Shown: positions 1 to 64,000 of the stretch, piece after piece | How the letters are laid out: every line of letters begins with the position of its first letter | How positions within the stretch are numbered: the first letter of the stretch is position 1 | Assembly: GCA_902491765.1 (NCBI GenBank) | Contig: CABUIY010000007.1 | Span: forward strand, 5,204 to 69,203 | DNA length: 64,000 bases | Origin: an uncultured Collinsella sp. | Lineage (GTDB): Bacteria > Actinomycetota > Coriobacteriia > Coriobacteriales > Coriobacteriaceae | Direction of reading: 5' to 3' | Position numbers and translations under genes: made by a program | The notes under the pieces: generated by a model | Database searches by the model: none | What the model saw: only the letters and a program-made list of their open reading frames with translations | What the model was told of the DNA's origin: nothing

Positions 1-843
1 CATGTTGGCATAGATAGTGTTACCGTTGGTAGAGCTCATGGCCGTGGAGCGATAGAGCGCCGACACGATGCCCGTGGAGACGGACTGCTCGTTGCCGAAC
101 GGCGAGCCGATGGCCATAACCCACTCGCCCACGTTGAGCTTGGAGGAATCACCAATCTCGATCGGCGTGAGCTTGGAGGCATCGGCGTCCTTGAGCTTGA
201 TGACGGCCAGGTCGCTCGAGGCGTCGTTGCCCACGAACTCGGCCTCATAGGTGGTGCCGTCGTCCATGGTCACCACGTACTGGTCATAGCCATCGACCAC
301 ATGGTTGTTGGTGAGGACATGGCCCTCGGTATCGAGCACAACGCCCGAACCGACGCTGCCCGAGCTATCCGACTCATCAGCAGACTGCGAAAGCGAGCCA
401 TTCTGGCTGCCGCTCGAAGTGGCGGTGATGGAAACGACGGAAGGCAGGGCCTTGGCAGAAACGGCCTCGGCCAGCGTGGTGTCCTCGGAGTCGATGGTGA
501 TCTTTTGCGTCGATGAACCCGAAGCACCCGCCGTCACGGCGTTCCTGCCGCCGCCGATATCGAGCGTGCCGCTCATAATGAGCGCAATGACCAGCAGGGC
601 GCCGCAGGCACAGCCGGCGAGTGCCGTAATAAAGATCGGCAGCTTTTTGGTTTTGGTCTTGACCACCGTGTGCTTGTTTACAACCTGCTGGCCGCCCAGC
701 GGCTTGCCGGTCTGTGTGTCGTAAGCCTGCACGTAGGGAATGTTGCCGTCGGCAGGCGTCGACTCCACCTGCACGCGCGGCTGCTGCTGGGTCTCGCCAG
801 CGTTGCCCGCATCCTGGGGACGCTGGGAATCGTTCTCGCTCAT
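1..843 (-). CDS. HtrA/DegP-family (S1C) serine protease, N-terminal part; the gene continues past the window start
   Basis: Edge-truncated ORF absent from the supplied track. My reverse-strand translation from the ATG at 841-843 gives MSENDSQRPQ..., then a TM helix (LPIFITALAGCACGALLVIALIM). Trypsin-fold motifs follow: GSGVVLDTEGHVLTNNHVV (catalytic His) and SSDLAVIKL (Asp). The catalytic Ser and PDZ domain lie outside the window. Confidence 0.85.
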   Translation of the reverse strand, partial: MSENDSQRPQDAGNAGETQQQPRVQVESTPADGNIPYVQAYDTQTGKPLGGQQVVNKHTVVKTKTKKLPIFITALAGCACGALLVIALIMSGTLDIGGGRNAVTAGASGSSTQKITIDSEDTTLAEAVSAKALPSVVSITATSSGSQNGSLSQSADESDSSGSVGSGVVLDTEGHVLTNNHVVDGYDQYVVTMDDGTTYEAEFVGNDASSDLAVIKLKDADASKLTPIEIGDSSKLNVGEWVMAIGSPFGNEQSVSTGIVSALYRSTAMSSTNGNTIYANM

Positions 844-1008
844 GGCTGCGATCCTTTCGTCAAATAACCAAAGGCCCGCCAAACATGTGGCGGGCCATCA
901 TTGTTCACGTTGAGTTGTACCCCAATATGCGGGCGAACGTGTATGAGAACGCAATCTTTTAGGAAGGCTTAAGTTCTGTTGCAGCCCTAAAAGGACCCGG
1001 CCCACGGC

Positions 1009-1045
1009 AAAACCACCACAAAGGCGCCTGTCCCCTTTGTGGTGG
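1009..1045 (-). terminator. Rho-independent terminator after the response-regulator gene
   Basis: 12-bp stem CCACCACAAAGG (1013-1024) / CCTTTGTGGTGG (1034-1045). On the minus strand it is followed by TTTTG. Confidence 0.7.
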
Positions 1046-1049
1046 AAAT

Positions 1050-1712
1050 CTAGTCCTTAAACAGATAGCCCACGCCGCGGACGGTGGTAATGTGCGCCGC
1101 GATCTGCGGGCCCACCTTGGAGCGGATGCGTCGGATGTGCACGTCGACGGTGCGCGTGCCGCCGCAGTACTCAAAGCCCCACACGCGGTGCAGCAGCACC
1201 TCGCGGCTGTAAGCGCGGTTGGGGTGTGTCGCCAAAAAGCTCAGCAGCGAGTACTCCATCAGCGTCAGGTCGATGGGCTCGTTATCGAGTGTCACCTGGT
1301 AGGTAGCCAGGTTAATCTCGAGGTTATCGATGTTGAGCACATCGTCGGCAGCGACGGTCTCCTCCTCGCCCATCAGGCGCTGCGCGCGAGCCTTGAGCTC
1401 GTTGGGCGTCGCCGTGGGGCATACAAAGTCGGCATGCGCGTGATTCGGCAGACGCAGGGTGCCGAGCGCCTCGTCGTCGACGATCACCAGCATGGGGACG
1501 CCGCCACGATCGTCAAGCCACTTGGCAATCTGATCGATGCGGTCGCTGCGAATGCCGTCGGAATCGAGGATCAGCAGGTCAAAGTCGTGCGCTGCAGTCG
1601 GCGAATCGGGGGTTGCCAGGCTCACCTCGACACCCAGGGTGGTCGTCAAGCTGCGGGCAAACTCGTGGAAGCGCGTCGTGCGCGCCATGAACAGGGCACT
1701 CTTATCGGACAT
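1050..1712 (-). CDS. Orphan OmpR-family winged-helix response regulator with an atypical receiver; GlnR-like
   Basis: The C-terminus (LTLMEYSLLSFLATHPNRAYSREVLLHRVWGFEY...TVDVHIRRIRSKV...TVRGVGYLF) is an OmpR/PhoB DNA-binding domain. The receiver keeps LLILDSD but lacks the N-terminal acidic DD pair and the K-P motif. No kinase gene is adjacent. It sits directly downstream of glnA. The start was moved to the ATG at 1710-1712 (GGAGG 5 nt upstream); the track start is a TTG. Confidence 0.8.
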   Translation of the reverse strand: MSDKSALFMARTTRFHEFARSLTTTLGVEVSLATPDSPTAAHDFDLLILDSDGIRSDRIDQIAKWLDDRGGVPMLVIVDDEALGTLRLPNHAHADFVCPTATPNELKARAQRLMGEEETVAADDVLNIDNLEINLATYQVTLDNEPIDLTLMEYSLLSFLATHPNRAYSREVLLHRVWGFEYCGGTRTVDVHIRRIRSKVGPQIAAHITTVRGVGYLFKD

Positions 1713-1762
1713 ATCGGCCTCCAAGGAAATGAGCTCAATCGTACTGAAACAAGCCAGCGCGA

Positions 1763-3100
1763 TTAGGAGTTCGCCAGGTAGTGCTTAATCTCCCACTCGG
1801 TGATCGTAGACTCAAACTTATGCCACTCGTCGCGCTTCTTTTTAAGGAAGAAACTGTGGATGTGCTCGCCGAGGGCATCCTTCATAAACTGCGAGTCCTC
1901 AAACACGTCGAGCGCCTCTTTGAGCGAGCGCGGCAGCGGCGTGTAGCCGGCCTCGAGCATCTGACGGTCGGTAAGCTTGAGCGTCTCGGCCGTTGCCTCG
2001 GGCGGGAGTTCCAGCTTGCGCTCGATGCCGTCGAGACCAGCCGCCAGCGTGACGGCGTTGACCAGGTACGGGTTGGCCATGGGGTCGGGGCTACGAAGCT
2101 CGATGCGCGTGGACAGCTGCTTGCCGGGCTTGTAGACCGGAATGCGGACCATGCTCGCGCGGTTGCGCAGGCCCCACGTGGCGTACTGCGGCACGGAATC
2201 GCCGCCCGTGGTGATGCGCTTGTACGAGTTGACCGTGGGGTTAGTGATAGCGCTGATCTCGCGCGCGTGTGCCAGAATGCCGGCCATGTAGTGCTTGGCG
2301 ATATCGGAGAGGTGATACTTCTCGTCGTCCTCGCCCCAAAAGACGTTGTTGCCGTCGTGGTCGAATAGCGACTGGCACAGGAACATAGCGCTGCCGTCCT
2401 CGCCCGCCAGCGGCTTGGGCATAAAGGAGGCGTGGCACCCGCTCTCGTAAGCCTGCTGCTTAATGATGAGTTTGGCCGTGGTGATGGCGTCGGACATGCT
2501 CAGGGCCTCGGCGTGGCGCAGGCTCATGCCGTGCTGCGAGCGACCGGCGGCGTGAAAGGTGTACTCCACGGGCACGGACATCTTCTCGAGCGTAAGGACC
2601 GTGTTGCGGCGCAGGTCGCGGGCGGCATCGCTCACCGAAAGATCGAAGTAGCCCACGTTGTCGAGCGGCTCGGGCGTGTGCTCGTCGGGGAAGTAGTAAT
2701 ACTCCAGCTCGGCGCCCACGTTGAGCAGATAGCCAGCCTTCTCGGCCTTGCGGAACATGCGGCGCAGGGCATCGCGTGGATCGCCGGCAAAGGGCTTGCA
2801 ATCGGGAGTGCACACGTCGCAGAACACGCGGGCGACGCCGTTGTGGCTCGGGCGCCACGGCAGAATCTGGAAGGTCGAAGCATCGGGAAACGCCAGCATG
2901 TCGGCTTCCTCGGGCGTGGCAAAGCCCTCGATGGCGGAGCCGTCAAAGCCAATACCCTCCTCAAAAGCGACCTCGAGGTCCTCGGGGCTAATGGCAAAGT
3001 TCTTGAGGCGGCCGAGAATGTCGACAAACCACAGACGCACAAAGCGGATGTCACGCTGCTCTACAGAGCGGAGTACGTAATCGATGTTCTGCTGGTTCAT
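1763..3100 (-). CDS. glnA: Glutamine synthetase, type I
   Basis: 445 aa. The N-terminus (IRFVRLWFVDILGRLKNFAI...GIGFDGSAIEGF) and the central and C-terminal GS-I motifs (NPTVNSYKRI, ASMVRIP, RIELRSPD) are recognisable. Confidence 0.95.
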   Translation of the reverse strand: MNQQNIDYVLRSVEQRDIRFVRLWFVDILGRLKNFAISPEDLEVAFEEGIGFDGSAIEGFATPEEADMLAFPDASTFQILPWRPSHNGVARVFCDVCTPDCKPFAGDPRDALRRMFRKAEKAGYLLNVGAELEYYYFPDEHTPEPLDNVGYFDLSVSDAARDLRRNTVLTLEKMSVPVEYTFHAAGRSQHGMSLRHAEALSMSDAITTAKLIIKQQAYESGCHASFMPKPLAGEDGSAMFLCQSLFDHDGNNVFWGEDDEKYHLSDIAKHYMAGILAHAREISAITNPTVNSYKRITTGGDSVPQYATWGLRNRASMVRIPVYKPGKQLSTRIELRSPDPMANPYLVNAVTLAAGLDGIERKLELPPEATAETLKLTDRQMLEAGYTPLPRSLKEALDVFEDSQFMKDALGEHIHSFFLKKKRDEWHKFESTITEWEIKHYLANS

Positions 3101-3139
3101 GTCGCTCCCCTTTCTTTCGGGCGGGTTTCGACTGGTCTA

Positions 3140-3160
3140 TATCGCAGATACTATCGCAGA
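3140..3160. promoter_or_regulatory. Direct repeat TATCGCAGA x2 (12-bp period) 40-60 bp upstream of glnA; candidate operator
   Basis: TATCGCAGA occurs at 3140-3148 and 3152-3160. In glnA sense the repeats are flanked by GGAAAC and CGAAAC motifs that resemble GlnR-box b-sites. Confidence 0.4.
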
Positions 3161-3233
3161 AAAATGTTTCCGCAGGGTTAAAGCGTATCAAGCGCTCAAA
3201 AAACGTGTGCGAACAGGCAGATATGACAAGTGA

Positions 3234-3605
3234 CTATCGTTCAGATTCGGAGACAATTTGCCTACAGGCTCGTTCCAGCGCAGGGAACTCCATCGTCACT
3301 GCATCCCAAACAACCGAGCGGTCGACATTGCCGTAATCATGCGCAAGATAATTTCTCATGCCGATAATTCCACGCCATTCAATTTCGGGATGAAGCCGCT
3401 GCGAGCGTTCTGACAACTTGCCCGCCTCTTCCGTCACCCTAAGCGCACACATCAAAAGGGAGTCCGCCAACGCCCTTGTCCGCACGTCATTCGCATGCAG
3501 AAACTGATCCTCGGTGATATCAAAAACCTTGATGCGCTCGTTCGTTTCGGAGATGGCCTCCAAAACCTCTTGGGCGCGAAGGCAGTCTGACTTACGCGCG
3601 ATCAT
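3234..3605 (-). CDS. HepT-like (DUF86) toxin of an MNT-HepT toxin-antitoxin pair
   Basis: 123 aa. It carries the RX4HXY motif as RNYLAHDY. It overlaps the upstream MNT gene by 14 nt. Confidence 0.85.
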   Translation of the reverse strand: MIARKSDCLRAQEVLEAISETNERIKVFDITEDQFLHANDVRTRALADSLLMCALRVTEEAGKLSERSQRLHPEIEWRGIIGMRNYLAHDYGNVDRSVVWDAVTMEFPALERACRQIVSESER

Positions 3606-4086
3606 AAAGGATCACTCCTTCGCGCTCGATCGCCGCGGCAAGATCGTCATCAAGACAGTCACTCGAGACGAGGTCGACCTGCCTCCCGGTTTCTTTGCGC
3701 ACCGCCTCACCAAATGCCGACAGCGCGAAAAGACCAAAGCCCTGCTCGCGATCGACTTCGAGACGCAAGTCAATATCACTATCGGCATGAGCCTCGCCAC
3801 GGGCATACGAACCAAAAAGAATCACGGTTTTGATGGCGGGAATCGAGCTGGCCGCCTCGCGGACGGCGGACTCAATCTGGGCAGTATCCAAAATGCCCGT
3901 CGCGGCGCTTTCGCTCGCAGAGCTTTTACCAAGTGAAGGAACAAACGGCAGAGAGCGCTCGCGCAGCATCTGCCTCATAAACATATTGACCGCAACAGAC
4001 GAAGTCATGCCAAGCTCTTCGCACAGCTCAGCAAATGAGTCTTTAATTGACGAGTCCACTCGCACACTCAGCACAGACGCAGCCAT
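3592..4086 (-). CDS. Fusion antitoxin: N-terminal RelB/DinJ-type RHH domain plus C-terminal MNT nucleotidyltransferase domain
   Basis: The N-terminus (SVRVDSSIKDSFAELCEELGMTSSVAVNMFMRQMLRERSLPF) is DinJ/RelB-like. The C-terminal half has the minimal NTase signature ILFGSYARGEAHADSDIDLRLEV. Confidence 0.8.
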   Translation of the reverse strand: MAASVLSVRVDSSIKDSFAELCEELGMTSSVAVNMFMRQMLRERSLPFVPSLGKSSASESAATGILDTAQIESAVREAASSIPAIKTVILFGSYARGEAHADSDIDLRLEVDREQGFGLFALSAFGEAVRKETGRQVDLVSSDCLDDDLAAAIEREGVILYDRA

Positions 4087-4128
4087 GGATACCTCCTGTA
4101 TGACATTGTCTATATATTATCACACAGA

Positions 4129-5151
4129 CTAGCGAGAGGTCGAGGCGCGGTGTTCGATGTGGCCGGGGATCTCGATGCGTTTGGGCGCCAGCTTTGCGGC
4201 CTCACCCACCGTGGTGGTGACGACGTCGATGCGCTCGGACAGGCGCTCGACCACGCGCTCGGCGATGGTAAGGGTGTCTTGCGCGGCCGTGGTCACGCCG
4301 CCAAAGAGCACATGGTTCCAGGGGTAGTCGTCAAACGTCGCGATCTTGAGCCCTGCCGGCAGCGAGGGACCAAGCTGTGCCAGTGCCTCGGTCAGGCGCA
4401 GAAAGACCAGACCGTTGACGGCAATGAGGCCGAGCTTTTTACCTGCATAGCCGCGGATGGTCTCGTCCAAACGGCCAACGCCCGTGGCACCGCCATCGGC
4501 CAGGGTAACGACCTCGCCCGCAAGACCGCGGTGCAAAAGCTCGTCGGTAAAGGCCTCGGCGCGCTTGCGACGCACGGGGCTGTCGTCGCTTGCCTCGGTG
4601 AGCAGGCACAGGCGCTCGCTGCCAGCGGCGGTCAAGGCGTCTACCAGGCCGGCGACCAGCTCACGGTTGTTAGATGTCACCAGATCGACACCGCCGTCGG
4701 CAACGTCGCGGTCGAGCAGCACAACGGGCAGGCGCCCCGCGGCCGCGGCGATCGCCTTGTCGTTGCCTCCGCAGGTGTTGACGACCAGGCCGTCCACGCC
4801 GGCATCGATAAGTCTGGTGAGCGACTCGGCCTCCTTGGCGGGATCGTTGCCGCTAATGGCCGTCATGAGCGAGCAGCCGCGCGCGGCGGCACTGGCGGAA
4901 AGGCCCTCGAGCATAGCGCTGGAGAACGGGTTGGCGATGTCGGCCAGGATCACACCGATGAGGTTGGTGCGCGAGCTGCGCAGATTGCGCGCGGCAGCAC
5001 GTGGGCGATAGCCGGTGCGCTCGATAACCGCCGCGATGCGAGCGCGGGTTTCCTCGGTCATCTGCCCGGGGCGGTTGTTGAGATAGCGCGAGACCGTGGC
5101 CGGGCTCACGCCCGCCTCGGCGGCAATGTCCTTGATTCTCATCTGCGCCAT
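4129..5151 (-). CDS. LacI-family transcriptional regulator
   Basis: HTH IKDIAAEAGVSPATVSRYLNN followed by a periplasmic-binding-protein-like sugar-binding fold. The start is uncertain (5151 or 5142); the track's 5199 start adds a non-homologous leader. Confidence 0.9.
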   Translation of the reverse strand: MAQMRIKDIAAEAGVSPATVSRYLNNRPGQMTEETRARIAAVIERTGYRPRAAARNLRSSRTNLIGVILADIANPFSSAMLEGLSASAAARGCSLMTAISGNDPAKEAESLTRLIDAGVDGLVVNTCGGNDKAIAAAAGRLPVVLLDRDVADGGVDLVTSNNRELVAGLVDALTAAGSERLCLLTEASDDSPVRRKRAEAFTDELLHRGLAGEVVTLADGGATGVGRLDETIRGYAGKKLGLIAVNGLVFLRLTEALAQLGPSLPAGLKIATFDDYPWNHVLFGGVTTAAQDTLTIAERVVERLSERIDVVTTTVGEAAKLAPKRIEIPGHIEHRASTSR

Positions 5152-5276
5152 GGCGCACCCCGTTTCCCAATTGTCAGCAGTCTGAGCCATTTTAGGCATT
5201 TTTTTAAAAATCTCGGTTGCAAAACGCTGTAGGTGAGCAGCGTCGTTTTTACGTCTCGAGCAGATGCGATGATGGG

Positions 5277-5969
5277 CTAGATAGACGAGTCTTTAGGCAG
5301 CTCAAAGTAGTCGGGATGCAAGGCGATAACCGGGCCCTGCTCCTCGGGCATCAGGTGCAAGTGCGTCTCTGCCAGATAACTCGCCGCATCGGTATCGCCC
5401 CTCTTAATGGCCTCGAGAATCCGGCGATGCTGCCGACGAATCGGCTCCCAATCCAGATCCTGCGACACCATACGCAACCAGTTGTATCGCTCAAAATGCG
5501 TGTTGATGCTCTTCATCCAATCCCACAACATGTGACGATCGGCAATCTCAAAACATGTCTCATGGAACAAGTTGTCCAGATCGAAAAAGCGACGTGTTTC
5601 GCTATGGTCGAGTGACTCGGACTCGGCAAGAATCTGCTCAAGCCGCTGCTTTTGCTCGGGCGTAGCAGCCGAACAACATTTAATGAGCACGCTTCTCTCG
5701 AGCTTCTCGCGCAAGAAACAGGCGTTCTCGGCGCGCTCCATGCTGATTTTTGAGACATAAGTGCCGCTTTTGGGACGCGTTTCCACCAGCTCCTGCTCAC
5801 GCAGGCGCACAAAGGACTCGCGAATGGGCGTGCGCCCGATTCCCGTCTCCTTTTCCAGACCAATCGCCGAAAGGCGCGTGCCAGGCTTGAGCTCGGCATA
5901 GATGATCTTGGAGCGCAATGCGTTGTATGCCTGGTCTTGCAGGCTCTGATAATGCTGGTGTTGTTCCAT
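5277..5969 (-). CDS. GntR/FadR-family regulator with an FCD domain
   Basis: wHTH LSAIGLEKETGIGRTPIRESFVRLREQELVETRPKSGTYV followed by a helical FCD-type C-terminal domain. The start was set at MEQHQHY (an RBS GAGGG lies upstream). Confidence 0.85.
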   Translation of the reverse strand: MEQHQHYQSLQDQAYNALRSKIIYAELKPGTRLSAIGLEKETGIGRTPIRESFVRLREQELVETRPKSGTYVSKISMERAENACFLREKLERSVLIKCCSAATPEQKQRLEQILAESESLDHSETRRFFDLDNLFHETCFEIADRHMLWDWMKSINTHFERYNWLRMVSQDLDWEPIRRQHRRILEAIKRGDTDAASYLAETHLHLMPEEQGPVIALHPDYFELPKDSSI

Positions 5970-6114
5970 AAAGCCCTCGGATGAAGCCCACGGTTTGTCG
6001 AATATCACCACGTAATACTATCGCATCGACACGCCCCAGCTCCCAATCAGTCTTTTTGGGACGGGGCTCTTTTAGCTACCCTGGCCCGCAGATCGGCCCC
6101 CTTGCCACAAAAGT

Positions 6115-6252
6115 GGCCCATCTACTACGTTAACACGGATAGCCTCGGCCATACCGAAAACCGTGAAAACAAAACCGCAGGTAGACAGCTTGTCGATTTT
6201 CGAAAAAGTCGACTATGGTTGACCCCTGCGGCTTAAACGTAGTAGATAGGCC
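6115..6252. repeat. Nested long palindrome in the GntR / ATPase intergenic region
   Basis: Outer arms are GGCCCATCTACTACGTTAA (6115-6133) and TTAAACGTAGTAGATAGGCC (6233-6252). Inner arms are CCGCAGG / CCTGCGG. The centre is GTCGATTTTCGAAAAAGTCGAC. Confidence 0.7.
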
Positions 6253-6390
6253 CTTTTCGTGGCGCAGCACTACTGCACCCCAAATTGGCACCCCGAGCCC
6301 TCGTGAGTTGCCAACAAGCTGTTCGCCCAGCGCTTTATCCGCGCGGCATTTGGAAAATAGCACCACCGCAAAACCCGCGAGTAGCGCTTA

Positions 6391-6435
6391 CTTTGCTATA
6401 TCTTGCTATACTTTGCTATATCTTGCTATATCTTG
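6391..6435 (+). repeat. Tandem 10-bp repeat YYTTGCTATA x4.5 immediately upstream of the ATPase gene
   Basis: The sequence reads CTTTGCTATA TCTTGCTATA CTTTGCTATA TCTTGCTATA TCTTG. It ends 16 nt before the ATG at 6452. Confidence 0.9.
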
Positions 6436-6451
6436 AGCAAAGGTGGCTCAC

Positions 6452-7543
6452 ATGCAAACAAACCCTTTTAAGCCCACAGCAGGTAAAACACCTCCCACGA
6501 TTATCGGCCGCGAAGATGTACTCGAAGAATTCAATGAAGGCCTCATCAACGGGCCTGGTGCCCCGGGGCGCCTAATGCGCATAGCCGGCGTCCGTGGAAC
6601 GGGCAAGACGGTCCTCCTTGACGAGTGCTCACGTTTGGCGCAAAGCCGTGGCTGGACGGTCATAAAAGAGGTCGCAACCGAGGGACTTTGCCAGCGCATT
6701 CTCGAACAGCTGCAGCCCAAATTCCAGGCCAAACACGCCAGATTTGAGCCCACCGTAGCTGGCATATCCATCGGCAGCATAGATATTGAGCGAATCGGCC
6801 CATCGCTACGCGACGCCATGAGACAGACAATATCCAAGAATGGAAATGGCCTGCTCATCACTCTCGACGAGGTTCAAGACGCAGAGCTCGATGAGGTCCG
6901 AACGCTCTCCATTGCGATTCAGCAGGTTATCGGCGAAGACCTTGATATCGCCTTTGTTTTTGCTGGGCTGCCTTCGATGATTGAAAGCATCATCAACGGA
7001 AAGACACTTACGTTTTTGCGCCGTGCCCTCCCCTTTGATCTGAAGGCTGTGGCAGTAACCGAAGTGTCGTACTCCCTCGAGGAAACCATTGAAGCGTCTG
7101 GCATGGAGTTGCAGCCAGGTATTGCCGGCCAACTTGCCGAGGCAACGCAAGGCTATCCTTTCATGATCCAACTCGTTGGATACTACGCATGGCAGTTGGC
7201 AAGACGCGCACATACAGCGATTATTGGAGAAGAAGAAGCCGAGCGTGGCATTGCAACGGCACGCGAACGCTTCTGCGCCATGGTGATTGAGCCCGCGCTG
7301 CAGCGCATTCCGCCCACGTGCATCGCTTATCTGCTGAGCATGGCGTCTTTGGGGCAGACGAGCTCGACCAGCATGGTTGCCGATGCCCTAAACAAAACGC
7401 CTCAACAGGTGAGCTCCGTCCGCAGCCGCCTGTTAAGAGAATCGATTATCGAGGCTCCTTCGTACGGCAAGGTCTCATTTGCCATCCCCTACATGCGCGA
7501 CTACCTCTACGAACACAAAGCCGAACTGGAAGTTGAACTGTAG
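6452..7543 (+). CDS. P-loop (AAA-type) ATPase with a C-terminal winged-helix domain, function unknown; paralog of 58326-59408
   Basis: Walker A is GVRGTGKT and Walker B is LLITLDEVQD. The N-terminus is NPFKPTAGKTPPTIIGRE. The C-terminus has an HTH-like stretch (VADALNKTPQQVSSVRSRLLRESIIE). The start is the ATG at 6452, after AAAGGTGG. Confidence 0.85.
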   Translation: MQTNPFKPTAGKTPPTIIGREDVLEEFNEGLINGPGAPGRLMRIAGVRGTGKTVLLDECSRLAQSRGWTVIKEVATEGLCQRILEQLQPKFQAKHARFEPTVAGISIGSIDIERIGPSLRDAMRQTISKNGNGLLITLDEVQDAELDEVRTLSIAIQQVIGEDLDIAFVFAGLPSMIESIINGKTLTFLRRALPFDLKAVAVTEVSYSLEETIEASGMELQPGIAGQLAEATQGYPFMIQLVGYYAWQLARRAHTAIIGEEEAERGIATARERFCAMVIEPALQRIPPTCIAYLLSMASLGQTSSTSMVADALNKTPQQVSSVRSRLLRESIIEAPSYGKVSFAIPYMRDYLYEHKAELEVEL

Positions 7544-7562
7544 AAACGGTAACTGCCCTGCA

Positions 7563-7615
7563 AGACGAAAACCGTTTTCATACGGATTTAAAGCAGACGT
7601 AAACGGTTTTCGTCT
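7563..7615 (+). terminator. Hairpin downstream of the ATPase gene
   Basis: AGACGAAAACCGTTT (7563-7577) pairs with AAACGGTTTTCGTCT (7601-7615). It is followed by GTTTTACG. Confidence 0.5.
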
Positions 7616-7716
7616 GTTTTACGTTCGGGAATAAGACGCAAATTGCACTTTCGTATGGTTTTACGCCAAACGCAACACGCTTTCGTCCGGCTATGCGTCC
7701 CCAATCCAGACGAAAA

Positions 7717-7746
7717 GGGCCCCGAGCTCGTGTGAGCTCGGGGCCC
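7717..7746. terminator. Perfect 13-bp GC hairpin
   Basis: GGGCCCCGAGCTC gtgt GAGCTCGGGGCCC. AAAA lies on the left and TTTG on the right, so it could act as a bidirectional terminator. Confidence 0.6.
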
Positions 7747-7754
7747 TTTGTGCC

Positions 7755-8042
7755 GCACATCTATGAGATGGAATCGATGCGCACGGGCGCTACTCCATGT
7801 AGCCACCCTGGGATGGCGGAAACCTCGTCGTTCCCCGCCTGATGGGCGTGCTCAAGGCATCCGTCCCCCTCTTTATCGACGTGACCGGCAAAAAGCTCGT
7901 CGAGGAAACTATCCGCACGCACCGCGATGTGGCCGACGCCATCGCCTCGCGCAATCCCACCGCCGCGCACGACGCGATGTATCTGCACCTGGTGTATAAC
8001 CGCAACATGATTGCGGAGGGAGCAGAAGCAAAAGGCATTTAG
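7755..8042 (+). pseudogene. Remnant of a GntR/FCD-family regulator (C-terminal end only, upstream part frameshifted or absent)
   Basis: The 66-aa ORF 7842-8042 (EETIRTHRDVADAIASRNPTAAHDAMYLHLVYN) looks like the last helices of an FCD domain. An in-frame stop lies at 7800-7802. No wHTH-encoding part lies upstream. Confidence 0.5.
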
Positions 8043-8075
8043 GGCCCGACAATAATCTTTCTTTGGCAAAACGCA

Positions 8076-8115
8076 GGCGGCTGCTGCCCAACACACAGGG
8101 CAGCCGCCGCTTTTT
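8076..8115. terminator. Bidirectional terminator between the FCD remnant and the oxidoreductase gene
   Basis: Stem GGCGGCTGCTGCCC / GGGCAGCCGCC, followed by TTTTT on the plus strand and by TTTTG on the minus strand. Confidence 0.7.
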
Positions 8116-8141
8116 GCAATCGATTGGTGCAAAGGGGTTGG

Positions 8142-10091
8142 CTAGAGGGCGCAGGCAACCTTGTAGCCATCGCCGATGGCATCGCGGATGTTGCCACACT
8201 TCTGGGCATCGCCTAGCACGTGGACAGCAACACCGGCAGCGGCAAGGTCGTCGACCAGCTTGGTATTGGGACGATAGCCCATGGCAAGCACCAGCGTATC
8301 GGCATCGGTGATGGTGTGGACCTCGCCATCCTTCTCGTAGCTGATGGTGTCCTCGGTGATCTCGGTCACCTTGGCCTCGGTCAGAACATGGACGCCCTTG
8401 GAGAGCATGCGCGTGATGAGCACCGCGCGACCGGCACCGCCCTCGTTGGCAGCGAGCGTCTTGGTCATCTCGATGACGGTCACATCGCGATTGGCCGGCG
8501 ACAGGTCGTTGACCAGCGGGGCCAGGTAATCGGCCGTCTCGCAGCCAACGGTACCGCCGCCCACGATGACGATCTTCTTGCCCGGGAAAGCCTTGCCGCT
8601 CAGCAGGTCGTCAGCCGTCATAACCTGCTTAAAGCCCTGCATAAAGGCCGGGGCGATGGGCTCGGCGCCATAAGCCAGGACAACCTCGTAGCCGGCGTAG
8701 TCGCGCTGAATGTCCTCGGCAGTAAGCTCGGTGCTAAATACGCACTTCACGCCCGCCTCGGCCAGACGACGATACTGGTACTTGATCACGCGGGTGAGCT
8801 CCTGCTTTGCCGGCGGAACGGCCGCGATGCGCATCTCGCCACCCGGCTCATCCTGCTTGTCCACGAGCACCACGTTGTGACCGCGCTTGGCAGCAATATA
8901 GGCTGCCTCCATGCCCGCGGGACCGGCGCCCACAACCAGTACGTTCTTGGCCTCGGCGGCAGGCTCGTAGCCGGCCTCGTCGCGCTCCACGTCCGGGTTG
9001 ACGGTGCAGGAAATGCGCTTGCCAAACATGATGCCGTTCAGGCAGCGCAGGCAGCCGATGCAGGGGCGGATGTCGTCGGCGTTGCCGGCAGCGGCCTTGT
9101 TGCAGAACTCGGCATCACACAGATTGGCGCGGCCCATCATGCAGATGTCGGCAGCGCCGTCCTCGATCAGCTCCTCGGCAATCCAGGCCTCGTTGATACG
9201 GCCGACGGTGGCGACGGGAATGTTGACGTGCTTTTTGATCTCGCGCGAGCAGGCGGCGTGCGAGGCCTGCTGGGTACCGGCGGCGGGAATCGCAGAGCCG
9301 CGCTTAATGGTGGTGCCGCCCGAGACATGAATCATGTCGACGCCGGCCTTCTCCAGGCGACGCGAGACGTAGATCATGTCGTTGAGGGTCAGACCGCCGT
9401 CGGTGTACTCATCGCCCGAGATGCGGACGTCGATGATAAAGTCCTTGCCGCAGCGCTCGCGAATCTCGGCGATGACCTCGAGCAGGAAGCGCATGCGGGC
9501 GTCGAGCGAGCCGCCGTACTCATCGGTGCGCTTGTTGTAGAGCGGAGTCAAAAAGCCGCCGAGCATACCGTGGGCGTGCGCCGCATGGACTTCGACGCCG
9601 TCGACGCCAGCCTTCTGCATACGCACGGCAGTGTCGCCAAACTGATGCGTGAGCTCGTGGATTTCATCGACCGTGATAGGACGCGGCGCCTCGCGGGCAT
9701 AGGACGGGCCCACAAAGGACGGAGCGATCAGGCGCGGCGTGCCCGGAATGTTAAAGGCCATGTAGGCGGGGTGGAAGAGCTGCGGCATGATCTTGCAGCC
9801 GTACTCGTGGACGGCTGCGGCGAGCTTTTCCCAGCCGGGGATAAACGTGTCGTCGTAGCAGCACATGTCACCCGGCAGATAGGTATAGGTGGGCTCGACC
9901 GTCACGACCTCGGTGATGATGAGGCCCACACCACCCTTGGCGCGGGCGCGGTAGTGGTCGACCAAGTCGTCGGTCACATAGCCATGATCGGCCAGGTTCG
10001 TGGATACCGGCGGCATAAAGACGCGGTTCTTGACCTCGTTCGTACCGACCTTGATCGGGCTAAAGAGCATCGGATAGGCGGAAGACTCCAT
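8142..10091 (-). CDS. Old-yellow-enzyme-like NADH:flavin oxidoreductase fused to an FAD/NAD(P)-binding domain (2,4-dienoyl-CoA / enoate reductase family)
   Basis: The N-terminus (MLFSPIKVGTNEVKNRVFMPP...GGVGLIITE) is OYE-like. A Cys cluster reads CIGCLRCLNG. The dinucleotide motifs VLVVGAGPAGMEAA and IVIVGGGTVGCE are present. The start is at MESSAYP (ATG 10089-10091, RBS AAAGGAA). Confidence 0.9.
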   Translation of the reverse strand: MESSAYPMLFSPIKVGTNEVKNRVFMPPVSTNLADHGYVTDDLVDHYRARAKGGVGLIITEVVTVEPTYTYLPGDMCCYDDTFIPGWEKLAAAVHEYGCKIMPQLFHPAYMAFNIPGTPRLIAPSFVGPSYAREAPRPITVDEIHELTHQFGDTAVRMQKAGVDGVEVHAAHAHGMLGGFLTPLYNKRTDEYGGSLDARMRFLLEVIAEIRERCGKDFIIDVRISGDEYTDGGLTLNDMIYVSRRLEKAGVDMIHVSGGTTIKRGSAIPAAGTQQASHAACSREIKKHVNIPVATVGRINEAWIAEELIEDGAADICMMGRANLCDAEFCNKAAAGNADDIRPCIGCLRCLNGIMFGKRISCTVNPDVERDEAGYEPAAEAKNVLVVGAGPAGMEAAYIAAKRGHNVVLVDKQDEPGGEMRIAAVPPAKQELTRVIKYQYRRLAEAGVKCVFSTELTAEDIQRDYAGYEVVLAYGAEPIAPAFMQGFKQVMTADDLLSGKAFPGKKIVIVGGGTVGCETADYLAPLVNDLSPANRDVTVIEMTKTLAANEGGAGRAVLITRMLSKGVHVLTEAKVTEITEDTISYEKDGEVHTITDADTLVLAMGYRPNTKLVDDLAAAGVAVHVLGDAQKCGNIRDAIGDGYKVACAL

Positions 10092-10204
10092 ACAGGGTTC
10101 CTTTCGTTTAAGCCGCTCGGCGGCAGTTGCTAACACACCTATCGTATCAGCAACCGCCGCATTCGCACTCGCTCGCACTCTCCACCTTCAATCCCGACCC
10201 TCAC

Positions 10205-10275
10205 AAAAAAGTTGCGGTGGAATACGGAGTAGATAAGGCCTTTGACAGCCAAAACAGTCCGTATTCCACTGCAAC
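10205..10275 (-). terminator. Long-stem rho-independent terminator of kdpFABC
   Basis: GTTGCGGTGGAATACGGA (10211-10228) pairs with TCCGTATTCCACTGCAAC (10258-10275), with 1 mismatch. On the minus strand it is followed by TTTTTT. Confidence 0.75.
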
Positions 10276-10339
10276 TGATGGGCGGGGTGGAATTAAGGGC
10301 TCGGATAGTCAGTCATGCCCTCATCCGCCACTCCCTCAC

Positions 10340-10930
10340 CTACAGCGCGCCGTCCAGCATAAGGTTCACCTTGAGCACGTTGACCGTAGGCTCGCCGAAG
10401 ACGCCCAGGAATCGGCCCTTGGTGCACTGGGCGATGATCTCGCGAACCTCGCCTTCGCTCTTGCCCGTGGCCTTCGCCAGGCGCGGTACCTGGTACTCGG
10501 CGGCATCGGGGGAGATCTCCGGGTCGAGGCCGGACCCCGAACACGTCACCAGGTCGACGGGCACAGCGTCCATATCGGCATCGGGGTTAGCGGCGCGGAT
10601 CTTCTCGACGCGCGCGTCCACAAGCTGCCGATACTCCTCACTCGCCGGGGATAGGTTGGACGGGGTACCATACGCCATGAGTTCGCCGTCTTCGCCTTTG
10701 ACAATTGACACGTTCTGGATACGACCCCACATGTGGGCTTCGTCATCGAAGTTCTGGCCGATGAGCTCGGAACCCACAACCTTGCCGTCGACCGTAATGA
10801 GTGAACCGTTCGCCTGATACGGGAACGCAACCTGGGCGATGCCGGTCACGACGAGCGTATAGCCCAGGCCGCAGACAACGGTAAACAGCGCGAACACGCC
10901 CAGTGCGCGCGATGCAACACCTTTGAACAT
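10340..10930 (-). CDS. kdpC: K+-transporting ATPase subunit C
   Basis: Single N-terminal TM helix, then KdpC motifs (SGSGLDPEISP, QVPRLAKA). It is the last gene of the kdp operon. The ATG at 10928-10930 follows GGAGG. Confidence 0.9.
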   Translation of the reverse strand: MFKGVASRALGVFALFTVVCGLGYTLVVTGIAQVAFPYQANGSLITVDGKVVGSELIGQNFDDEAHMWGRIQNVSIVKGEDGELMAYGTPSNLSPASEEYRQLVDARVEKIRAANPDADMDAVPVDLVTCSGSGLDPEISPDAAEYQVPRLAKATGKSEGEVREIIAQCTKGRFLGVFGEPTVNVLKVNLMLDGAL

Positions 10931-10942
10931 ACAAACCTCCAC

Positions 10943-12997
10943 TTACATAATGCCGCAGAACGCGAGCAGCATGTCGATGAGCTTGATAAATGCGAACGGG
11001 GCAACGATGCCGCCCAGACCCCATACGAGCAGGTTGTGGGTCAGCAGCTGTCCGGACGGTACCTCGCGGTACTTAACGCCCTTCAGCGCGGCCGGGATCA
11101 GCGCGACGATAACGAGCGCGTTATAGATGATGGCCGAAAGAACCGCGGACAGCGGGCTTGCCAGACCGAGGATGTTGAGCGCGCCAAGGCCCGGGTAGAT
11201 CGGCGAGAACAGGGCCGGGATGATAGCGAAGTACTTCGCCATGTCGTTGGCGACCGAGAAGGTCGTAAGCGAACCGCGGGTCATGAGCAGCTGCTTGCCG
11301 ATACGCACGACCTCGATGAGCTTGGTGGGGCTGGAGTCGAGGTCGACCATGTTGCCGGCCTCCTTGGCAGCCTGGGTGCCCGTGTTCATGGCCACGGCGA
11401 CATCCGCCTGCGCCAGCGCCGGCGCGTCGTTGGTGCCGTCGCCGGTCATGGCGACCAGGTGGCCCTCACGCTGGAACTCGCGGATCTTCTCGAGCTTGCC
11501 CTCAGGGGTGGCCTCGGCTAGGAAGTCGTCAACGCCGGCCTCGGCGGCGATTGCCGCGGCGGTGAGCGGGTTGTCGCCCGTCACCATGATGGTCTTGATG
11601 CCCATCTTGCGCAGGTCGGCGAACTTCTCCTTAACGCCGGACTTGATGATGTCCTTGAGGTACACAACGCCCAGCACGCGGCAGTTCTTGGTCACGACCA
11701 GCGGGGTGCCGCCGGCCTTGGCGATGCGCTCGACGGCCTCGTCGCACTCCTGGGAGAACACGCCGCCGGCTGCCTCCACATAGGTGCGCACGGAATCGGC
11801 AGCGCCCTTGCGGATCTCATTGCCCTCGTAGTTTACACCGGACATGCGGGTCGCCGCGGTGAAGGGGATGAACTCCATACCCTTATCCTCGAGTGCGCGG
11901 CCGCGCAGACCGAACTGCTCCTTGGCGAGCACGACGATGGAACGGCCTTCGGGGGTCTCGTCGGCCAGCGAGGAAAGCTGGGCGGCATCGGCCAGCTCCG
12001 CGGGATCGATGCCGTCGACCGGGATGAACTCGGCGGCTTGGCGGTTACCCAGGGTGATGGTGCCGGTCTTGTCGAGCATGAGGATGTCGACGTCGCCGGC
12101 GGCCTCGATGGCGCGGCCGGACATGGCCAGCACGTTGGCCTCGTTCAGACGGCTCATGCCGGCGATGCCGATGGCGGAAAGAAGGGCGCCGATGGTAGTA
12201 GGAGCCAGGCACACGAGCAGCGCCACGAGCGTGGTCACGGCCGTGGGGTTGTCCATGTCGTTAAGACCGACCGAGAAGCAGGAGTAACAATACAGGGCCA
12301 GCGTGACCAGGATAAAGACGATGGAGAGGGCCACCAGGAAGATCTCCAGAGCGATCTCGTTAGGGGTCTTCTTGCGCGCGGCACCCTCGACCATCGCGAT
12401 CATCTTGTCCAGGAAGCTCTGGCCGGGCTCACTGGAGATCTTGACGATGATCCAGTCGGACAGCACCGTGGTACCGCCGGTAACGGCGGAGCGGTCGCCG
12501 CCGGCCTCGCGGACCACGGGGGCGGACTCGCCGGTGATGGCGGACTCGTCAACGGAAGCAGCGCCCTCGATGACGTCGCCGTCGCCGGGAATCTGCTCGC
12601 CGGCGCGTACGATCACCAGGTCGCCGCGCGTGAGCTCGGTGCCGGGAACGACGGTGAAGTGCTCCTTGTCCTCAACGGACTCGATGCGATGGGCCTCGAC
12701 ATCCTTCTTGGCCGCACGCAGAGAATCGGCCTGGGCCTTACCGCGGCCCTCGGCAAGCGCCTCGGCGAAGTTCGAGAACAGGTCGGTGAGCCACAGGATG
12801 ACCGCGATGGCGACCACATAGTAAGTGGGCACACCCGCGTCCTGCACACCGAAGATGGAAGCGACGGCCAGGACGGAGGTCATGACGGCGGAAAGCCACA
12901 CCAGGAACATGACCGGGTTTTGAATCTGGACGCGAGGATCCAGCTTGGCAAACGAGTCGCGGACCGCGCGGCCCATCATGTCTTTTTGCATAGTCAT
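10943..12997 (-). CDS. kdpB: K+-transporting P-type ATPase subunit B
   Basis: P-type motifs are present: [36 protein letters not shown]. The start is at MTMQKD after GGAGGG. Confidence 0.95.
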
Positions 12998-13013
12998 AAA
13001 TCTGCGCCCTCCT

Positions 13014-14837
13014 TTACGCAATCATCTGGAAGAACTCGGCAACGGGGCCAAGCGCCAGGGCCGGGAAGAAGCTCAGGGCACCGATCAGCAGAACGATGAA
13101 CACGAGCAGGAATACGAACATGCCGTTGGTGGTAGACAGGGTACCGGCGCTCTCGGCGACCTTACCCTTCTTGGCCAGCGAGCCGGCGATAGCCAGCGTA
13201 CCGATGATGGGCATGAAGCGGGCGAACAGCATCTCGAGGCCGAGCATGACGTTGATCCAGGGAATGTTGCAGTTCATGCCTGCAAACGCCGAGCCGTTGT
13301 TGCCGCCGCATGAGGTGAAGGCATACAGCACCTCGGAGAAGCCGTGCGCGCCACCATTGTTGAGCTGGTCGGCAAGACCGGGCACCATGCAGGCGATGGC
13401 CGAGCACACCAGAATGGCAAACGGAGTTGCCAGACACAGGACGACTGCCCAGCGCATCTCGCCCGGCTCGATCTTCTTGCCCAGGAACTCGGGCGTGCGG
13501 CCGACCATGAGGCCGGCGATGAACACCGTGAGGATGGAGAAGCCGATCATGCCGTACAGGCCGCAGCCCACGCCGCCGAAGACGACCTCACCCAGAGCCA
13601 TCTGGAGCATCTGGACAAAACCGCCGAGTGGGGTGTAGGAGTCGTGCATGGAGTTAACCGAGCCGTTGGAAGCGGCGGTGGTGTAAGCCGACCACGTGGA
13701 GGAGGTGGCGATACCGAAGCGGCTCTCCTTGCCCTCCATGTTGCCGCCCGCCTGGCCGTCGGTCATCTCGATATTGACCGCTCCGCCATCGGCCAGCTGC
13801 GGGGTGCCCGCATGCTCGTTGACGGCGATGATGCCGGTGAAGATCACCAGCAGGATAAACATGGCGGCAAAGATAGCCTTGCCCTGCTTGGTGTTCTTGA
13901 CGCCGATACCGAAGGTGAAGCAGCAGGCGACCGGAATCAGCAGCAAGCTGGTCATCTCGATGATGTTGGTGAAGGCACTGGGGTTCTCATACGGATGGGC
14001 GGAGTTCACGCCGAAGAAGCCGCCGCCGTTGGTGCCGGACTGCTTGATGGCAACCTGAGGAGCCGCGGGACCCTGGGGCAGGAACTGCTCGGTGACCACG
14101 CGCGCGCCCTCGACAACCTTGCCGTCGACCTTGACCGTGTCGCCCTCGATCTGGGCGCCGTCGATGACGCTCCAGCCGCCGTCTGCATTAGGCTGGACAG
14201 CGACGGGCTCTACGAGCTCAGCCTTCTGAGCCGGCTGGAAGTTGGAGATGACGCCACCGGCAGCCAGGCAGATGCCGAACACGAGGTTCAGCGGGATGAG
14301 CACATACAGGACGGTGCGGGTGAGGTCGACCCAGAAGGAACCCAGACCCTGCTCCTTGACCTGACGGAAGCCGCGGATCAGCGCGAACATGACCGCGATA
14401 CCGGTACCAGCGGAAACGAAGTTCTGCACGGTGAGGCCCATGAACTGCACGAAGTAGGACAGGGTGGTCTCACCGGAGTAGGACTGCCAGTTGGTGTTAG
14501 TTATGAAGGAAGCAGCCGTATTGAACGACAGGTCCCATGGCACACCCGGCAGGTGCTGGGGATTGCCTGGCAAGAAGGACTGAAGCGCCTGGAGTGCCAC
14601 AAGAGCCACGAGGCCGATCCCCGAAAAGACCAGCACGCTTGCCAGATAGCGCCTACACCCCATCTGCTCTGCCGCGTCGATGCGAAGCAGACGATAGACG
14701 CCACGCTCCACAGGAGCAATCACAGGCGACAGGAACGTATGCTCACCATCCATGATATGGGCCATGAACCGACCGAGCGGAACGGCCAGGACGACGAGCA
14801 CGGCAAAGTACAAGATGTACTGAATCGCAGCGTCCAT
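13014..14837 (-). CDS. kdpA: K+-transporting ATPase subunit A
   Basis: 607-aa polytopic protein with KdpA-type selectivity-filter repeats (NTNWQSY, GTNGGGF, SNGS, NNGSAF). Confidence 0.95.
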
Positions 14838-14841
14838 AGTT

Positions 14842-14928
14842 TACGAATCACTCCTCATCAGAATGTAGATGTAATAGATAAGAAGTCCAATGCAGACGAC
14901 TCCGATGATGGGAATGAGGATGTCCATT
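14842..14928 (-). CDS. kdpF: K+-transporting ATPase small subunit F
   Basis: 28-aa hydrophobic ORF MDILIPIIGVVCIGLLIYYIYILMRSDS, found by hand because it is too short for the track. It ends 4 nt upstream of the kdpA start. Confidence 0.75.
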
Positions 14929-15171
14929 TACCGCCCCTTTCACACGCGGTCCGATGTCTCGGACGCCTGCCCTCGCAAGCGTCTGGGGACAGTAAACGCT
15001 TCTAGGGATTAAAGAGGCGTGAGGGCCGGGGCTCACGTCCTTAAGATGCCGTAAAGATGCAGGTAGAAAGCACTATTGCAGCTGCAGTGCGCCTATACTC
15101 GACCTCGCGAGCATACAGTGGTGTCTTCACCGCGTATGCACGCATGGACAACGCTTCAGAAAGGCTACGCT

Positions 15172-17907
15172 ATGCAGCGCGACGCATCGGACACTCGCGT
15201 CAATCCAGACCTCATCCTCAAGGCAATTGAGAAAGACGAGGTCGCCGATGACACTCGAACCAGCCGGGGACACCTCAAGATTTTCTTTGGCTACGCTGCT
15301 GGCACAGGCAAAACCTATGCGATGCTTCAAGCCGCCCACGCCGCCAAGCGGCGAGGTGTCGACGTCGTCGCGGGATACATCGAGCCGCACGAACGTCCGG
15401 CAACTGCCCATCTTGCACAAGGGCTTGAGAACGTGCCCTGTAAACTCATCGAGCACAACGGCATTGCGCTCAGCGAGTTCGATCTAGATGCGGCTATCGA
15501 ACGCGCCCCTCAGCTTATCCTTGTCGACGAGCTCGCCCATACGAATGCGCCGGGGTCTCGCCACGACAAACGCTATCAAGACGTCGAGGAACTTCTACAT
15601 GCGGGCATCGACGTCTATACGACCGTGAACGTTCAGCATATCGAGAGCCTAAACGACATGGTTGCATCCATCACCGGCGTTGTCGTGAGCGAACGAATCC
15701 CCGACCGTATCTTCGATGATGCCGACCAGGTCGAGCTCGTCGACATAGAGCCCGAAGACCTACTTGAGCGCCTTCGCGCCGGCCTCGTCTACCGTCCCGC
15801 ACAAGCCGACCGAGCGCAACAGCATTTTTTTACCGTCGAGAACCTCACCGCACTCCGAGAAATCGCGCTGCGCCGCTGCGCCGATCGCACCGGCCACCTC
15901 ACAGACGCCGCACGCGTGCTGGGAAACCGTGACTACTACACCAAGGAGCGTATCTTAGTCTGTGTCTCCCCGGCGCCGACCAATCCCCGCATCGTCCGCA
16001 CCGCCGCACGCATGGCGAAAGCGTTTCGCAGCGAGCTCGTCGCCCTGTTCGTAGAGAGCCCGCGCACGCAAGCCATGAGCGATGATGAGCGCGCCAAGCT
16101 TGCAGCCAATGTCGCCCTAGCCGAGCAGCTCGGGGCACATATGGAAACCGTCTATGGCGACGACGTCGCGTTTCAGATCTCCGAGTTCGCGCGCCTGTCG
16201 GGTATTTCGAAAATCGTCATGGGGCGCACGGGCGAGCGCAGCAGCGTCCGTCAGACCCTCTTCGGTCGCAAATCTCTCGTAGAACAGCTCATAACATTCG
16301 CCCCGAACCTCGACATTTACATCATTCCAGACCAGTCGACTCCGCCCTCCCGGCCCAAAGGACGCCGCCGTGCGCTCGCCCTGCAGCCGCCCAGCAGCCG
16401 AAACGTGCTTCGCACGCTGGCCCTCTCTCTTGTCGCCACGGCGATCGGCACGGCTTTCCGCCATCTGGGATTTGCCGATTCCAGCATCATATCCCTCTAT
16501 ATCCTCACGGCCCTGCTGACCGCCGTCACCACGACGGGGCGTATCTGCACGTTCGTATCGAGCGTGCTCTCTGTAGTGCTTTACAACTTCTGCTTCGTCA
16601 CGCCTCTGTTTTCGCTCGCCAGCTACGACCGAAGCTATCTGGTCACGTTCGGCATCATGTTCGCTACCGCTATGGTCGCCGGCGAGTTAACTGCGCGCAT
16701 CGCCGACAACGCCCGTACCTCCGCCGAGAACGCATTCAAAACGCGCGTACTCCTCGAAACGAACCAGCTCTTGCAGCAAGCCCATAGCGCGGAGGAGTGC
16801 GCCCGCGTCGCCATGAACCAACTCATCAAACTGCTAAAACTCGACGTGGTCTTCTACACCGCCGAACACGGCACGCTCGGCAAGGCGCTCTATGAGTCCG
16901 CTGGCACCGAAAACCGATCCGCGTCGCTGCTCACCGACTACGAGCGCGCCGTTGCAACCTGGACCTACACCAACAACAAGCGCGCGGGCGCAAGCACGCG
17001 GACCCTGCCTGAGGCGCGCTGTCTCTACCTCGCGGTTCGCACCGGCGACAAGGTATTCGGTGTCATCGGCATCGCCCTGGAGGGGCGCGAGATCGAGGCC
17101 TTCGAGCATTCGATCGTCCTATCTATCGTAGGTGAATGCGCCTTGGCGCTCGAAAGCGACCGGGCGGCGCAAGAGCGCGAAGAGGCTGCGGTCTTGGCGA
17201 AAAACGAGCAGCTGCGCGCCAACCTTTTGCGCTCCATCGGCCACGATTTGAGGACACCCCTCACGGCTATATCCGGATCTGCGGCAATCCTTCGAAAGAG
17301 CGACGAGAAGCTCAGCCTCGAACAACGCTGCGATCTTGCCGATGCCATCTACGACGACTCCCTCTGGCTTATCGATACCGTGGAGAACCTCCTCGCCATC
17401 ACACGCGTCGAGGACGGCACCATTCGCCTCAACTTAACATCCGAGCTCATCGACGAGGTCATCGAGGCCGCCCTCAGCCATGTCGCCCAAGCATCGCATG
17501 GACGCGCCGTCACCATCGAGCACACTGACGACATCCTGCTGGTACGCATCGACGTCCATCTCATCATGCAGGTGCTTACGAATCTCATCATGAACGCCTT
17601 CAAATACACGCCCGAGGACTCGACTGTCACCATTAGCGCACGTCGCGAGGGTGCGTTCGTCGTGGTGGACGTCGCAGACGATGGACCGGGTGTGGCAGAC
17701 TGCGACAAGCCTCATATCTTTGAGCGTTTCTTCACCTCAAGCAATACGCGGCCCGTGGATTCGCGTCGAAGCATCGGCCTTGGGCTGTCGCTCTGCCGCT
17801 CCATCGTGGAGGCGCATGGCGGCGTCATCGAAGTTCGCGACAACCACCCCCATGGGGCCGTCTTCCGTTTTACCCTGCCTGCCGAGGAGATCGAGATTCA
17901 TGAATAA
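15172..17907 (+). CDS. kdpD: Sensor histidine kinase KdpD
   Basis: N-terminal KdpD domain with a P-loop (GYAAGTGKTYAM), a USP-like region, 4 TM helices, then HisKA (SIGHDLRTPLTAISG) and HATPase_c domains. It is divergent from kdpFABC. The start was set at MQRDASD (15172). Confidence 0.93.
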   Translation: MQRDASDTRVNPDLILKAIEKDEVADDTRTSRGHLKIFFGYAAGTGKTYAMLQAAHAAKRRGVDVVAGYIEPHERPATAHLAQGLENVPCKLIEHNGIALSEFDLDAAIERAPQLILVDELAHTNAPGSRHDKRYQDVEELLHAGIDVYTTVNVQHIESLNDMVASITGVVVSERIPDRIFDDADQVELVDIEPEDLLERLRAGLVYRPAQADRAQQHFFTVENLTALREIALRRCADRTGHLTDAARVLGNRDYYTKERILVCVSPAPTNPRIVRTAARMAKAFRSELVALFVESPRTQAMSDDERAKLAANVALAEQLGAHMETVYGDDVAFQISEFARLSGISKIVMGRTGERSSVRQTLFGRKSLVEQLITFAPNLDIYIIPDQSTPPSRPKGRRRALALQPPSSRNVLRTLALSLVATAIGTAFRHLGFADSSIISLYILTALLTAVTTTGRICTFVSSVLSVVLYNFCFVTPLFSLASYDRSYLVTFGIMFATAMVAGELTARIADNARTSAENAFKTRVLLETNQLLQQAHSAEECARVAMNQLIKLLKLDVVFYTAEHGTLGKALYESAGTENRSASLLTDYERAVATWTYTNNKRAGASTRTLPEARCLYLAVRTGDKVFGVIGIALEGREIEAFEHSIVLSIVGECALALESDRAAQEREEAAVLAKNEQLRANLLRSIGHDLRTPLTAISGSAAILRKSDEKLSLEQRCDLADAIYDDSLWLIDTVENLLAITRVEDGTIRLNLTSELIDEVIEAALSHVAQASHGRAVTIEHTDDILLVRIDVHLIMQVLTNLIMNAFKYTPEDSTVTISARREGAFVVVDVADDGPGVADCDKPHIFERFFTSSNTRPVDSRRSIGLGLSLCRSIVEAHGGVIEVRDNHPHGAVFRFTLPAEEIEIHE

Positions 17908-18604
17908 TACCGCTAAGCCACGCATCCTCCTGGTCGAAGATGACCTGACCGTTCAAAACCTCGTTTCGACCGCGCTTGACCTCCACGGCTACGTCGTGAG
18001 CAAGGTATGCAACGGCCAGGCCGCCATCATGGATGCGGTGTCGCACGGCCCCAGCCTCATCATGCTCGACCTCGGCCTTCCCGACATTGACGGTATCGAG
18101 GTCATCACGAAGATCCGAAGCTGGTCGGCAGTCCCCATTATCGTCATTTCGGCGCGCACCGAAGATTCCGACAAGATTGCAGCACTTGACGCAGGGGCAG
18201 ACGACTATCTCACCAAGCCCTTTTCTGTGGATGAGTTGCTCGCGCGCGTCCGTGCGAATTTGAGGCGCTCCTCGATGGCGTCGAGCGAGTCGACGGAAGC
18301 GAGCACGTTCGACAACGGTCCGCTGCATATCGACTACGCCGCGGGATACGCGACGAAAGACGGACGCGAGCTCTCGCTCACCCCAACCGAGTACAAATTG
18401 CTCGTCCTTCTGGCGAAAAACGTCGACAAGGTGCTCACCCACACCTTCATCACCCGCGAGATATGGGGCACGAGCTGGGACAGCGATCTGGCGAGCCTGC
18501 GCGTGTTCATGCGCACCCTGCGCAAGAAGATCGAGGCAGACCCCTCTCACCCCAAGATGATTCAGACGCACATGGGTGTCGGGTACCGCATGCAGCGTCT
18601 CTAG
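17900..18604 (+). CDS. kdpE: Response regulator KdpE (OmpR family)
   Basis: MNNTAKPRILLVEDD...LIMLDLGLPDIDG...KPF...winged helix. Its ATG overlaps the kdpD stop by 8 nt. The longer track ORF (17651) is an in-frame read-through of the kdpD 3' end. Confidence 0.93.
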   Translation: MNNTAKPRILLVEDDLTVQNLVSTALDLHGYVVSKVCNGQAAIMDAVSHGPSLIMLDLGLPDIDGIEVITKIRSWSAVPIIVISARTEDSDKIAALDAGADDYLTKPFSVDELLARVRANLRRSSMASSESTEASTFDNGPLHIDYAAGYATKDGRELSLTPTEYKLLVLLAKNVDKVLTHTFITREIWGTSWDSDLASLRVFMRTLRKKIEADPSHPKMIQTHMGVGYRMQRL

Positions 18605-18671
18605 CCCACCCCACAAAAAGTGAAAAGCGCCCCGCGAACGGATGCTCGCGAGGCGCTTAGATGTCTGGGCC

Positions 18672-18872
18672 TTACTTGATACCGCGACCCAAGTCTTCGG
18701 CGATTTTGTCCACGCCCTTAAGCGCGGCGCAGGTCTTTTTGTTGGAGCAATGCCCCGTGCAAACGCCACCCTGAGCGCAGTCGGCGCAGGCGCCCTTGCG
18801 GTAGATGCGCACGCATACCGCGACAAACGCAACACCGATAACAGCCAGTACAACAATATCGATAGGTGCCAT
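18672..18872 (-). CDS. FeoB-associated Cys-rich small membrane protein
   Basis: 66 aa with one N-terminal TM helix and then CADCAQGGVCTGHC...C. It lies directly downstream of feoB. Confidence 0.6.
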   Translation of the reverse strand: MAPIDIVVLAVIGVAFVAVCVRIYRKGACADCAQGGVCTGHCSNKKTCAALKGVDKIAEDLGRGIK

Positions 18873-18985
18873 AGCAAGCCTCCTCTAGTTAACCACCACT
18901 TACTTTACCCCATTCTCCACCTACCAAAAAGGGACAGGTTTATTTTGGTCGGTTTTATCTGCGGAAACGCCACATCTCCCCCACC

Positions 18986-19017
18986 AAAAAGCCCGAGTGT
19001 CGCTGAGACACCCGGGC
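18986..19017 (-). terminator. Hairpin with a T-run after feoB
   Basis: GCCCGAGTGTC / GACACCCGGGC stem. On the minus strand it is followed by TTTTT. Confidence 0.65.
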
Positions 19018-19047
19018 TCGTGGAAAGGGGTTAATCCTTATTCGGAC

Positions 19048-21375
19048 TTAAGCGGAAACTGCGACGGAAGCAGTGTTGGCCTCATCCTCGTCGGTCCATG
19101 CATGCTTGGGCATGGGACGGAAGATCTGGAAGAGCATCGCAACCAGCAGCACGATTGCCACAACCGTCCAGATACCAAACTGTCCAAGAACAAGCAAGTT
19201 GTAGAACTGGTTGATGAACAGGCCGATCACCCAAGCGAAGGCGCACTCGTAGCCGATGGCAATCGCGGTCCACTTGCCAGAGTCCATCTGGTTGCGGATG
19301 GTGCCAATGGCGGCAAAGCACGGAGCGCACAGCAGGTTGAAAGCGCCAAAGGCAACGCAAGCGCCCATGGTGGGGAACATGCCGGCAAACGCGGTCCACA
19401 GGCTCGGGTCGGTCTCGCCCGCATCGGCGACGGACAGCAGCGAGCCGGCGGTGGCGACGACGTTCTCCTTGGCGACGAGGCCAGAGACAGTCAGTGCGGT
19501 GGCCTGCCAGGTGCTAAAGCCGAGCGGGGCGAAGATCCAAGCGACCAGGTTGCCCAGCATGGCAAGCACGGAGTAGTCCATAAACTCCTCGGGGATGCCG
19601 TCCATCGCAGGCAGGAAGCCAAAGGAACCGTTATAGCTACCAAAGTTGGAGAGGAACCAAACGACGACGGTGGACGCGAAGATGACCGTGCCGGCCTTCT
19701 TGATAAAGGCCCAGCAGCGCTCCCACACGTGCAGCGCCCAGGAACGGATCGCCGGGAAGTGGTAGGCAGGAAGCTCCATGACAAACGGGGTCGGACGGCC
19801 GGCGAAGAGCTTGGTCTTCTTGAGCATGAGGCCCGAGGCGATGACGGCAAAGACGCCCAGGAAGTAGAAAAGCGGGCTGATCCATGCGGCCGTGGTGGAA
19901 GAATCGCCAATGATGGAGCCCATGAGCAGGGCGATGATCGGCAGCTTGGCGCCGCAGGGGATGAACGTGGTGGTCATGACCGTCATGCGGCGGTCCTTCT
20001 CGTTCTCGATGGTCTTGGTAGCCATGACGCCGGGGACGCCGCAGCCTGAGGACACGAGCATGGGGATGAACGACTTACCGGACAGGCCAAAGCGGCGGAA
20101 CACGCGGTCCATGATAAAGGCGACGCGGGCCATGTAGCCGCAGTCCTCCAGGAAGGACAGCATCACGAACAGCAGGAACATCTGCGGCACAAAGCCGAAG
20201 ATGGCGCCCAGGCCGCCAACGATACCGTCGCAGACCAGCGAATCGACCAGGCCACCGTCCTCGGTGCCACCCGCCACGAGGGCATCGTGCACCATGGTGG
20301 TGATACCCGGGACATAGGGGCCGTACTGTGCCGGGTCGACCGAGTCGGCGTCGTCACCCGCGGCCTCGACGGCCGCGTCGTAGGCGTCGCGGCCCTGACC
20401 GAGCACGTACCAGCCGTCGGTGCCGAAGAGCTGGTCGTTGGTGAAGTCGGTCACCGTGCCGCCCAAGGTAGAAACGGCGATGTAGTACACGCAGAACATG
20501 ATGACCACAAAGATCGGCAGACCCAGGATACGGTTGGTAACCACGCGGTCGATCTTCTCGGAGGTGCTCATCTTGGCCGGAGCCTTAGTGAGGCACTCAT
20601 CGATGATGTGCGCGATGACGCCATAGCGCTCACCGGTGATGATGGACTCGGCATCGTCGTCGCAGTCCTGCTCGCACTGGGCGACCAGCTCCTCCACGCG
20701 AGCGGCCTTCTCCTTGGTGAGGTTGATGAGCTTGCAGGCGTCTGCATCGCGCTCAAACAGCTTGACGGCGTAGTAGCGACGCTTGTTGGCGGGAACGCTC
20801 GCAGGCAGGTTATTCTCGATGTGGTCCAGAACGTCCTCGATGGAGGAATCGAACTTGTGCTCCGGCACCTGGCCCTTAGAAGCAGCGGACTTCTTGACCT
20901 GATCGAACAGCTCCGTGATGCCCTTGTTCTTAAGAGCGGAGATCATCATGACCGGGCAACCGAGCTTCTTGGAGAGCTTGTCCGTATCGATCTTATCGCC
21001 GTTCTTCTCGACCAGGTCGGCCATGTTGAGGGCAACGACCACGGGCAGGCCGGTCTCGATAACCTGAAGCGCCAGGTACAGGTTACGCTCGAGGTTGGTG
21101 GCGTCGACAACCTGGACGACAACATCGGGCTCGCCGCTCATGAGGTAATCGCGCGAGCATTGCTCCTCGGGGCTGTAGGGGGAAAGCGAGTAGATGCCAG
21201 GGAGGTCCGTGATGGTAACGTTCTTGTCGCTTAGGAGCTTGGCCTCCTTTTTCTCAACCGTGACGCCGGGCCAGTTGCCAACGTAGCCGTTGGCGCCGGT
21301 AATCAGGTTGAAAAGCGTGGTCTTGCCGCAGTTGGGGTTACCCGCCAGCGCGACATGGATCTGAGAATCCGCCAT
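19048..21375 (-). CDS. feoB: Ferrous iron transporter FeoB
   Basis: N-terminal G domain (GNPNCGKTTLFN, DLPGIYS) followed by a large polytopic membrane domain; 775 aa. Confidence 0.95.
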   Translation of the reverse strand: MADSQIHVALAGNPNCGKTTLFNLITGANGYVGNWPGVTVEKKEAKLLSDKNVTITDLPGIYSLSPYSPEEQCSRDYLMSGEPDVVVQVVDATNLERNLYLALQVIETGLPVVVALNMADLVEKNGDKIDTDKLSKKLGCPVMMISALKNKGITELFDQVKKSAASKGQVPEHKFDSSIEDVLDHIENNLPASVPANKRRYYAVKLFERDADACKLINLTKEKAARVEELVAQCEQDCDDDAESIITGERYGVIAHIIDECLTKAPAKMSTSEKIDRVVTNRILGLPIFVVIMFCVYYIAVSTLGGTVTDFTNDQLFGTDGWYVLGQGRDAYDAAVEAAGDDADSVDPAQYGPYVPGITTMVHDALVAGGTEDGGLVDSLVCDGIVGGLGAIFGFVPQMFLLFVMLSFLEDCGYMARVAFIMDRVFRRFGLSGKSFIPMLVSSGCGVPGVMATKTIENEKDRRMTVMTTTFIPCGAKLPIIALLMGSIIGDSSTTAAWISPLFYFLGVFAVIASGLMLKKTKLFAGRPTPFVMELPAYHFPAIRSWALHVWERCWAFIKKAGTVIFASTVVVWFLSNFGSYNGSFGFLPAMDGIPEEFMDYSVLAMLGNLVAWIFAPLGFSTWQATALTVSGLVAKENVVATAGSLLSVADAGETDPSLWTAFAGMFPTMGACVAFGAFNLLCAPCFAAIGTIRNQMDSGKWTAIAIGYECAFAWVIGLFINQFYNLLVLGQFGIWTVVAIVLLVAMLFQIFRPMPKHAWTDEDEANTASVAVSA

Positions 21376-21450
21376 TCAATCCTTCTTCCTTGTGTGCCTG
21401 CGCTGCTTTCTCCGCGCAGGCTGGATAATGTGCTTCAAAGATGCTGCATT

Positions 21451-21470
21451 AAGTTAGAAAAATCTAACTT
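21451..21470. promoter_or_regulatory. Perfect 8-bp inverted repeat AAGTTAGA-N4-TCTAACTT in the feoA-feoB spacer
   Basis: Read directly from the sequence. It shares GTTAG/CTAAC half-sites with the palindromes upstream of the operon (22048-22095). Confidence 0.4.
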
Positions 21471-21498
21471 TATCTGCAGAAATATGCGTCGCGAGCCC

Positions 21499-21720
21499 TT
21501 ACTGGACCTCGACGACGGCCGCCTCCTCCTTGCGGATGGAAAGCTCGTAGCCGCGCACGTTGATCTCGACCGGATCACCGAGCGGTGCAACCTTCACGAC
21601 CTTGAACGAAGTGCCCTTGATGAGCCCCAGGTCCATAAGGTGGCGGCGAAGCGCACCCTCACCGTGAAGCTTGACGATGGTGGAGCTCTCGCCCACCTTA
21701 ACGTCACCCAACGTCTTCAT
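21499..21720 (-). CDS. feoA: FeoA-family protein
   Basis: 73-aa SH3-like FeoA (LGDVKVGESSTIVKLHGEG...RRHLMDLGLIKGTSF). Confidence 0.9.
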   Translation of the reverse strand: MKTLGDVKVGESSTIVKLHGEGALRRHLMDLGLIKGTSFKVVKVAPLGDPVEINVRGYELSIRKEEAAVVEVQ

Positions 21721-21759
21721 CCTCTTATCCCCCTTTCGGTTTTTATGAAATGCTGCAGA

Positions 21760-22002
21760 CTAACCGACGGTCATGATGTGCATGGCAACCTTGGAATCGA
21801 TGCCAAAGCGTGCGCCCAGCACCGTGACGATGATATTGGCGCCGCTCGAGCTCACCACGTGGATTTCGCTGCCCTCGACAAAGCCGAGGTCCTTGAGGTG
21901 GTGCTTCATGTCCTCATTGCCCTTTACACGAGACACGCGCACGGTTTCGCCCGCTTTTACCATCGAAAGCGGCATTGCCGGCATCTGCGGTCCGCAAGAC
22001 AT
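21760..22002 (-). CDS. feoA: FeoA-family protein (second copy)
   Basis: About 70-80 aa (MVKAGETVRVSRVKGNEDMKHHLKDLGFVEGSEI). The exact start is uncertain. Confidence 0.85.
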   Translation of the reverse strand: MSCGPQMPAMPLSMVKAGETVRVSRVKGNEDMKHHLKDLGFVEGSEIHVVSSSGANIIVTVLGARFGIDSKVAMHIMTVG

Positions 22003-22047
22003 GAGTGGCTCCTAACGTCAGTTCGTCCTTCACATCGACATGGTAAA

Positions 22048-22095
22048 AGTTAGCCACATCTATGTTCGCTTTAGTAAACTAACACGTGGTTAACT
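22048..22095. promoter_or_regulatory. Nested palindromes upstream of feoA-feoA-feoB; candidate metalloregulator operator
   Basis: The outer arms AGTTAGCCAC (22048-22057) / GTGGTTAACT (22086-22095) enclose TTAGTAAACTAA (22071-22082). The site lies 45-95 bp upstream of the first feoA. Confidence 0.45.
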
Positions 22096-22237
22096 TTTTG
22101 GAAAGGGTCCCCATTCAGATTTCGAAAAAGTTTCCTATACGAAACAAAAGAAGCACCACAAAGACCATCTCTTTGCGGTGCCTTGTCATACCAATTTATG
22201 CAACAAAGGGGACTGTCCCCTTGTCACATTGATGCGC

Positions 22238-22486
22238 TTAGAGCGAGAGGTTTCTGATCGACGTGACGCAGGAGGCCTCATCCACGCCCGAAACGCGGAA
22301 CACGACGTCTTCGCCACATTCGCCGCAGAGTGCCATGAGCCCTATAACGTCGCGGCCATCGGTGTAGCGGTCACCAATCGAAACCGACACGTCACTACGG
22401 TGCTTGGCAATGATGTCATAGAGCAGCGCAACCGGGCGGGCATGTAATCCCAACGGATCTTTAATCGTCTTTGTAAACTCGACCAT
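22238..22486 (-). CDS. HPr-like phosphocarrier protein (His15 present, Asp at the Ser46 position)
   Basis: MVEFTKTIKDPLGLHARPVALL... has the GLHARP active-site motif. The regulatory-site region reads GRDVIGLMAL rather than KSIMGVMSL. The start is at 22484-22486, after GGGAGGGG. Confidence 0.8.
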   Translation of the reverse strand: MVEFTKTIKDPLGLHARPVALLYDIIAKHRSDVSVSIGDRYTDGRDVIGLMALCGECGEDVVFRVSGVDEASCVTSIRNLSL

Positions 22487-22781
22487 GTCCCCTCCCACGA
22501 CATCGCACATTCGGCCGGCCAAACCCAGCCACGTGGTAGTTATTGTAGCGTTAGATGCTTGTTGAGGGCGGGACGGAAATCGCATCCCATTTCGAGCGTC
22601 AATGATGGGACACAGTTTCCGCTGAGCGACCCTGGCGGAAAGTACATCCCATTCTGGACGCAAATTCCGGGACGCAGTTTCCGCGACGCCCAGTCAACCT
22701 ATGCCCTCGCAACGCCCGCGCATAAAAAACGAGGGAAGGCACGCGTCCTTCCCTCGTTACGGGCAATATGTAGCCGCTCGC

Positions 22782-24569
22782 CTACATCAGGCGCAGGCTG
22801 ACGTCCTTGAGCTGGGCACCGCTAACGGCACTCGGGGCGCCCGACATAAGGTCAGAGCCGCTGGCCGTCTTGGGGAACGCCATGACGTCACGGATGGAGT
22901 CGGAGCCGGTGAGCAACATGCACACGCGGTCCAGACCCAGAGCGAAACCGCCCATCGGGGGCGCACCAAACTTGAGCGCCTCCATGAGGAAGCCAAACTG
23001 AGACTCGGCGCGCTCCTCGGTAAAGCCCAGGAGCTTGAGCATGGACATCTGCATCTCGGCGTTGTGGATACGCATACCACCGCCGCCGGCCTCAAAGCCG
23101 TCCATGACAAAGTCGTAGGTGCAAGAACCGGCCGCCAACGGGTCGGCCTCGATCTTGGCGATGTCGGTCTCGGTCGGCAGGGTGAAGGGCTGATGCTCGG
23201 CAGCGTAGGCCTTGCGGTCCTCATCCCAGTGGAACAGCGGGAAGTTGACGACCCACAGGAAGTCGTGGCCCTCGCGCTTGATCTCGAGCGCATTGGCCAT
23301 GTGGGAACGCATACCGCCCAGGATCTCGTCAGAGAGCAGGCGCGGGCCGGCGGCAAACATCACAAGGTCGCCGGGCTCGACATCCATGCGCTCGCGCAGA
23401 GCCGTCATCTCCTCGTCCGAGAAGAACTTGACGATGGGGCTGTTGATGGAGCCGTCCTCGCGGAAAGCGATCCATGCCAGGCCCTTGGCGCCAAACGTGG
23501 AAGCCACGCCGGCGAGCTTATCGATCTTGGCACGTGCCCAGGCACCGGCGCCCTTGGCGTTGATGGCCTTGACGACAGAGCCCTCCTCGTTTGCGGCAGT
23601 CGCAAAGACCTTGAACTTGGAGTTGGCGAAGATGTCGGTCAGGTCGACCAGGTGCATGCCGTAGCGGGTATCGGGCTTGTCGGAGCCATAGGTGTCCATG
23701 GCATCCCAGTAGTTCATGCGACGCAGCGGCGTAGGCATCTCGACACCCATGCGACCGAAGGCATCGGCCAGGACCTCTTCGAGCGCGCTCATGACATCAT
23801 TCTGGTCCACGAAGGACATCTCGATATCGACCTGGGTGAACTCGGGCTGACGGTCGGCACGCAGGTCCTCGTCGCGGAAGCACTTGGCAACCTGGTAGTA
23901 GCGCTCGACGCCACCGACCATAAGCAGCTGCTTCAGAAGCTGCGGGGACTGCGGCAGGGCGTAGAAGTTACCCGGCTGAATACGGCTGGGAACGATGAAG
24001 TCGCGAGCGCCCTCGGGCGTGGACTTAAACAGGGAGGGCGTCTCGACCTCCATGAACTCACGGTTGTGCAGCGCCTCGCGAATGGCAAAGGTAAAGTCGG
24101 AGCGCAGCTTGAGGTTGGCCATCATCTCGGGACGGCGGAGGTCCAGATAGCGATAGCGCAGGCGGGTGTCCTCGCTGGTCTCGATGCCGTCCTCGATCTG
24201 GAACGGCGGGGTGACGGACGTGTTGAGCACCTCGGCGTGGTCGGTCAGGACCTCGATCTCGCCGGTCGCGAGCTTGGTGTTGGTGGTCTCCTCGCCACGA
24301 GCGCGCACGACGCCGTGAATCTTGATGGGCCACTCGGGACGCATGGTCTCGGCGATCTTAAAGGCATCGCCGTCGGAGTGCTCGGGGTCGAAGGTGAGCT
24401 GCGTGATGCCCTCGCGGTCGCGAAGGTCGCAGAAAATAAGGCCGCCGTGGTCGCGGCGACGGCTCACCCAACCGGTGAGGGTGACCTCTTCGCCCACGTT
24501 CTCGAAGCGAAGCTCGCCGCAGGTACGGGTGTGCATGGAATGCTCATCGATGGGACGGGTCTGGCTCAT
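22782..24569 (-). CDS. aspS: Aspartate--tRNA ligase
   Basis: 595 aa. An N-terminal OB-fold anticodon-binding domain (LTGWVSRRRDHGGLIFCDLRD) is followed by class II motifs (FRDEDLRADRQPEFTQ, GGGGMRIH, GLDR). Confidence 0.95.
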   Translation of the reverse strand: MSQTRPIDEHSMHTRTCGELRFENVGEEVTLTGWVSRRRDHGGLIFCDLRDREGITQLTFDPEHSDGDAFKIAETMRPEWPIKIHGVVRARGEETTNTKLATGEIEVLTDHAEVLNTSVTPPFQIEDGIETSEDTRLRYRYLDLRRPEMMANLKLRSDFTFAIREALHNREFMEVETPSLFKSTPEGARDFIVPSRIQPGNFYALPQSPQLLKQLLMVGGVERYYQVAKCFRDEDLRADRQPEFTQVDIEMSFVDQNDVMSALEEVLADAFGRMGVEMPTPLRRMNYWDAMDTYGSDKPDTRYGMHLVDLTDIFANSKFKVFATAANEEGSVVKAINAKGAGAWARAKIDKLAGVASTFGAKGLAWIAFREDGSINSPIVKFFSDEEMTALRERMDVEPGDLVMFAAGPRLLSDEILGGMRSHMANALEIKREGHDFLWVVNFPLFHWDEDRKAYAAEHQPFTLPTETDIAKIEADPLAAGSCTYDFVMDGFEAGGGGMRIHNAEMQMSMLKLLGFTEERAESQFGFLMEALKFGAPPMGGFALGLDRVCMLLTGSDSIRDVMAFPKTASGSDLMSGAPSAVSGAQLKDVSLRLM

Positions 24570-24825
24570 ACCAGTGATCCTCCTTTATGGATCTGTGCCG
24601 CCCCGTGTCGTTCCGGGCGGCGTCGTACAGATTTGCCCAGCCTGCGTAAACCGCGCAGCCGGACATGGCGTTCTATCTTATCGCACCCACGTCGATGTGC
24701 CGCGGAAAAGTAGCTCATGCCCAAAGACTTGACGGAGACGAAACAATTGATGCGCCGTGGCCGTCGCCAAGGCGCGCCGCGTGCGACAATGTGCCCCAAT
24801 ACAACTGCACTCGGAAAGGCCCGCC

Positions 24826-25461
24826 ATGACTGCACGCCTCATCGTTATGGATATCGACTCTACGCTCATCAACCAGGAGGTCATCGACCTGTTGGGCGAG
24901 GAGGCCGGCGTGGGCAAGCAGGTAGCGCAGATCACCGAGCGCGCCATGCGCGGCGAGCTTGACTTTAAGCAGGCGCTCGAGGAGCGCGTGGGGCTGCTTG
25001 CCGGCCTGGACGAGAGCGTGTTCGAGCGCACCTTTGCGCGCGTGACGTTTACCCCCGGCGCGCTGGAGCTTGTGCGCTCGGCGCACAGCAAGGGCTGGAA
25101 GGTCGGCGTGGTAAGCGGCGGCTTCCACGAGGTCGCCGATAAGATCGTGGCCGCTGCGGGCATCGATTTTTGTCTAGCGAACCGCCTGGAGGTCGTAGAC
25201 GGCAAGCTCACCGGTAAGTTGGCTGCCGACATCGTGACCAAGGAATCCAAGCTCATCCAGCTGCTGGATTGGGCAGTTGAGTGCGGCGTCGATATGGCCC
25301 ACACCGTCGCGATCGGCGACGGCGCCAACGACATCCCCATGATTCAGGCCGCGGGCACGGGCATCGCGTTTTGCGCCAAGCCCAAGACGCGCGAGGCCGC
25401 CCCGTTTGCCATCGACGAGCGCAATCTGATGCTCGCCATGGACATCATCCTGCGCGACTAG
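24826..25461 (+). CDS. serB: Phosphoserine phosphatase (HAD superfamily)
   Basis: MDIDSTLI (DxDxT motif), SGGF, and GDGANDIPM. The start is at MTARL after GGAAAGG. Confidence 0.85.
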   Translation: MTARLIVMDIDSTLINQEVIDLLGEEAGVGKQVAQITERAMRGELDFKQALEERVGLLAGLDESVFERTFARVTFTPGALELVRSAHSKGWKVGVVSGGFHEVADKIVAAAGIDFCLANRLEVVDGKLTGKLAADIVTKESKLIQLLDWAVECGVDMAHTVAIGDGANDIPMIQAAGTGIAFCAKPKTREAAPFAIDERNLMLAMDIILRD

Positions 25462-25498
25462 TCAATCCGTCTAACAACAGAATCAATTCCTCTATGTC

Positions 25499-25536
25499 TA
25501 GTTTCCGAACGATTTTGTTCTAATGTTCGGAAACTA
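25499..25536. promoter_or_regulatory. 12-bp inverted repeat upstream of larB; candidate operator
   Basis: TAGTTTCCGAAC-N14-GTTCGGAAACTA. It ends 41 nt before the larB ATG. No T-run follows it, so a terminator role for serB is less likely. Confidence 0.5.
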
Positions 25537-25577
25537 CCCTTCTCGTGCTAGACTTTGCACCGTCGAAGGGAACATAT

Positions 25578-26360
25578 ATGGATAAGCGAGATCTTGAGCA
25601 ATTGCTGAGCGATGTTGCCGACGGAACAGTCATCCCGGCAGTCGCCCTCACGCGCATCCAGACGGCGCCAACCGCCAATCTGGGTTTTGCGCAGCTCGAT
25701 CTTTCACGCGGGGTGCGCCAGGGAGCCGGCGAGGTTGTCTACGGCGCCGGTAAAACCGCCGAGCAGATTGCCGCCATTATCAAAGCATTACTCAATGCCG
25801 GCCAGGTGCGCATCCTGGTCACGCGCCTGGACGCCGAAAAGGCAGCCCGCGCCTCGAAGCTCCTCGGCAACGGCATCGACCTGGGATATGTCCCAGACGC
25901 ACAGCTCGCCCTCGTGGGCGGCAAGCCCTCCCCTACCGGCAACGGACGCATCGTTGTCGCCTGCGCCGGTACGAGCGACCTGCCCGTCGCCGAGGAAGCC
26001 GCGTTGACGGCCGAATTCTATGGCAACGAGGTCGACCGCCTCTACGACGTAGGTGTCGCAGGCCTGCACCGCCTGCTCGCGCATGCCGAGGAACTTGCCC
26101 AGGCGCAGGTGGTCATCGCCATCGCCGGCATGGAAGGCGCCCTGGCGAGCGTTATCGGCGGTCTGGTGAGCTGTCCGGTCATCGCCGTTCCCACCAGCGT
26201 GGGCTACGGCGCAAATTTTGGAGGCGTAGCCGCGCTGCTCGCCATGCTCAACTCCTGCGCCAGCGGCGTATCGGTCGTCAATATCGATAACGGCTTTGGT
26301 GCCGCCTACCAGGCAAGTCTTATCAATCATCTGAGCGCCGGCACATCCTGCGCCCGTTAA
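25578..26360 (+). CDS. larB: Nickel-pincer cofactor biosynthesis protein LarB (PurE-like carboxylase/hydrolase)
   Basis: The PurE-like core (VACAGTSDLPVAEEA...IAIAGMEGALASVIGG...VIAVPTSVGYG) has the characteristic N-terminal extension. It is followed by larC. Confidence 0.85.
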   Translation: MDKRDLEQLLSDVADGTVIPAVALTRIQTAPTANLGFAQLDLSRGVRQGAGEVVYGAGKTAEQIAAIIKALLNAGQVRILVTRLDAEKAARASKLLGNGIDLGYVPDAQLALVGGKPSPTGNGRIVVACAGTSDLPVAEEAALTAEFYGNEVDRLYDVGVAGLHRLLAHAEELAQAQVVIAIAGMEGALASVIGGLVSCPVIAVPTSVGYGANFGGVAALLAMLNSCASGVSVVNIDNGFGAAYQASLINHLSAGTSCAR

Positions 26361-26370
26361 GGAGCATTCC

Positions 26371-27294
26371 ATGTCCAACCATCAGCACACGCTTATCATC
26401 GACGGCACTTCGGGCATCAGCGGCGATATGACCGTCGCGGCCCTGCTCGACCTGGGCGCCAGCGAGGAGCACCTGCGCGAACAGCTCGCCACGCTGCCGG
26501 TCGACGGCTTTTCGATCGCTGTAACGCGCGTAAACAAGCATGGCATCGACGCCTGCGATTTCGACGTCCAGCTTGCAGAGGGCCTCGAGAACCATGATCA
26601 CGATATGGCCTGGCTCTACGGCAACGAAGCAGCTGTCGAGCATATGCATGAGCATGAGCATGAGCACCACCATCATGGCCATGGCGAGCACGAACACGAG
26701 CACACACACGACCATGACCATGAGGCCCACGGCCATGGTCATGAGGGTCACCATCACGCCCACCACCATCACCACCGTTCTTTGGCGGACGTCACCGCCA
26801 TCATCGACGGCTCACAGCTAAGCGATGGCGCCAAGCGTCGTGCGCTCGCCATCTTTACCGCACTTGCCGCCGCCGAGGCCAAGGCCCACGGCAAAACGCC
26901 CGAAACCGTCATGTTCCACGAGGTGGGCGCCGTCGACTCCATCGTCGACGCCTGCTCTGTCGCCATCTGCCTCGATGACCTGGGTATTGAGGACATCGTT
27001 GTCGAGTCGCTTTCCGAGGGCCACGGCACCATCCGCTGCGCCCACGGCCTCATGCCCATTCCCGTCCCCGCCGTTGTCAACCTATGCCAGGCGGGCAATA
27101 TCGCCCTCACGCCCGTACCGGTCGCCGGCGAGCTCGTGACGCCCACGGGCGCCGCCATCGTCGCCGCGCTGCGCACGTCCGAGCACCTGCCGGCACGCTA
27201 CCGCATCGAAGCCGTCGGCTACGGCGCCGGCAAGCGTCCCTACGAGGGTTGCTCCGGCACGCTCCGTTGCCTGCTTGTTCAAGTGGATGCATAA
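26371..27294 (+). CDS. larC: LarC-like nickel insertase, N-terminal (DUF111) domain with a His-rich tract only; the C-terminal domain is absent
   Basis: N-terminus LIIDGTSGISGDMTVAALLDLG; His-rich tract HMHEHEHEHHHHGHGEHEHEHTHDHDHEAHGHGHEGHHHAHHHHH (about 26641-26776); HEVGAVDSIVD. The ORF stops 2 nt before the tetR ATG. Confidence 0.8.
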   Translation: MSNHQHTLIIDGTSGISGDMTVAALLDLGASEEHLREQLATLPVDGFSIAVTRVNKHGIDACDFDVQLAEGLENHDHDMAWLYGNEAAVEHMHEHEHEHHHHGHGEHEHEHTHDHDHEAHGHGHEGHHHAHHHHHRSLADVTAIIDGSQLSDGAKRRALAIFTALAAAEAKAHGKTPETVMFHEVGAVDSIVDACSVAICLDDLGIEDIVVESLSEGHGTIRCAHGLMPIPVPAVVNLCQAGNIALTPVPVAGELVTPTGAAIVAALRTSEHLPARYRIEAVGYGAGKRPYEGCSGTLRCLLVQVDA

Positions 27295-27296
27295 CC

Positions 27297-27836
27297 ATGG
27301 ATGCCCGCAAAGAAAAAAGCCGCGCCGCTATTGTCACGGCGTTTTCCGAGCTCCTTCGCGAGGAGGACTACGGCAAGATCACTGTCGGCGACATCATCGC
27401 TCGCGCCCACGTAGGCCGCGCGACATTCTACGGCCTCTTTAAGAGCAAAGACGACCTACTGTCCGAGCTCGTGAGCGACATCTGCACCCACGCCCTCGAC
27501 GACGATGGTACGCCGCTCGACGACCCACTCGTGCAAGTCGAGCATATCCTCAACAACCTCTGGGAGCGCCGTCAGGGCGTACGAGCCCTCGTAGCCGGTG
27601 CCGGCTCACGCGTCTTCGCCGACTGTCTCCGCAAGACCATCATGTCGCGCGCAGCCGAAATCGTCCCCGCCGACCCCGCAGGCCCCGCCGGCACCATGGA
27701 CCGCAGCTTCTTACTACACCACATAGCCTCAAGCTTCGTAGGAATGGTCCAATGGTGGGCCTGGCATAACTTCCAAGCAGACAAAGCCGACGTAGCCAAA
27801 GACTACCTCTCAGCCATAAAACCCCTCTTCAACTAA
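27297..27836 (+). CDS. TetR/AcrR-family transcriptional regulator
   Basis: The N-terminal HTH reads AIVTAFSELLREEDYGKITVGDIIARAHVGRATFYGLF. The gene is tightly coupled to larC. Confidence 0.85.
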   Translation: MDARKEKSRAAIVTAFSELLREEDYGKITVGDIIARAHVGRATFYGLFKSKDDLLSELVSDICTHALDDDGTPLDDPLVQVEHILNNLWERRQGVRALVAGAGSRVFADCLRKTIMSRAAEIVPADPAGPAGTMDRSFLLHHIASSFVGMVQWWAWHNFQADKADVAKDYLSAIKPLFN

Positions 27837-27976
27837 ACGCCCCATCCCATCCCAAGGCGTCGCCCCTTCCCAAAGTACCGCTTGCATTTCAAAGCACCCA
27901 ACAGCCAAGCGCCCACCACATCCAAATTCAGATATATATGTTGGGTTGCTTGTTCGAACACAGCCAAGAATGCCCA

Positions 27977-28101
27977 GGGCTCGGTAGGGGTTAACTTTCC
28001 AACGCACTCCGCAGGACGCAAAAAGGCTCGCCGCACGAAGTGCGCAGCGAGCCTTTTTGCATGTCCGAGGACGCGTTGGAAAGTTAACCCCTACCGAGCC
28101 C
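27977..28101. repeat. 125-nt palindromic element with an embedded bidirectional terminator (family copy A)
   Basis: The 29-nt outer arms 27977-28005 / 28073-28101 are perfectly complementary. The conserved core is ACTCCGCAGGACGCA ... ATGTCCGAGGACG. The inner stem is GCAAAAAGGCTCGC / GCGAGCCTTTTTGC, with a CGCAC-GAA-GTGCG tip. Confidence 0.85.
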
Positions 28102-28125
28102 GGACCTTATAGAGCCGTCCTTTGA

Positions 28126-28857
28126 CTAGAACATGCCCAAGAAACCATGCACAAACAGCGCGGCCACAATAGCACCGACAAACGGAGCGATGCCAGGAAC
28201 AAGCAGGCCGTACTTCCAGTTGTTGTCAGCCTTGTTCTTGATCGGCAGCACCTGATAGGCCATGCGAGGACCAAGGTCACGAGCCTGGTTCATGGCGAAG
28301 CCGGTGATACCGCCCATGCCCATGCCAACAGCCCAAACGATCAGACCGACGCAGATGGCGAGCATCAGGACGTTCTCGCCAGCACGGTTAGCAGCAGCAA
28401 GGATGGCGCTGATGAACACAAAAGTGCAGATAGCCTCGCAGAAGAAGTTGCGGGCATAGTTCGTACCCTCGGTGGTGGGGTTGGTCGAGAAGATATTGCG
28501 CTGGGCAATGGGATCGACGACACCATCGGAAGCCTTGAACTCATCGGCATACATAAGCCACGCGATCACGGCACCCGCAAAGCCGCCGAGCATATCGGCA
28601 ATCATGAAGGGGATGCAGCTGCTCCACGGCACCAGGCCGACGATGCACTGGGCAAGCACCATGGCGGGGTTCATGCACACGGCGCCGCCAAAGATAAACA
28701 GAGCAACCGAGATGCCAAAAGACCAAGTGGTGATGGCAAACATATGACCAGAGCCCTGATACTTGGTGCCCTTGAGCACGGTATCGCAGTGCACGCCCAC
28801 GCCAAAGATGATCATGAGGGCCGTTGCGCCGAATTCGCAGAGGAGTTTGGTAAGCAT
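28126..28857 (-). CDS. MIP-family aquaglyceroporin (LarD/GlpF-like)
   Basis: 243 aa with 6 TM helices. The first NPA motif is present (MNPAM). The second reads NQARDLGPR. The gene is adjacent to larA. Confidence 0.88.
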   Translation of the reverse strand: MLTKLLCEFGATALMIIFGVGVHCDTVLKGTKYQGSGHMFAITTWSFGISVALFIFGGAVCMNPAMVLAQCIVGLVPWSSCIPFMIADMLGGFAGAVIAWLMYADEFKASDGVVDPIAQRNIFSTNPTTEGTNYARNFFCEAICTFVFISAILAAANRAGENVLMLAICVGLIVWAVGMGMGGITGFAMNQARDLGPRMAYQVLPIKNKADNNWKYGLLVPGIAPFVGAIVAALFVHGFLGMF

Positions 28858-28906
28858 AAAACCTTATCTTTCTTGTCGGTTATAAACGATTCGTTTAGGC
28901 CGCGTA

Positions 28907-30184
28907 CTAGTGCTGAGCGACGACAACGCCCAGGCCATCGGGAATGACGGCCACCTTGGCATCGGCACCCTTCATCTCAAAGGCGAGCTTGAGCGCCTCA
29001 TCGAGGGTGTTAACCGGCGTCATGTGCATATCCTTGATCATCTGGTGATCGCACAGGTCGGTAACCATGATCACAGGGTGATGCGCCAGGATGCGGGCAA
29101 AGATCTGGCTCGTCCACTGGTCGGGCAGGGTCTCGTCCTTAGGACGGTCGATGCAGGCGCGCTCAAACTCTGCCGGATCATTGTCGGCGATGTTGTGATA
29201 GAAGCCCTCGCCACCGTGACCGTCGGCACAACCGGCGACATCGATGATCACGCCGCCCTCGGGAAGTGTGGCCTCTGCAGAGCACATGCCCTTCACGGCC
29301 TGATAGATGTTCTGGTCGAGCGGGTAGCCGCCGTTGGTGGTAATGGCAATCTCGCACTCGACGGGCTCAACGCCGGCAAGGCTCTTCACGAACTCGCAGC
29401 CAGCCTCGTGCGCCTTGTGAATGTCGCCGGCAAAGGAGCCGATGACCTCGTGCTTGCCGTTGAGCACCACGTTGAGCACAAAGGCAAGGTGAGCCATCTC
29501 GGCGGCGGCGAACATGTCCTCGCTCACATGGTTGTGGCACAGGTTGCCGGCACGCGAGTGGGAATCATTCACAAACTGACCGTTGTGGTTGTACATGATG
29601 GTCTTGTAGCTGGCGACGCCGGGCAGCACGGACTTGCGGCTGCCGGAGAAACCGGCAAAGAAGTGCGGCTCAATAAAGCCCTCGGCAAGCAACAGATCGC
29701 AATCGGCGGCAATCTTGTTGATGATGCACTCGCCACCAGAAGGCAGGGTGCCGATCTTTTTCATCATGCTGTCATCGGTCGCGACGTGCATAACGATTTC
29801 CTCGTTGGCAACGATCTCCTCGCCGTACTTGTTGACGAGCTCCTCGTGCGTCGACGGACGGTGCATGCCCGTAGCAACCAGAATACGCACGCGAGCCTCG
29901 GGCGCAGCAGAATGGATGTGATGCAGCAGAATAGGCATCGTCACACGCGAGGGAACGGGACGCGTATGATCGGAGCTAATGATGACAATATCCTTCTTGC
30001 CAGCACAAAGCTCCTCGAGCGAAGGCGAGCCATAAGGGTTGGCAAGCGACTCCTCCACCAGCTCTTCCTGCGATTTTGTAGTCTTAAACTCGTTTTGATG
30101 ACCTTCCATCACACCCGCAAAGTTCTTATCCTCGAGCTCCAGATGCAACGTCTTGTGGTCAAACGGCAGTTCACATTCAAACAA
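28907..30184 (-). CDS. larA: Nickel-dependent lactate racemase LarA
   Basis: LANPYGSPSLEEL...KDIVIISSDHTRPVPS...VATGMHRP... are LarA-family motifs. I place the start at the in-frame TTG at 30182-30184 (FECELPFDHKTLHLEL), after GGAAGAGGG. That gives about 425 aa. The 79-aa track extension is Arg-rich and not protein-like. Confidence 0.85.
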   Translation of the reverse strand: MFECELPFDHKTLHLELEDKNFAGVMEGHQNEFKTTKSQEELVEESLANPYGSPSLEELCAGKKDIVIISSDHTRPVPSRVTMPILLHHIHSAAPEARVRILVATGMHRPSTHEELVNKYGEEIVANEEIVMHVATDDSMMKKIGTLPSGGECIINKIAADCDLLLAEGFIEPHFFAGFSGSRKSVLPGVASYKTIMYNHNGQFVNDSHSRAGNLCHNHVSEDMFAAAEMAHLAFVLNVVLNGKHEVIGSFAGDIHKAHEAGCEFVKSLAGVEPVECEIAITTNGGYPLDQNIYQAVKGMCSAEATLPEGGVIIDVAGCADGHGGEGFYHNIADNDPAEFERACIDRPKDETLPDQWTSQIFARILAHHPVIMVTDLCDHQMIKDMHMTPVNTLDEALKLAFEMKGADAKVAVIPDGLGVVVAQH

Positions 30185-30422
30185 TGACGAGCGCCCTCTT
30201 CCTTTCAACTGACACACTAGATAAACCGTTGGAAGGATACGCCGCTCACCGAAAAACACCACCGTCCACCGACTCGTTAACACAACGTTCATATTTGACC
30301 CACAACAAAACGGCCGCGACCCCAAACGGGACCGCGACCGCCTGTCAAAGACACTATAGACAGGATGATTTACGCAGCGCCGAGGCAAACATCTAGCCCG
30401 AGACGTACGCACGTAAGCCATT

Positions 30423-30452
30423 TTGCATAAATGCGTTAATTAATTGCATAAA
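30423..30452. promoter_or_regulatory. Direct repeat TTGCATAAA x2 (21-bp period) flanking TTAATTAA, about 240 nt upstream of larA
   Basis: TTGCATAAA occurs at 30423-30431 and 30444-30452 within an AT-rich patch of otherwise GC-rich DNA. Confidence 0.4.
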
Positions 30453-30763
30453 ATGGCGCATGGATTTCTAGCCGTAACAGGGTGGTACCCTCCGGAGCGT
30501 GCATTTTTGCGAGTATTCAGCATCGCGGGATAAGATTTTGGTGTCAAAAGTCTTTCAAAAGGTAGATAGTCCTCATGACTCGTCCCATCTGGATAGCATG
30601 CGGCGAGAAACCAGCCATATATGAACATCGCCAAAGCCCAATCGTCGTGCAAAAGCATCAACAGGGGCCGCGAACGTCACCCATAGCCTTATGCACCAAT
30701 CTTTGGCTGCTGAAAACTCCGTTTTTTGCACGTCGTCCCAAGCACCACCCTCACCCAGCGGCT

Positions 30764-30849
30764 GATCCGCCGAAGACCGGACATCGCAGGGCCCGCCATT
30801 AGTTTACTTTTAGGCACACTCCGCAGGACGCAAGAAGCCCTCGCCGCAC
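30764..30849. repeat. 86-nt direct repeat copy 1 (left half of palindromic family copy B, no right arm)
   Basis: ATCCGCCGAAGACCGGACATCGCAGGGCCCGCCATTAGTTTACTTTTAGGCACACTCCGCAGGACGCAAGAAGCCCTCGCCGCAC recurs at 31004-31089. Confidence 0.85.
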
Positions 30850-31003
30850 TCCACGCTATGCGCGAAGCGCGCCTTATTCCCTTTAGTTTTAACCCCAGAA
30901 GACCGAGGACGAAGGGATCCGATGGGTTTCCCTCTGAATGCACTCCGCAGCACGAAGCCCCTTCCAAACGCGCGAAGCGCGCCATTAATTCCCCCAGCCA
31001 GTA

Positions 31004-31154
31004 ATCCGCCGAAGACCGGACATCGCAGGGCCCGCCATTAGTTTACTTTTAGGCACACTCCGCAGGACGCAAGAAGCCCTCGCCGCACGAAGTGCGCAGC
31101 GAGGGCTTCTTGCATGTCCGAGGACGTGCCTAAAAGTAAACTGATGGCGGGCCC
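31004..31154. repeat. Direct repeat copy 2 plus a complete 127-nt palindromic element (family copy B, 31028-31154) with an embedded terminator downstream of ppc
   Basis: The outer arms 31028-31056 / 31126-31154 have 1 mismatch. The core is the same as in copy A. The inner stem GCAAGAAGCCCTCGC / GCGAGGGCTTCTTGC differs from copy A by compensatory changes. Confidence 0.85.
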
Positions 31155-31175
31155 GGACGACTACAGGGCTATCGA

Positions 31176-34001
31176 TTACCCCGTGTTCTGCAATCCTGCC
31201 GAGACGCCGGTCACAGTCGAAAGAATCAGGCTCATGTACTCGGCCTTCTTCTCCTCGGCCATCTCGTCCTGGTTCATACGCACCTCGCGAAGGGCGCGGA
31301 CCTGGGCGATGGACAGGGCATCGACGTAGGGGTTACGCACGCGAACGGCGCAGCCGAGCACGCGACGGCGCTGCAGCGGCCACTCGTCACCGACGATGGC
31401 AAGGACCCACTTACGAGTGAGCTGCATCTCGGTAAAGACCTTCTTGGACAGATCATCACGATCGCCCAGGTGCAGATACATCTTGGCGATGCGTTGATCG
31501 GTCTTAGCGATCGACATCTCGATGTTGTCGATAAAGGTGCGGAAGAACGGCCACTCCTGGTAGGCGGCCTTGAGCTGGTCAAGATCGCCCAGCTGCTCGC
31601 AGGCGGTGCCCAGGCCGTACCAAGCGGCCAGGTTAATGCGCGCCTGGCTCCAGCTGAAGATCCACGGAATGGTACGCAGGTCGTCGAGCGACTTGGCACC
31701 CAGGCCGCGCTTGGCGGGACGCGAGCCGATCGGCAGCAGACCGACCTCGGTCAACGGCGTCACGGTCGAGAACCACGGTGTAAAGTCCTCGGTGTTCAGC
31801 AGGTCCAGATAACGCTCGTGGCTTGCGGTGTTGAGCTTCTCAGCCATATCCCAGAACTTCTGAGTAGTCTCGGTGTTGGTCTTCTCGACACTCGGGGCCG
31901 ACTGCAAAAGCGTTGCGGCGGCAACGGACTCAACATGACGCTGAGCCAGCGTGCGGTTGCCGTAACGGGCAAAGATGACCTCGCCCTGCTCGGTGAGCTT
32001 AAAGAAGCAGTTGACCGAACCCTTGGGCTGCGCCAGCACGGCTTTGTTGGCCGGGCCGCCGCCACGGCCCACGGCACCGCCGCGACCGTGCATGAGCACC
32101 AGGTCGATATCGTTCTTCTCTGCCCACTTGGCGATGCGCTCCTGCGCGGAGTGCAGCGCGAGCATGGCCGTGGTAGGACCGGCATCCTTGGAAGAGTCGG
32201 AATAGCCCAGCATGACCTCCATGCGGCGGTTGGTCTGGGCAAGGCGCTTTTGCACCACGGGCAGCGTAAGCATCTGGTCGAGCACGTCGACGCAGCCCTC
32301 GAGGTCCTCGAGCTGCTCGAACAGCGGGATCACGTCGAGCTCGGGGACATCCTCCTCGTGTGCAAAGGACAGGTGGGCAAGCTCAAAGACGTCGGCCACA
32401 TGCTGGGCACTCTTGGTGAACGAGATGATGTAGCGATGCGCCATCTTCTTGCCGTAGCGCTTTTGGATGGAGCCGATAGCGCGGAAGGTATCGATAACCT
32501 CGCGCGTCATGGGCTGCAGATCGCCATGGATGCCGTTCTCGTGGATATCCTTGAGGGCGCGGGCGTGCACCACGGAGTGCTGACGGAACTCCATCTCGAC
32601 CATATGGAAGCCGAAGGACTCGACCTGCCAGATGATGGTCTGCACCGGACCGTAGGCGGCACGGACGGCACCGCAGGCAGCCAGCGAACGCTGGACGACG
32701 CGCAGGTCATCCAGGAATTCGTCGGCACTGTGATACATGGTGTCGGTGATGCGGCGCACGGTGGCGTTCAGACGATCGGCCATGACGAGCATGACGGCGC
32801 GATGCGGCTCGTGCTCGGAGATCAGCTCGGCGCGAGCCGTGTACCGAGGGCTCATCTCGACCTGATGGTTCCACAGGTTAATGAGCTCGGCAGAAGGCTT
32901 ACTGTAGGTGGCCTCGAGCGTGAGGTTGCGGCCGATGCGGCGGCACTTGTCCTCGAGCTTGAGCACCATGTGGGTGAAGTACTTGGCGGCGACCTCACGG
33001 CTCACCTTAGCGGTGACGTTGGGGTTACCGTCGCGGTCGGAACCGATCCAGCTGCCGGGATGGAAGAACGCCGGGCACAGCGGCGGCACGGTACCGGCCT
33101 TGTCGCCCAGCACCCAGTCGTCAAAGCGACGATAGATGACGGGGATGACGTCGAACAGCGTGTTATCGAAGATGTCGATGATGGTATCGGCTTCCTCGAC
33201 CGGCGTGGGCTTCTTGAGCGCGATGGGGCTCGTACGCACCAGGGCGTCGATCTCCTGCAGCATATGGCGCTCGTTCTCCACCAGGTCGGAGCCGCCCAGA
33301 CGCGGACGCTCCTCCAGCAGGTTGGAGATACGGCGAATCTTGCCCTCGACGGCCTTACGACGGGCCTCGGTGGGATGCGCGGTAAAGACGGGATGGAACT
33401 CAAGCTTGCCGAGCAGCTCGTTGGCGCCCTCGACGCCCAGTTCATTCACCAGCTGGTGATAGGCGACGGTGAGCTCGTTGGCGGGATCGACCTCGGTATC
33501 GGTCGACGCACCGGCCTCGCGCTCGCGCAGCTGCGCCACACGGTAGTTCTCCTCCGACAGGTTTGCCAGGTGGAAGAAGCTCGTAAAGGCGCGGACAATG
33601 ACCTGCTGCTTATCGAGCGGCAGGCTGTCGATCAGATCGACGACCTCACGAAATGCCACGGCAGTGGGCTCGTCGGCGGTGGGCACGCCCTGCTCGTCGA
33701 CGGCCTCGTCGGCAGCGCGAGTACCGGGGTTGCCGGCATTGGCCACAATCTCGGCCGACAGGATCTTGTCGAACAGGTCCGCGATCTCAGGATCATACTC
33801 GCTAAGCACACGACGCTCCAGGCGCAGGAACAACGCCAGATTGTCGCGCAGCTCCTCGGGGATCTCGATCTCGGCGAGACGCTCCCTGGACTCGGCATTC
33901 GAGCCGATTCGGTTAACGAGGCGGTTGACCACGGCAGCGACGCGCGCCGCGGCTTCGGGTACAGACTGGTTGCTTAGGTTCTCAGCCACGTTTCCTCCCA
34001 T
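31176..34001 (-). CDS. ppc: Phosphoenolpyruvate carboxylase
   Basis: 941 aa with PEPC motifs: VFTAHPTE, the GSWIGSDRDGNP-like loop, MLGYSDSSKDAG, FHGRGG-like MHGRGGAVGRGGGP, and a C-terminal QNTG. The start may instead be the GVG-region GTG at 33989. Confidence 0.95.
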   Translation of the reverse strand: MGGNVAENLSNQSVPEAAARVAAVVNRLVNRIGSNAESRERLAEIEIPEELRDNLALFLRLERRVLSEYDPEIADLFDKILSAEIVANAGNPGTRAADEAVDEQGVPTADEPTAVAFREVVDLIDSLPLDKQQVIVRAFTSFFHLANLSEENYRVAQLREREAGASTDTEVDPANELTVAYHQLVNELGVEGANELLGKLEFHPVFTAHPTEARRKAVEGKIRRISNLLEERPRLGGSDLVENERHMLQEIDALVRTSPIALKKPTPVEEADTIIDIFDNTLFDVIPVIYRRFDDWVLGDKAGTVPPLCPAFFHPGSWIGSDRDGNPNVTAKVSREVAAKYFTHMVLKLEDKCRRIGRNLTLEATYSKPSAELINLWNHQVEMSPRYTARAELISEHEPHRAVMLVMADRLNATVRRITDTMYHSADEFLDDLRVVQRSLAACGAVRAAYGPVQTIIWQVESFGFHMVEMEFRQHSVVHARALKDIHENGIHGDLQPMTREVIDTFRAIGSIQKRYGKKMAHRYIISFTKSAQHVADVFELAHLSFAHEEDVPELDVIPLFEQLEDLEGCVDVLDQMLTLPVVQKRLAQTNRRMEVMLGYSDSSKDAGPTTAMLALHSAQERIAKWAEKNDIDLVLMHGRGGAVGRGGGPANKAVLAQPKGSVNCFFKLTEQGEVIFARYGNRTLAQRHVESVAAATLLQSAPSVEKTNTETTQKFWDMAEKLNTASHERYLDLLNTEDFTPWFSTVTPLTEVGLLPIGSRPAKRGLGAKSLDDLRTIPWIFSWSQARINLAAWYGLGTACEQLGDLDQLKAAYQEWPFFRTFIDNIEMSIAKTDQRIAKMYLHLGDRDDLSKKVFTEMQLTRKWVLAIVGDEWPLQRRRVLGCAVRVRNPYVDALSIAQVRALREVRMNQDEMAEEKKAEYMSLILSTVTGVSAGLQNTG

Positions 34002-34246
34002 TCCTCCTTCTATGCACGTAACATGCGGTATTCATTATAGGCGCTTGAGAAATACTTTCGACACTGATTGCGCTTTACCACACAAAAGTATTTTCTGCAT
34101 TGCAAGGGTTTTTGCCCTAAATGGTCGTATTTCTCGGTGGACGGCATACACAAACGGGGGCATTCCGCATAAATGCGAAACACCCCCGTAACAATCGCTC
34201 GCCGCGAGCGGGACATGTTAGCGGGTCCGCAGCTCAAAAAGATGCG

Positions 34247-35566
34247 CTACAGGCGCTCGCGAACCGCCTCGACGACGTTGGCCAGATCGGCAAGGACCTC
34301 TTCGTGGCTCTGCATGTCGCGCACCTTAACCTTGCCGGCGGCAAGCTCGTCGCCGCCCAGAACCAGGATGAGCTTGGCGCCCACCTTATCGGCCTGCTTA
34401 AACTGGGCTTTGAGCGAACGGCCCTGATAGTCGGCCTCGGTCACGATACCTGCGGCGCGAAGCTCCTGCGTAATGGCAAAGACGTTCTGGCGCAGCTCCT
34501 TGCCTGCGTTGGCGACATAGACGCACGGGGCCTCCTCGGCACCCAGATCGCTGCCAAAGGCCTGCAGGGCCAGCAGGGCGCGCTCAAAACCGACGGCAAA
34601 GCCGACGCCCGCCGTGGGCTTGCCACCCTCGAGCTCGACCAGGCCGTCGTAGCGGCCGCCGCCACCGATGGAGCCGACGCCGGCGCCGGGGGCCTCGACC
34701 TCAAAGACAGTACGGGTGTAGTAGTCCAGGCCGCGCACCAAGGTGGGATCCTCGACATACTCGATACCGGCGGCATCCAGATAGCGCTTGACCTGCTCGT
34801 AGTGCTCGCGGCACTCGTCGCACAGGTTGTCACCCATCAGCGGAGCCTCGGCCATGATCTCGCGGCAGTGGTCGTTCTTGCAGTCGAAGGCACGCAGCGG
34901 GTTGAGCTCGGCGCGCTCGCGGCACTCGTCGCACATCTCGTCGGCGTGATCGAGGATAAACTGCTTGACCTGCTCGCGATAGGCCGGACGACACTGGGCG
35001 TCACCCATCGAGTTGATGAGCAGACGAAGCTTGGAAAGATCGAAGCCCAGGCGCTTGTAGAACTCCATGAGCATGATGATGCACTCGGCGTCTGCCGCCG
35101 GATCGGGAGCGCCGAGCCACTCGATACCCACCTGGTGGAACTGGCGCAGGCGGCCCTTCTGGGGACGCTCGCCGCGGAACATGGCCTCGGCGTAGTACGC
35201 CTTAAACGGCGTGGAGCCCTGGGGCACCAGGTTGTTCTCGACGACGGCGCGCACCACGCCGGCCGTGCCCTCGGGGCGAAGTGCCAGGCGCTGCTTGGGC
35301 TTGAGCTTGGTATCGGTACCCTCGGTAAAGACGCGCTCCAGGTTGGCGCCGCTAAACACGCGGAACATCTCCTTGCGCACGACGTCGGTCGACTGGCCGA
35401 TGCCGTGGACAAAGACGTCCACCTGCTCGATCGCGGGCGTCTCGATAGGTTTAAAACCAAACGGCTCGAACACGCCGGCAGCGATCTGCTGCATCTTTTG
35501 CCAGGCGCGCATCTCGGCGCCGATAAGGTCGCGGGTTCCCTCCGCCTTCTGTGCCTGCATGGGCAA
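34247..35566 (-). CDS. hisS: Histidine--tRNA ligase
   Basis: 439 aa. Motifs: GTRDL, FRGERPQKGRLRQFHQ (motif 2), GGGRYD (motif 3). The C-terminal anticodon-binding domain is present. Confidence 0.95.
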   Translation of the reverse strand: MPMQAQKAEGTRDLIGAEMRAWQKMQQIAAGVFEPFGFKPIETPAIEQVDVFVHGIGQSTDVVRKEMFRVFSGANLERVFTEGTDTKLKPKQRLALRPEGTAGVVRAVVENNLVPQGSTPFKAYYAEAMFRGERPQKGRLRQFHQVGIEWLGAPDPAADAECIIMLMEFYKRLGFDLSKLRLLINSMGDAQCRPAYREQVKQFILDHADEMCDECRERAELNPLRAFDCKNDHCREIMAEAPLMGDNLCDECREHYEQVKRYLDAAGIEYVEDPTLVRGLDYYTRTVFEVEAPGAGVGSIGGGGRYDGLVELEGGKPTAGVGFAVGFERALLALQAFGSDLGAEEAPCVYVANAGKELRQNVFAITQELRAAGIVTEADYQGRSLKAQFKQADKVGAKLILVLGGDELAAGKVKVRDMQSHEEVLADLANVVEAVRERL

Positions 35567-35602
35567 ACACCTTTCTTTTGTATCGCGTCATAGGTAACGG
35601 TC

Positions 35603-35608
35603 ATTATA
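35603..35608 (-). promoter_or_regulatory. Candidate -10 box (TATAAT) of hisS
   Basis: The minus strand reads GTGCCGTATAATGACC about 35 nt upstream of the hisS ATG. No convincing -35 was seen. Confidence 0.4.
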
Positions 35609-35640
35609 CGGCACAAACACAAACCGCGGCGGCGCGTCTG

Positions 35641-35829
35641 ACCGAACGAGGGTATGGGGACTCGTTCGGCCTGACGCACCGCCGCTGTTTGCGATCCGCT
35701 TTCCTCCGTCCCCTTCGGATCACGTGATCTGTTGGGGACGGAGGAAAACGGATCATTTCGTAGGCCCGTGGCCGCCTTGGAAACCGAATGATGGTACGAG
35801 CATCCATTCGGCTTCCAAGGCGGCCACGG
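35641..35829. repeat. Three consecutive long hairpins between the truncated MFS gene and the hisS promoter
   Basis: Hairpin 1 is 35641-35669 (ACCGAACGAG/CTCGTTCGG). Hairpin 2 is 35693-35754 (about 21-bp stem GATCCGCTTTCCTCCGTCCCC / GGGGACGGAGGAAAACGGATC, loop containing GATCACGTGATC). Hairpin 3 is 35767-35829 (about 25-bp stem CCGTGGCCGCCTTGGAAACCGAATG / CATTCGGCTTCCAAGGCGGCCACGG). Confidence 0.8.
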
Positions 35830-35864
35830 ACAGAACGGGACGAACAGAAAAGAGCGACGGACGT

Positions 35865-36314
35865 CTACTCCCCCGCCACGCTCGCGCGCAGCTTGGCGGC
35901 GATGGGCTCCGAGGCCAGCAGGAATACGAGCATGACCACAGAACACACCAGGCACACGATCCAGGCGCTCGCAAAGGAGCCAGAGACGGCAAAGAGCACG
36001 TAGACCTGCCACAGCTCGCCCACAAAGCTCATGCTGACAAGCACGGCAGAGGTAGCGATAACGGTTAGGGAGCCCAAAACGCGACCGCTTACTTTATCGG
36101 CAACATGGCCAATGACAAGCGATCCGATAACGCTCACCACGGTAGAGATCGCATTGGAGATGTTGTACTGCGCAAGAGATATTCCCAAGTCGCTGACGAT
36201 GAGCGGCTGGAACAGGCTCATGCAGTTGACGAAAATCGTGTAGCACGTGGCCATGATCACGAAGCCGGAGGCCACCACGAGCCAGCCGGGGAAGAACTTA
36301 CGCTGCTGGGGCAT
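35865..36314 (-). pseudogene. Truncated MFS transporter (N-terminal ~4 TM helices only)
   Basis: The 149-aa ORF starts like an MFS permease (FFPGWLVVASGFVIMATCYTIFVNCMSLF...GHVADKVSGR). It ends after about 4 helices in a non-membrane tail (ASEPIAAKLRASVAGE). Full-length MFS proteins have 12 TM helices. Confidence 0.6.
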
Positions 36315-36437
36315 ACTGCTCCTTATTTAACAAACGAATAGCCGGCGCCGGGCGCCGGTAGTGCCCAAGATTGCCTTGAAAGACAAGGGCATAGGCCTTA
36401 TGGCCATGCCCGCAGGCTTGAAAGGCAAGGTTGGATG

Positions 36438-37733
36438 CTACAGGTGGTCGGCGATATAGCCCAAAGCGACGGCGGTATAGGCCGCAGCACCGAGCGGCAG
36501 CTCGGCATCGTTAAAACGTGCCTTGGGATGGTGCTGGGCAAAATGCTCGTCCGTATCGGTCACAGCTGCGCCCACGGTAAAGTACGCACTCGGGATCTCG
36601 CTCGAGATCAGCGCGAAGTCCTCGCTCGCCATGGCGTGGAACAGCGGCAGGAAGGCGGCCTTGGGCAGCACCACGCCCACGTAGCCAAGCGACGCCTGGG
36701 TCATGTCGTCATCGAGTACGAGCGGGGGAACATCCGAAAGCGTCTCGATGGTCGCCGACGTACGATATGTTGCAGCAACGCCGTTTACGACCTCCGCGAT
36801 GCGGGTCTTTAGGTGAGCCATGAGCTCAACATCAAAGCCGCGCAGCGTTCCCTCGAGCACGCAGGTGTCAGGGATGACGTTGGCCGCCGAGCCGCCAGCA
36901 AACTTACCAACGGTAAGCGCGACCTCCTTAGCCGCCGGCACTTCGCGAGCGATAAGCTCCTGAAGCGCCAGATGCACATGCACGCCGGCCGTGATGGGGT
37001 CGATGCAAATCTCGGGGCTCGAGCCATGGCCGCCCTTGCCCTGAAGCGTGATACGAAAACCGTACACGCCCGAGAGCGCCGGGCTGCCGTAGAGCACCAG
37101 GCCGAGCGGCGACTGGCTATTGACATGCATGGCAAAGGCGACCTGAGGACGCGGGTTCTGCAGCAGACCGTCGGCGATGGCGGCGCGGGCACCCTCAAAG
37201 GTTTCCTCGCCCGGCTGGAACAGCAGTTTGACGGTGGCATTGGCGTCGACGAGCTCGGCCTCGCGGGCCTTGAGCAGGCGAGCCGCACCAAGCAGCGCCG
37301 TCGCGTGCATATCGTGACCGCAAGCGTGCATGCAGCCGTTGGTGGATGCAAAGGGCTCGCCGGATTCCTCGGCAACGGGCAGGGCGTCCATGTCGCCACG
37401 AAGCATGATGACCGTACCGGCCTGCTCATTCGTGCAGATGCCATTGCCTTGGGCCGCGGCGGCACCGGCGCCGACAAGGCCCACAACGCAGGAACCATCG
37501 ACGAGCGTAGCAAATGGGATGTCCATCTCGGTCAGGCGCGCTTGGATATACGTAGAGGTCTGCGGGAGGCTATTACCCAGCTCGGGCATCTGATGTAAAT
37601 CGTGTCGCCACGCAGCGAGCTCGTCTGCAAAAGCCTGAGCTTCTGCAACAAGACCGTCACCGATAGCGGTCTGCGCCGCCGCGGTGGCCTTGGGCGCTGA
37701 TTGCGGTTGAAGATCGGACAGTGCTGGTGCCAT
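36438..37733 (-). CDS. M20-family amidohydrolase / N-acyl-amino-acid amidohydrolase-like metallopeptidase
   Basis: The motifs LRGDMDALP, MHACGHDMH and LLFQPGEE are typical of the M20D amidohydrolase family. The start is at MAPALS after GGAGGG. Confidence 0.85.
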   Translation of the reverse strand: MAPALSDLQPQSAPKATAAAQTAIGDGLVAEAQAFADELAAWRHDLHQMPELGNSLPQTSTYIQARLTEMDIPFATLVDGSCVVGLVGAGAAAAQGNGICTNEQAGTVIMLRGDMDALPVAEESGEPFASTNGCMHACGHDMHATALLGAARLLKAREAELVDANATVKLLFQPGEETFEGARAAIADGLLQNPRPQVAFAMHVNSQSPLGLVLYGSPALSGVYGFRITLQGKGGHGSSPEICIDPITAGVHVHLALQELIAREVPAAKEVALTVGKFAGGSAANVIPDTCVLEGTLRGFDVELMAHLKTRIAEVVNGVAATYRTSATIETLSDVPPLVLDDDMTQASLGYVGVVLPKAAFLPLFHAMASEDFALISSEIPSAYFTVGAAVTDTDEHFAQHHPKARFNDAELPLGAAAYTAVALGYIADHL

Positions 37734-37848
37734 AGATGCCCTCCAGTAACGTTTTTGCAGCAAGCACTTTGATAGCGTAAAGTGCAAGGTACTACTTTAA
37801 GGGCGACGCATAAAAAATGCCGCCCCGGGAGGCGGCGCAACAAATTGT

Positions 37849-38832
37849 TTACAATTGCGGACGCGGCTTTCGACGCAAAAAATCGAAATGCGTCTCGCTC
37901 AAGATAATCGAAAGAAAGATGAGCGCGAAGCCGGCGAGCAGGCGCGAGGTGAGCGCCTCCCCCATCAGCAGCACCGAGAACAGCACACCCGAAGGCGACT
38001 CCATCGAAAGGAGCAGCGAGCCCGTCGAGGCCGGGACGTGCGCCAAGCCGACGTTTTGGATGAGCAGCGCCACGCACGTGCAGCCCACCGAGAGGAAGGC
38101 CATCACGCCGATAAAGCTCGGCGTCCACACGGACAGCGGCGCTTGGGTCTCGAATAACAGCGACGAGATCAGGCTCAGCACGCCGTTGCCCACAAACATC
38201 CAAAACGTGATGACGTTGATGTCCATCTTGCGGCCATACTTGGCGGTCACCGCCATCTGGATGGCAAAGAAGACCGCACCGCCCAGTGTGATGACATCGC
38301 CGACATTGAACTCGACGCTATCGAGCGCCACCAGACCAATGCCCGCCAGGCACAGCAACGCGGCGCCCAAGTTGTAACGGGTAAGCTTTTCGCCGCTTAG
38401 GACGTAGCTCGCAAACGGCACGAGGATGCAATAGGTACCCGTCAAAAATGCACTCTTGCCCGCCGTGGTCTGTGCCAGGCCAATTGTCTGCAAACCGTAC
38501 GCGCCCCACATAAGTGCGCCCATACCAAGTCCGACGATAAGGTTGCGGGCATTAAAGTGCGCGATGATGCGTTTGTGGAAGATGGCGAACATAACCAGCG
38601 AAGCCGGAAGAAAACGAATATAGAGCAGTTCGAACACCGGAATGGTGTCGAGCGCATCTTTCATGGTGGTAAAGGAATAGCCCCAGATGACCGCCACCGA
38701 TAGCAGCAAGACCTTCCAGAAGAACGGGGAACGCGCGCCGGCGCCGCGGGAGGTGCCGCCGGCGCCCAGGTCCTCCCGTGCGACAGGGCTATCGGGCATG
38801 TTTTCGATTTCGTTGGCAGCGTATTGGGCCAT
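37849..38832 (-). CDS. EamA/DMT-family transporter
   Basis: 327 aa with about 10 TM helices and a duplicated EamA architecture. Confidence 0.8.
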   Translation of the reverse strand: MAQYAANEIENMPDSPVAREDLGAGGTSRGAGARSPFFWKVLLLSVAVIWGYSFTTMKDALDTIPVFELLYIRFLPASLVMFAIFHKRIIAHFNARNLIVGLGMGALMWGAYGLQTIGLAQTTAGKSAFLTGTYCILVPFASYVLSGEKLTRYNLGAALLCLAGIGLVALDSVEFNVGDVITLGGAVFFAIQMAVTAKYGRKMDINVITFWMFVGNGVLSLISSLLFETQAPLSVWTPSFIGVMAFLSVGCTCVALLIQNVGLAHVPASTGSLLLSMESPSGVLFSVLLMGEALTSRLLAGFALIFLSIILSETHFDFLRRKPRPQL

Positions 38833-38994
38833 GGAACATCCTCACACTCAATCTGGGCGTGGTGTCCGCACGCGTATGGCTGCGTGCCGCCTCATGGTCA
38901 AATAAAAACGGGGCGCACCGGACCCCCGGCACGCCCCGCTACTGTAGCAACAACCGGCGTTGCATCGCAATCCAGCCCACTAAAGCGTTTTGTT

Positions 38995-39016
38995 CCGCCG
39001 TTCTACCGAACGGCGG
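38995..39016. repeat. Short GC hairpin CCGCCGTTC-N4-GAACGGCGG (copy 1)
   Basis: The same stem recurs at 44541-44562 with a different loop. Confidence 0.7.
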
Positions 39017-39171
39017 ACCGGCCGACGCTGCGCGAGCCGCATTCACACCAATCTGACGTTCAATTTCAAGGGCGCGACCAGAAGGTCAGCGCCCTTTCAT
39101 TTCACGTCACCTTGGCGCAAATGCGGCTCGCTCGCTGACATTGCCGCAGTATCAGCGTTTACATTGTTGCG

Positions 39172-41361
39172 CTAGATTAATTTAGTACTCTCCAGCTTTT
39201 CGATAATCCAGTCGTTGGCCTTGATGACCGGACGGCGGAAGACGACGCCCAGTGCCAGCGACGGAATCAGATAGCTCGCCAGAATGCCCAGCTCAACCCA
39301 GTACTCCATATGGTAGGCGCCAGCCATGGCGGCATGCATGGCGTTAATGCCATGGGTAAACGGCAGGAACGGATAGATCGCCTGGAACACAGGGCCGGTC
39401 ATCTCGATGGGGAACGTACCGCCCGAACCGCCGACCTGCATGACCAGCAGCACAACGGCCAAAGCCTTGCCGATATCGCCAAACGACACCGTAAGCGTGT
39501 AGACGATATTGGAGAACACGAGACTCGCGACCCAGCCCGCCAGCACAAACTGCAGCGGGTCGTCGCACTGGATGCCAAAGAACAGGATGTCGCCCGCGCA
39601 CACGAGCGTTGCCTGCAGCAGGGCCAGACCGCCAAAGAACAGGTAGCGGCCCAGGTAGATCTCGTGCAGGCGCACGGGGATGAGCTCGTTGATAAGCTCA
39701 TCGTCAACCGAGACCTTCATCATGGCCGCCAGTACGATTGAGCCGACCCAGAGCGACAAAATCGTGTAGAACGGCGCCATGGCCGAACCGTAGTTGCGGA
39801 TCGGATAGACCGGCTTGCGGTCGAGCGCGACGGGACCGGAAAGCGACACGGCCAGACCCTCGGGATCATTGCCGATCATCGTCTTGATCGTAGCGAGGTC
39901 ATCTGACATCAAGGCACCGTCGAGCTCGTCCTTAAACGCGCTGATCTTGTCCGACGCTTCGCCCAACTGATCGGAAGCCTTGTTGACCAGCTTTGCAGCC
40001 TTGGAGAGGCCCTTTGCCAGCGAACCGGATGCGTCGGTCAGGCCGTCTACGGCGCTATCCAGATTGCCCGAGATACCATCGAGCGAGTCTAGGATGCCCG
40101 AGACGGTCTTCTTGAGCTCCTTGGCCTTAACCGAGAACGTGGAATCGTAATCGGATTTGGCGCCCGCGATGCCGGCCTTGGCATCGGCGATGGCCTGATC
40201 GACCTCGGCACGCGAGTTGTTGACCTCGGCCATGCTATCGGAGAGAGACTTCGCGGTGGCCGCCAGATCCTTGGCATTGCTGCGGTACTCAACGGCGATT
40301 CTGCCCAGCGACGTCGCGGCGGACTTGAGGCCGTCCTTCAAATTCTCATCGCTCACCTGGTCGGCAAGGCTGCGGAGCTGATCGGCCATCGCATCGATAT
40401 CCTTGGCGCGCGCATTAAGAGCCGCAGCGGCATCGTTGAGTTGGGACACCGTAAGGTCGACATGCTGGTTCGCGGTGTCGAACGCCTTCGCGAGCTCGGC
40501 AGACACATTGTCGAACGAACCCGCACTTCCATCGATTGCGGCATCGATGGCATCGTTTGCCGCCTTAAGCGCTTCTTTGGAATCATCGATGCCGCTTTTG
40601 GCATGTTCCATGAGCTGCTTTGTCGACTCATCGACGGCACCGGTCTGCTTGAGCATGCCGCTCGCCGACGTCAGCGAATCGGACGTGGAGCTCAAAATGC
40701 CCGCCAGCGACGAAGCATTTGCCTGAACGTCTCGCAGGTCCTCAATCGAATCGCCAAGCGTCGAGGACAGGTTGGCGATAAAGTTGCTGACCTGGTCGGT
40801 GCTCATGTAATCGAGCAGGCTGGACACCGTCTTAAGACCGATGCTCGTAATGGTCTCGGTAAAGGTCTCGTTAACCTGGCTCTGAACGGCACTCGAACCC
40901 TTCTCGGTCACGATCTGCGCAATGGCGTTGGCCTTCTGGTTCTCGTAAAACTCGATATCGGCGTGTTTCACGTCGGTCGAGAAAAGCGTCATCATGTCAG
41001 CGCTAAACGTTTTGGGGATAACGACGGCAGCATAGTACGCGCCCGACTTAACGCCCTCGATAGCCTTTTCGCGATTGTTGAGCACAACCCAATCGAAGCT
41101 CTCGTTGCCGCGTAGGGTGGCGGTCACGTTTTCGCCCACGTTAACCTCGACGGGGATCAAATCGCTCTCGTAACCCTCATCGGTGTTGACCACGGCGATC
41201 TTAAGATTGCCGGTGTTGCCGTACGGATCCCAGCTGCCGGCGATGTTAAACCACGCGTACAGACACGGTACGATAATGAGGCCCATCACGACAACCAAGC
41301 CGATCACGGAGCGAGACACGTTTTGGACATCGCGCTTAAACAGATGCAGGATGTTCTTCAT
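39172..41361 (-). CDS. YhgE/Pip-domain membrane protein
   Basis: 729 aa. An N-terminal TM helix is followed by a long Ala/Ser/Asp-rich helical ectodomain and a C-terminal ABC-2-like 5-TM bundle. Confidence 0.8.
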   Translation of the reverse strand: MKNILHLFKRDVQNVSRSVIGLVVVMGLIIVPCLYAWFNIAGSWDPYGNTGNLKIAVVNTDEGYESDLIPVEVNVGENVTATLRGNESFDWVVLNNREKAIEGVKSGAYYAAVVIPKTFSADMMTLFSTDVKHADIEFYENQKANAIAQIVTEKGSSAVQSQVNETFTETITSIGLKTVSSLLDYMSTDQVSNFIANLSSTLGDSIEDLRDVQANASSLAGILSSTSDSLTSASGMLKQTGAVDESTKQLMEHAKSGIDDSKEALKAANDAIDAAIDGSAGSFDNVSAELAKAFDTANQHVDLTVSQLNDAAAALNARAKDIDAMADQLRSLADQVSDENLKDGLKSAATSLGRIAVEYRSNAKDLAATAKSLSDSMAEVNNSRAEVDQAIADAKAGIAGAKSDYDSTFSVKAKELKKTVSGILDSLDGISGNLDSAVDGLTDASGSLAKGLSKAAKLVNKASDQLGEASDKISAFKDELDGALMSDDLATIKTMIGNDPEGLAVSLSGPVALDRKPVYPIRNYGSAMAPFYTILSLWVGSIVLAAMMKVSVDDELINELIPVRLHEIYLGRYLFFGGLALLQATLVCAGDILFFGIQCDDPLQFVLAGWVASLVFSNIVYTLTVSFGDIGKALAVVLLVMQVGGSGGTFPIEMTGPVFQAIYPFLPFTHGINAMHAAMAGAYHMEYWVELGILASYLIPSLALGVVFRRPVIKANDWIIEKLESTKLI

Positions 41362-44178
41362 TTATGCCTCACCTCCTTTGGAGTGCTTGCCAAGCGCGGT
41401 GGTATCTCCATCATTTGTGGCTGTGCTGTCGCTGCCCTGAGATTTATGGTGCGAACCGATATGCGGCAAGCGGCCCGTGGACTGATCGCCGCCCTTGGCG
41501 CCACGCTCGCTGGCGTTGAGGCCAAACATGTGGCGGGCGGCAGGAATGGCGGCCGTGTGTTCGCGCATCTCGCGACGCAGGTCCTCATCCGAAAGCGCCG
41601 AGATGCGCATCTGGGTATTGAGGCTCGCTCGGATATATTCGATATTGATAAGCCAGCCGCAGATAGCAATAACCGAGATGATCCAAATGACAAGCAGGAT
41701 GATCTTGCCGTTATTGTCGATATCGAGAACCGTCGACAGGACAAAGAGCAGGACCTGAACGCCCACCACGGCGGCAAAACCGCCCTTGATGTAGTACGGG
41801 TAGCGATGTTCAAAGGCGACCGCATGATCGAGCAGTTCGCGACGGTACGAATCGGAATCGAGCATGACGCGCATGGCCGTGCGCAGCGAGTAGCGCTGGC
41901 GCGGCAGGTCGTTGGACTCGCAAATCATCATACCGGTCGTGGAGAGCTGTTTATCAAAGAGCAGGTTGAGGTTGAGCAGCAGCGGACGCAGCTGCAAGCC
42001 AATAAAGAGTGCGATGGCAAGGAACACGCCCAAGATGCACAGGTTGAACAGGTAGTTGAACGAGTACATGCCGCCGACCGTCTCGCGCAGCAGATTGATG
42101 CCGTAGGTAAAGGGCAGCAGCGGGTGCAGCCACTGGAAGAAGCCGGGCATCATCTCGATGGGGTACATGCCCGACGAACCCGGGATCTGCACGATGACGA
42201 GAATGACGCCGATAGCCTTGCCGATATGCTTAAACGTGGTGGACAGCGCATAGATGATATTGACGTAGGTGAACGAAATGGCGATGCCGCCCAGCACGAA
42301 CAGCAGCGGGCTGACGCACTGCACGCCAATCACCAGATCGCCTACCGTAACGATGATGGCCTGCAACGCGCCCAGGATCACCAGGAGCAACCAGCGGCCA
42401 AAGTAGCCCTGACGCGCGGTAAAGCTGCCGATGCCTTCGCGATCGACCTCGAGCTTGTAGATGGCGATAAGCACGTAGCCGCCCACCCAAAGCGCCAGGT
42501 TGGTATAGAACGGGGCAATGCCCGAGCCGAAGCTCTTAACCGGATAGATCGACTTGGACGCGAGCTCAACCGGAGATGCCATGAAGTCTGCGACGTCATT
42601 GACGTCGACGCCCATCAGGTCGGCCAGCTCGCCCATGGACTCGGAGGTCTGTAGCGCCGCGATGTCGTTGGCGGCGGTTGCGAGCTTGTCCTGGACCTTG
42701 GCAAGCGAGGAATCGGTCTGGGACAGCGTGGTCTTGGCCTGGCCGAGCGTAGCGTTAAGCTGCGAAAGCGTACCGCGCGCGCTTGCAATCGTGGGCGTGA
42801 GGCCAGATACGATACCCGTCAAATCACCCGAGACGGCGGCAAAGGAATCAAGCGCGCTCGAGGCCTTCGGCAGCGCGTTTTGACCCAGGTCCGTCTGGGC
42901 CTGGCCAAGGTTGGTCGCACCGGTCTGAATTGCGTTATTGATAGCGTCGCTGGCACCCGAGACAGCCGCGGCGTCATTCGCCATGGCGCTCGACTGCGCA
43001 GACAGACCGTCCTTGATGCTCTGAAGCTTTTCATTCTGCTCTCGAAGCAAATCGATGGTCGATACAATGCGCGCGTCAATTTCCTCGGAACCTGTCGACG
43101 TGTCATTGGCGAGAATCTCTAAGTGCCCGATAACGGCCTTATTGTGGTCGATCGTCGCTTGGAGAGACTCGAGCGAGTTGTCGATACGGGTGGTCGTAGA
43201 TGTGACCGTACCCGTCAGCTTGCCGATGGCAGCGTTCGCGGAGGCCGACGTCTTGGTAAGCGCAAGGCTGCCTTCCGAGAGCGCCTTGGAGAGCGAGGCG
43301 ATAGAGTTGCCCGCCGTGGTGCGAGCTTCGCCCAGCAGGTCGTTACCCTGAGAGATCGCCTGCGTCAGTGACGGCGCCTGACCCTGCAGGCCGGCAAGTG
43401 CCGCATCGGCCGAGGCGATGGCGCCACTCGTCTTATCGATGGCGGCATTCATGTCGCCAATCGAATCGCGCACCTCGCCCAAGGTATCGGATGCCTCGGA
43501 GACAGAACTTGCCAACGAATCCTGAGTCTGGGTTGCCTTGTCCTTTAAATCGACTCCGGCATCCTTGGCAATACTGGCAACGGTCTCGCCCACCGTGGAG
43601 ACAAATTCCGAGTTGATCTGCTTCTCGATGGTACTTGCACCGGTGTCGGTAACCTTGGGTGCAATGGCGCTCTTCTTCTCATTGACGTAGTACGTAAGCT
43701 TGGGCTGATGGTAGTTGCCGTCGAGCATCGAAACCAGGTTATCCGAGAAGTTCTTGGGGATTACGATGGCCGCATAGTACTCACCACTCTCGACGCCCTC
43801 CTTGGCATCGGCCGCCGAATCGACGAAGGTCCAGCCCAGCTGATCGTTCTCCTTGAGCTGATCGACGACCTGATCGCCCGCGTTGAGATCGCCCACCAAG
43901 TCGTTTTGGGTGCCCCGATCGTTGTTGGCGATGGCAATCTTGATACCCTGGGTATTTCCGTACGGATCCCAGTTGGCCACGATGTTGTACCAGGCATACA
44001 GCGAGGGAATAACGCACACGCCAAGGGTAACCACCAAGGCGACGGGGTTCACAAGCAGTCGCTTAATGTCGCGCTTAAAGATCGCAAAGGACACCTTTGC
44101 ATTGGATAGTTTGCTGCCGAGACTCACGCTTGGACCATCCATCCTGTCGTTAAATCGAATCGTACTATCGACAACCAT
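41362..44178 (-). CDS. YhgE/Pip-domain membrane protein (longer paralog with a cytoplasmic C-terminal tail)
   Basis: 938 aa with the same architecture. Its stop codon abuts the start of the downstream paralog. The start is uncertain (44178 or MDGPSV). Confidence 0.8.
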   Translation of the reverse strand: MVVDSTIRFNDRMDGPSVSLGSKLSNAKVSFAIFKRDIKRLLVNPVALVVTLGVCVIPSLYAWYNIVANWDPYGNTQGIKIAIANNDRGTQNDLVGDLNAGDQVVDQLKENDQLGWTFVDSAADAKEGVESGEYYAAIVIPKNFSDNLVSMLDGNYHQPKLTYYVNEKKSAIAPKVTDTGASTIEKQINSEFVSTVGETVASIAKDAGVDLKDKATQTQDSLASSVSEASDTLGEVRDSIGDMNAAIDKTSGAIASADAALAGLQGQAPSLTQAISQGNDLLGEARTTAGNSIASLSKALSEGSLALTKTSASANAAIGKLTGTVTSTTTRIDNSLESLQATIDHNKAVIGHLEILANDTSTGSEEIDARIVSTIDLLREQNEKLQSIKDGLSAQSSAMANDAAAVSGASDAINNAIQTGATNLGQAQTDLGQNALPKASSALDSFAAVSGDLTGIVSGLTPTIASARGTLSQLNATLGQAKTTLSQTDSSLAKVQDKLATAANDIAALQTSESMGELADLMGVDVNDVADFMASPVELASKSIYPVKSFGSGIAPFYTNLALWVGGYVLIAIYKLEVDREGIGSFTARQGYFGRWLLLVILGALQAIIVTVGDLVIGVQCVSPLLFVLGGIAISFTYVNIIYALSTTFKHIGKAIGVILVIVQIPGSSGMYPIEMMPGFFQWLHPLLPFTYGINLLRETVGGMYSFNYLFNLCILGVFLAIALFIGLQLRPLLLNLNLLFDKQLSTTGMMICESNDLPRQRYSLRTAMRVMLDSDSYRRELLDHAVAFEHRYPYYIKGGFAAVVGVQVLLFVLSTVLDIDNNGKIILLVIWIISVIAICGWLINIEYIRASLNTQMRISALSDEDLRREMREHTAAIPAARHMFGLNASERGAKGGDQSTGRLPHIGSHHKSQGSDSTATNDGDTTALGKHSKGGEA

Positions 44179-44328
44179 TGTAGTAGGCGCTTTAACGTCT
44201 CAAAGCACAATGGTGTTGAGTTTTGCGGGTAGCAATATACTACGAAGATGAGTTAACGTACAGATGTACAGTATCCTAAATTTCAGCAGGTCACAAAACC
44301 ACAACCCGCACAAATTAGCAATTCAAAT

Positions 44329-44382
44329 AGTCATCGGGGACGTTCTTAAGCGACTAGTCAAACAAGAACGTCCCCGATGACT
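44329..44382. repeat. 19-bp perfect-stem hairpin
   Basis: AGTCATCGGGGACGTTCTT (44329-44347) pairs with AAGAACGTCCCCGATGACT (44364-44382). Confidence 0.8.
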
Positions 44383-44425
44383 ACTTAGGACCACGGCAAC
44401 GTCGATGTTTTGGCAATGCCAGCGA

Positions 44426-44525
44426 GCGGGCGCCAGAGCGAACAAATTGGCATGAAAAGAGGACGGCATAGACCTTCTGGTCATGCCGTCCTCTTTGAAT
44501 GACAAGTTGTCGCTCTGGCGCCCGC
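44426..44525. repeat. Nested double hairpin
   Basis: The outer stem is GCGGGCGCCAGAGCGA (44426-44441) / TCGCTCTGGCGCCCGC (44510-44525). The inner stem is AAAGAGGACGGCAT (44456-44469) / ATGCCGTCCTCTTT (44483-44496). Confidence 0.8.
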
Positions 44526-44540
44526 GCAGCGTCGACTGGT

Positions 44541-44562
44541 CCGCCGTTCGTTAGAACGGCGG
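44541..44562. repeat. Short GC hairpin CCGCCGTTC-N4-GAACGGCGG (copy 2)
   Basis: Same stem as 38995-39016. Confidence 0.7.
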
Positions 44563-44584
44563 AACTGAGGGCAGCGTCGAGCCG

Positions 44585-44610
44585 TTACGCGGTTTGGTAA
44601 AACCGCGTAA
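44585..44610 (-). terminator. Hairpin 9 nt downstream of the htpG stop
   Basis: TTACGCGGTTT ggta AAACCGCGTAA. No clear T-run follows it. Confidence 0.45.
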
Positions 44611-44618
44611 ATACCTAA

Positions 44619-46643
44619 CTACATCAAGTTGCAAACAGTTGCTGCGAAGGCAACGGGGTCCTCGGGCAGAATGCCCTCGACCAGCAGGGCCTGGTCATAG
44701 AGCAAACCGGAGTACTGCTTGATCTTGTCGGCGTCGCCCGCCTTCTGAGCGGCGACGAGCTTGGAAAAGACCGGGTGCTTGGCGTTGAGCTCGAGCACGC
44801 GCTGGCTCTTGGGCATACCGTCGGGCGCGCCCTCGGGACCCTTCTGGAGCACCTTCTCCATCTCGAGCGAAAGTGGGCCCTCGGTGGTGATGCAAGCGGG
44901 GGCATCGGTCAGGCGCGCAGAGACGGCAACTTTCTCGACCTTGTCACCGAGCGCCTCCTTCATAGCGCTAAAGAGGTCCTCGTTTTCCTTGGTGGCGTCC
45001 TCGGCCTCCTTCTTCTCGTCCTCGGTCGCCAGGTCAAGGTCACCGGTCGCGACGTTCTTGAGCTCCAGATGACGATCCTCGACCTCGGGCTCGGCACCGT
45101 CGGCCACAGCCTTCTCGGCGGCCTCGCGGGCAGCATCGTCCTCGTAGATCTTGGGCATATCGGCGGCAACGTACTCACGCATAGCCTGGAACGTGAACTC
45201 ATCCACATCCTGCGTCAGTAGCAGCACGTCATAGCCGCGGTCGAGCACGCCCTTTACCACGGGCATCTTGGCCAAGCGCTCACGCGAGTCGCCGGCGGCG
45301 TAGTAGATGGCCTTCTGATCCTCGGGCATGCCCTTGGCATACTCGGCCAGGGTAATCATCTTCTGTTCCTTGGCAGACCAGAACAGCAACAGATCGGCGA
45401 GCTCATCGGCCTTCATGCCATAGCTCGAGTAGATGCCGTACTTAAGACCGCGGCCAAAGTTCTCAAAGAACTTCTCGTAGGCCTCGCGGTCGTTGTCACG
45501 CATATCCTCAAGGTCGGCGGTAATCTTCTTTTCCACGCGCTTGGCGATGGCCTTAAGCTGACGGTTCTGCTGCAACGTCTCACGCGAGATGTTGAGCGAC
45601 ACGTCAGCAGAATCCACGACGCCGCGAACAAAGTTGTAGTAGTCGGGCAGCAGGTCGTCGCACTTCTCCATAATCAGCACGTTGGAGCTGTAGAGCGCCA
45701 GGCCCTTCTCGTAGTCCTTGCTGTACAGATCGAACGGCGCGCGGTCCGGCACAAACAGCAGGGCGTCATACTCGAGCGTGCCCTCGGCATGGAAGCTGAT
45801 GGTGCGCGCAGGATCGTCAAAGTCGTGGAACGTGGACTTGTAGAACTCGTCGTAGTCCTTCTGCTCGACATCGGAGCTGCGCTTTTTCCAGATCGGCGTC
45901 ATGGAGTTGATGGTCTCGAGCTCCTGGTAGTCCTCGTACTCGGGCTTGTAATCATCCGGCGCGTCCTCGGGCTTGGGCTTCTGGCGGCTCTTGGACACCA
46001 TCATCTGAATCGGATAGCGCACATAGTTGCTGTACTGCTGAATCAGGCTCTTGAGGCCCCACTCGGTCAGGAAGCGATCGTAGGTCTCGGCCTCGCCGTC
46101 GGCGTCGAGCTTCTCGTTCTCACGCAGCGTCAGAATGACATCGGTACCGTGCTCGGCGCGCTCGCCGTCCTCGATGGTATACCCCTCAAGACCATCAGAC
46201 TCCCACACGTGAGCGGTGTCCTCGCCATAGGCGCGGCTGACGACCTTCACATGGCTGGCGACCATAAAAGCCGAGTAGAAGCCCACGCCAAACTGGCCGA
46301 TGATGTCGACATCCGAACCCTGCTGCTCGGCGTTCTCGGTCTTAAACTCCTCGGAGCCGGAATGGGCGATGGTGCCCAGATTGCGCTCGAGCTCCTCGGC
46401 GGTCATGCCAATGCCGTTATCCGAGATGGTAATGGTGCGGGCGTCTTTATCAAAGGAGACGCGAATGGCCAGGTCGCCCTGGTCGATCTTGACGCTCGGG
46501 TCCTGCAGGCTCTTAAAGTTGAGCTTGTCGACGGCGTCGCTCGCGTTAGAGATAAGCTCGCGCAGGAAGATTTCTTTATTGGTGTAGATGGAGTTGATCA
46601 TGAGGTCGAGCAGTTTTTTGCTCTCGGTCTTAAATTGACGCAT
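44619..46643 (-). CDS. htpG: Molecular chaperone HtpG (Hsp90)
   Basis: 674 aa with the N-terminal GHKL ATPase motifs LINSIYTNKEIFLRELISNASDA and ISDNGIGM. Confidence 0.95.
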   Translation of the reverse strand: MRQFKTESKKLLDLMINSIYTNKEIFLRELISNASDAVDKLNFKSLQDPSVKIDQGDLAIRVSFDKDARTITISDNGIGMTAEELERNLGTIAHSGSEEFKTENAEQQGSDVDIIGQFGVGFYSAFMVASHVKVVSRAYGEDTAHVWESDGLEGYTIEDGERAEHGTDVILTLRENEKLDADGEAETYDRFLTEWGLKSLIQQYSNYVRYPIQMMVSKSRQKPKPEDAPDDYKPEYEDYQELETINSMTPIWKKRSSDVEQKDYDEFYKSTFHDFDDPARTISFHAEGTLEYDALLFVPDRAPFDLYSKDYEKGLALYSSNVLIMEKCDDLLPDYYNFVRGVVDSADVSLNISRETLQQNRQLKAIAKRVEKKITADLEDMRDNDREAYEKFFENFGRGLKYGIYSSYGMKADELADLLLFWSAKEQKMITLAEYAKGMPEDQKAIYYAAGDSRERLAKMPVVKGVLDRGYDVLLLTQDVDEFTFQAMREYVAADMPKIYEDDAAREAAEKAVADGAEPEVEDRHLELKNVATGDLDLATEDEKKEAEDATKENEDLFSAMKEALGDKVEKVAVSARLTDAPACITTEGPLSLEMEKVLQKGPEGAPDGMPKSQRVLELNAKHPVFSKLVAAQKAGDADKIKQYSGLLYDQALLVEGILPEDPVAFAATVCNLM

Positions 46644-46845
46644 GTGCAGTCCTTTCGCGCTACCCCCGTCCGCAAAAACGGCCCGGTCGCCCGAGCCGCA
46701 TCGCAGACCTGCTATGTTCAGACTTAGATTTTATAACCCATTAGCGCGCATATATACATACGGAATCGAAAAACTGTATGTCTAAGCGCTCCGATGCGCC
46801 AATTGCCAAGGAGTGTCCCCAACTGCCGGCAGAAAAGGAACGTCC

Positions 46846-47367
46846 CTATCTGCCACCCTCGACCCGCTTGGCCATCCAGGCGTGGGGCTGACCTTCATCC
46901 TCGTAATCTACCGGCGCGATCTGCGCGTAACCCGCCTTGGCATAGAGTGGCAGCACGTATTCCTGCGCATGCAGTTTTATGAGCTTGGCACCGGCATCAC
47001 ACGCAGCGGCATCACTGGCCTCGACGATCTTGCTCGCCAGACCGCGACGGCGCATGCTCGGCAGCACAGCCACGCGCCCCATAATGTAGGTCTCCCCCGC
47101 CACAACGCCTTCGTCCATGTCGCATGCCGGCAACACCGGGGCCTCTGCGTCAGCCACGCGCTCAAGCTCTTCGGGAAACACGCGCGAGCAACCGGCAAGC
47201 TCGCCGTCTACATAGAGCGTCACATGAATGCAGTTCTGATCCTCGTCGATAGCGTCGAACTCATTCTCGTAGCCCTGCTCGTCCATAAAAACGACGCGGC
47301 GCACCAACGCCGCATCATCAAAGCATCCCGTCTTAAGTTGGATATCCATGGCTGCCCTTTCATTCAA
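46846..47367 (-). CDS. GNAT-family N-acetyltransferase
   Basis: Acetyl-CoA-binding motif RVAVLPSMRRRGLASKIV; about 170 aa. Confidence 0.8.
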   Translation of the reverse strand: MNERAAMDIQLKTGCFDDAALVRRVVFMDEQGYENEFDAIDEDQNCIHVTLYVDGELAGCSRVFPEELERVADAEAPVLPACDMDEGVVAGETYIMGRVAVLPSMRRRGLASKIVEASDAAACDAGAKLIKLHAQEYVLPLYAKAGYAQIAPVDYEDEGQPHAWMAKRVEGGR

Positions 47368-47388
47368 TGCGAACGTTAGGGACAGATA

Positions 47389-48039
47389 TTAGCGAAAATG
47401 AGCTCCGCGCACGCTAAACTTCGCGCGAGCCTTCGCCAGGCAATCGTAATGACCCACGTTATGGGCATCGCTCGCGATGAAGCTGTACAGGTTCTGATCG
47501 AACAGGCGCTGTGCCGGCTTTTTCTCGCGACCAAAGCGACCGCCGGCAATAAAGTCCGCCGAAGCCTGCAGCTTGCAGCCCATATCGACCAGGCGCTCCG
47601 CCACGCTTACATCCTTTTGAACCGCACGATAGCGCTCAGGATGAGCGATGATCACATGGTAGCCACGGCACTGCAAATCGTAAATCGTGTTCTCGTACTC
47701 TCTAAACGCATACGCATCGGCATGCGTCGAAAGTTCGAGCAGAAACTCGTTGGTCCCATCGAAATGCAAGTGCTCCGCGGCATCGATACCAAGCTCAACG
47801 AGCTTTCGATGGTTGACCTCGAAGCCCATCTGGAGCGGAAAACCGTCAGCGTTATCACGCAGCAGCTCAAAGGCATCCCACATCTTGTCGTAATCAAAAT
47901 AGGGATCACGGCAGTGAGGAGTGCAAACGATTCTGGTTACACCGGCCCGCTTGGCAGCCTCGAGCATCGCCAAGCTCTCATCGAGATCGGCGGCGCCGTC
48001 GTCTACACCCGGCAAGATATGGCAATGAATGTCACGCAT
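47389..48039 (-). CDS. PHP-family protein-tyrosine phosphatase (CpsB/YwqE type)
   Basis: MRDIHCHILPGVDDGA...TPH...AHPERY...SDAH metal-binding motifs. Confidence 0.88.
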   Translation of the reverse strand: MRDIHCHILPGVDDGAADLDESLAMLEAAKRAGVTRIVCTPHCRDPYFDYDKMWDAFELLRDNADGFPLQMGFEVNHRKLVELGIDAAEHLHFDGTNEFLLELSTHADAYAFREYENTIYDLQCRGYHVIIAHPERYRAVQKDVSVAERLVDMGCKLQASADFIAGGRFGREKKPAQRLFDQNLYSFIASDAHNVGHYDCLAKARAKFSVRGAHFR

Positions 48040-48056
48040 AGGTCAGCCTTAATCAA

Positions 48057-48794
48057 CTAAACGTTTGCTCGGTTGGTGAAGATGCCCTTTTTGGAAGTCC
48101 CCTGATCGTCGGAGCCCTTCTTCACCTTCTTACCGTCCTTGGTGTAGTAGGAGTAGTAGTACTCGCTGGTCTCGGTCTCGCAGTAGTTCATAACGGTACC
48201 GATGAGCTTGACCTTCTCGGACTTCTTAAGCTGACCGATGGCGTTGAGCGCCTCCTCGCGCTTGGTGAAATCCTCACGCACGACAAAAAGCGCACCGTCG
48301 GTCAGACTTGCGATCTCGGCAGCATCGATGAAAGTGCCGACCGGGGGAGCATCAAAGATGACGTACTGGAACTTGGCGGACAGTGCCTTTACCAGCTTGG
48401 CAAAGCGGTGAGAGACGATGATGTCGGCAGGATTGGGAATATGCGGCTCGGCATCGAGGAAGTAGAAGTTCTTCTGACCCGTCTCGACAATTGCCTGGTC
48501 AATGGAGATCTGCTCGGAAAGAACCGCATAGAGTCCGCCGCGCGAACGAACGCCGAGCATATCGGAAAGGGACCTGCGGCGCATATCGGCCTCGACCAAG
48601 AGCACGGACTTGCCGCTCGTGGCGATTGCCTGAGCAAGGTTAATGGAAACCGTAGACTTGCCCTCGTTGGGAATCGAGGACGTGACGGTGATGGTGCGAA
48701 TGGGGTCGTCCACACTCGCAAAGCGGATGTTGGCCAGAAGGGTCTTGGCGGCATTCTGTACAACGAGCTTATCGGTGTTCTTTGCCTTAGCCAT
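48057..48794 (-). CDS. BY-kinase (CpsD/CapB/YwqD-type protein tyrosine kinase)
   Basis: Walker A is SSIPNEGKST and Walker A' is LLVEADMRR. A C-terminal Tyr cluster reads SEYYYSYYTKDG. Confidence 0.9.
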   Translation of the reverse strand: MAKAKNTDKLVVQNAAKTLLANIRFASVDDPIRTITVTSSIPNEGKSTVSINLAQAIATSGKSVLLVEADMRRRSLSDMLGVRSRGGLYAVLSEQISIDQAIVETGQKNFYFLDAEPHIPNPADIIVSHRFAKLVKALSAKFQYVIFDAPPVGTFIDAAEIASLTDGALFVVREDFTKREEALNAIGQLKKSEKVKLIGTVMNYCETETSEYYYSYYTKDGKKVKKGSDDQGTSKKGIFTNRANV

Positions 48795-48796
48795 GC

Positions 48797-49453
48797 CTAT
48801 TTACCACCTTTCATAGCCGGAATTCGGCCAACAACGGGAATGCCCAGGAGCTCTTCTGCCTCTTCGGCGCCGCGGATGCGGGTATTGAGCATGTCTGCCA
48901 AAACGACATAGGCAACTGCGATAAAGATGCCCGCGAGGAACGCGACAGCAACGTACAGCATACGCTTGGGACCGCTGGGGGCTTCGGGGGTCTTAGCCTC
49001 GTCGATAACGTTGATGCTCTGGGCAGCGCCGACGTTCTGAGCGACCGTACTCACCGAGCTGGCCATGGCCTTTGCGACCTTAGCCGTCTCCTTGGCATCG
49101 GTGCCGGTAACCGAAAGCGTAATGACACGCGTGGTGGTCTCGGAGGAAACAGACACCTTGTAGTCATCCAGATCGGTGAGGCCCAGTTCATTGGCTGCGC
49201 CGCTCTTAACGCTATCGCTATCCAGCAGCGTGGCGATATCGTTGGAAAGCATCTGGCTCGCCGAGAGATCGTTGTAGCTCATCTGACCGCTATCGTCGGT
49301 CTTGGCGAGAATGTACATGCTCGTCGTCGCGGTATAGGTGTTGTCCATCGCAACGAAGGACACGATGCCCATGGCGATCGCGCAGACCACCGGAAGGGTG
49401 ATGACCAGCTGAAGGTGCTTCTTCAGCAGCTGGAACAGTTCGAGAAGGGTCAT
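48797..49453 (-). CDS. Wzz/CpsC-type chain-length determinant (kinase modulator)
   Basis: 218 aa with TM helices at both ends. It lies immediately upstream of the BY-kinase. Confidence 0.8.
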   Translation of the reverse strand: MTLLELFQLLKKHLQLVITLPVVCAIAMGIVSFVAMDNTYTATTSMYILAKTDDSGQMSYNDLSASQMLSNDIATLLDSDSVKSGAANELGLTDLDDYKVSVSSETTTRVITLSVTGTDAKETAKVAKAMASSVSTVAQNVGAAQSINVIDEAKTPEAPSGPKRMLYVAVAFLAGIFIAVAYVVLADMLNTRIRGAEEAEELLGIPVVGRIPAMKGGK

Positions 49454-49648
49454 GCAGCTTGCCTTTCATTTCCCCAGTTCGGATTGACAAAACTGTTCGT
49501 ATGTTATCGCATCTTTTTACCGAGACCAAACTCTATACATAAGAAACAGGCTCTCCTGTAAAAATGTCGGAAGCAATCGTAAAATTGCACAACAACGCCG
49601 CACCCGAAAGTCAAATGCGGCGTCTGCATCAATATCTATGTTGTATCG

Positions 49649-51073
49649 CTATGCGAATGGCTCGTCCTGCCGTATGGGAAACGTCACCGTAATGGTGGTT
49701 CCCACGCCCAACTCGCTCGACAAATCGAGCGTGGCGTGATGATACAGGGCCGCATGCTTGACAATGGCAAGCCCCAGACCGGTTCCGCCGCGCGCCTTGG
49801 ACCTACTCTTGTCCACGCGATAGAACCGCTCAAATACCTTGCCCTGTTCTTCAGGCGCGATACCGATTCCCGTGTCGGCGACCGCGAGGAACGGATGGCC
49901 TTCGTCGTTGGTGCCGCACTGCAGCGTAACCGCACCGCCGGGTCGATTGTAGCGGATGGCGTTGCTCGCCAGATTATAGATGAGCTCGTCAATCAAGCGC
50001 GACACGCCTTCGATGACCACAGGCTTGGTCTCATGACTTATCGTCACATTCGCCTGACGGGCGACCTGTTCAAGACGCTGCTCAACCGCGTAGATGGCAC
50101 GCGAGAGCTCAATAGGCTCCGTGGAACCAATGGGCACCGCCTCGCCCTCAGTTGCACGCTCGGCCTCGTCCAAGTTAGACAGCGTAAGGATGTCGTTGAC
50201 GAGCGCTGCCAAGCGGCCCGCCTCACGATAGATGCGACCGCCAAAGTTGCGCAGGTCGCCCTCGCCCTCGACCATGCCGTTTGCGATGAGCTCGGCATAG
50301 CCCGAAATCGCCGTAAGCGGCGTCTTGAGCTCATGGGTGATATTCGCCGTGAACTCGCGGCGCATACGGTCGTTGTCCGCTAGCACCGCCATTTGGCGCT
50401 TGAGTTCCTGGCGCTGCGACTCGATACGCTCAAGCATGGGGACCATCTCGGCATAGGCGTGCTCATAGCTACGGCGTGGGTGGTCCAAATCCACCTCTTG
50501 CAACGGCGCGATGATGGCACGGGACTCGCGGCGCGCCATAAAAAACGAGAGTACCGCACCCGCTGCTGCGATAAGCAGCATCGGCGCCACCATCGACAGC
50601 AAAATCGCCGCAACGCCAGGCTGGGCCTGCGCCAAGCGGACAACCTGGCCGTTATCAAGGGCGACGGCGCGATACAGCATAATCTCGTCGAGCGTAGAGC
50701 TTGCGCGCTCCGCGGAACCCAAACCACTCTCAAAGGCCTCGATGACCTCGGGGCGATCGCCATGGTTGGGCAGTGTGGAAGGCGACGCCTCGTTGTCGTA
50801 GGCAACCGATCCATCCTTGTTAATCAGCGTGATTCGCAAGTCCTCGCGATCGAGACTACGCAAGAACGGGATGGGCTCCTGCTGTTCGTCGAGAGCGGCA
50901 GCAATGAGCTCGGTTTCCTGCGCCAGATTGGTACTCGTGGCATCCGCCAAGGTGTTTTGCACAAAGAACGCACCCAGCACCGTAAACGCCACGATAACCG
51001 CCATGGCGCAGACAAAGATCGTCACAAAAACGCGGTGCGACAGCGTATGTTTTCCCTGGGGGGCGAAGACCAC
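49649..51073 (-). CDS. Sensor histidine kinase, PhoR-like
   Basis: Two TM helices, HisKA FTANITHELKTPLTAISGYAELI, and a HATPase_c domain. It lies downstream of a PhoB/PhoP-like regulator and pstB. Confidence 0.85.
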   Translation of the reverse strand: MVFAPQGKHTLSHRVFVTIFVCAMAVIVAFTVLGAFFVQNTLADATSTNLAQETELIAAALDEQQEPIPFLRSLDREDLRITLINKDGSVAYDNEASPSTLPNHGDRPEVIEAFESGLGSAERASSTLDEIMLYRAVALDNGQVVRLAQAQPGVAAILLSMVAPMLLIAAAGAVLSFFMARRESRAIIAPLQEVDLDHPRRSYEHAYAEMVPMLERIESQRQELKRQMAVLADNDRMRREFTANITHELKTPLTAISGYAELIANGMVEGEGDLRNFGGRIYREAGRLAALVNDILTLSNLDEAERATEGEAVPIGSTEPIELSRAIYAVEQRLEQVARQANVTISHETKPVVIEGVSRLIDELIYNLASNAIRYNRPGGAVTLQCGTNDEGHPFLAVADTGIGIAPEEQGKVFERFYRVDKSRSKARGGTGLGLAIVKHAALYHHATLDLSSELGVGTTITVTFPIRQDEPFA

Positions 51074-51076
51074 GGG

Positions 51077-51805
51077 TTACTCCTCCGATGCGGTGGCCGC
51101 GGTGTCGTCACCTTCGGCACCATCACCGGCAGAAGGCTCGGCCAAGCGGTAGCCCACGCCGCGCACGGTCTCGATGGCGCTGGCATGCTCGCCCAGTTTT
51201 TGGCGAAGCGTCTGCACGTGCACGTCAACGGTGCGCGAACCGCCGTCGAAGTCCCAGCCCCACACGCTCTGCAGCAACGACTCACGGGTAAAGACCACGC
51301 CGGGCTTGCGCATGAGGTACTCGAGCAGGTCGAACTCGCGCAGGGTGAGCTTAAGCGGCTCGCCGGCAACGGTCACCTCGCGATGGCTGGGCGAGAGCAC
51401 GATGTCGCCCACGCTGAGCACATCGCTCGCCTGCTTGACCATGCCGCCGCGACGCAGCAGTGCGCGGCAGCGGCTCGCAAGCTCCATGAGCGAAAACGGC
51501 TTAGTCAGGTAATCGTCGGCACCGCCATCGAGCGCCATCACCTTGTCGAGCTCGGTATCCTTGGCGGTAAGCATCATGATGGGCACCGTCGCCGTCAGGC
51601 GATCGGCACGCAGTCGACGCATAATCGCCAAGCCATCGGTATCGGGCAGCATGATGTCGAGCAGGACGGCATCGGGTACCCGTCGCGCCACGGCAGCCTT
51701 AAACTCACCGTCGCACGAAAAGCCTTCGGCCTCAATCCCCTGCTTGCGCAGTGCATAGACCGTCAAATCCCTGATGTTGTCATCGTCCTCGACGTAATAG
51801 ATCAT
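51077..51805 (-). CDS. OmpR-family response regulator, PhoP/PhoB-like, with an acidic C-terminal tail
   Basis: MIYYVEDDDNIRD...LLDIMLPDTDG...KPF...winged helix. The start was set at the ATG at 51803-51805. Confidence 0.88.
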   Translation of the reverse strand: MIYYVEDDDNIRDLTVYALRKQGIEAEGFSCDGEFKAAVARRVPDAVLLDIMLPDTDGLAIMRRLRADRLTATVPIMMLTAKDTELDKVMALDGGADDYLTKPFSLMELASRCRALLRRGGMVKQASDVLSVGDIVLSPSHREVTVAGEPLKLTLREFDLLEYLMRKPGVVFTRESLLQSVWGWDFDGGSRTVDVHVQTLRQKLGEHASAIETVRGVGYRLAEPSAGDGAEGDDTAATASEE

Positions 51806-51869
51806 GTTGAACCCCTTTGCGGCCGGCATGACCGCATCTTAACCCTAAAGGTACCTTTACTAGATGGTA

Positions 51870-52760
51870 TCAGCCAAAACGTCCCGTCAAATAATCCGCC
51901 GTGCGCGGATCGGTCGGATTCTTGAAGAGTTGCGCGGTGGGCGCGTGCTCCACCAGCTCACCCAGCAAAAAGAATGCGACCGAATCGGAGATACGCGCCG
52001 CCTGCTGCATATTGTGCGTAACGACCACGAGCGTGCAGGTCTCTTTGAGCTCACAGGCCAGCTGCTCCACCACCAGCGTCGACACAGGGTCGAGTGCCGA
52101 GGTCGGCTCGTCCATCAGCAGAATGTCGGGCTGCACGGCAAGTGCGCGGGCGATGCACAGACGCTGCTGCTGGCCGCCCGAAAGACCCAGACCCGACTCT
52201 TTGAGCTTGTCCTTGACCTCATCCCATAGCGCAGCGCGACGAAGGGAGTCCTCGACCAGCTCATCCAGCGCAGCGCGATCGCGCACACCCATACCGCGCG
52301 GACCATACGCGACGTTGTCGTAGATGCTCATGGGAAACGGGTTGGGGCGCTGGAACACCATGCCCACGCGCTGGCGAAGGCGGCAGATGTCGTAGTCGCC
52401 CAGGATATCTTGACCATCGAGCGCAATCTTGCCCTCGATTCGGCAGTCCTTGATGCCGTCGTTCATGCGGTTAAAGCAGCGCAGCAACGTGGACTTTCCG
52501 CAGCCCGAAGGCCCGATGAACGAGGTAATCTGCTTGTCGCGAATCTTGATATTCACGTCCTTGAGCGCATGGTGGTCGCCATAGAACAGGTCGAGGCCCT
52601 CAACATCGATGCGCGTCGGCGAGGCGGCAAGATCCTCTGCCGTGGGGCGAGTCGCATCCCCAACCTCGCGCTCGTGCGCGGCCTCGGCCTGCGCTTTCAT
52701 GAGTTCTTCAAGCTCCGTGGGCTCCACTGCCGCAGCAGCCGTCATACCGCATACCTCCAC
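51870..52760 (-). CDS. pstB: Phosphate ABC transporter ATP-binding protein PstB, with an N-terminal ~40-aa extension
   Basis: [59 protein letters not shown] and [11 protein letters not shown] are present, with a PstB-type C-terminus. No pstS/C/A genes are in the window. Confidence 0.88.
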
Positions 52761-52848
52761 ATCGATATCAATTCAGCAGTATCGATAGTAGAAATCGCGG
52801 CTCATATGCACGTGAGCGCATTGTCAAGTGTTTGTAAGGGCACGCTGG

Positions 52849-54087
52849 CTATGCGGCGGGCAGCTCGATGGTGAATATCGTGTGTTCGGGCGTCGATTCA
52901 CATGCAACGGTACCACCGTGCGCGCATACGATCTCCTTGGCAATAGCAAGGCCCAGACCGGCAACACCGCGATTGGTCGCACGCGCCGCATCCAGGCGAT
53001 AGAACTTCTCAAAGATCACCTTGAGCTTAGCCGCAGGGATAGGATCGCCCTGATTGATAAAGCGCACGCGCACGCCGCCATCGTCTTGGCGCCCGGCCTC
53101 AATCGTGATAGTCGAGCCCTCATAGCTATAGGCGACGGCGTTTTTCATGATGTTGTTGAACACGCGGGCCATCTTGTCGCCATCCACGAGCACCGTCAGG
53201 TCCTCGCGAATATCAACTTGGACTTCCTTATGCTGCTCGTTGAGGATGGGATAGAACTCGTCAGCCACCTGAGCCAGCAGCAACCCCAGATCAACATAGC
53301 CGCGCGTGAGCACGATATCGTGGAAGTCAAAGCGCGTGATATCGAAGAACTCTTCGATGAGCGTATCGAGCCGGTGCGCCTTGTCGAGCGCCACGCCCGT
53401 AAAGTGCGCACGTTGCTCAAGCGGCAAATCGGGAGCCTCCTGCAGGAGCGAAAGATAGCCCACCACGCTGGCGAGCGGGGTGCGTAGGTCATGTGCCAAG
53501 TACGTGACCAGATCGTCCTTGCGATGCGACTCGTCACGCAGAGCTTGTTGCACCTTGCGCTCACGGTCACGCACGCGGTTAAGGGCGCCCTCGACCTCCA
53601 AGAAGTCGCCGTCGATGTTGTCCCAGGTGTCGGGGTGATCGATCAGGCGATCTTGAATACGAGCGGCCAGCACACAATCGGCATGCTGCTCGCCCTGCTC
53701 GTAGCCCTGGTAGTACAGGGCGCGGCCGCACAAGAACAGCACGCACACGGCAAGCGCCAGCACAAAGCCAAGCATGTTGAATACAAAGCCGGCATCAAAC
53801 AGCACCGGCCCTTCGATGCCGCCGAGCGCCATGGCGCCAATCGCCAACGTCATGGCCCACGCGGCGCCGCCAATCACCACGCAGCGGCACACGATCTCAA
53901 ATCGATCGATCAGCAAAAAGCCGACAAGCAGCACCGCCAAGATTCCGACGATGTTGTCGATGCCAATCAGCAGCAGGCTCAGCAAAAAGAGCAGCACCGT
54001 TGCAAGCGCGCGGTTGTCGACGACCGACCTCACGTATTCAAAGAGCCGATCGGGCACCTCGAACGCTTGCCTATCGTCTTTTGTCAT
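52849..54087 (-). CDS. Sensor histidine kinase, VanS-like
   Basis: The HisKA region LTYLAHDLRTPLASVVGYLSLLQEAPDLPLEQRAHFTGVALDKAHRLDTLIEEFFDITRFD closely resembles my memory of VanS (A type). The start is at MTKDD (54085-54087). Confidence 0.8.
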   Translation of the reverse strand: MTKDDRQAFEVPDRLFEYVRSVVDNRALATVLLFLLSLLLIGIDNIVGILAVLLVGFLLIDRFEIVCRCVVIGGAAWAMTLAIGAMALGGIEGPVLFDAGFVFNMLGFVLALAVCVLFLCGRALYYQGYEQGEQHADCVLAARIQDRLIDHPDTWDNIDGDFLEVEGALNRVRDRERKVQQALRDESHRKDDLVTYLAHDLRTPLASVVGYLSLLQEAPDLPLEQRAHFTGVALDKAHRLDTLIEEFFDITRFDFHDIVLTRGYVDLGLLLAQVADEFYPILNEQHKEVQVDIREDLTVLVDGDKMARVFNNIMKNAVAYSYEGSTITIEAGRQDDGGVRVRFINQGDPIPAAKLKVIFEKFYRLDAARATNRGVAGLGLAIAKEIVCAHGGTVACESTPEHTIFTIELPAA

Positions 54088-54113
54088 ATCAAGATCCTCA
54101 CAAGCGAAAAGCG

Positions 54114-54809
54114 TTATTCGATGATGTAGCCGACGCCCCAGACGTTTTTGATAAAGCGTGGCTTTTGTGCGTCGTCGCCGATCTTTTCGCGCAAGTGGCG
54201 AATATGCACCATCACCGTATTGTTGGAGCCGGGCATAAAGTCCTCGTTCCACACCGCGCGGAACAGGTCCTCCACGGCCACCACGCTGCCGCGATGCTCG
54301 ACCAGATACAGCAAGATTGAATACTCGGTGGGCGTGAGGCGAACCGGTGAACCGTCTACTGTCACGGAACGAGCATCGCGGTTGATCTCCAAGCCGTCGA
54401 GCTGAATGGTCGGCGACTCGGCCGCCTGTGCACGGCTACCGTAGCTGGTGTAGCGGCGAAGCTGAGCGTGCACGCGCGCGATGAGCTCCGGCGGACGGAA
54501 CGGCTTAACCACGTAATCGTCCGCGCCAAGCGAAAGGCCCCCGATCTTCTCTTGCTGGGCATCGCGCGCCGTCAGCATGATCACGGGATAGGTATGGCTG
54601 GAACGGATCGTACGCAGCAGCTCAAACCCATCGATATCGGGCAGCATGACATCAAGCAGCGCCAGATCGAACTCCTGCTCCAAAATCGCCTTGGCAGCAT
54701 CGGCCCCGCTATAGGCAATCTGGACATCAAAGCCCTCTTTTGTAAGGCAGATGCCAACCAAGTCGGCGATGGCCTTCTCGTCATCAACTACCAAAATGCG
54801 CTCGTTCAT
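54114..54809 (-). CDS. OmpR-family response regulator, VanR-like
   Basis: ILVVDDEKAIADLV...DLALLDVMLPDIDG...HTYPVIMLTARD...GADDYVVKPFRPPELIARV...VHIRHLREKI...NVWGVGY tracks the VanR sequence as I remember it. Confidence 0.8.
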   Translation of the reverse strand: MNERILVVDDEKAIADLVGICLTKEGFDVQIAYSGADAAKAILEQEFDLALLDVMLPDIDGFELLRTIRSSHTYPVIMLTARDAQQEKIGGLSLGADDYVVKPFRPPELIARVHAQLRRYTSYGSRAQAAESPTIQLDGLEINRDARSVTVDGSPVRLTPTEYSILLYLVEHRGSVVAVEDLFRAVWNEDFMPGSNNTVMVHIRHLREKIGDDAQKPRFIKNVWGVGYIIE

Positions 54810-54895
54810 GCGTGCTCCTCTCGCGCTCCATTATGCCTGAGGCGACGCACGCCACACACAACAAGCGTGGGTGATTAAGCCGGCCTTAAGCACCC

Positions 54896-56347
54896 TTGTG
54901 CCCGTTCAGGTGCGGATGTGGGCCAAGCGCGCACGCGATGATCGCCGACGCCGGCAAACGATATACTCTAGTTCCAGAAGAGACCATCCCGTCGAAAGCG
55001 AAATCCGTGAAGTCCCTCACCTCTTTTGCAAAGCGCTCAGCCCAGCTTGCCGCCGGCTTTGTCTGCGCTATCGCCCTTGCCGCTGGCGCGCCCACCGTCG
55101 CCGGCGCCCAAGTGCTCACGACCGACAATGTTTGCGGCAAAACCGCCGATGCGCGCGGCATCACGGCCGAAAACCTGCCCGATATCGATGCGACCAATGC
55201 CCTCGTCATGGGCAAAGACGGCACCGTCTACTATGGGCGCGGCGCCGATGAGCAGGTCAAGATTGCCTCGATCACCAAGGTCATGACCGCAATCCTAACC
55301 GTCGAGAATTGCAAGATGGACGAGAAGGTCACGGTGAGCAACGCCGCAGCCACCGTGGGTAATTCGACCGCCGGCTTGCTCGAAGGCGACGAGCTTACCG
55401 TGGAGCAGGCACTGCGCGGCCTGATGATTCCCTCGGGCAACGACGCCGCCATCGTGCTCGCCGAATATGTGGGCAAGAAAATCGACCCTAAGACCAAAGA
55501 CGCCGAGGCCACATTTGTGAAGGCCATGAACGAGCGCGCTAAGAAGCTCGGCTGCACCGGTACGCTTTTTGAAAACCCGCATGGTCTGGACTTTGATGAG
55601 TGGGCTGGCGATATGCACTCAACCGCACACGACGTAGCGCTGATGATGCAGGAGGCCATGAAAAACGACACGATCCGCGAGGTCGTAGCGAGCGAGGATT
55701 CCTGGATCGAGGTCACGGGCGCCGACGGCACCGACCATTCGCATTCCATGGACACGCATAACTATTTGCTGGGCCAAGATGGCAACATCGGTGGCAAGAC
55801 TGGCACCACCGACGATGCAGGCTATTGCTTTACGAGCGCCTACAACCGCGACGGCGACGAGATCTACACCGTTATTTTGAACTCCACCACCACCGATCAG
55901 CGCTTTACCGATACCGCCGCCCTTGCCAATTGGTACTACGGTCACAAGGTGACGGTCGCAATCGCCAACACGCAGGAAAAGACCGCCAACGGCAACCCGC
56001 TTATGGCACGCATTAGCCAGACAGATTGGACGGACAAGACGATCGACGCCACGCTCGCCGACCCCGCCGCACAGGCAACGGTGTTCTCACTCGCCGGCGA
56101 AGTGACCGAAAAAGTTAGCTACGATGACCTTTCGGGCACGGTGCATGTTGGCGACAAGGTAGGCAGCGTTACGCTCAAGCAGGACGGCACCAAGGTCGCC
56201 GTCATGGACTTGGTTGCCGACGAGGAAGGCACAGGGCCGAATCCCATTGAATGGCTCCTCGTGAAGCTCGACCGCCTGGGCCGCCGCATCGACAACCGCC
56301 CGCTCACAGCCGAGAGCGAGACCGTAGCCAAGGCTCCCGAGGTGTAG
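54896..56347 (+). CDS. Secreted D-alanyl-D-alanine carboxypeptidase (S11, PBP5/DacB-like) with a C-terminal extension
   Basis: SxxK is ASITK, SxN is PSGND, and KTG is GGKTGTT. The signal-peptide-like stretch KSLTSFAKRSAQLAAGFVCAIALAAGAPTVAGAQ suggests a real start near the GTG at 55007 or the ATG at 54937. Confidence 0.85.
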   Translation: MCPFRCGCGPSAHAMIADAGKRYTLVPEETIPSKAKSVKSLTSFAKRSAQLAAGFVCAIALAAGAPTVAGAQVLTTDNVCGKTADARGITAENLPDIDATNALVMGKDGTVYYGRGADEQVKIASITKVMTAILTVENCKMDEKVTVSNAAATVGNSTAGLLEGDELTVEQALRGLMIPSGNDAAIVLAEYVGKKIDPKTKDAEATFVKAMNERAKKLGCTGTLFENPHGLDFDEWAGDMHSTAHDVALMMQEAMKNDTIREVVASEDSWIEVTGADGTDHSHSMDTHNYLLGQDGNIGGKTGTTDDAGYCFTSAYNRDGDEIYTVILNSTTTDQRFTDTAALANWYYGHKVTVAIANTQEKTANGNPLMARISQTDWTDKTIDATLADPAAQATVFSLAGEVTEKVSYDDLSGTVHVGDKVGSVTLKQDGTKVAVMDLVADEEGTGPNPIEWLLVKLDRLGRRIDNRPLTAESETVAKAPEV

Positions 56348-56375
56348 GGCTGGGGGAACATTACATTTGAGATTG

Positions 56376-56404
56376 GAGAGGCGTCCAACGGGCGCCTCTT
56401 TTTG
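56376..56404 (+). terminator. Rho-independent terminator of the carboxypeptidase gene
   Basis: GAGAGGCG tccaacgg CGCCTCT followed by TTTTT. Confidence 0.8.
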
Positions 56405-56507
56405 AATACCTCTTAAACGGGATGCGTCAGAATCACCAAAGCGACATTGCTAGCCGTTTACCTTCGCTGTGTCTTTTCGGACCTTGAAAACGGGTCCACC
56501 GGGCATG

Positions 56508-57659
56508 CTAGTAGATCCTTTCGACCTCCTTGGTCAAGGCCCTGAAAAGATCCCCAGCTGAGGGGTCTGCCCCAGGACACAGCGATTGCCAGGCACCCGT
56601 TTCTCCGATGGTGCCCGCACTCGTCATAACAAGATCGTCGCTCCGCCTGCGAATGGAGACACTAACGGAGCGGCCATTATGGAACCCATGGATATCGACT
56701 TTATTTATGCGCCCATCAGCTAGATAACTAATCATGACATTGATGCTGTCACCATACTCCGGCAATTCGAAGCCGTGGGAATCCATCAATAGCTTCACGT
56801 CCTGATGGTAAATGCGGGCCTCGACGACATTCTTGGGCATCTTCCCCGTCTTTGTTGGAGAGCAAAAGCTGATGCTTGGCTCCTCTTCGCTCATGCCTCG
56901 GTCAAACCTAAGCATGCACGGGCATACCGACTCAATGGTTCGCAAGGCGTCCGCCGCGACCTTTTCCTCGGTAAACATCTCCACGTCGATGCCGTTTTCT
57001 TCCATATAGGCACGGTTTTTACGTTGAAGCTCTAGCCGAGCCGCAGCCTCCCCATCTCCACGCTGTTCCCAATTTCCGGAGTCGGCGACATTTCGATCGA
57101 ATGTAGAATCAACGGAACATGGCGCTTGCTGTTGAGTCTGATCACTGTCGCCGAGACGCCTTAGCTCGGAGCGTCTCATCAGTAGTGTCACAATATCAAA
57201 CAGCCAACCAAATCCAAAAAGGCCAAAGGTAAAGAGATATAGAAAGAAGCTACCCCACATCCGTGCATACGCCCTATGAGCGCCCGACCACCCAAGAAGG
57301 AAGCATAGCAAAAGCGCCTTGTTTGCCCTGTCAACCGACGTAATCTCTCGAGTGAGAGATTTCTGTTCAGGCTTCGTCAAAGGTGTAATTTCATGCGATG
57401 AAACAGTAATTGAGGACGTCCTTGACGCCGAGCTCCGAGCGCCTGATTTAGCAACGGCGCGAGCGACATCCCCAACTCCGACGGTCGTTCTGCTGTATAC
57501 GGCATTGTAAGCAGCCTTCTTCGGATTTTTGATCCACCCCATGCCCTTCTTACCATAGCCGGGGATTATCGCCCGCTTTACCGCGCGCTTCGCTCTGCCG
57601 GTCGTTCTTGCCTTGAGTGATGTCTTTAGATTCGGCTTACGCAGCCCGACCTTTACCAT
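56508..57659 (-). CDS. TM2-domain membrane protein with a basic N-terminal motif and an uncharacterised C-terminal domain
   Basis: The TM2-like segment reads LLLCFLLGWSGAHRAYARMWGSFFLYLFTFGLFGFGWLFDIVTLLM. The N-terminus reads KPNLKTSLKARTTGRAKRAVKRAIIPGYGKKGMGWIKNPKKAAYNAVY. The start is at MVKVGL (57657-57659, RBS GGAG). The DNA is visibly more AT-rich than its surroundings. Confidence 0.7.
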   Translation of the reverse strand: MVKVGLRKPNLKTSLKARTTGRAKRAVKRAIIPGYGKKGMGWIKNPKKAAYNAVYSRTTVGVGDVARAVAKSGARSSASRTSSITVSSHEITPLTKPEQKSLTREITSVDRANKALLLCFLLGWSGAHRAYARMWGSFFLYLFTFGLFGFGWLFDIVTLLMRRSELRRLGDSDQTQQQAPCSVDSTFDRNVADSGNWEQRGDGEAAARLELQRKNRAYMEENGIDVEMFTEEKVAADALRTIESVCPCMLRFDRGMSEEEPSISFCSPTKTGKMPKNVVEARIYHQDVKLLMDSHGFELPEYGDSINVMISYLADGRINKVDIHGFHNGRSVSVSIRRRSDDLVMTSAGTIGETGAWQSLCPGADPSAGDLFRALTKEVERIY

Positions 57660-57770
57660 ATTTCTACTCCATCCCCTAGGAACCCCACACCGGGGTGCAC
57701 GAGCACGCCTGGGTCTCCCCGTTTTCAAGCGCCCCGTGTTTGCCTAATGTTCACGCCCTTTCGGACTCTA

Positions 57771-57784
57771 ATCCCCAGCTGCCA
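57771..57784 (+). repeat. Plus-oriented fragment resembling the tRNA-Ser T-stem/acceptor 3' end
   Basis: ATCCCCAGCT-GCCA compares with the tRNA-Ser 3' end ATCCCCAGCTCTCCGCCA. The preceding CGCCCTTTCGGACTCTA resembles the right end of the 57836-57971 element. Confidence 0.5.
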
Positions 57785-57835
57785 TTCTTGATAATAAAAA
57801 AGGGCCCCAAATGGGACCCTTCTTCAAAGTCATAC

Positions 57836-57971
57836 TGGCGGAGAGCTGGGGATGTCCGGGCATGCTGCGCATGCCCTCCGGCTTCAAAGCCTGGCGGCTT
57901 TTCGCCCACGGGCTACAAACGCTTTCGCGTTTGCTTAACGCCCGTGCCCTCTCGGGTTCGAATCCCCAGCT
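57836..57971 (-). repeat. 136-nt GC-rich multi-hairpin element capped by the last 17 nt of tRNA-Ser (incl. CCA) with its own terminator copy
   Basis: The plus strand starts TGGCGGAGAGCTGGGGA (= tRNA-Ser 3' end). Hairpins follow: GGGCATGC-tgc-GCATGCCC, CACGGGC..GCCCGTG enclosing AAACGC-tttc-GCGTTT, then GGGTTCGAATCCCCAGCT. The ends AGCTGGGGA / TCCCCAGCT are inverted repeats. The downstream 57-nt block (terminator plus 3' end) duplicates 57985-58042. Confidence 0.75.
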
Positions 57972-58025
57972 AACGTGGTTCAACTAAAAAAGGGCCCCTT
58001 TCGGAACCCTTCTTTAAAGTCTTAC

Positions 58026-58116
58026 TGGCGGAGAGCTGGGGATTCGAACCCCAGATGCCCTTTTGGGGCATACTCGCTTAGCAGGCGAGCACCTTCGGCC
58101 TCTCGGTCAGCTCTCC
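58026..58116 (-). tRNA. tRNA-Ser (anticodon GCU), class II, CCA encoded
   Basis: The hand-folded sequence is GGAGAGC-TG-ACCGAGAGGCCGAAGGT-GCTCGCCTGCTAAGCGAGT-ATGCCCCAAAAGGGCAT-CTGGGGTTCGAATCCCCAG-CTCTCC-G-CCA. The anticodon loop is CTGCTAA. Confidence 0.92.
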
Positions 58117-58130
58117 GTAACAGCCGTTCT

Positions 58131-58159
58131 ATAGTAACCAAACAGCCGAAGTTGGGCAA
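58131..58159 (-). promoter_or_regulatory. Candidate promoter of tRNA-Ser
   Basis: On the minus strand, TTGCCC (58154-58159), a 17-nt spacer, then TACTAT (58131-58136). The -10 box ends 14 nt before the tRNA 5' end. Confidence 0.55.
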
Positions 58160-58221
58160 GGGGAATTTTGAGGCGTTTCCTCTTTTACCTCTCTTTTACC
58201 AGTAAACGTCTCAGTCAATCA

Positions 58222-58276
58222 TCTCAACCTGTAACATCTGCAGGCCGTAATCCCCTCCAGATGTTACAGGTTGAGA
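58222..58276. repeat. 19-bp perfect-stem hairpin downstream of the ATPase paralog
   Basis: TCTCAACCTGTAACATCTG (58222-58240) pairs with CAGATGTTACAGGTTGAGA (58258-58276). No T-run follows it. Confidence 0.8.
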
Positions 58277-58325
58277 CAAAGATACAAGGACGGCCCCAGC
58301 GACAGCGCGGACAGCCCATTCTTTA

Positions 58326-59408
58326 TTAGTCCTCTCGAACGGTCTCCAACAGATAATCGCGCATGTACGGAATTGCAAACGAAACACAGCCATAGCCCGC
58401 GGGCTCAATCAACCCCGCATCGATCAGACGCTTGCGATATGACCCAACTTTGTTCGCCGACAAACCCATCTTCTTGGCGATATCGCCGTTGGCGATATCG
58501 ACGCCCTCGCATTGAGCCATCGCCGCGAGATACTGAAACTGCCGTTCCGACACCCTGCGCAGCGCTGGGGCAATCACCATAGCATTAAAGCTATCAAGAG
58601 CCGCCTGGATACCCTTACGAGCCGCCTCTTCGCTCACGCTCTCCGCCCCACTGCGCGCAGCAACCTGCCAAGCGTAATATCCGACCAGCTGGACCATAAA
58701 GGGATAGCCTGCCGAAGCTTTTGTTAATAGCTCAGCGGCACCTTTGTCGAGCTCCTTGCCCGCTCGTCTCATCGTATCCTCAAACGATCCGCCAACTTCA
58801 AAATCGGAAAGCCGAGTAAGTTCAACATGTTTGGCTCGCTGAAGGAACGTCAACGTATCATCCACCACCACGCCATCTACCGATGTCGGCAGCCCGGCGA
58901 AAGCGAAAGCGACATTCGCTCCTTGGCGGATCAAGAGCTGCATCTCATTGCCTAGCTCGCGCATTTCCTCAGTTGAGGCATCCTGGATCTCGTCGAGCGT
59001 AATGAGCAGACCACCGCGCTTCGCAGCATCGTACATCGCCTCGCCCAGATGAGAGGCCGACTTCGACATCTCCATGGAGCCAAGGCTGACCCCTAAAATC
59101 GATGGGGAAATCGAGATTGATTCAAGACGAACGTTTCGCTGCAGAGCCTCGAGGATTCTATTGCAAAAACCAGCATTGGAGGCAACGTCAACGACCTCGA
59201 ATCCTTTTTTGCGTGCAAGGTCACCCAATGCATTAAGGAGCACCGTTTTACCTGTGCCTCGGACGCCCGAGATGCGCATGAGTCGATCGGGGGCACCAGG
59301 ACCATTCTCAAGAGCCTCGGCAAAGTCATCCAAAACAGTGTCCCGTCCGATAAGCTCAGGCGGATTCATGCCCGCCGTTGGCTTAAAGGGGTTAACAGCT
59401 TTCGTCAT
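58326..59408 (-). CDS. P-loop (AAA-type) ATPase with a C-terminal winged-helix domain; paralog of 6452-7543
   Basis: MTKAVNPFKPTAGMNPPELIGRD...GAPDRLMRISGVRGTGKTVLLN...LLITLDEIQD is collinear with the 6452-7543 protein over its whole length. The start is the ATG at 59406-59408, after GGAGGG. Confidence 0.85.
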   Translation of the reverse strand: MTKAVNPFKPTAGMNPPELIGRDTVLDDFAEALENGPGAPDRLMRISGVRGTGKTVLLNALGDLARKKGFEVVDVASNAGFCNRILEALQRNVRLESISISPSILGVSLGSMEMSKSASHLGEAMYDAAKRGGLLITLDEIQDASTEEMRELGNEMQLLIRQGANVAFAFAGLPTSVDGVVVDDTLTFLQRAKHVELTRLSDFEVGGSFEDTMRRAGKELDKGAAELLTKASAGYPFMVQLVGYYAWQVAARSGAESVSEEAARKGIQAALDSFNAMVIAPALRRVSERQFQYLAAMAQCEGVDIANGDIAKKMGLSANKVGSYRKRLIDAGLIEPAGYGCVSFAIPYMRDYLLETVRED

Positions 59409-59420
59409 TCTGCCCTCCTC

Positions 59421-59483
59421 TGCTAGTTTTAACAACTTTAACAAAGTTTAGCAACTTTAGCAGAGTTTAACAGTTTTAGCAGG
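59421..59483 (-). repeat. Six tandem 8-10 bp repeats TTTA(A/G)CA(A/G) immediately upstream of the ATPase paralog
   Basis: The plus strand reads TGCTAGTTTTAACAAC TTTAACAAAG TTTAGCAAC TTTAGCAGAG TTTAACAG TTTTAGCAGG. In gene sense the units read TGCTAAA/TGTTAAA. Confidence 0.85.
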
Positions 59484-59570
59484 CTCGGCGGCTTTATGCC
59501 TTACCAATCCTGCCGGGTCCTCCCGCCCGCGCCGATACAAATAGCGCGGTGCGGCCCCTCTATATCGCCC

Positions 59571-62012
59571 CTACCCCAGCGAGCGGTTGAGGGAGCCGAG
59601 CTCGTCGTTACCCATGGTACGCCACATTTGGAAGATGCAACCGCGCGCCAGGAAAAAGAAGCCGTTGTCGACCAGTTGCACAGCGGCATCTGCCAGCTGA
59701 TTCGTCACGGCGGACACTGGCGGCAGCTCAAGTCCAGCCTTGCGGATGGTCTCGACCGCCTCCTCGAACGTCGGAGGCTCGCTGACGCCCATCTCGTTCA
59801 TAAGGCCCTGCATTTCTTCCAGCGCGCTGCTGCCCGACTCCTCGCCGCGCGGCACTAGACGGTAACAAGCCAGCGCTAGGTCGAGCTGATCGCAATTCCA
59901 ATAGGCAAACGCCAAGCGATAGAACAGGTAGCCAATTGCAGAACGATCGCTGGCAATACGTAGGCCGTGGCGCGCCACCTCGATAATCTCGTCAAAGCGC
60001 TCCAGACGCGCAAGCACGTTGATGAGCGCAAAGTGCGATTGCATGGACGAGCGCGCCAGATCGTAAAGATGGCGCACCTCGGGCAGTGCTCGTTCAAAGT
60101 CCTCTTGCTCGGCGTAAAAGCTGCAGATCTCGTGCTGGGCAAAGTACAGCGCATCGGGCGCACGAAGGATTCGCACAGAGTCGTCTTCTTCCAATACCGG
60201 TAACACCATGCGCACCAGCTGGTTATCGCAAAACTGCGTTTGAACCGGACCTGTCGCCAAAAGCTCGGCGACAGTGCACTTAGCCTCCAACTCCTCGACA
60301 AGACGGGAAAAGCCTTCAAAAGCACCTGTACGGTCTACTTTTGCCTGCTCGCGCAATTCAACAACACGGGCCACGTATGGGTCATCGTCCTCTTCCATGA
60401 CCTCCAACTCGTCAGCCGTATCGGCAAGCAGCAGATCGCGCAGCGCCGGCGGCAGCGTGCGATGGTCATCACGCGGACGAGCATGAACCTCCGCAGGCTC
60501 AATCGTCTCCGGAGCGGTTGACTCATACGCCTCAAGCACACGCTTGCACGGCATATCGTCCATGTCCATGCTCTCAAGATCCTTGGCGACAGGCACGCAA
60601 TCGGCCAGATAGGCCGCGCGCCCAAAGAAATACGTTGCAACAACGCGCTCGCCCTGCTCACTGTCGGGAGCAGCAATCTGCACATAGCAGCGCGTGATGC
60701 AGGTGCCCGCGGCAAAACACGCTGCCGCAAGCGTGAGTGCCACGCGCGCATCGTGCTCCGCGGCCCAGATCGCGCGCGTGTCCTCGTCCAGCTCGCGCCA
60801 GGCGTCATCCTGAGCGTCGTATTCACGTTGCAGCATGGCATCAACGACAGACTGCCCAAACCGAACGAGCATAATCCCCTCGGCAACGTTTGCCCGATAG
60901 GTATAGTCGAGCCGCGTGACCACGTTGAGCGCCTCAACGATTCGCGCAAAACGGGTGCGCACGTCCCACTCGCCGCCCGGCTGGCACGAAACCGTTCCCG
61001 GCTTGGCCCACGGGTTATCGCTCGAAGCCGTATCGAGCAGTCGGGGAACATCGTTGGTCGTCTTGGCGATATGCCACGCATCAAAGAGCGCGCAGCCCTC
61101 AAGGCTCGGCGAGGATGCCGCAGGGGCCAATCCGGCCCCGATGCGCTCAAGGATGCCGGAGAGGCGGTTGAGACGGCACTCGATGGCAAGCAGCATGTCA
61201 ATCTCGTCCTGGTCCAACAGGCTACGATCAAAATTGAGATAGAAAATCTTTGAGCGATCAATGCGAGCCAGGCTCATCTCGGACTTAGCAGCGATGGTGC
61301 GCAGGCGGGGCAAGTCAATTTCGCTCATAAGGGCGGCGGCATAGCGCTCGATACCGCTCGGATTCTCGGCATGGTCAACGCGGTAAAGCAGCGTCTCGAT
61401 AGCATCGGGGAGCGGTGCCGTGTTAAAGTCCAAAAACACCTCGACCGGCTCGGGCAACTTTACGAGCTTGATCTTGTCGACAACGTTTTGCATACCCTCG
61501 TCGAGTCCGCCGGCGTCCGCCGTGTTCACAATAGCGCTTTCGGAGTTGGCAAATATCACGTAGCGCAAGAACATCGAGGCCATGAACTCACCGTAAGGAA
61601 GGGCGCGGGTCGAATTCCATGTCTCGTGGTCGGACTGCTCGCGCATGGGGCCTTCGGGAGAGCCGGCAGTTTGCGCACACGCGCGCATTGCACCGTTGGC
61701 TTTCCTTACCATAATCTCACCAATACTGGAATCCGACTCGTCAAGGACCAGTTCCATGTCGGGATCGTTGGGCAGCGGAGCCTCGCTGACGGGGCGGTCC
61801 ACCTTGTACACCTCACCCGAAACGCTTACGTAGCCCAAAAGCGACACATGACTTTTGCCAACGAACTCGACGACATAACAAGATTCATGCTGATCCTCGC
61901 CAAAGAGTTTCCAGACCACGCCATATGAGCGTCCCGCAGGCTGCTCGGGCATCGCCGGAAAGCGCTTTTTGGGATCGAGAAACCTGAGCTTGTATGTCGG
62001 ACGCTCTGCCAC
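59571..62012 (-). CDS. 813-aa protein of unknown function with a TPR-like helical-repeat C-terminal third
   Basis: Long uninterrupted ORF with protein-like composition. The C-terminal region (YFAQHEICSFYAEQEDFERALPEVRHLYDLA...GYLFYRLAFAYWNCDQLDLALACYRLV) looks like TPR repeats. I recognise no catalytic motif. The start is a GTG at 62010-62012, so it is uncertain. Confidence 0.7.
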   Translation of the reverse strand: MAERPTYKLRFLDPKKRFPAMPEQPAGRSYGVVWKLFGEDQHESCYVVEFVGKSHVSLLGYVSVSGEVYKVDRPVSEAPLPNDPDMELVLDESDSSIGEIMVRKANGAMRACAQTAGSPEGPMREQSDHETWNSTRALPYGEFMASMFLRYVIFANSESAIVNTADAGGLDEGMQNVVDKIKLVKLPEPVEVFLDFNTAPLPDAIETLLYRVDHAENPSGIERYAAALMSEIDLPRLRTIAAKSEMSLARIDRSKIFYLNFDRSLLDQDEIDMLLAIECRLNRLSGILERIGAGLAPAASSPSLEGCALFDAWHIAKTTNDVPRLLDTASSDNPWAKPGTVSCQPGGEWDVRTRFARIVEALNVVTRLDYTYRANVAEGIMLVRFGQSVVDAMLQREYDAQDDAWRELDEDTRAIWAAEHDARVALTLAAACFAAGTCITRCYVQIAAPDSEQGERVVATYFFGRAAYLADCVPVAKDLESMDMDDMPCKRVLEAYESTAPETIEPAEVHARPRDDHRTLPPALRDLLLADTADELEVMEEDDDPYVARVVELREQAKVDRTGAFEGFSRLVEELEAKCTVAELLATGPVQTQFCDNQLVRMVLPVLEEDDSVRILRAPDALYFAQHEICSFYAEQEDFERALPEVRHLYDLARSSMQSHFALINVLARLERFDEIIEVARHGLRIASDRSAIGYLFYRLAFAYWNCDQLDLALACYRLVPRGEESGSSALEEMQGLMNEMGVSEPPTFEEAVETIRKAGLELPPVSAVTNQLADAAVQLVDNGFFFLARGCIFQMWRTMGNDELGSLNRSLG

Positions 62013-62114
62013 GAAATATCACCCTGATCGGTCGCTTGAAGAAGGAGTGGTCGCGAATAAGTCGCGACATCTACTCGGAATCTTACACGAGTCGATAAGA
62101 AATCGTCCGCTTCA

Positions 62115-62158
62115 CGCCCGCGCCTCGACCGAGGTTCGAATCCATGCAGTGCTTACGT
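62115..62158 (-). repeat. Truncated copy of the 5' part of the Arg-capped element
   Basis: CGCCCGCGCCTCGACCGAGGTTCGAATCCATGCAGTGCTTACGT matches the right end of the 151-nt element and then diverges. Confidence 0.7.
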
Positions 62159-62197
62159 AAAAGAAAAGCCCCCGTTGCCGGGAGCTTTAATCTCAAA

Positions 62198-62348
62198 TGG
62201 TGCGGCGTATAGGATTCCGCGCATCCGCTGCGCGGATCCGCACCGGCTTCGCCCGCCTGCCGGCGTGCTCGCCCGCTCGCTAAAAACGCCCCGCGTTTTC
62301 TTGGCGCTCGCGCCTCGACCGAGGTTCGAATCCATGCAGCGGCGACAT
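62198..62348 (-). repeat. 151-nt GC-rich multi-hairpin element ending in the last 20 nt of tRNA-Arg incl. CCA (copy 1)
   Basis: In minus-strand sense it reads ATGTCGCCGCTGCATGGATTCGAACCTCGGTCGAGG...AAAACGCGGGGCGTTTT...CGCCGGCAGGCGGGCGAAGCCGGTG...CCGCGCAGCGGATGCGCGG-AATCCTATACGCCGCACCA. A hairpin terminator follows at 62159-62197. Confidence 0.85.
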
Positions 62349-62387
62349 AAAAGAAAAGCCCCCGTTGCCGAAGGCTTCAAGTTCAAT

Positions 62388-62464
62388 TGGTGCGGCGTAT
62401 AGGATTCGAACCTATGACGTTCTGATTCGTAGTCAGACCCTCTATCCAGCTGAGGTAACGCCGC
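62388..62464 (-). tRNA. tRNA-Arg (anticodon ACG), CCA encoded, copy 1
   Basis: The hand-folded sequence is GCGGCGT-TA-CCTCAGCTGGATAGAGG-G-TCTGACTACGAATCAGA-ACGTC-ATAGGTTCGAATCCTAT-ACGCCGC-A-CCA. Confidence 0.93.
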
Positions 62465-62476
62465 GACTTGTTGATT

Positions 62477-62505
62477 ATTATGCACATGGACTGAATAAAG
62501 GTCAA
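62477..62505 (-). promoter_or_regulatory. Promoter of tRNA-Arg copy 1
   Basis: On the minus strand, TTGACC (62500-62505), a 17-nt spacer, then CATAAT (62477-62482), 12 nt before the tRNA 5' end. Confidence 0.7.
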
Positions 62506-62622
62506 GCGTTTTTCAAAAAAAGTTATTGAATTTGATTTTTACTCATTTTGACCACTTGATGCGATCTTCGACGCATCGCGATATAAGAAAAGCCTCCGTT
62601 ACCGGAGGCTTTAAAATTCAAT

Positions 62623-62773
62623 TGGTGCGGCGTATAGGATTCCGCGCATCCGCTGCGCGGATCCGCACCGGCTTCGCCCGCCTGCCGGCGTGCTCGCCCG
62701 CTCGCTAAAAACGCCCCGCGTTTTCTTGGCGCTCGCGCCTCGACCGAGGTTCGAATCCATGCAGCGGCGACAT
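62623..62773 (-). repeat. 151-nt tRNA-Arg-capped element (copy 2)
   Basis: Identical to copy 1 by my reading. Its downstream terminator (62584-62622) carries compensatory stem changes (GCCTCCGTTACCGGAGGC). Confidence 0.85.
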
Positions 62774-62812
62774 AAAAGAAAAGCCCCCGTTGCCGAAGGC
62801 TTCAAGTTCAAT

Positions 62813-62889
62813 TGGTGCGGCGTATAGGATTCGAACCTATGACGTTCTGATTCGTAGTCAGACCCTCTATCCAGCTGAGGTAACGCCGC
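62813..62889 (-). tRNA. tRNA-Arg (anticodon ACG), copy 2
   Basis: Identical to copy 1. Confidence 0.93.
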
Positions 62890-62901
62890 AACGCACGGAT
62901 T

Positions 62902-62930
62902 ATTATGCACGTGACCCCTCGATGGGTCAA
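62902..62930 (-). promoter_or_regulatory. Promoter of tRNA-Arg copy 2
   Basis: On the minus strand, TTGACC (62925-62930), a 17-nt spacer, then CATAAT (62902-62907). Confidence 0.7.
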
Positions 62931-62970
62931 GCGACAATTTGGAAAAATTTTACGAAGTGATGATTAAGAT

Positions 62971-63013
62971 GCTCGCGCCTCGACCGAGGTTCGAATCCGT
63001 GCGGTGCCGGCGT
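62971..63013 (-). repeat. Truncated, diverged copy of the 5' part of the Arg-capped element
   Basis: GCTCGCGCCTCGACCGAGGTTCGAATCCGTGCGGTGCCGGCGT. Confidence 0.7.
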
Positions 63014-63052
63014 AAAAGAAAAGCCCCCGTTGCCGGAAGCTTCAAGTTCAAT

Positions 63053-63203
63053 TGGTGCGGCGTATAGGATTCCGCGCATCCGCTGCGCGGATCCGCACCG
63101 GCTTCGCCCGCCTGCCGGCGTGCTCGCCCGCTCGCTAAAAACGCCCCGCGTTTTCTTGGCGCTCGCGCCTCGACCGAGGTTCGAATCCATGCAGCGGCGA
63201 CAT
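63053..63203 (-). repeat. 151-nt tRNA-Arg-capped element (copy 3)
   Basis: Identical to copies 1 and 2 by my reading. Confidence 0.85.
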
Positions 63204-63242
63204 AAAAGAAAAGCCCCCGTTGCCGAAGGCTTCAAGTTCAAT

Positions 63243-63319
63243 TGGTGCGGCGTATAGGATTCGAACCTATGACGTTCTGATTCGTAGTCAGACCCTCTAT
63301 CCAGCTGAGGTAACGCCGC
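63243..63319 (-). tRNA. tRNA-Arg (anticodon ACG), copy 3
   Basis: Identical to copies 1 and 2. Confidence 0.93.
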
Positions 63320-63329
63320 AGCGCAAGAC

Positions 63330-63360
63330 ATATAAAACCACTTTAGTTCGTTAGAGTCAA
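63330..63360 (-). promoter_or_regulatory. Candidate promoter of tRNA-Arg copy 3
   Basis: On the minus strand, TTGACT (63355-63360), a 17-19 nt spacer, then TTTTAT or TTATAT. Confidence 0.5.
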
Positions 63361-63398
63361 GCAAAATCTCAAACTTTTTTCGCGCGGGCCGCAATTTG

Positions 63399-63776
63399 TC
63401 ACGCTGCACCACAAGCATCGGCGCTTCTCGTGCGATCGATTGGCTTTTCGATCACATCGAACCCGACGCCAAGCTCCCCCAGAAGCGACCGCACCCGCTG
63501 GGCACAATCATAATCGGCAAACGAGATGCTCAGCATGCGCGCGACCTGGTTGGAAGTCCCAACTCCATAGAAGTGCTCCAGCGCCACAAGCCCCACGTGC
63601 GTCACAAAGGTCTCGACCACATGCGGCGACTCCTCAAAACACCATTGTGTCAACGGACCCTCACTCGTCTGTCGAACCACCAGGCCACCCATGCCAGACG
63701 GCTCACACGTTACAAGCAGGTACTCCCCACCCTCGTCGCTCTCAAACAAAACCACCCGATCATCAAACAGCTCCAT
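63399..63776 (-). CDS. Hypothetical 125-aa protein
   Basis: ORF with protein-like composition (MELFDDRVVLFESDEGGEYLLVTCEPSG...). I recognise no motif. Confidence 0.5.
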   Translation of the reverse strand: MELFDDRVVLFESDEGGEYLLVTCEPSGMGGLVVRQTSEGPLTQWCFEESPHVVETFVTHVGLVALEHFYGVGTSNQVARMLSISFADYDCAQRVRSLLGELGVGFDVIEKPIDRTRSADACGAA

Positions 63777-63949
63777 CGCGTCCCCTTTCTCTCGCTCTTA
63801 TTAAGCAAAAGCATAGCAGGTAGATGGCTGTATACAGAACAGCTGTTCGTGTGTTTTCTATTGAGCTGTCCGCACGGCATGGTATGGACCTGCGCACGAA
63901 ATAGGGCGCCCCCGAAGGAGCGCCCTTGCATATCCCCTATGCAGCCAAC

Positions 63950-64000
63950 TTACGCGACCGGCTCGATCTTCTCGAGACCACCCATGTAAGGACGCAGAAC
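63950..64000 (-). CDS. 3' end of an unidentified gene that continues beyond the window end
   Basis: The reverse strand reads ...VLRPYMGGLEKIEPVA-stop. A GC hairpin (AGGGCGCCCCCGAAGGAGCGCCCT) follows downstream. The fragment is too short to identify. Confidence 0.4.
   Translation of the reverse strand, partial: VLRPYMGGLEKIEPVA

What the first reader, a model, noticed from the sequence alone, without database searches (positions are those of the whole stretch)
57771..58116. Architecture-equivalent element capped with the tRNA-Ser(GCU) 3' end, collinear with the Arg-capped element
Downstream of tRNA-Ser (58026-58116) and its terminator lies a 136-nt element (57836-57971). It ends in TCCCCAGCTCTCCGCCA, the tRNA-Ser 3' end with CCA, and it is followed by a second copy of the 57-nt block of terminator plus 3' end (57796-57852 versus 57986-58042; the terminator loops differ). 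A further plus-oriented partial fragment lies at 57771-57784. Read on the plus strand, the Ser and Arg elements are collinear. Each has the tRNA 3' cap, a GC hairpin (GGGCATGC/GCATGCCC versus CCGCGCA/TGCGCGG), CCGGCTTC, TTCGCCC, an AAACGC-loop-GCGTTT hairpin, about 25 nt of spacer, and then GGTTCGAATCC. The scaffold is the same but the cap differs to match the neighbouring tRNA. That argues for a shared mechanism rather than chance. The terminal inverted repeats are AGCTGGGGA/TCCCCAGCT in Ser and GGATTC/GAATCC in Arg.
Basis: partly seen in the sequence, partly recalled or inferred. Interest (0 to 1): 0.7.

Follow-up and report, generated by a model that had tools for sequence, protein, structure and literature searches.

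The report
RtT-like structured repeats behind tRNA genes
Just downstream of tRNA-Ser lies one copy of a roughly 135-nt folded, non-coding element whose two ends copy the neighbouring tRNA; the family sits behind at least five tRNA genes and the tmRNA gene across the gut genus Collinsella, and it is built like the long-unexplained E. coli RtT/tyrT repeats.

Summary
In tRNA sense (window minus strand) the order is: tRNA-Ser(GCU), a terminator, an inverted T-arm copy ("Tinv"), a ~100-nt core, an 18-nt "cap" (tRNA from T-loop to CCA), a second terminator, then a truncated older Tinv.

The three tRNA-Arg(ACG) genes carry homologous cores with Arg-specific ends. In Collinsella/Coriobacteriaceae genomes I found 223 full copies. 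Each readable copy lies 47-59 nt behind a same-strand host: tRNA-Arg, Ser, Leu, Thr, Gly or tmRNA. Tinv and cap always match that host.

Strains differ by exactly one ~190-nt unit, with clean empty alleles. There is no integrase nearby and no phage or plasmid copy.

The tRNA-sense strand folds into a closing helix (Tinv:cap) plus four hairpin arms. Support: 25 of 50 pairs show compensatory changes, hairpin loops are mostly GNA/GNRA, and G·U far outnumbers A·C.

The E. coli tyrT 178-bp repeat (Rfam RtT) has the same architecture, but the Rfam model does not detect these elements and the cores share no significant sequence.

Best reading: an RtT-like tRNA-trailer element, most likely acting as a sense-strand RNA, amplified by unequal recombination. 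How it reaches new tRNA genes is unknown. A folded-ssDNA, site-specific mobile element is the main rival.

The parts
58026..58116 (-). Host gene tRNA-Ser(GCU), with CCA encoded.
   Evidence: ARAGORN; Rfam tRNA model at 58029-58116.
57986..58025 (-). Proximal trailer and intrinsic terminator (GGGUUCC-GAAA-GGGGCCC-UUUUUU). This copy is absent from strains that lack the element.
   Evidence: Sequence. Empty alleles L001-L005 and L007-L010 carry only the distal terminator type.
57972..57985 (-). Variable spacer between the terminator and the element.
   Evidence: Differs completely between strains.
57950..57971 (-). Tinv: an inverted copy of the tRNA-Ser T-arm plus 3 nt of the acceptor stem. Its 5' half is the 5' strand of closing helix P1, and its 3' end feeds into hairpin P2.
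   Evidence: Inverted repeat I2, 22 nt at 95%; fold; pair counts.
57854..57949 (-). Conserved structured core. P2 is at about 57947-57956; P3 and P3a at about 57907-57946; P4 at about 57880-57906; P5 at about 57858-57876, with a GCA triloop.
   Evidence: MFE -77.4 kcal/mol, z = -6.6. Compensatory changes are seen in P2, P3a, P4 and P5.
57836..57853 (-). Cap: AUCCCCAGCUCUCCGCCA, the host tRNA from the T-loop to CCA. The first 10 nt pair with Tinv to form P1; the last 8 nt form a single-stranded tail.
   Evidence: Together with the next block it equals the native 3' end plus terminator of empty alleles.
57796..57835 (-). Distal terminator, which is the native one (GGGUCCC-AUUU-GGGGCCC-UUUUUU).
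   Evidence: Identical to the only terminator present in empty alleles.
57767..57784 (-). Truncated remnant of an older Tinv (GGCAGCUGGGGAUU), cut within the T-loop and abutting the TM2-gene segment.
   Evidence: Inverted repeat I15. Other strains continue with ...CGAACCC at this point.
62197..62342 (-). Arg-type element downstream of tRNA-Arg 62388-62464.
   Evidence: Covariance model, 139.7 bits; sequence.
62622..62767 (-). Arg-type element downstream of tRNA-Arg 62813-62889. L007 has a clean empty allele at this site.
   Evidence: Covariance model, 140.2 bits; empty versus filled comparison.
63052..63197 (-). Arg-type element downstream of tRNA-Arg 63243-63319.
   Evidence: Covariance model, 140.2 bits.
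62062..62152 (-). Truncated Arg-type remnant (Tinv plus the start of the core) at the distal end of the array.
   Evidence: Covariance model, 25.8 bits; sequence.
62882..63007 (-). Stretch holding a truncated Arg-type remnant (Tinv plus the start of the core, at about 62975-63010), followed by the promoter region of the next tRNA-Arg.
   Evidence: Covariance model, 16.2 bits; promoter-like TTGACC-17-CATAAT.

Best explanation
This is one member of a Collinsella-wide family of small structured elements that live in the 3' trailer of tRNA and tmRNA genes. Architecturally it is the counterpart of the E. coli RtT/tyrT 178-bp repeat.

**Anatomy (shown).** Each element has three parts: an inverted partial copy of its host's T-arm; a conserved ~100-nt core of four hairpin arms (P2, P3 with P3a nested inside, P4, P5); and a direct copy of the host from the T-loop onward. 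On the tRNA-sense strand the two ends pair as helix P1. This closes the core into a compact multi-helix fold that imitates the T-stem and the base of the acceptor stem. In the tRNA-linked types it leaves a tRNA-like single-stranded ...NCCA tail followed by a terminator.

**How it works (inferred).**
- The functional form is the sense-strand RNA, made by read-through from the host gene.
- Its 3' end is defined as a tRNA end would be. The annotated 3' end of E. coli rtT RNA is the CCA of the first repeat's cap.
- Copy number rises and falls by unequal homologous recombination between the duplicated blocks of tRNA 3' end plus terminator, and between the cores.
- Copies at different loci exchange sequence by gene conversion.
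- New host genes are colonised rarely, by recombination at the conserved T-loop. The junction is always just after TTCRA. After that the ends are kept matched to the neighbour.

**Status of the steps.** The anatomy, the structure, the host range and the presence/absence polymorphism are shown. Transcription, processing, cellular role and the colonisation mechanism are inferred.
For: **Family and host association**
- 4 signature matches in the window against 0 in shuffles.
- More than 119 genome stretches, with titles naming Collinsella, Coriobacteriaceae or an unnamed uncultured bacterium.
- 223 full copies were found. 198 of them have a same-strand host gene 47-59 nt upstream, or one to two units further: tRNA-Arg 98, tmRNA 38, Ser 33, Leu 28, Thr 1. 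One more sits behind tRNA-Gly(CCC) in L089.

**Ends match the host**
-.

**Sense-strand structure**
- The Ser element folds with z = -6.6 on the sense strand and -4.6 on the antisense strand.
- 87.7-88.5% of cells are paired, against 30-43% when partners are slid. 16 pairs (MAFFT alignment) and 25 of 50 pairs (model-fitted alignment) show double changes. No shuffle out of 500 reached the covariation score.
- In P2-P4, G·U occupies 254 cells and A·C 13. Hairpin loops are mostly GNA/GNRA on the sense strand, and P4's is GNCA.
- P3 alternates between G-C/G-C and a tandem G·A/A·G.

**Polymorphism by whole units, with clean empty sites**
- Ser: L001 versus the window.
- Arg: L007 versus the window.
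- Leu: L013, L018 and L119 versus L011.

**E. coli precedent**
- RtT units have the same P1 (GGGGAAGGAU with AUCCUUCCCC), a cap that starts in the T-loop, an 8-nt tail and C-GNA-G hairpins. The annotated RttR RNA ends at the cap's CCA.
- My model's four best hits in the E. coli locus are the four RtT units, at 13 bits and E about 0.004.

**No mobile-element genes or sources**
- No integrase nearby and no phage or plasmid copies.
Against: - A strong intrinsic terminator lies between the host gene and the element, and no promoter-like site precedes the element. Any RNA therefore depends on read-through. E. coli RtT has no intrinsic terminator there.
- tmRNA-type copies have only a 12-nt cap, with no CCA and no terminator. 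tRNA-like 3' maturation therefore cannot be a universal feature of the family.
- P1 is only 6 bp in the Arg type, and the window's Arg element folds no better than shuffles (z = -1.2).
- Truncated copies are common, as expected of dispensable or selfish DNA.
- GNA triloops such as GCGAAGC are also hallmarks of stable DNA hairpins (from memory).
- The Rfam RtT model does not detect the elements, and the cores show no significant sequence similarity to RtT. Homology with RtT is unproven.
- No expression data were available.
- Some copy-number differences come from metagenome scaffolds with N gaps.
Confidence: 0.55

Rival explanations
1. A non-autonomous, site-specific mobile DNA element that works as folded single-stranded DNA. 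Tinv and the cap pair to rebuild a duplex copy of the host gene's T-stem/acceptor site, and the core serves as a structured loop. This would resemble integron attC sites or the CTX-phage attP(+) hairpin. A recombinase or HUH enzyme encoded elsewhere would then insert the ~190-nt unit just 3' of TTCRA in the T-loop, while the unit supplies a replacement tRNA 3' end and terminator.
For: - Filled alleles differ from clean empty alleles by exactly one unit, flanked by an 18-20-nt direct repeat that starts in the T-loop. The distal repeat plus terminator is the native one and the proximal one is diverged.
- The junction is always after TTCGA or TTCAA in six host types.
- The same core is found at six unlinked host genes with host-specific ends.
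- The structure is strand-specific, and C-GNA-G triloops are known as very stable DNA mini-hairpins (the stability is from memory).
- Truncated older copies lie distal to full ones, as successive insertions at the gene would produce.
- The structured strand is the lagging-strand template here, given the negative plus-strand GC skew and minus-strand genes (inference).
Against: - No recombinase, transposase or autonomous relative was found next to any copy, nor in phage or plasmid collections. The viral-contig hits are host flank.
- Every gain or loss seen can also be produced by homologous recombination between the 59-75-nt duplicated blocks.
- The duplicated block runs to the end of the terminator and is host-specific, which is unusual for an attP site.
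- tmRNA-type units do not carry a replacement 3' end.
- A near-invariant G·U closing pair and many sense-strand G·U pairs suit RNA better than DNA.
Confidence: 0.3
2. Scars of classical integrative elements: the attL and attR remnants of prophages or ICEs that integrated into tRNA and tmRNA genes and later lost their cargo. The conserved core would be a leftover attP arm.
For: - tRNA and tmRNA 3' ends are classical integration sites.
- Direct repeats of the tRNA 3' end flank the inserted DNA.
- In related genomes, prophages and another island do sit at the tmRNA 3' end.
Against: - Six different host genes carry the same ~135-nt element with the same internal boundaries. Independent deletions would not give this.
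- The prophages at tmRNA insert upstream of the element, at CTCCACCA, and do not carry it.
- No integrase gene is adjacent.
- Covariation that preserves hairpins on one strand is not expected of double-stranded arm-type protein-binding sites.
Confidence: 0.04
3. Nothing but local tandem duplication of tRNA trailers plus chance similarity. There would be no element family.
For: Tandem arrays and unequal crossing-over clearly occur.
Against: - The core is shared between unlinked loci and different host genes, with 0 matches expected by chance.
- The covariance model scores 110-161 bits across the types.
Confidence: 0.01

Closest known systems
RtT RNA (Rfam RF00391): the 178-bp repeats of the E. 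coli tyrT/tyrV operon, whose product is rtT RNA (RttR). Sources: Egan & Landy 1978 and Bösl & Kersten 1991 from memory; the latter is cited in PMC3318445.
   Same: - Lies directly 3' of a tRNA gene on the same strand.
- The repeat unit is trailer, then a degenerate inverted T-arm, then a structured core, then the tRNA's last ~19 nt from the T-loop to CCA.
- The closing helix joins the inverted segment to the cap: 10 bp, made of 2 T-loop nt, 5 T-stem nt and 3 acceptor nt, leaving an 8-nt tail. This is the same geometry as the Ser type.
- Hairpins with C-GNA-G loops.
- Tandem copies, and a copy between duplicated tRNA genes.
   Different: - Not detected by the Rfam RtT model, and there is no significant core sequence similarity.
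- Found in a different phylum, Actinomycetota.
- Serves at least five different tRNAs plus tmRNA rather than tRNA-Tyr.
- An intrinsic terminator precedes and follows each unit.
- The inverted T-arm is nearly intact.
- The core has four hairpin arms.
tRNA-gene integrative elements and their integrase-less derivatives (CIMEs, att-site remnants)
   Same: - Inserted DNA is flanked by direct repeats of the tRNA 3' segment that begin in the T-loop.
- The gene's 3' end is restored.
- Older copies are displaced distally.
   Different: - There is no integrase and no cargo, and the unit is only ~190 nt.
- The duplicated block extends through the host's own terminator.
- A strand-specific structured core is conserved by covariation.
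- An internal inverted T-arm is present.
Folded single-stranded recombination sites: integron attC, CTX-phage attP(+), IS200/IS605 ends and REPINs
   Same: - Imperfect inverted repeats close a structured, covarying single-stranded fold.
- The signals are strand-specific.
- The insertion point is next to a fixed pentanucleotide (TTCRA).
- Cassette-like tandem units occur.
   Different: - No IntI, Xer or Y1-transposase link has been shown.
- The paired ends are copies of the target gene rather than fixed recognition boxes.

Membership tests
RtT RNA (Rfam RF00391) / tyrT repeat | Located immediately 3' of a tRNA gene on the same strand. | tested here: met
   198 of 223 copies have a same-strand host gene 47-59 nt upstream, or one to two units further. 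The remaining 25 are at contig edges, next to masked tRNAs, or separated from the host by an island.
RtT RNA (Rfam RF00391) / tyrT repeat | The unit ends with the host tRNA's 3'-terminal ~19 nt, from the T-loop through CCA. | tested here: met
   The cap is 18 nt for Ser, Leu, Thr and Gly and 20 nt for Arg. Exception: tmRNA-type copies have 12 nt and no CCA.
RtT RNA (Rfam RF00391) / tyrT repeat | A 5' segment complementary to the T-stem 3' strand and the first acceptor nucleotides forms the closing helix. | tested here: met
   The Rfam RtT consensus structure compared with P1 here. P1 is weak, at 6 bp, in the Arg type.
RtT RNA (Rfam RF00391) / tyrT repeat | Scores above the gathering threshold of the Rfam covariance model. 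| tested here: not met
   No RtT hit at gathering, nor at E up to 10 on the Ser and Arg loci. The same model scores 133-138 bits on E. coli.
RtT RNA (Rfam RF00391) / tyrT repeat | Detectable homology of the core. | tested here: inconclusive
   My model R1's four best hits in the E. coli locus are the four RtT units, but only at 13 bits and E about 0.004. Local alignment of the cores is no better than shuffles.
RtT RNA (Rfam RF00391) / tyrT repeat | A stable RNA is processed out of the tRNA operon transcript. | not testable with these tools
   No transcriptome data were available. The terminator between host gene and element argues for low read-through.
tRNA-targeting integrative element / CIME | Direct repeats of the tRNA 3' segment flank the insert, and precise empty sites exist. 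| tested here: met
tRNA-targeting integrative element / CIME | A tyrosine or serine integrase is encoded in or next to the element, or an autonomous relative carries the same att region. | tested here: not met
   Neighbouring genes encode a TM2-domain protein, an AAA_16 ATPase and an 813-aa protein with no Pfam match. There is no phage or plasmid match. Viral-contig hits are host flank.
MITE (transposase-derived) | Terminal inverted repeats are constant within the family, and the target-site duplication is short and of fixed length. | tested here: not met
   The inverted ends change with the host gene. The duplicated block is 18-75 nt and host-specific.
IS200/IS605-type, REPIN or attC-type folded-ssDNA element | Strand-specific hairpins, and insertion next to a fixed short target with no target-site duplication created on insertion. 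| tested here: inconclusive
   The structure is on the sense strand, the junction follows TTCRA in all six types, and hairpin P5 is subterminal. But the left boundary cannot be fixed, and the proximal duplicate is host-specific.
IS200/IS605-type, REPIN or attC-type folded-ssDNA element | A cognate Y1/HUH transposase, RAYT or IntI is present in the genome. | not tested
   Whole Collinsella genomes could not be scanned with the remaining tools.

The most novel reading that the evidence does not exclude
The inverted T-arm may be a guide or splint. It is complementary both to the host's sequence up to the T-loop junction and to the element's own cap, so it could align a tRNA or tmRNA gene (or transcript) with an element-borne replacement 3' end. 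On this reading the family is a retargetable system needing no adjacent protein gene. It would act either as guide-directed insertion at the T-loop, on ssDNA or RNA, or as an RNA that exchanges or repairs tRNA 3' ends. The layout (guide, catalytic core, 3' exon) is that of a trans-splicing ribozyme. E. coli RtT would be a decayed relative.
Probability: 0.1. Interest if true: 0.9.

Novelty: new variant of a known kind. Interest (0 to 1): 0.62.

Why it matters
The E. coli tyrT repeats and rtT RNA have been known since the late 1970s, and neither their origin nor their role has been explained.

Here is an architecture-equivalent family in a distant phylum. It has hundreds of copies, six host genes including tmRNA, ends that systematically track the host, a core supported by covariation, and natural alleles with and without the element. 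This shows that the design is a recurrent and probably mobile solution, not a one-off duplication in E. coli. The design is an inverted T-arm, a structured core, and the tRNA 3' end.

It also provides comparative material to test three questions:
- Is the active form RNA or folded DNA?
- How are the ends retargeted to a new host gene?
- Does the element affect tRNA or tmRNA maturation, or integration at these hot spots?

There are practical consequences too. These repeats break Collinsella assemblies and produce chimeric contigs, and they attract spurious gene calls.

Tried and rejected
- **Primer-binding-site reading.** The antisense strand begins with 18-20 nt complementary to the tRNA 3' end (TGG...), like a retroviral primer-binding site. 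Rejected for three reasons: the tmRNA type has no CCA complement, the duplication extends through the terminator, and the structural signals are on the sense strand.
- **Phage-borne element.** Three viral-contig hits turned out to be host flank of prophages integrated at the tmRNA CTCCACCA end. blastn against phage and plasmid collections found nothing.
- **TM2-gene segment (56508-57728) as cargo inserted in the T-loop of the truncated Tinv.** One junction is at GCTGGGGATT|, but the far junction lacks the complementary half. It is just an indel.
- **Protein-coding reading.** ORFs crossing the element (57695-57973 on the plus strand, 57768-57983 on the minus strand, and a 58-aa gene call in the L011-L018 loci) have no support, and they overlap covarying hairpins.
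- **Known RNA families.** No Rfam family matches the core, either at gathering or at E up to 10.
- **Chimeric copies as evidence of transposition.** L095 joins an Arg-type core to a Leu cap, and L102 joins a tmRNA-type Tinv to an Arg cap. They lie at contig ends or on a 2.7x-coverage contig, and are most simply assembly chimeras across the repeat.
- **Sequence homology to RtT.** Not significant.
- **Literature.** Searches found no description of this family. It could still be hidden in bulk catalogues of candidate structured RNAs; I did not check their supplements.
- **Unused scan.** Any pattern specific enough to avoid noise would have returned Collinsella again.
Full report
**1. What is in the window**

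tRNA-Ser(GCU) lies at 58026-58116 on the minus strand. Three tRNA-Arg(ACG) genes lie at 62388-62464, 62813-62889 and 63243-63319, also on the minus strand.

Read in tRNA sense, the Ser locus runs in this order:
- the tRNA;
- a trailer with an intrinsic terminator, GGGUUCC-GAAA-GGGGCCC-U6 (58025-57986);
- a 14-nt spacer;
- AGCUGGGGAUUCGAACCCGAGA (57971-57950), an inverted copy of the tRNA's own T-arm plus 3 nt of acceptor. It is 22 nt and 95% complementary to 58034-58055;
- a ~96-nt GC-rich core;
- AUCCCCAGCUCUCCGCCA (57853-57836), which is the tRNA from the T-loop to CCA;
- a second terminator (57835-57796);
- a truncated inverted T-arm, GGCAGCUGGGGAUU (57784-57771).

The block of cap plus terminator is a 59-nt direct repeat at 88% identity with a 190-nt period (D3).

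**2. It is a family and not a coincidence**

The Ser element aligns collinearly with the elements behind each tRNA-Arg. A 23-base signature common to both, GGGCGA-N3-4-GCCGNCAGGC-N3-4-GAAGCCGG on the sense strand, occurs four times in the window and never in 100 shuffles.

All that carry a taxon name are Collinsella or Coriobacteriaceae.

In the loci held, nhmmer finds 223 full-length copies. Of these, 198 have a same-strand host gene ending 47-59 nt upstream, or one to two units further. The hosts are tRNA-Arg(ACG) 98, tmRNA 38, tRNA-Ser(GCU) 33, tRNA-Leu(CAG) 28 and tRNA-Thr(UGU) 1. One more copy sits behind a tRNA-Gly(CCC) cut by a contig end. The other 25 lie at contig edges, behind N-masked tRNAs, or are separated from the tmRNA body by an integrated island.

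In every type both ends are host-specific.

| Host | Inverted T-arm (Tinv) | Cap |
|---|---|---|
| tmRNA | CCGCGGAGAAUCGAACUCU | GAUUCUCCGCGC |
| tRNA-Leu | CGCAGGGACUUGAACCUGCG | GUCCUUUCGCCCGCACCA |
| tRNA-Thr | CCGGAAUCGAACCUGC | UUCCUGUCACUGGCUCCA |
| tRNA-Gly | CCGGGACUCGAACCCGCC | GUCCCGUUGCCCGCUCCA |

In all six types the identity with the host starts just after TTCGA (TTCAA in Leu) of the T-loop.

**3. Presence/absence polymorphism**

Contigs sharing identical flanking proteins differ by whole units.
- **Ser.** Nine of 18 such loci have no full element. Their single terminator is the distal copy of the filled allele, so the proximal terminator came with the element. Across all held loci the element is present at 32 of 53 tRNA-Ser genes.
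- **Arg.** Each tRNA carries 0, 1 or 2 tandem units. L007 provides a clean empty site for the position filled in the window. The insert is 190 nt, flanked by the 20-nt cap repeat, and brings a terminator variant different from the native one.
- **Leu.** L013, L018 and L119 are clean empty sites. In L011 a 68-nt block (cap, terminator, GUUAUGGG) is duplicated around CCCAU-Tinv-core.
- **tmRNA.** Arrays have a ~210-nt unit of Tinv, core, a 12-nt cap and an ~85-nt spacer, with no CCA or terminator.

Truncated copies are frequent and usually lie distal to full ones. Haplotypes of individual hairpins are shared between Arg, tmRNA and Gly types, which indicates exchange between loci.

**4. Not a prophage or ICE scar**

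The neighbouring genes encode a TM2-domain protein, an AAA_16 ATPase and an 813-aa protein with no Pfam match. There is no integrase.

The three viral-contig hits end in host DNA. Those prophages integrated at the tmRNA CTCCACCA end, upstream of the terminator and the element. Phage and plasmid collections contain nothing similar.

**5. The sense strand is structured**

The Ser element folds at -77.4 kcal/mol on the sense strand, with z = -6.6. The antisense strand gives z = -4.6, the tmRNA type -3.6, and the window's Arg type only -1.2.

The common structure is as follows:
- **P1** pairs the 5' half of Tinv with the cap. It is 10 bp in Ser, 11 bp in tmRNA, about 8 bp in Thr and 6 bp in Arg.
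- **P2** is a small hairpin.
- **P3** encloses hairpin **P3a**.
- **P4** has purine-rich GA/GAA internal loops and a GNCA loop.
- **P5** is an 8-10-bp hairpin with a triloop, sitting 4-6 nt from the cap.

On a MAFFT alignment of 26 representatives, 87.7% of cells pair, against 30-42% when partners are slid by 1-3 columns. Sixteen pairs change on both sides, and no shuffle out of 500 reaches the covariation score. On a model-fitted alignment of 74 distinct copies the figures are 88.5% against 30-43%, with 25 of 50 pairs compensated. That alignment leans towards the model by construction.

P4 is fully re-paired between types: Ser AAAGCC/GGCUUU, Gly AGGCGCC/GGCGCCU, Thr GGAUGCC/GGCAUCC. P3 alternates between GG/CC and a tandem G·A/A·G.

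Strand choice:
- In P2-P4, G·U occupies 254 cells and A·C 13. Many of these are inherited rather than independent events.
- Hairpin loops on the sense strand are GGA, GAA, GCA, GAAA, GUAA and GUGA, that is GNA or GNRA.

This favours a sense-strand single-stranded form. RNA is the more natural reading: there is a near-invariant G·U closing pair, GNRA loops and tandem G·A. However, C-GNA-G triloops are also classic stable DNA hairpins (from memory).

**6. Transcription context**

Terminator-like hairpins follow each tRNA-Arg and each cap. Promoter-like sites precede two of the tRNA-Arg genes and never precede an element. For Ser the simple scan found none, but the hairpin and U-run are visible in the sequence. 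Any RNA must therefore come from read-through of a good terminator, which counts against the RNA model.

**7. The known precedent**

I recalled the E. coli tyrT 178-bp repeats and checked them.

In K-12, four Rfam RtT (RF00391) units flank tyrT and tyrV. Each unit is made of:
- a trailer;
- GGGGAAGGAU, an inverted T-stem 3' strand plus 3 acceptor nt, followed by a degenerate reverse-complemented T-loop;
- a core with GCC-GCA-GGC and GCGC-GCA-GCGC hairpins;
- the cap AAUCCUUCCCCCACCACCA.

The Rfam consensus pairs the first and last segments and leaves CCACCACCA single-stranded. The annotated RttR RNA ends exactly at that CCA. This is the same architecture, down to the geometry of a 10-bp P1 and an 8-nt tail seen in the Ser type.

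But the RtT model gives no hit on the Collinsella loci even at E up to 10. My model's four best hits in the E. coli locus are the four RtT units, at only 13 bits. The cores have no significant sequence similarity. So it works like RtT and looks like RtT, yet membership and homology are unproven.

The function of rtT remains unknown. A role in the stringent response has been suggested (10.1101/2024.07.17.603846 citing Bösl & Kersten 1991; PMC3318445).

**8. Interpretation**

*Shown:* a genus-wide family of structured elements that live in tRNA and tmRNA trailers, have ends matched to their host, and are gained and lost as whole units.

*Inferred as most likely (0.55):* an RtT-like trailer RNA whose closing helix mimics the T-stem and acceptor base. 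Arrays breathe by unequal recombination between the duplicated blocks. Copies are homogenised by gene conversion. The family colonises new genes through the conserved T-loop.

*Main rival (0.3):* the fold is that of single-stranded DNA, and the ~190-nt unit is a non-autonomous, site-specific insertion module that restores the gene's 3' end. This fits the clean insertions, the TTCRA junction and the distal decay, but it lacks any enzyme or autonomous relative.

*Other rivals:* classical att scars (0.04) and chance (0.01) are effectively excluded.

*Most novel reading not excluded (about 0.1):* Tinv is a guide or splint for insertion at the T-loop or for exchange of tRNA 3' ends.

**9. Verdict**

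This is a real feature. It is a new variant of a known but poorly understood kind (RtT-type tRNA-linked repeats). It is not in Rfam 15 and I found no description of it in the literature I could search. Interest is moderately high.

Noticed in passing
window 24581-24664 (-): An aspS RNA motif (Rfam RF02930, 77.6 bits). It is the only non-tRNA Rfam hit in the window.
   Followed up: no
window 58222-58276: A near-perfect inverted repeat with 23-nt arms (TCTCAACCTGTAACATCTGCAGG / CCTCCAGATGTTACAGGTTGAGA). It lies between the AAA_16 ATPase gene and the 5' side of tRNA-Ser. Similar ...CTGTAACA.../...TGTTACAG... palindromes recur downstream of the Thr-type element in L093, so this may be a separate REP- or MITE-like repeat family.
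   Followed up: no
window 56508-57728 (-) and 57767-57784: The TM2-domain gene segment varies in presence between strains and in its called length (165-408 aa). It abuts the truncated Tinv exactly within the reverse-complemented T-loop: GCTGGGGATT|AGAG here, against GCTGGGGATT|CGAACCC in L004, L006 and L012. The far junction shows no matching half-site.
   Followed up: partly
L021-L023, L080, L133; L101, L102: Two kinds of integrated element occupy the tmRNA 3' end (attR ...GCTCCACCA) in related genomes. One is a prophage with a LysM-type lysin gene at its right end. The other is an island whose right end reads ...GAATGAACGCCAGCTCCACCA. Both insert upstream of the terminator and the RtT-like element.
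   Followed up: partly
L140 (minus strand), just after the tmRNA-type cap: A MITE-like insertion with long terminal inverted repeats (GTAGTCAATTTGGGACGGGGCTATTTTAGCTACCCC ... GGCAGCTAAAATAGCCCCGTCCCAAATTGACTAC).
   Followed up: no
L095 (contig end) and L102 3462-3604: Chimeric elements. L095 joins an Arg-type Tinv and core to a Leu cap; L102 joins a tmRNA-type Tinv to an Arg cap and the Arg-array flank. They are probably assembly chimeras across the repeat, but they could be real recombinants between loci.
   Followed up: partly
Leu-type copies, e.g. L011 5583-5602, L012, L007: The inverted T-arm can also fold on its own as a hairpin, with compensating variants (CGCAGG/CCUGCG, CACAGG/CCUGUG, CGCGGG/CCCGCG). 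This fold excludes P1 and P2, which hints at two alternative conformations.
   Followed up: partly
window 58326-62012 (-); L001, L008: A two-gene block lies between the tRNA-Arg array and tRNA-Ser: an 813-aa protein with no Pfam match and a 360-aa AAA_16 ATPase with an HTH domain. In some strains an IS3-family or an HTH_38-type transposase gene sits within or next to the block. Its function is unknown.
   Followed up: no
window 57695-57973 (+), 57768-57983 (-); L011-L018 58-aa gene call: ORFs and automatic gene calls run across the structured element and are probably spurious. This is reminiscent of the 'tpr' ORF annotated inside the E. coli RtT repeat.
   Followed up: no
L143 (E. coli K-12 1285800-1287700): The 5' strand of the RtT closing helix, followed by GAGAAGCUUCG, reads as a degenerate inverted T-arm of tRNA-Tyr: it matches 8 of the 11 positions after GGGGAAGGAU. 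RtT may therefore have started as the same kind of inverted T-arm element.
   Followed up: partly

Follow-up and report, generated by a model that had tools for sequence, protein, structure and literature searches.

The stretch of DNA analysed here, referred to below as the window, comprises 64,000 nt from an uncultured Collinsella sp. (GCA_902491765.1 CABUIY010000007.1:5204-69203). On its minus strand ARAGORN and Rfam locate three tRNA-Arg(ACG) genes (Table 1). Each gene is followed by a terminator, an element of approximately 137 nt and a second terminator, and a direct-repeat search returned module spacings of 425 and 430 nt, as an initial annotation of this DNA had described. The same annotation had put the length of the element at 151 nt. 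The element is real, but its tRNA-derived parts delimit about 137 nt (e.g., 62198-62334), and the longer figure includes a spacer.

Table 1. Features of the tRNA-Arg(ACG) array and of the tRNA-Ser(GCT) locus, listed in minus-strand order.
Feature	Position	Strand	Evidence
Module A promoter-like region (TTGACT, ~17-19 nt, T/A-rich -10), tentative	63330..63360	-	Direct reading
tRNA-Arg(ACG), module A, CCA encoded	63243..63319	-	ARAGORN; Rfam tRNA model, 66 bits
Trailer and intrinsic terminator 1A (stem 63210-63233, GCAA loop, T-run)	63204..63242	-	Terminator scan, direct reading
Element A, whole	63053..63189	-	Family model R1, 142 bits, full length; motif positions; geometry
Element A, inverted T-arm copy	63178-63189	-	GGATTCGAACCT matches at 63177-63188
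Element A, hairpin core (P1, Pa, P2, P3, P4)	inside 63053..63189	-	
Element A, direct copy of the tRNA 3' end	63053-63072	-	
Terminator 2A, diverged copy of terminator 1	63020..63043	-	Terminator scan
Fractional next unit, first 28 nt of the element (GGATTCGAACCTCGGTCGAGGCGCGAGC)	62971..62998	-	Motif search, direct reading
Module B promoter-like site (TTGACC-17-CATAAT)	62902..62930	-	Promoter scan, 10/12 matches
tRNA-Arg(ACG), module B	62813..62889	-	ARAGORN, Rfam
Terminator 1B	62780..62803	-	Terminator scan
Element B, identical to A and C	62623..62759	-	R1, 142 bits; identity check
Terminator 2B, stem diverged (AAAGCCTCCGGTAACGGAGGCTTT), no fractional unit after it	62589..62612	-	Terminator scan, direct reading
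Module C promoter-like site (TTGACC-17-CATAAT)	62477..62505	-	Promoter scan
tRNA-Arg(ACG), module C	62388..62464	-	ARAGORN, Rfam
Terminator 1C	62355..62378	-	Terminator scan
Element C	62198..62334	-	R1, 142 bits
Terminator 2C	62165..62188	-	Terminator scan
Fractional unit after module C, 5' ~39 nt of the element, then decay	62105..62143	-	Motif search; weak R1 match 62040-62144, 12.9 bits
tRNA-Ser(GCT), partner of the fourth copy	58026..58116	-	ARAGORN
Ser-linked element, more divergent than the Arg copies	57836..57966	-	R1, 116 bits; sequence; geometry
Degenerate second Ser-linked unit, begins GGGGATTAGAGTCC	57621..57775	-	Weak R1 match, 13.1 bits; strain comparison

We could verify that the three 267-nt blocks at 62198-62464, 62623-62889 and 63053-63319 are base-identical, which had been claimed from reading alone. 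Outside these blocks no more than 6 nt on one side and 1 nt on the other side still match, and the flanks differ, so that a simple recent tandem duplication with identical flanks fails as an explanation. Perfect identity of all three modules is specific to the strain represented in the window; in most other Collinsella genomes the modules are identical only across the 77-nt tRNA and up to 5 nt more. Tandem Repeats Finder returned nothing over the array because the period lies near the limit of the tool and the flanks have diverged.

The motif GAATCCTATACGCCGCACCA occurs six times, three times within the tRNA-Arg genes and three times at the ends of the elements, which confirms that each element closes with the tRNA sequence from the T-loop to the CCA. 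A second motif, GGATTCGAACCTCGGTCGAGG, occurs in the three full elements and in two truncated copies (62998 and 62143), in agreement with the earlier observation that pieces of the element's 5' end follow two of the terminators. With minus-strand scans we detected six terminator-like hairpins and two promoter-like sites (TTGACC-17-CATAAT). Of the promoters previously assigned to all three modules, these two hold, and that of module A is tentative since it falls below the threshold of the consensus scan.

The initial annotation had counted three copies. The window contains a fourth one behind tRNA-Ser(GCT). The 5' side of this copy, counted from 57970 (4 nt upstream of the element), reads AGCTGGGGATTCGAACCC, the reverse complement of tRNA-Ser positions 51-68, and its 3' end reads ATCCCCAGCTCTCCGCCA, which corresponds to tRNA-Ser positions 59-76. 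The degenerate second unit at this locus adjoins a gene that varies between strains.

The element is a member of a Collinsella-wide family and is not confined to tRNA-Arg. In this genus we found it behind the tRNA genes for Arg-ACG, Leu-CAG, Leu-TAA, Ser-GCT and Phe-GAA; in a sixth class the ends resemble those of tmRNA, and this class apparently lies behind the tmRNA gene. All Collinsella copies examined are linked to a tRNA or tmRNA end or lie at a contig edge. The ends are tailored to each partner gene, so that one core occurs with six different cognate ends. A Pseudomonas locus (L066) reached 22.5 bits with R1 but lacks a nearby tRNA and had been pre-selected by the search pattern; we therefore discarded it. 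A search for more distant relatives by way of the neighbouring 813-aa protein gave a list of matches filled up by Collinsella proteins with identities of 89% or above, and the literature searched on tRNA repeats in Collinsella and on repeats linked to tRNAs yielded nothing specific.

The repeat unit measures 186-197 nt and starts inside the T-loop of the tRNA gene, with the junction after TTCRA. From there it runs through tRNA positions ~59-76, then a trailer that contains an intrinsic terminator, a spacer of ~14 nt, tRNA positions 51-62 in inverted form (extending to 68 at the Ser locus) and a core of ~110 nt with five helices (P1, Pa, P2, P3 and P4), after which the following unit or a final stub restarts with tRNA positions 59-76. 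In five tRNA classes the direct copy comprises 18-20 nt, beginning at T-loop position 57-59 and running to the CCA, and the inverted copy comprises 12-18 nt (positions 51-62 to 51-68), beginning 55-62 nt past the tRNA end. Among 115 pattern matches in Collinsella DNA, the core lies 127-137 nt past a tRNA end in all but two (174 and 474 nt), and the cognate tRNA 3' end follows 11-13 nt past the core. The trailer and its terminator are homologous among the Arg, Leu-CAG and Phe loci. Gene calling has placed spurious ORFs across the units, including one of 163 aa. We considered two other origins for the parts of the unit. The inverted T-loop could stem from the 3' end of an opposite-strand tRNA gene that has decayed, which we rejected because only the Leu-TAA copy forms a clean T-arm on that strand. 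The core could be the reverse complement of the 5' part of the tRNA, left by a tandem inversion duplication; the two do not resemble each other, and the core is the same across different tRNAs.

Units occur in tandem, and arrays hold zero, one, two or fractional copies. A filled (L001) and an empty (L004) tRNA-Leu site differ by exactly 189 nt. Copy number changes by gain or loss of whole units. The Arg copies bear a P2 helix of the Leu-TAA type, which suggests mosaic exchange between loci. Across Collinsella species, nucleotide diversity amounts to 0.000-0.012 in the direct copy, 0.005-0.058 in the core and 0.11-0.28 in the adjacent trailer. The direct copy of the tRNA end is far better conserved than its surroundings.

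Taken singly, the element barely surpasses shuffled sequence in its folding (z = -1.6). In the family alignment 92% of the cells in the proposed stems can pair, compared with 30-42% when the partners are slid by 1-3 columns. Changes on both sides were found in 14 pairs, and none of 500 shuffles reached the observed covariation, a signal that stems from an effective number of only 1.5 independent sequences, arises mostly between the six classes and could partly reflect exchange of blocks. Pair 28-67, for example, occurs as C-G, G-C and A-U, and helices P2 and P4 have AAA/UUU swapped for CGG/CCG and CC/GG for UU/AA. RNAalifold adds a closing stem that joins columns 3-5 to columns 129-131. Hairpin covariation, proposed as a check when the array was first described, is therefore present among the homologs. 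Of the three GC hairpins named at that time, AAAACGC/GCGTTTT is backed by covariation; CCGCGCA/TGCGCGG and CGCCGGC/GCCGGTG are able to pair but covary little, and the 3' hairpin supported by comparison is GCGGATCCGC-GCA-GCGGATGCGC.

The stem cells also carry a strand signature. We counted 91 G·T against 18 A·C cells, the latter being singletons or misaligned positions of the Ser rows, and loops of the GNRA or GNA type appear on the tRNA strand only. GNRA tetraloops cap P1 and, by direct reading, the terminator; the hairpin loops C-GCA-G, C-GGA-G and GCGAAGC are GNA triloops. The tolerance of G·T, the rarity of A·C and the GNRA or GNA type of the loops point to the tRNA-sense strand as the one under selection to fold.

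Our preferred reading, to which we assign a probability of roughly 0.5, is that the array belongs to a genus-wide family of structured, tRNA-linked repeats whose build follows that of the E. coli RtT repeat, and that it may give rise to an RtT-like RNA made together with the tRNA. By analogy with rtT RNA, the element would be transcribed by read-through of the first terminator from the strong tRNA promoter, the inverted copy would pair with the direct copy to close the RNA, and the enzymes of tRNA 3' maturation would trim the product at its own ...NCCA, because this end and the trailer behind it duplicate those of the tRNA. Each of the Collinsella tRNAs has a good intrinsic terminator ahead of the element, so that expression would need read-through; a scan of the minus strand of the array revealed no separate promoter for the element. 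Arrays could grow and shrink when the direct repeats (tRNA end and terminator) recombine unequally or slip, and gene conversion could exchange core sequences between loci. This scheme leaves one feature of the inverted copy unaccounted for. The inverted copy mirrors T-loop positions 51-58, which have no partner in the direct copy, examples being A57 of tRNA-Leu(CAG) and the tmRNA-type ACTC, which stands in place of the ACC(C) of other classes.

An alternative that we regard as unlikely is that the unit is a non-autonomous integrative element, or a stack of attL/attR scars, in which an attP-sized module with its own copy of the tRNA 3' end is inserted and excised at the T-loop of the cognate tRNA gene by a recombinase encoded elsewhere. 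A repeat from the T-loop to the tRNA 3' end is the hallmark of att sites used by T-loop-class integrases, and the identity block of all classes runs from T-loop position 57-59 to the CCA. As in tRNA-gene att sites and CIMEs, a direct repeat of the tRNA 3' end from the T-loop brackets the insert, the ends are exact and presence is polymorphic; the 189-nt difference at tRNA-Leu provides both the direct repeat and the empty site. The homology of the in-unit trailer and terminator among the Arg, Leu-CAG and Phe loci suggests that these parts travel with the unit, and tRNA and tmRNA 3' ends serve as attachment sites of Collinsella prophages with large serine integrases. In contrast to att sites and CIMEs, however, the Collinsella unit has neither integrase nor cargo and only ~170 nt between its repeats, and it combines hairpin covariation with tandem fractional arrays and six cognate ends. 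At the loci read in detail there is no integrase or other recombinase gene in or beside the arrays, and a unit of 190 bp would make a very short double-stranded circle. Selection on single-strand hairpins that tolerates G·T over A·C is not expected of duplex arm-type binding sites, and a conserved core with six cognate ends is left unexplained. No copy of the element is present in IMG/VR, among the INPHARED phages or among the PLSDB plasmids: a scan of IMG/VR with the core pattern gave two matches, both by chance and within coding regions, and BLAST of the whole 190-nt unit against phages and plasmids gave no match.

One contig (L080) resembled a fusion of the element with a serine integrase and hence a phage parent, which we rejected. 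The serine integrase (L080, L133-L141) belongs to a prophage at a tmRNA-like 3' end and not to the element; a resident tmRNA-type element lies just downstream of this prophage, and the Arg-type 3' end on L080 is a rearrangement or misassembly of a low-coverage MAG contig. Among the three options with which the array had first been presented, a tRNA-linked structured element thus fits best in view of the covariation and the preference for G·T over A·C, and those of an integrase-mobilised element or att scars keep some support in weakened form.

In a broader proposal, which we rate as improbable, the units would derive from, or themselves be, a mobile element or a guide-like RNA that targets the T-loop in tRNA-like genes and whose ends are templated by the target. 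The 5' arm would read one strand of the T-arm (51-68) and the 3' arm the other (59-76), with the join at 58/59; retroviral reverse transcription of the tRNA primer stops at m1A58. If this proposal were true, the family would represent a novel route by which one conserved core is retargeted to numerous tRNA genes and to the tmRNA gene, and E. coli RtT would be a frozen relative.

More doubtful still is a mobile element with a folded single-stranded DNA form, such as an IS200/IS605-type PATE, a REP/RAYT-like element or a folded att site of the CTX or integron kind. Here recognition of the hairpins would take place at the DNA level, and the stem in which the inverted tRNA copy pairs with the direct one would mimic the duplex target. 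GNA triloops form exceptionally stable DNA mini-hairpins and are present in the element, folding is selected on one strand only, and the junction after TTCRA resembles a short target motif. The order of target, ~55-60 nt, inverted copy, body and direct copy may also be the layout left behind when a folded single strand integrates, as the CTX-phage model would suggest. Against this stand the GNRA tetraloops in P1 and in the terminator, and the annotated small-RNA product (rttR) of the analogous E. coli unit. At the loci read in detail we identified neither a transposase of the Y1 or HUH type nor a RAYT or Xer-type partner. The copies are not dispersed as PATE or REP elements are, all being linked to tRNA or tmRNA ends, and IS200/IS605 elements do not duplicate their target, whereas the tRNA end is duplicated here.

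That the units are a neutral by-product, in which tandem duplications of the ordinary kind arose behind strongly transcribed tRNA genes and persist with no function of their own, seems very unlikely to us. Copy number does vary freely, zero included, ORFs called over the units are spurious, and the perfect identity of the three Arg modules is recent and strain-specific. Yet the same core stands behind six different genes with tailored ends, stems show compensatory changes, and direct copy and stems are conserved across many Collinsella species while neighbouring trailers diverge. Least probable of all, and hardly to be entertained, is the view that the unit represents an orphan or relict guide RNA such as a TnpB ωRNA, a homing crRNA or a bridge RNA. 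The last 18 nt, which match tRNA positions 59-76 beside a TTCRA motif, would then act as the 3' guide, and the 5' arm would pair with the opposite strand of the DNA at that site. A scaffold of ~115 nt does precede an 18-nt flank-derived 3' segment, and in the intact tRNA gene the conserved T-loop pentamer (TTCGA or TTCAA) directly adjoins the matching sequence on its 5' side. The arms are complementary to opposite strands (the 5' arm to sense 51-68, the 3' arm to antisense 59-76), so that one RNA could address both around position 58/59, but no nuclease or recombinase gene adjoins the loci read in detail, no ωRNA, HEARO or related Rfam family matches, the tRNA gene is intact and uninterrupted, and known guide RNAs have neither tandem amplification nor internal terminators.

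Returning to the reading of the array as a family of RtT-like repeats, we compared the element with other structured sequences of bacterial genomes. Like REP/BIME and ERIC sequences it consists of stacked GC-rich hairpins, lies in intergenic DNA after terminators and is repeated in the genome; those sequences, however, are dispersed, not tied to tRNA genes and devoid of target-derived ends, whereas the Collinsella copies all sit at tRNA or tmRNA ends. A second likeness concerns 3'ETS-leuZ of E. coli, a 3' external transcribed spacer of a tRNA operon that acts as a small RNA. The Collinsella RNA would similarly be non-coding, made from the tRNA promoter and freed by tRNA processing enzymes; 3'ETS spacers differ in lacking both a copy of the tRNA end and any repetition, and in acting through short antisense pairing with other small RNAs.

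The only known element of the same build is the E. coli RtT repeat behind tyrosine tRNA genes, i.e., the 178-bp repeats of tyrT/tyrV (gene rttR, the annotated small RNA of this locus). It is among the oldest known repeats of E. coli, described in 1978, and rtT RNA is processed out of the tyrT operon transcript. Both kinds of unit directly follow a tRNA gene, share its strand and stand between tandem tRNA gene copies, with unit lengths of 178 nt (RtT) and 186-197 nt (Collinsella). The copy of the tRNA 3' end includes the CCA in both and spans 19 nt from position 58 in RtT and 18-20 nt from position 57-59 in Collinsella, and the inverted copy begins 60 and 55-62 nt past the tRNA, respectively. 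A closing stem formed by the inverted copy appears in the Rfam consensus of RtT as well as in the Collinsella element, and both have a GC-rich hairpin core with a GCGCAGC hairpin just before the tRNA-derived end. The features that define RtT, namely tandem position downstream of a tRNA, a 3' end from T-loop to CCA and a complementary 5' closing stem, are thus found in the Collinsella units. Copy number varies between strains in both (1-10 copies in E. coli genomes with RtT), and both have spurious small ORFs called over the repeats (tpr in E. coli, the 163-aa call in Collinsella).

The likeness is one of anatomy; homology to RtT is not demonstrable at the level of sequence. Rfam searches at E ≤ 10 over the array and at the gathering threshold over the window returned only tRNA, an unrelated aspS motif and sub-threshold noise, in keeping with the first impression that the element belongs to no named family, although the RtT family (RF00391) does share its anatomy. 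RF00391 itself gave no match at E ≤ 10 over 61800-63600 and none at its gathering threshold of 45 bits across the whole window; the same scan gives 133-138 bits on four E. coli copies. When a profile of the core was run against RtT with nhmmer, the best unit scored 0.2 bits, a value equalled or exceeded by 38 of 500 shuffles, and R1 gave 8-15 bits on RtT, with random sites of the window reaching 12-13 bits. Motifs that appear shared to the eye therefore failed as an argument for homology in this comparison of HMM scores with shuffles. Without an RF00391 match or HMM similarity, common descent with RtT is unproven.

The two systems also differ in termination, partners and host. The Collinsella unit contains an intrinsic terminator, whereas transcription of E. 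coli RtT stops at a site that depends on Rho. At the single E. coli locus examined (K-12), RtT goes with tRNA-Tyr, and the Collinsella family has at least six partners, each with cognate ends. RtT occurs in Pseudomonadota, the Collinsella family in Actinomycetota. The mode of action of RtT has recently been described as still unknown (bioRxiv 10.1101/2024.07.17.603846). On the practical side, the Collinsella units break short-read assemblies of this common gut genus and generate spurious ORF calls. The family supplies covariation data for the fold, reveals that both tRNA-derived ends are maintained, and raises the testable question as to the route by which one conserved core gains the ends of each neighbouring tRNA. 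With the same design in a second phylum and on at least six tRNA-like genes, what RtT had represented as a one-off curiosity becomes a class.

ARAGORN and the Rfam tRNA model identified three tRNA-Arg(ACG) genes, and a repeat finder returned a single repeat family in three copies spaced by 425 and 430 nt, in agreement with the period proposed in the initial annotation. A scan of the minus strand detected six terminator-like hairpins and two promoter-like sites (TTGACC-17-CATAAT) at the expected positions. These results confirm three modules of tRNA-Arg(ACG), terminator and element on this strand. By direct comparison no base differs between the three 267-nt blocks, as had been read by eye, and the match continues past them for no more than 6 nt at one end and 1 nt at the other; the array flanks are indeed not identical, which argues against a simple tandem duplication. 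The last 20 nt of tRNA-Arg, GAATCCTATACGCCGCACCA, occur six times, namely in the three tRNAs and at all three element ends, where the T-loop-to-CCA sequence had been noticed. Of the 5' motif GGATTCGAACCTCGGTCGAGG there are five instances, three in full elements and two in truncated copies, which follow two of the terminators as described. Rfam scans of the array and the window, a check suggested in the initial annotation, returned no significant family over the array apart from tRNA. Taken alone, one element has a fold only a little better than that of shuffled sequence (z = -1.6), and the case for structure must therefore rest on comparison.

Features of the window and its surroundings (coordinates refer to the window)
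Feature	Position	Strand	Remark
tRNA-Arg(ACG)	63243-63319	minus	ARAGORN, Rfam tRNA model
tRNA-Arg(ACG)	62813-62889	minus	ARAGORN, Rfam tRNA model
tRNA-Arg(ACG)	62388-62464	minus	ARAGORN, Rfam tRNA model
Identical 267-nt block	63053-63319
Identical 267-nt block	62623-62889
Identical 267-nt block	62198-62464
Truncated 5' copy	62998
Truncated 5' copy	62143
ORF across tRNA and element	62927-63418	minus
ORF across tRNA and element	62611-62937	minus
ORF across tRNA and element	62153-62485	minus
Gene of 813-aa protein	59571-62012
tRNA-Ser(GCT)	58026-58116
Inverted Ser copy AGCTGGGGATTCGAACCC	from 57970
Ser-linked element	57836-57966		behind tRNA-Ser(GCT)
Region of TM2-domain gene	56508-57728	minus
aspS RNA motif	24581-24664	minus	RF02930
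tRNA-Leu(CAG) copy	4.8 kb past window edge		syntenic contigs; sequence reading

The aspS RNA motif (77.6 bits versus a gathering score of 42.5) is unrelated to the repeat family. ORFs of 108–163 aa cross the tRNAs and elements of the window and of a related locus (L001:6359-6850); public annotations of metagenomes list one of them as a gene, but these ORFs are almost certainly spurious.

The element is a family and is not bound to tRNA-Arg. The initial annotation listed three copies and overlooked a fourth in the window, which is linked to tRNA-Ser(GCT): its 3' end ATCCCCAGCTCTCCGCCA equals Ser positions 59-76, and just upstream of the element stands AGCTGGGGATTCGAACCC, which is reverse-complementary to Ser positions 51-68. 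Another copy follows tRNA-Leu(CAG) and its terminator, with a 5' end GGGACTTGAACC reverse-complementary to the Leu T-loop and a 3' end GTCCTTTCGCCCGCACCA that equals the Leu 3' end. This site is empty in another strain, and filled and empty alleles differ by exactly 189 nt. Our sample comprised 120 Collinsella loci from species-representative genomes, together with syntenic human-gut metagenome contigs; the fetched genomes added tRNA-Leu(TAA) and tRNA-Phe(GAA) as partners. A sixth class has tmRNA-like ends (inverted copy GGAGAATCGAACTC, 3' side beginning with TTCTCCGCGC). Its partner is putatively a tmRNA: the ends resemble the 3' end of tmRNA at another prophage junction (L161), and the element comes directly after a tmRNA-like ...GCTCCACCA end. 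For 115 core-pattern matches in Collinsella DNA, the core lies 127–137 nt past the tRNA end in all but two (at 174 and 474 nt), and the tRNA's own 3' end returns 11–13 nt past the core. The rest of the Collinsella matches lie at contig edges or in tmRNA-type context. Matches outside Collinsella were rejected as copies; they are chance matches within coding DNA.

On the tRNA strand, the tRNA is followed by a trailer with an intrinsic terminator, a spacer of ~14 nt, the inverted copy, the core, the direct copy, and another trailer and terminator; these are homologous to those directly after the tRNA, as a comparison of left and right trailers revealed. The inverted copy begins 55–62 nt past the tRNA end and covers tRNA positions 51-62 (Arg, Leu-CAG), 51-63 (Leu-TAA, Phe) or 51-68 (Ser). 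The core measures ~110 nt, and the direct copy begins at T-loop position 59 (Ser, both Leu), 57 (Arg) or 56-57 (Phe) and runs to CCA. The repeating unit is 186–197 nt long and starts within the T-loop; an array consists of tRNA(1-58) plus n complete units and, at its end, one incomplete unit, which is what the truncated 5' copies are. Two loci (L057, L034) have two full units in tandem and another (L021) has truncated units, and in many genomes some tRNA-Arg modules lack any unit. Since trailer, terminator and spacer are mutually homologous among Arg, Leu-CAG and Phe loci, they appear to belong to the unit.

Several features of the adjoining DNA were also recorded. In a comparison with loci L002 and L004-L007, the TM2-domain gene downstream of the Ser element is missing in several otherwise syntenic strains, and the second copy of the inverted T-loop, GGGGATTCGAACCC, is exactly where the variable DNA starts; the fractional Ser unit therefore forms a boundary of strain-variable DNA. 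In one strain (L006:1500-1775), a MITE-like insert of ~260 bp with 28-bp terminal inverted repeats (GGTCAAAAAGTGGCAAATATGAGTACTG / CAGTACTCATATTTGGCCTTTTTTGACC) replaces the element after the tRNA-Leu(CAG) terminator. At two loci (L014, L052), a long hairpin GCGGTGGAATAG...CTATTCCACCGC and direct repeats of TCCCACATTTTCCGATGGAAAAACGTGGTTGTC lie downstream of tRNA-Leu(TAA), directly after the last unit and just ahead of an ATPase-like gene. Very many public contigs with homologues of the 813-aa protein measure just ~2.75 kb, roughly the length of the gene; the flanking repeat arrays, the tRNA-Arg array and the tRNA-Ser element, appear to interrupt short-read assemblies. Gut prophages of ~32 kb (L133-L212 from IMG/VR; L080:1946-3523) form a large family that encodes a large serine integrase at one end; their junctions fall within tRNA or tmRNA 3' ends, and their attP sites contain TGGTGGAG...TTCGAACCC, a reverse-complement mimic of a tRNA 3' end.

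In most other genomes the tRNA-Arg modules are identical over only the 77-nt tRNA and up to 5 nt more, and a few close relatives of this strain also show identity over 267 nt (L001, parts of L005 and L006, one pair in L037). That all three modules match perfectly here most plausibly reflects recent homogenisation inside the array. The identical block spans exactly tRNA position 1 to the element CCA. These ends coincide with those expected of processed RNAs, which may be a hint on homogenisation or a coincidence.

Nucleotide diversity between Collinsella species is 0.000–0.012 in the 18-nt direct copy, 0.005–0.058 in the core and 0.11–0.28 in the trailer after the direct copy, values from loosely filtered copies of which the contrast counts and the absolute size does not. 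This pattern shows that the tRNA-derived ends are maintained. The inverted copy also reflects tRNA positions that are partnerless in the direct copy; it reads TTG, not TCG, where tRNA-Leu(CAG) carries A57, and in the tmRNA class ACTC in place of ACC(C). End-to-end pairing fails to account for this match, which is the main unexplained fact.

To describe the fold we scored five helices (P1, Pa, P2, P3, P4) in an alignment, A1, of 72 distinct copies with low independence (about six classes, effective sequence number 1.5). Standard pairs fill 92% of helix cells, versus 30–42% with partners slid by 1–3 columns, both sides have changed at 14 pairs, and the observed covariation was reached by 0 of 500 column shuffles. 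Pair 28-67 occurs as C-G, G-C and A-U, P2 as AAAACGC/GCGTTTT, CGGACGC/GCGTCCG and CAAACGC/GCGTTTG, P4 as ATCCGC-GCA-GCGGAT, ATTTGC-GCA-GCAAAT and GGCATGC-GCA-GCATGCC, and Pa either as full Watson–Crick CGCGGGC/GCCCGCG or in a tandem G·A form, CGCGAGC/GCGAGCG. G·T pairs occur often in the stems and are even fixed (91 cells), whereas few A·C pairs are seen (18 cells, either singletons or from misaligned Ser rows), and GNRA and GNA loops are legible only on the tRNA strand; therefore, the tRNA-sense strand is the one that folds. This comparison of about six classes shows that the core is selected to fold on that strand, with part of the stem compensation being block exchange between loci, since some Arg copies contain a Leu-TAA-type P2. 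Among the hairpins proposed initially, AAAACGC/GCGTTTT recurs as the covarying P2; CGCCGGC/GCCGGTG and CCGCGCA/TGCGCGG can pair but covary little, and may be alternative conformations.

Anatomy, sense-strand folding, maintained ends and gain or loss of whole units form the basis for a reading to which we assign a probability of about 0.5: the unit would specify an RNA similar to RtT, the repeat RNA behind the E. coli tRNA-Tyr genes tyrT and tyrV. Transcription would start at the tRNA promoter and read through the first terminator, the two tRNA-derived ends would pair to close the RNA, and tRNA 3'-end enzymes would trim it at the element's own CCA. Unequal recombination between direct repeats could drive array dynamics, and gene conversion could swap core segments between loci. 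Weak points are the good terminator that precedes every element and the tailoring of the ends to each partner, for which this reading does not account.

A miniature integrative element or att scars, as already considered in the initial annotation, is the least improbable alternative, although still unlikely. The T-loop junction, the exact 189-nt filled and empty alleles and the attachment of Collinsella prophages with large serine integrases at tRNA and tmRNA 3' ends agree with this idea, but the loci we read contain no recombinase gene at the units, IMG/VR, phage and plasmid collections contain no copy, and duplex binding sites are not expected to show hairpin covariation. Nearly the same low likelihood applies to an element or guide-like RNA that targets T-loops and has its ends templated by the target. 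We are more doubtful that the element folds as single-stranded DNA: a partner enzyme is lacking and copies are not dispersed, even if GNA triloops and the layout of target, inverted copy, body and direct copy would fit. Neutral duplication is improbable given that six partners, conservation and covariation contradict it, and a guide-RNA relic, with which the layout alone agrees, is very improbable.

Returning to the RtT-like RNA, we read the tyrT-tyrV locus of E. coli K-12 and found the same design as in the Collinsella unit. Each tRNA-Tyr gene is followed by a ~60-nt trailer, by GGGGAAGGAT, which is reverse-complementary to tRNA positions 59-68, by a GC-rich hairpin core closing with a GCGCAGC hairpin, and by AATCCTTCCCCCACCACCA, equal to tRNA positions 58-76. 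One copy of this 178-nt unit lies between tyrT and tyrV and three lie after tyrV; 4,738 of 5,426 complete E. coli genomes contain RtT in 1–10 copies (median 3). In the E. coli record a small RNA, rttR, is annotated across the first repeat; according to the older literature, this RNA is processed from the tyrT transcript. A tpr ORF is annotated within the repeats, like the spurious ORFs over the Collinsella units. The Rfam model RF00391, in whose consensus the inverted and direct tRNA copies make the closing stem, scores 133–138 bits on the E. coli copies and has no match to the Collinsella copies. Our family model R1, built from Collinsella copies, locates the four RtT copies at the correct place and strand, but with 8–15 bits, partly from the tRNA-like end, where random window sites get 12–13 bits. 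A sequence-only profile of the core detected no similarity to RtT (0.2 bits, a score matched or exceeded by 38 of 500 shuffles). Hence, geometry is common to both and sequence is not: the Collinsella family appears to be of RtT's kind, but membership is not demonstrable by sequence. This suggests a common mechanism or constraint; it could also stem from a very old relationship. The mode of action of RtT is still stated as unknown (bioRxiv 10.1101/2024.07.17.603846). The Collinsella repeats are a real, well-defined feature and a new family of this known, poorly understood kind of tRNA-linked repeat, which now reaches another phylum and several tRNA-like partner genes with tailored ends.
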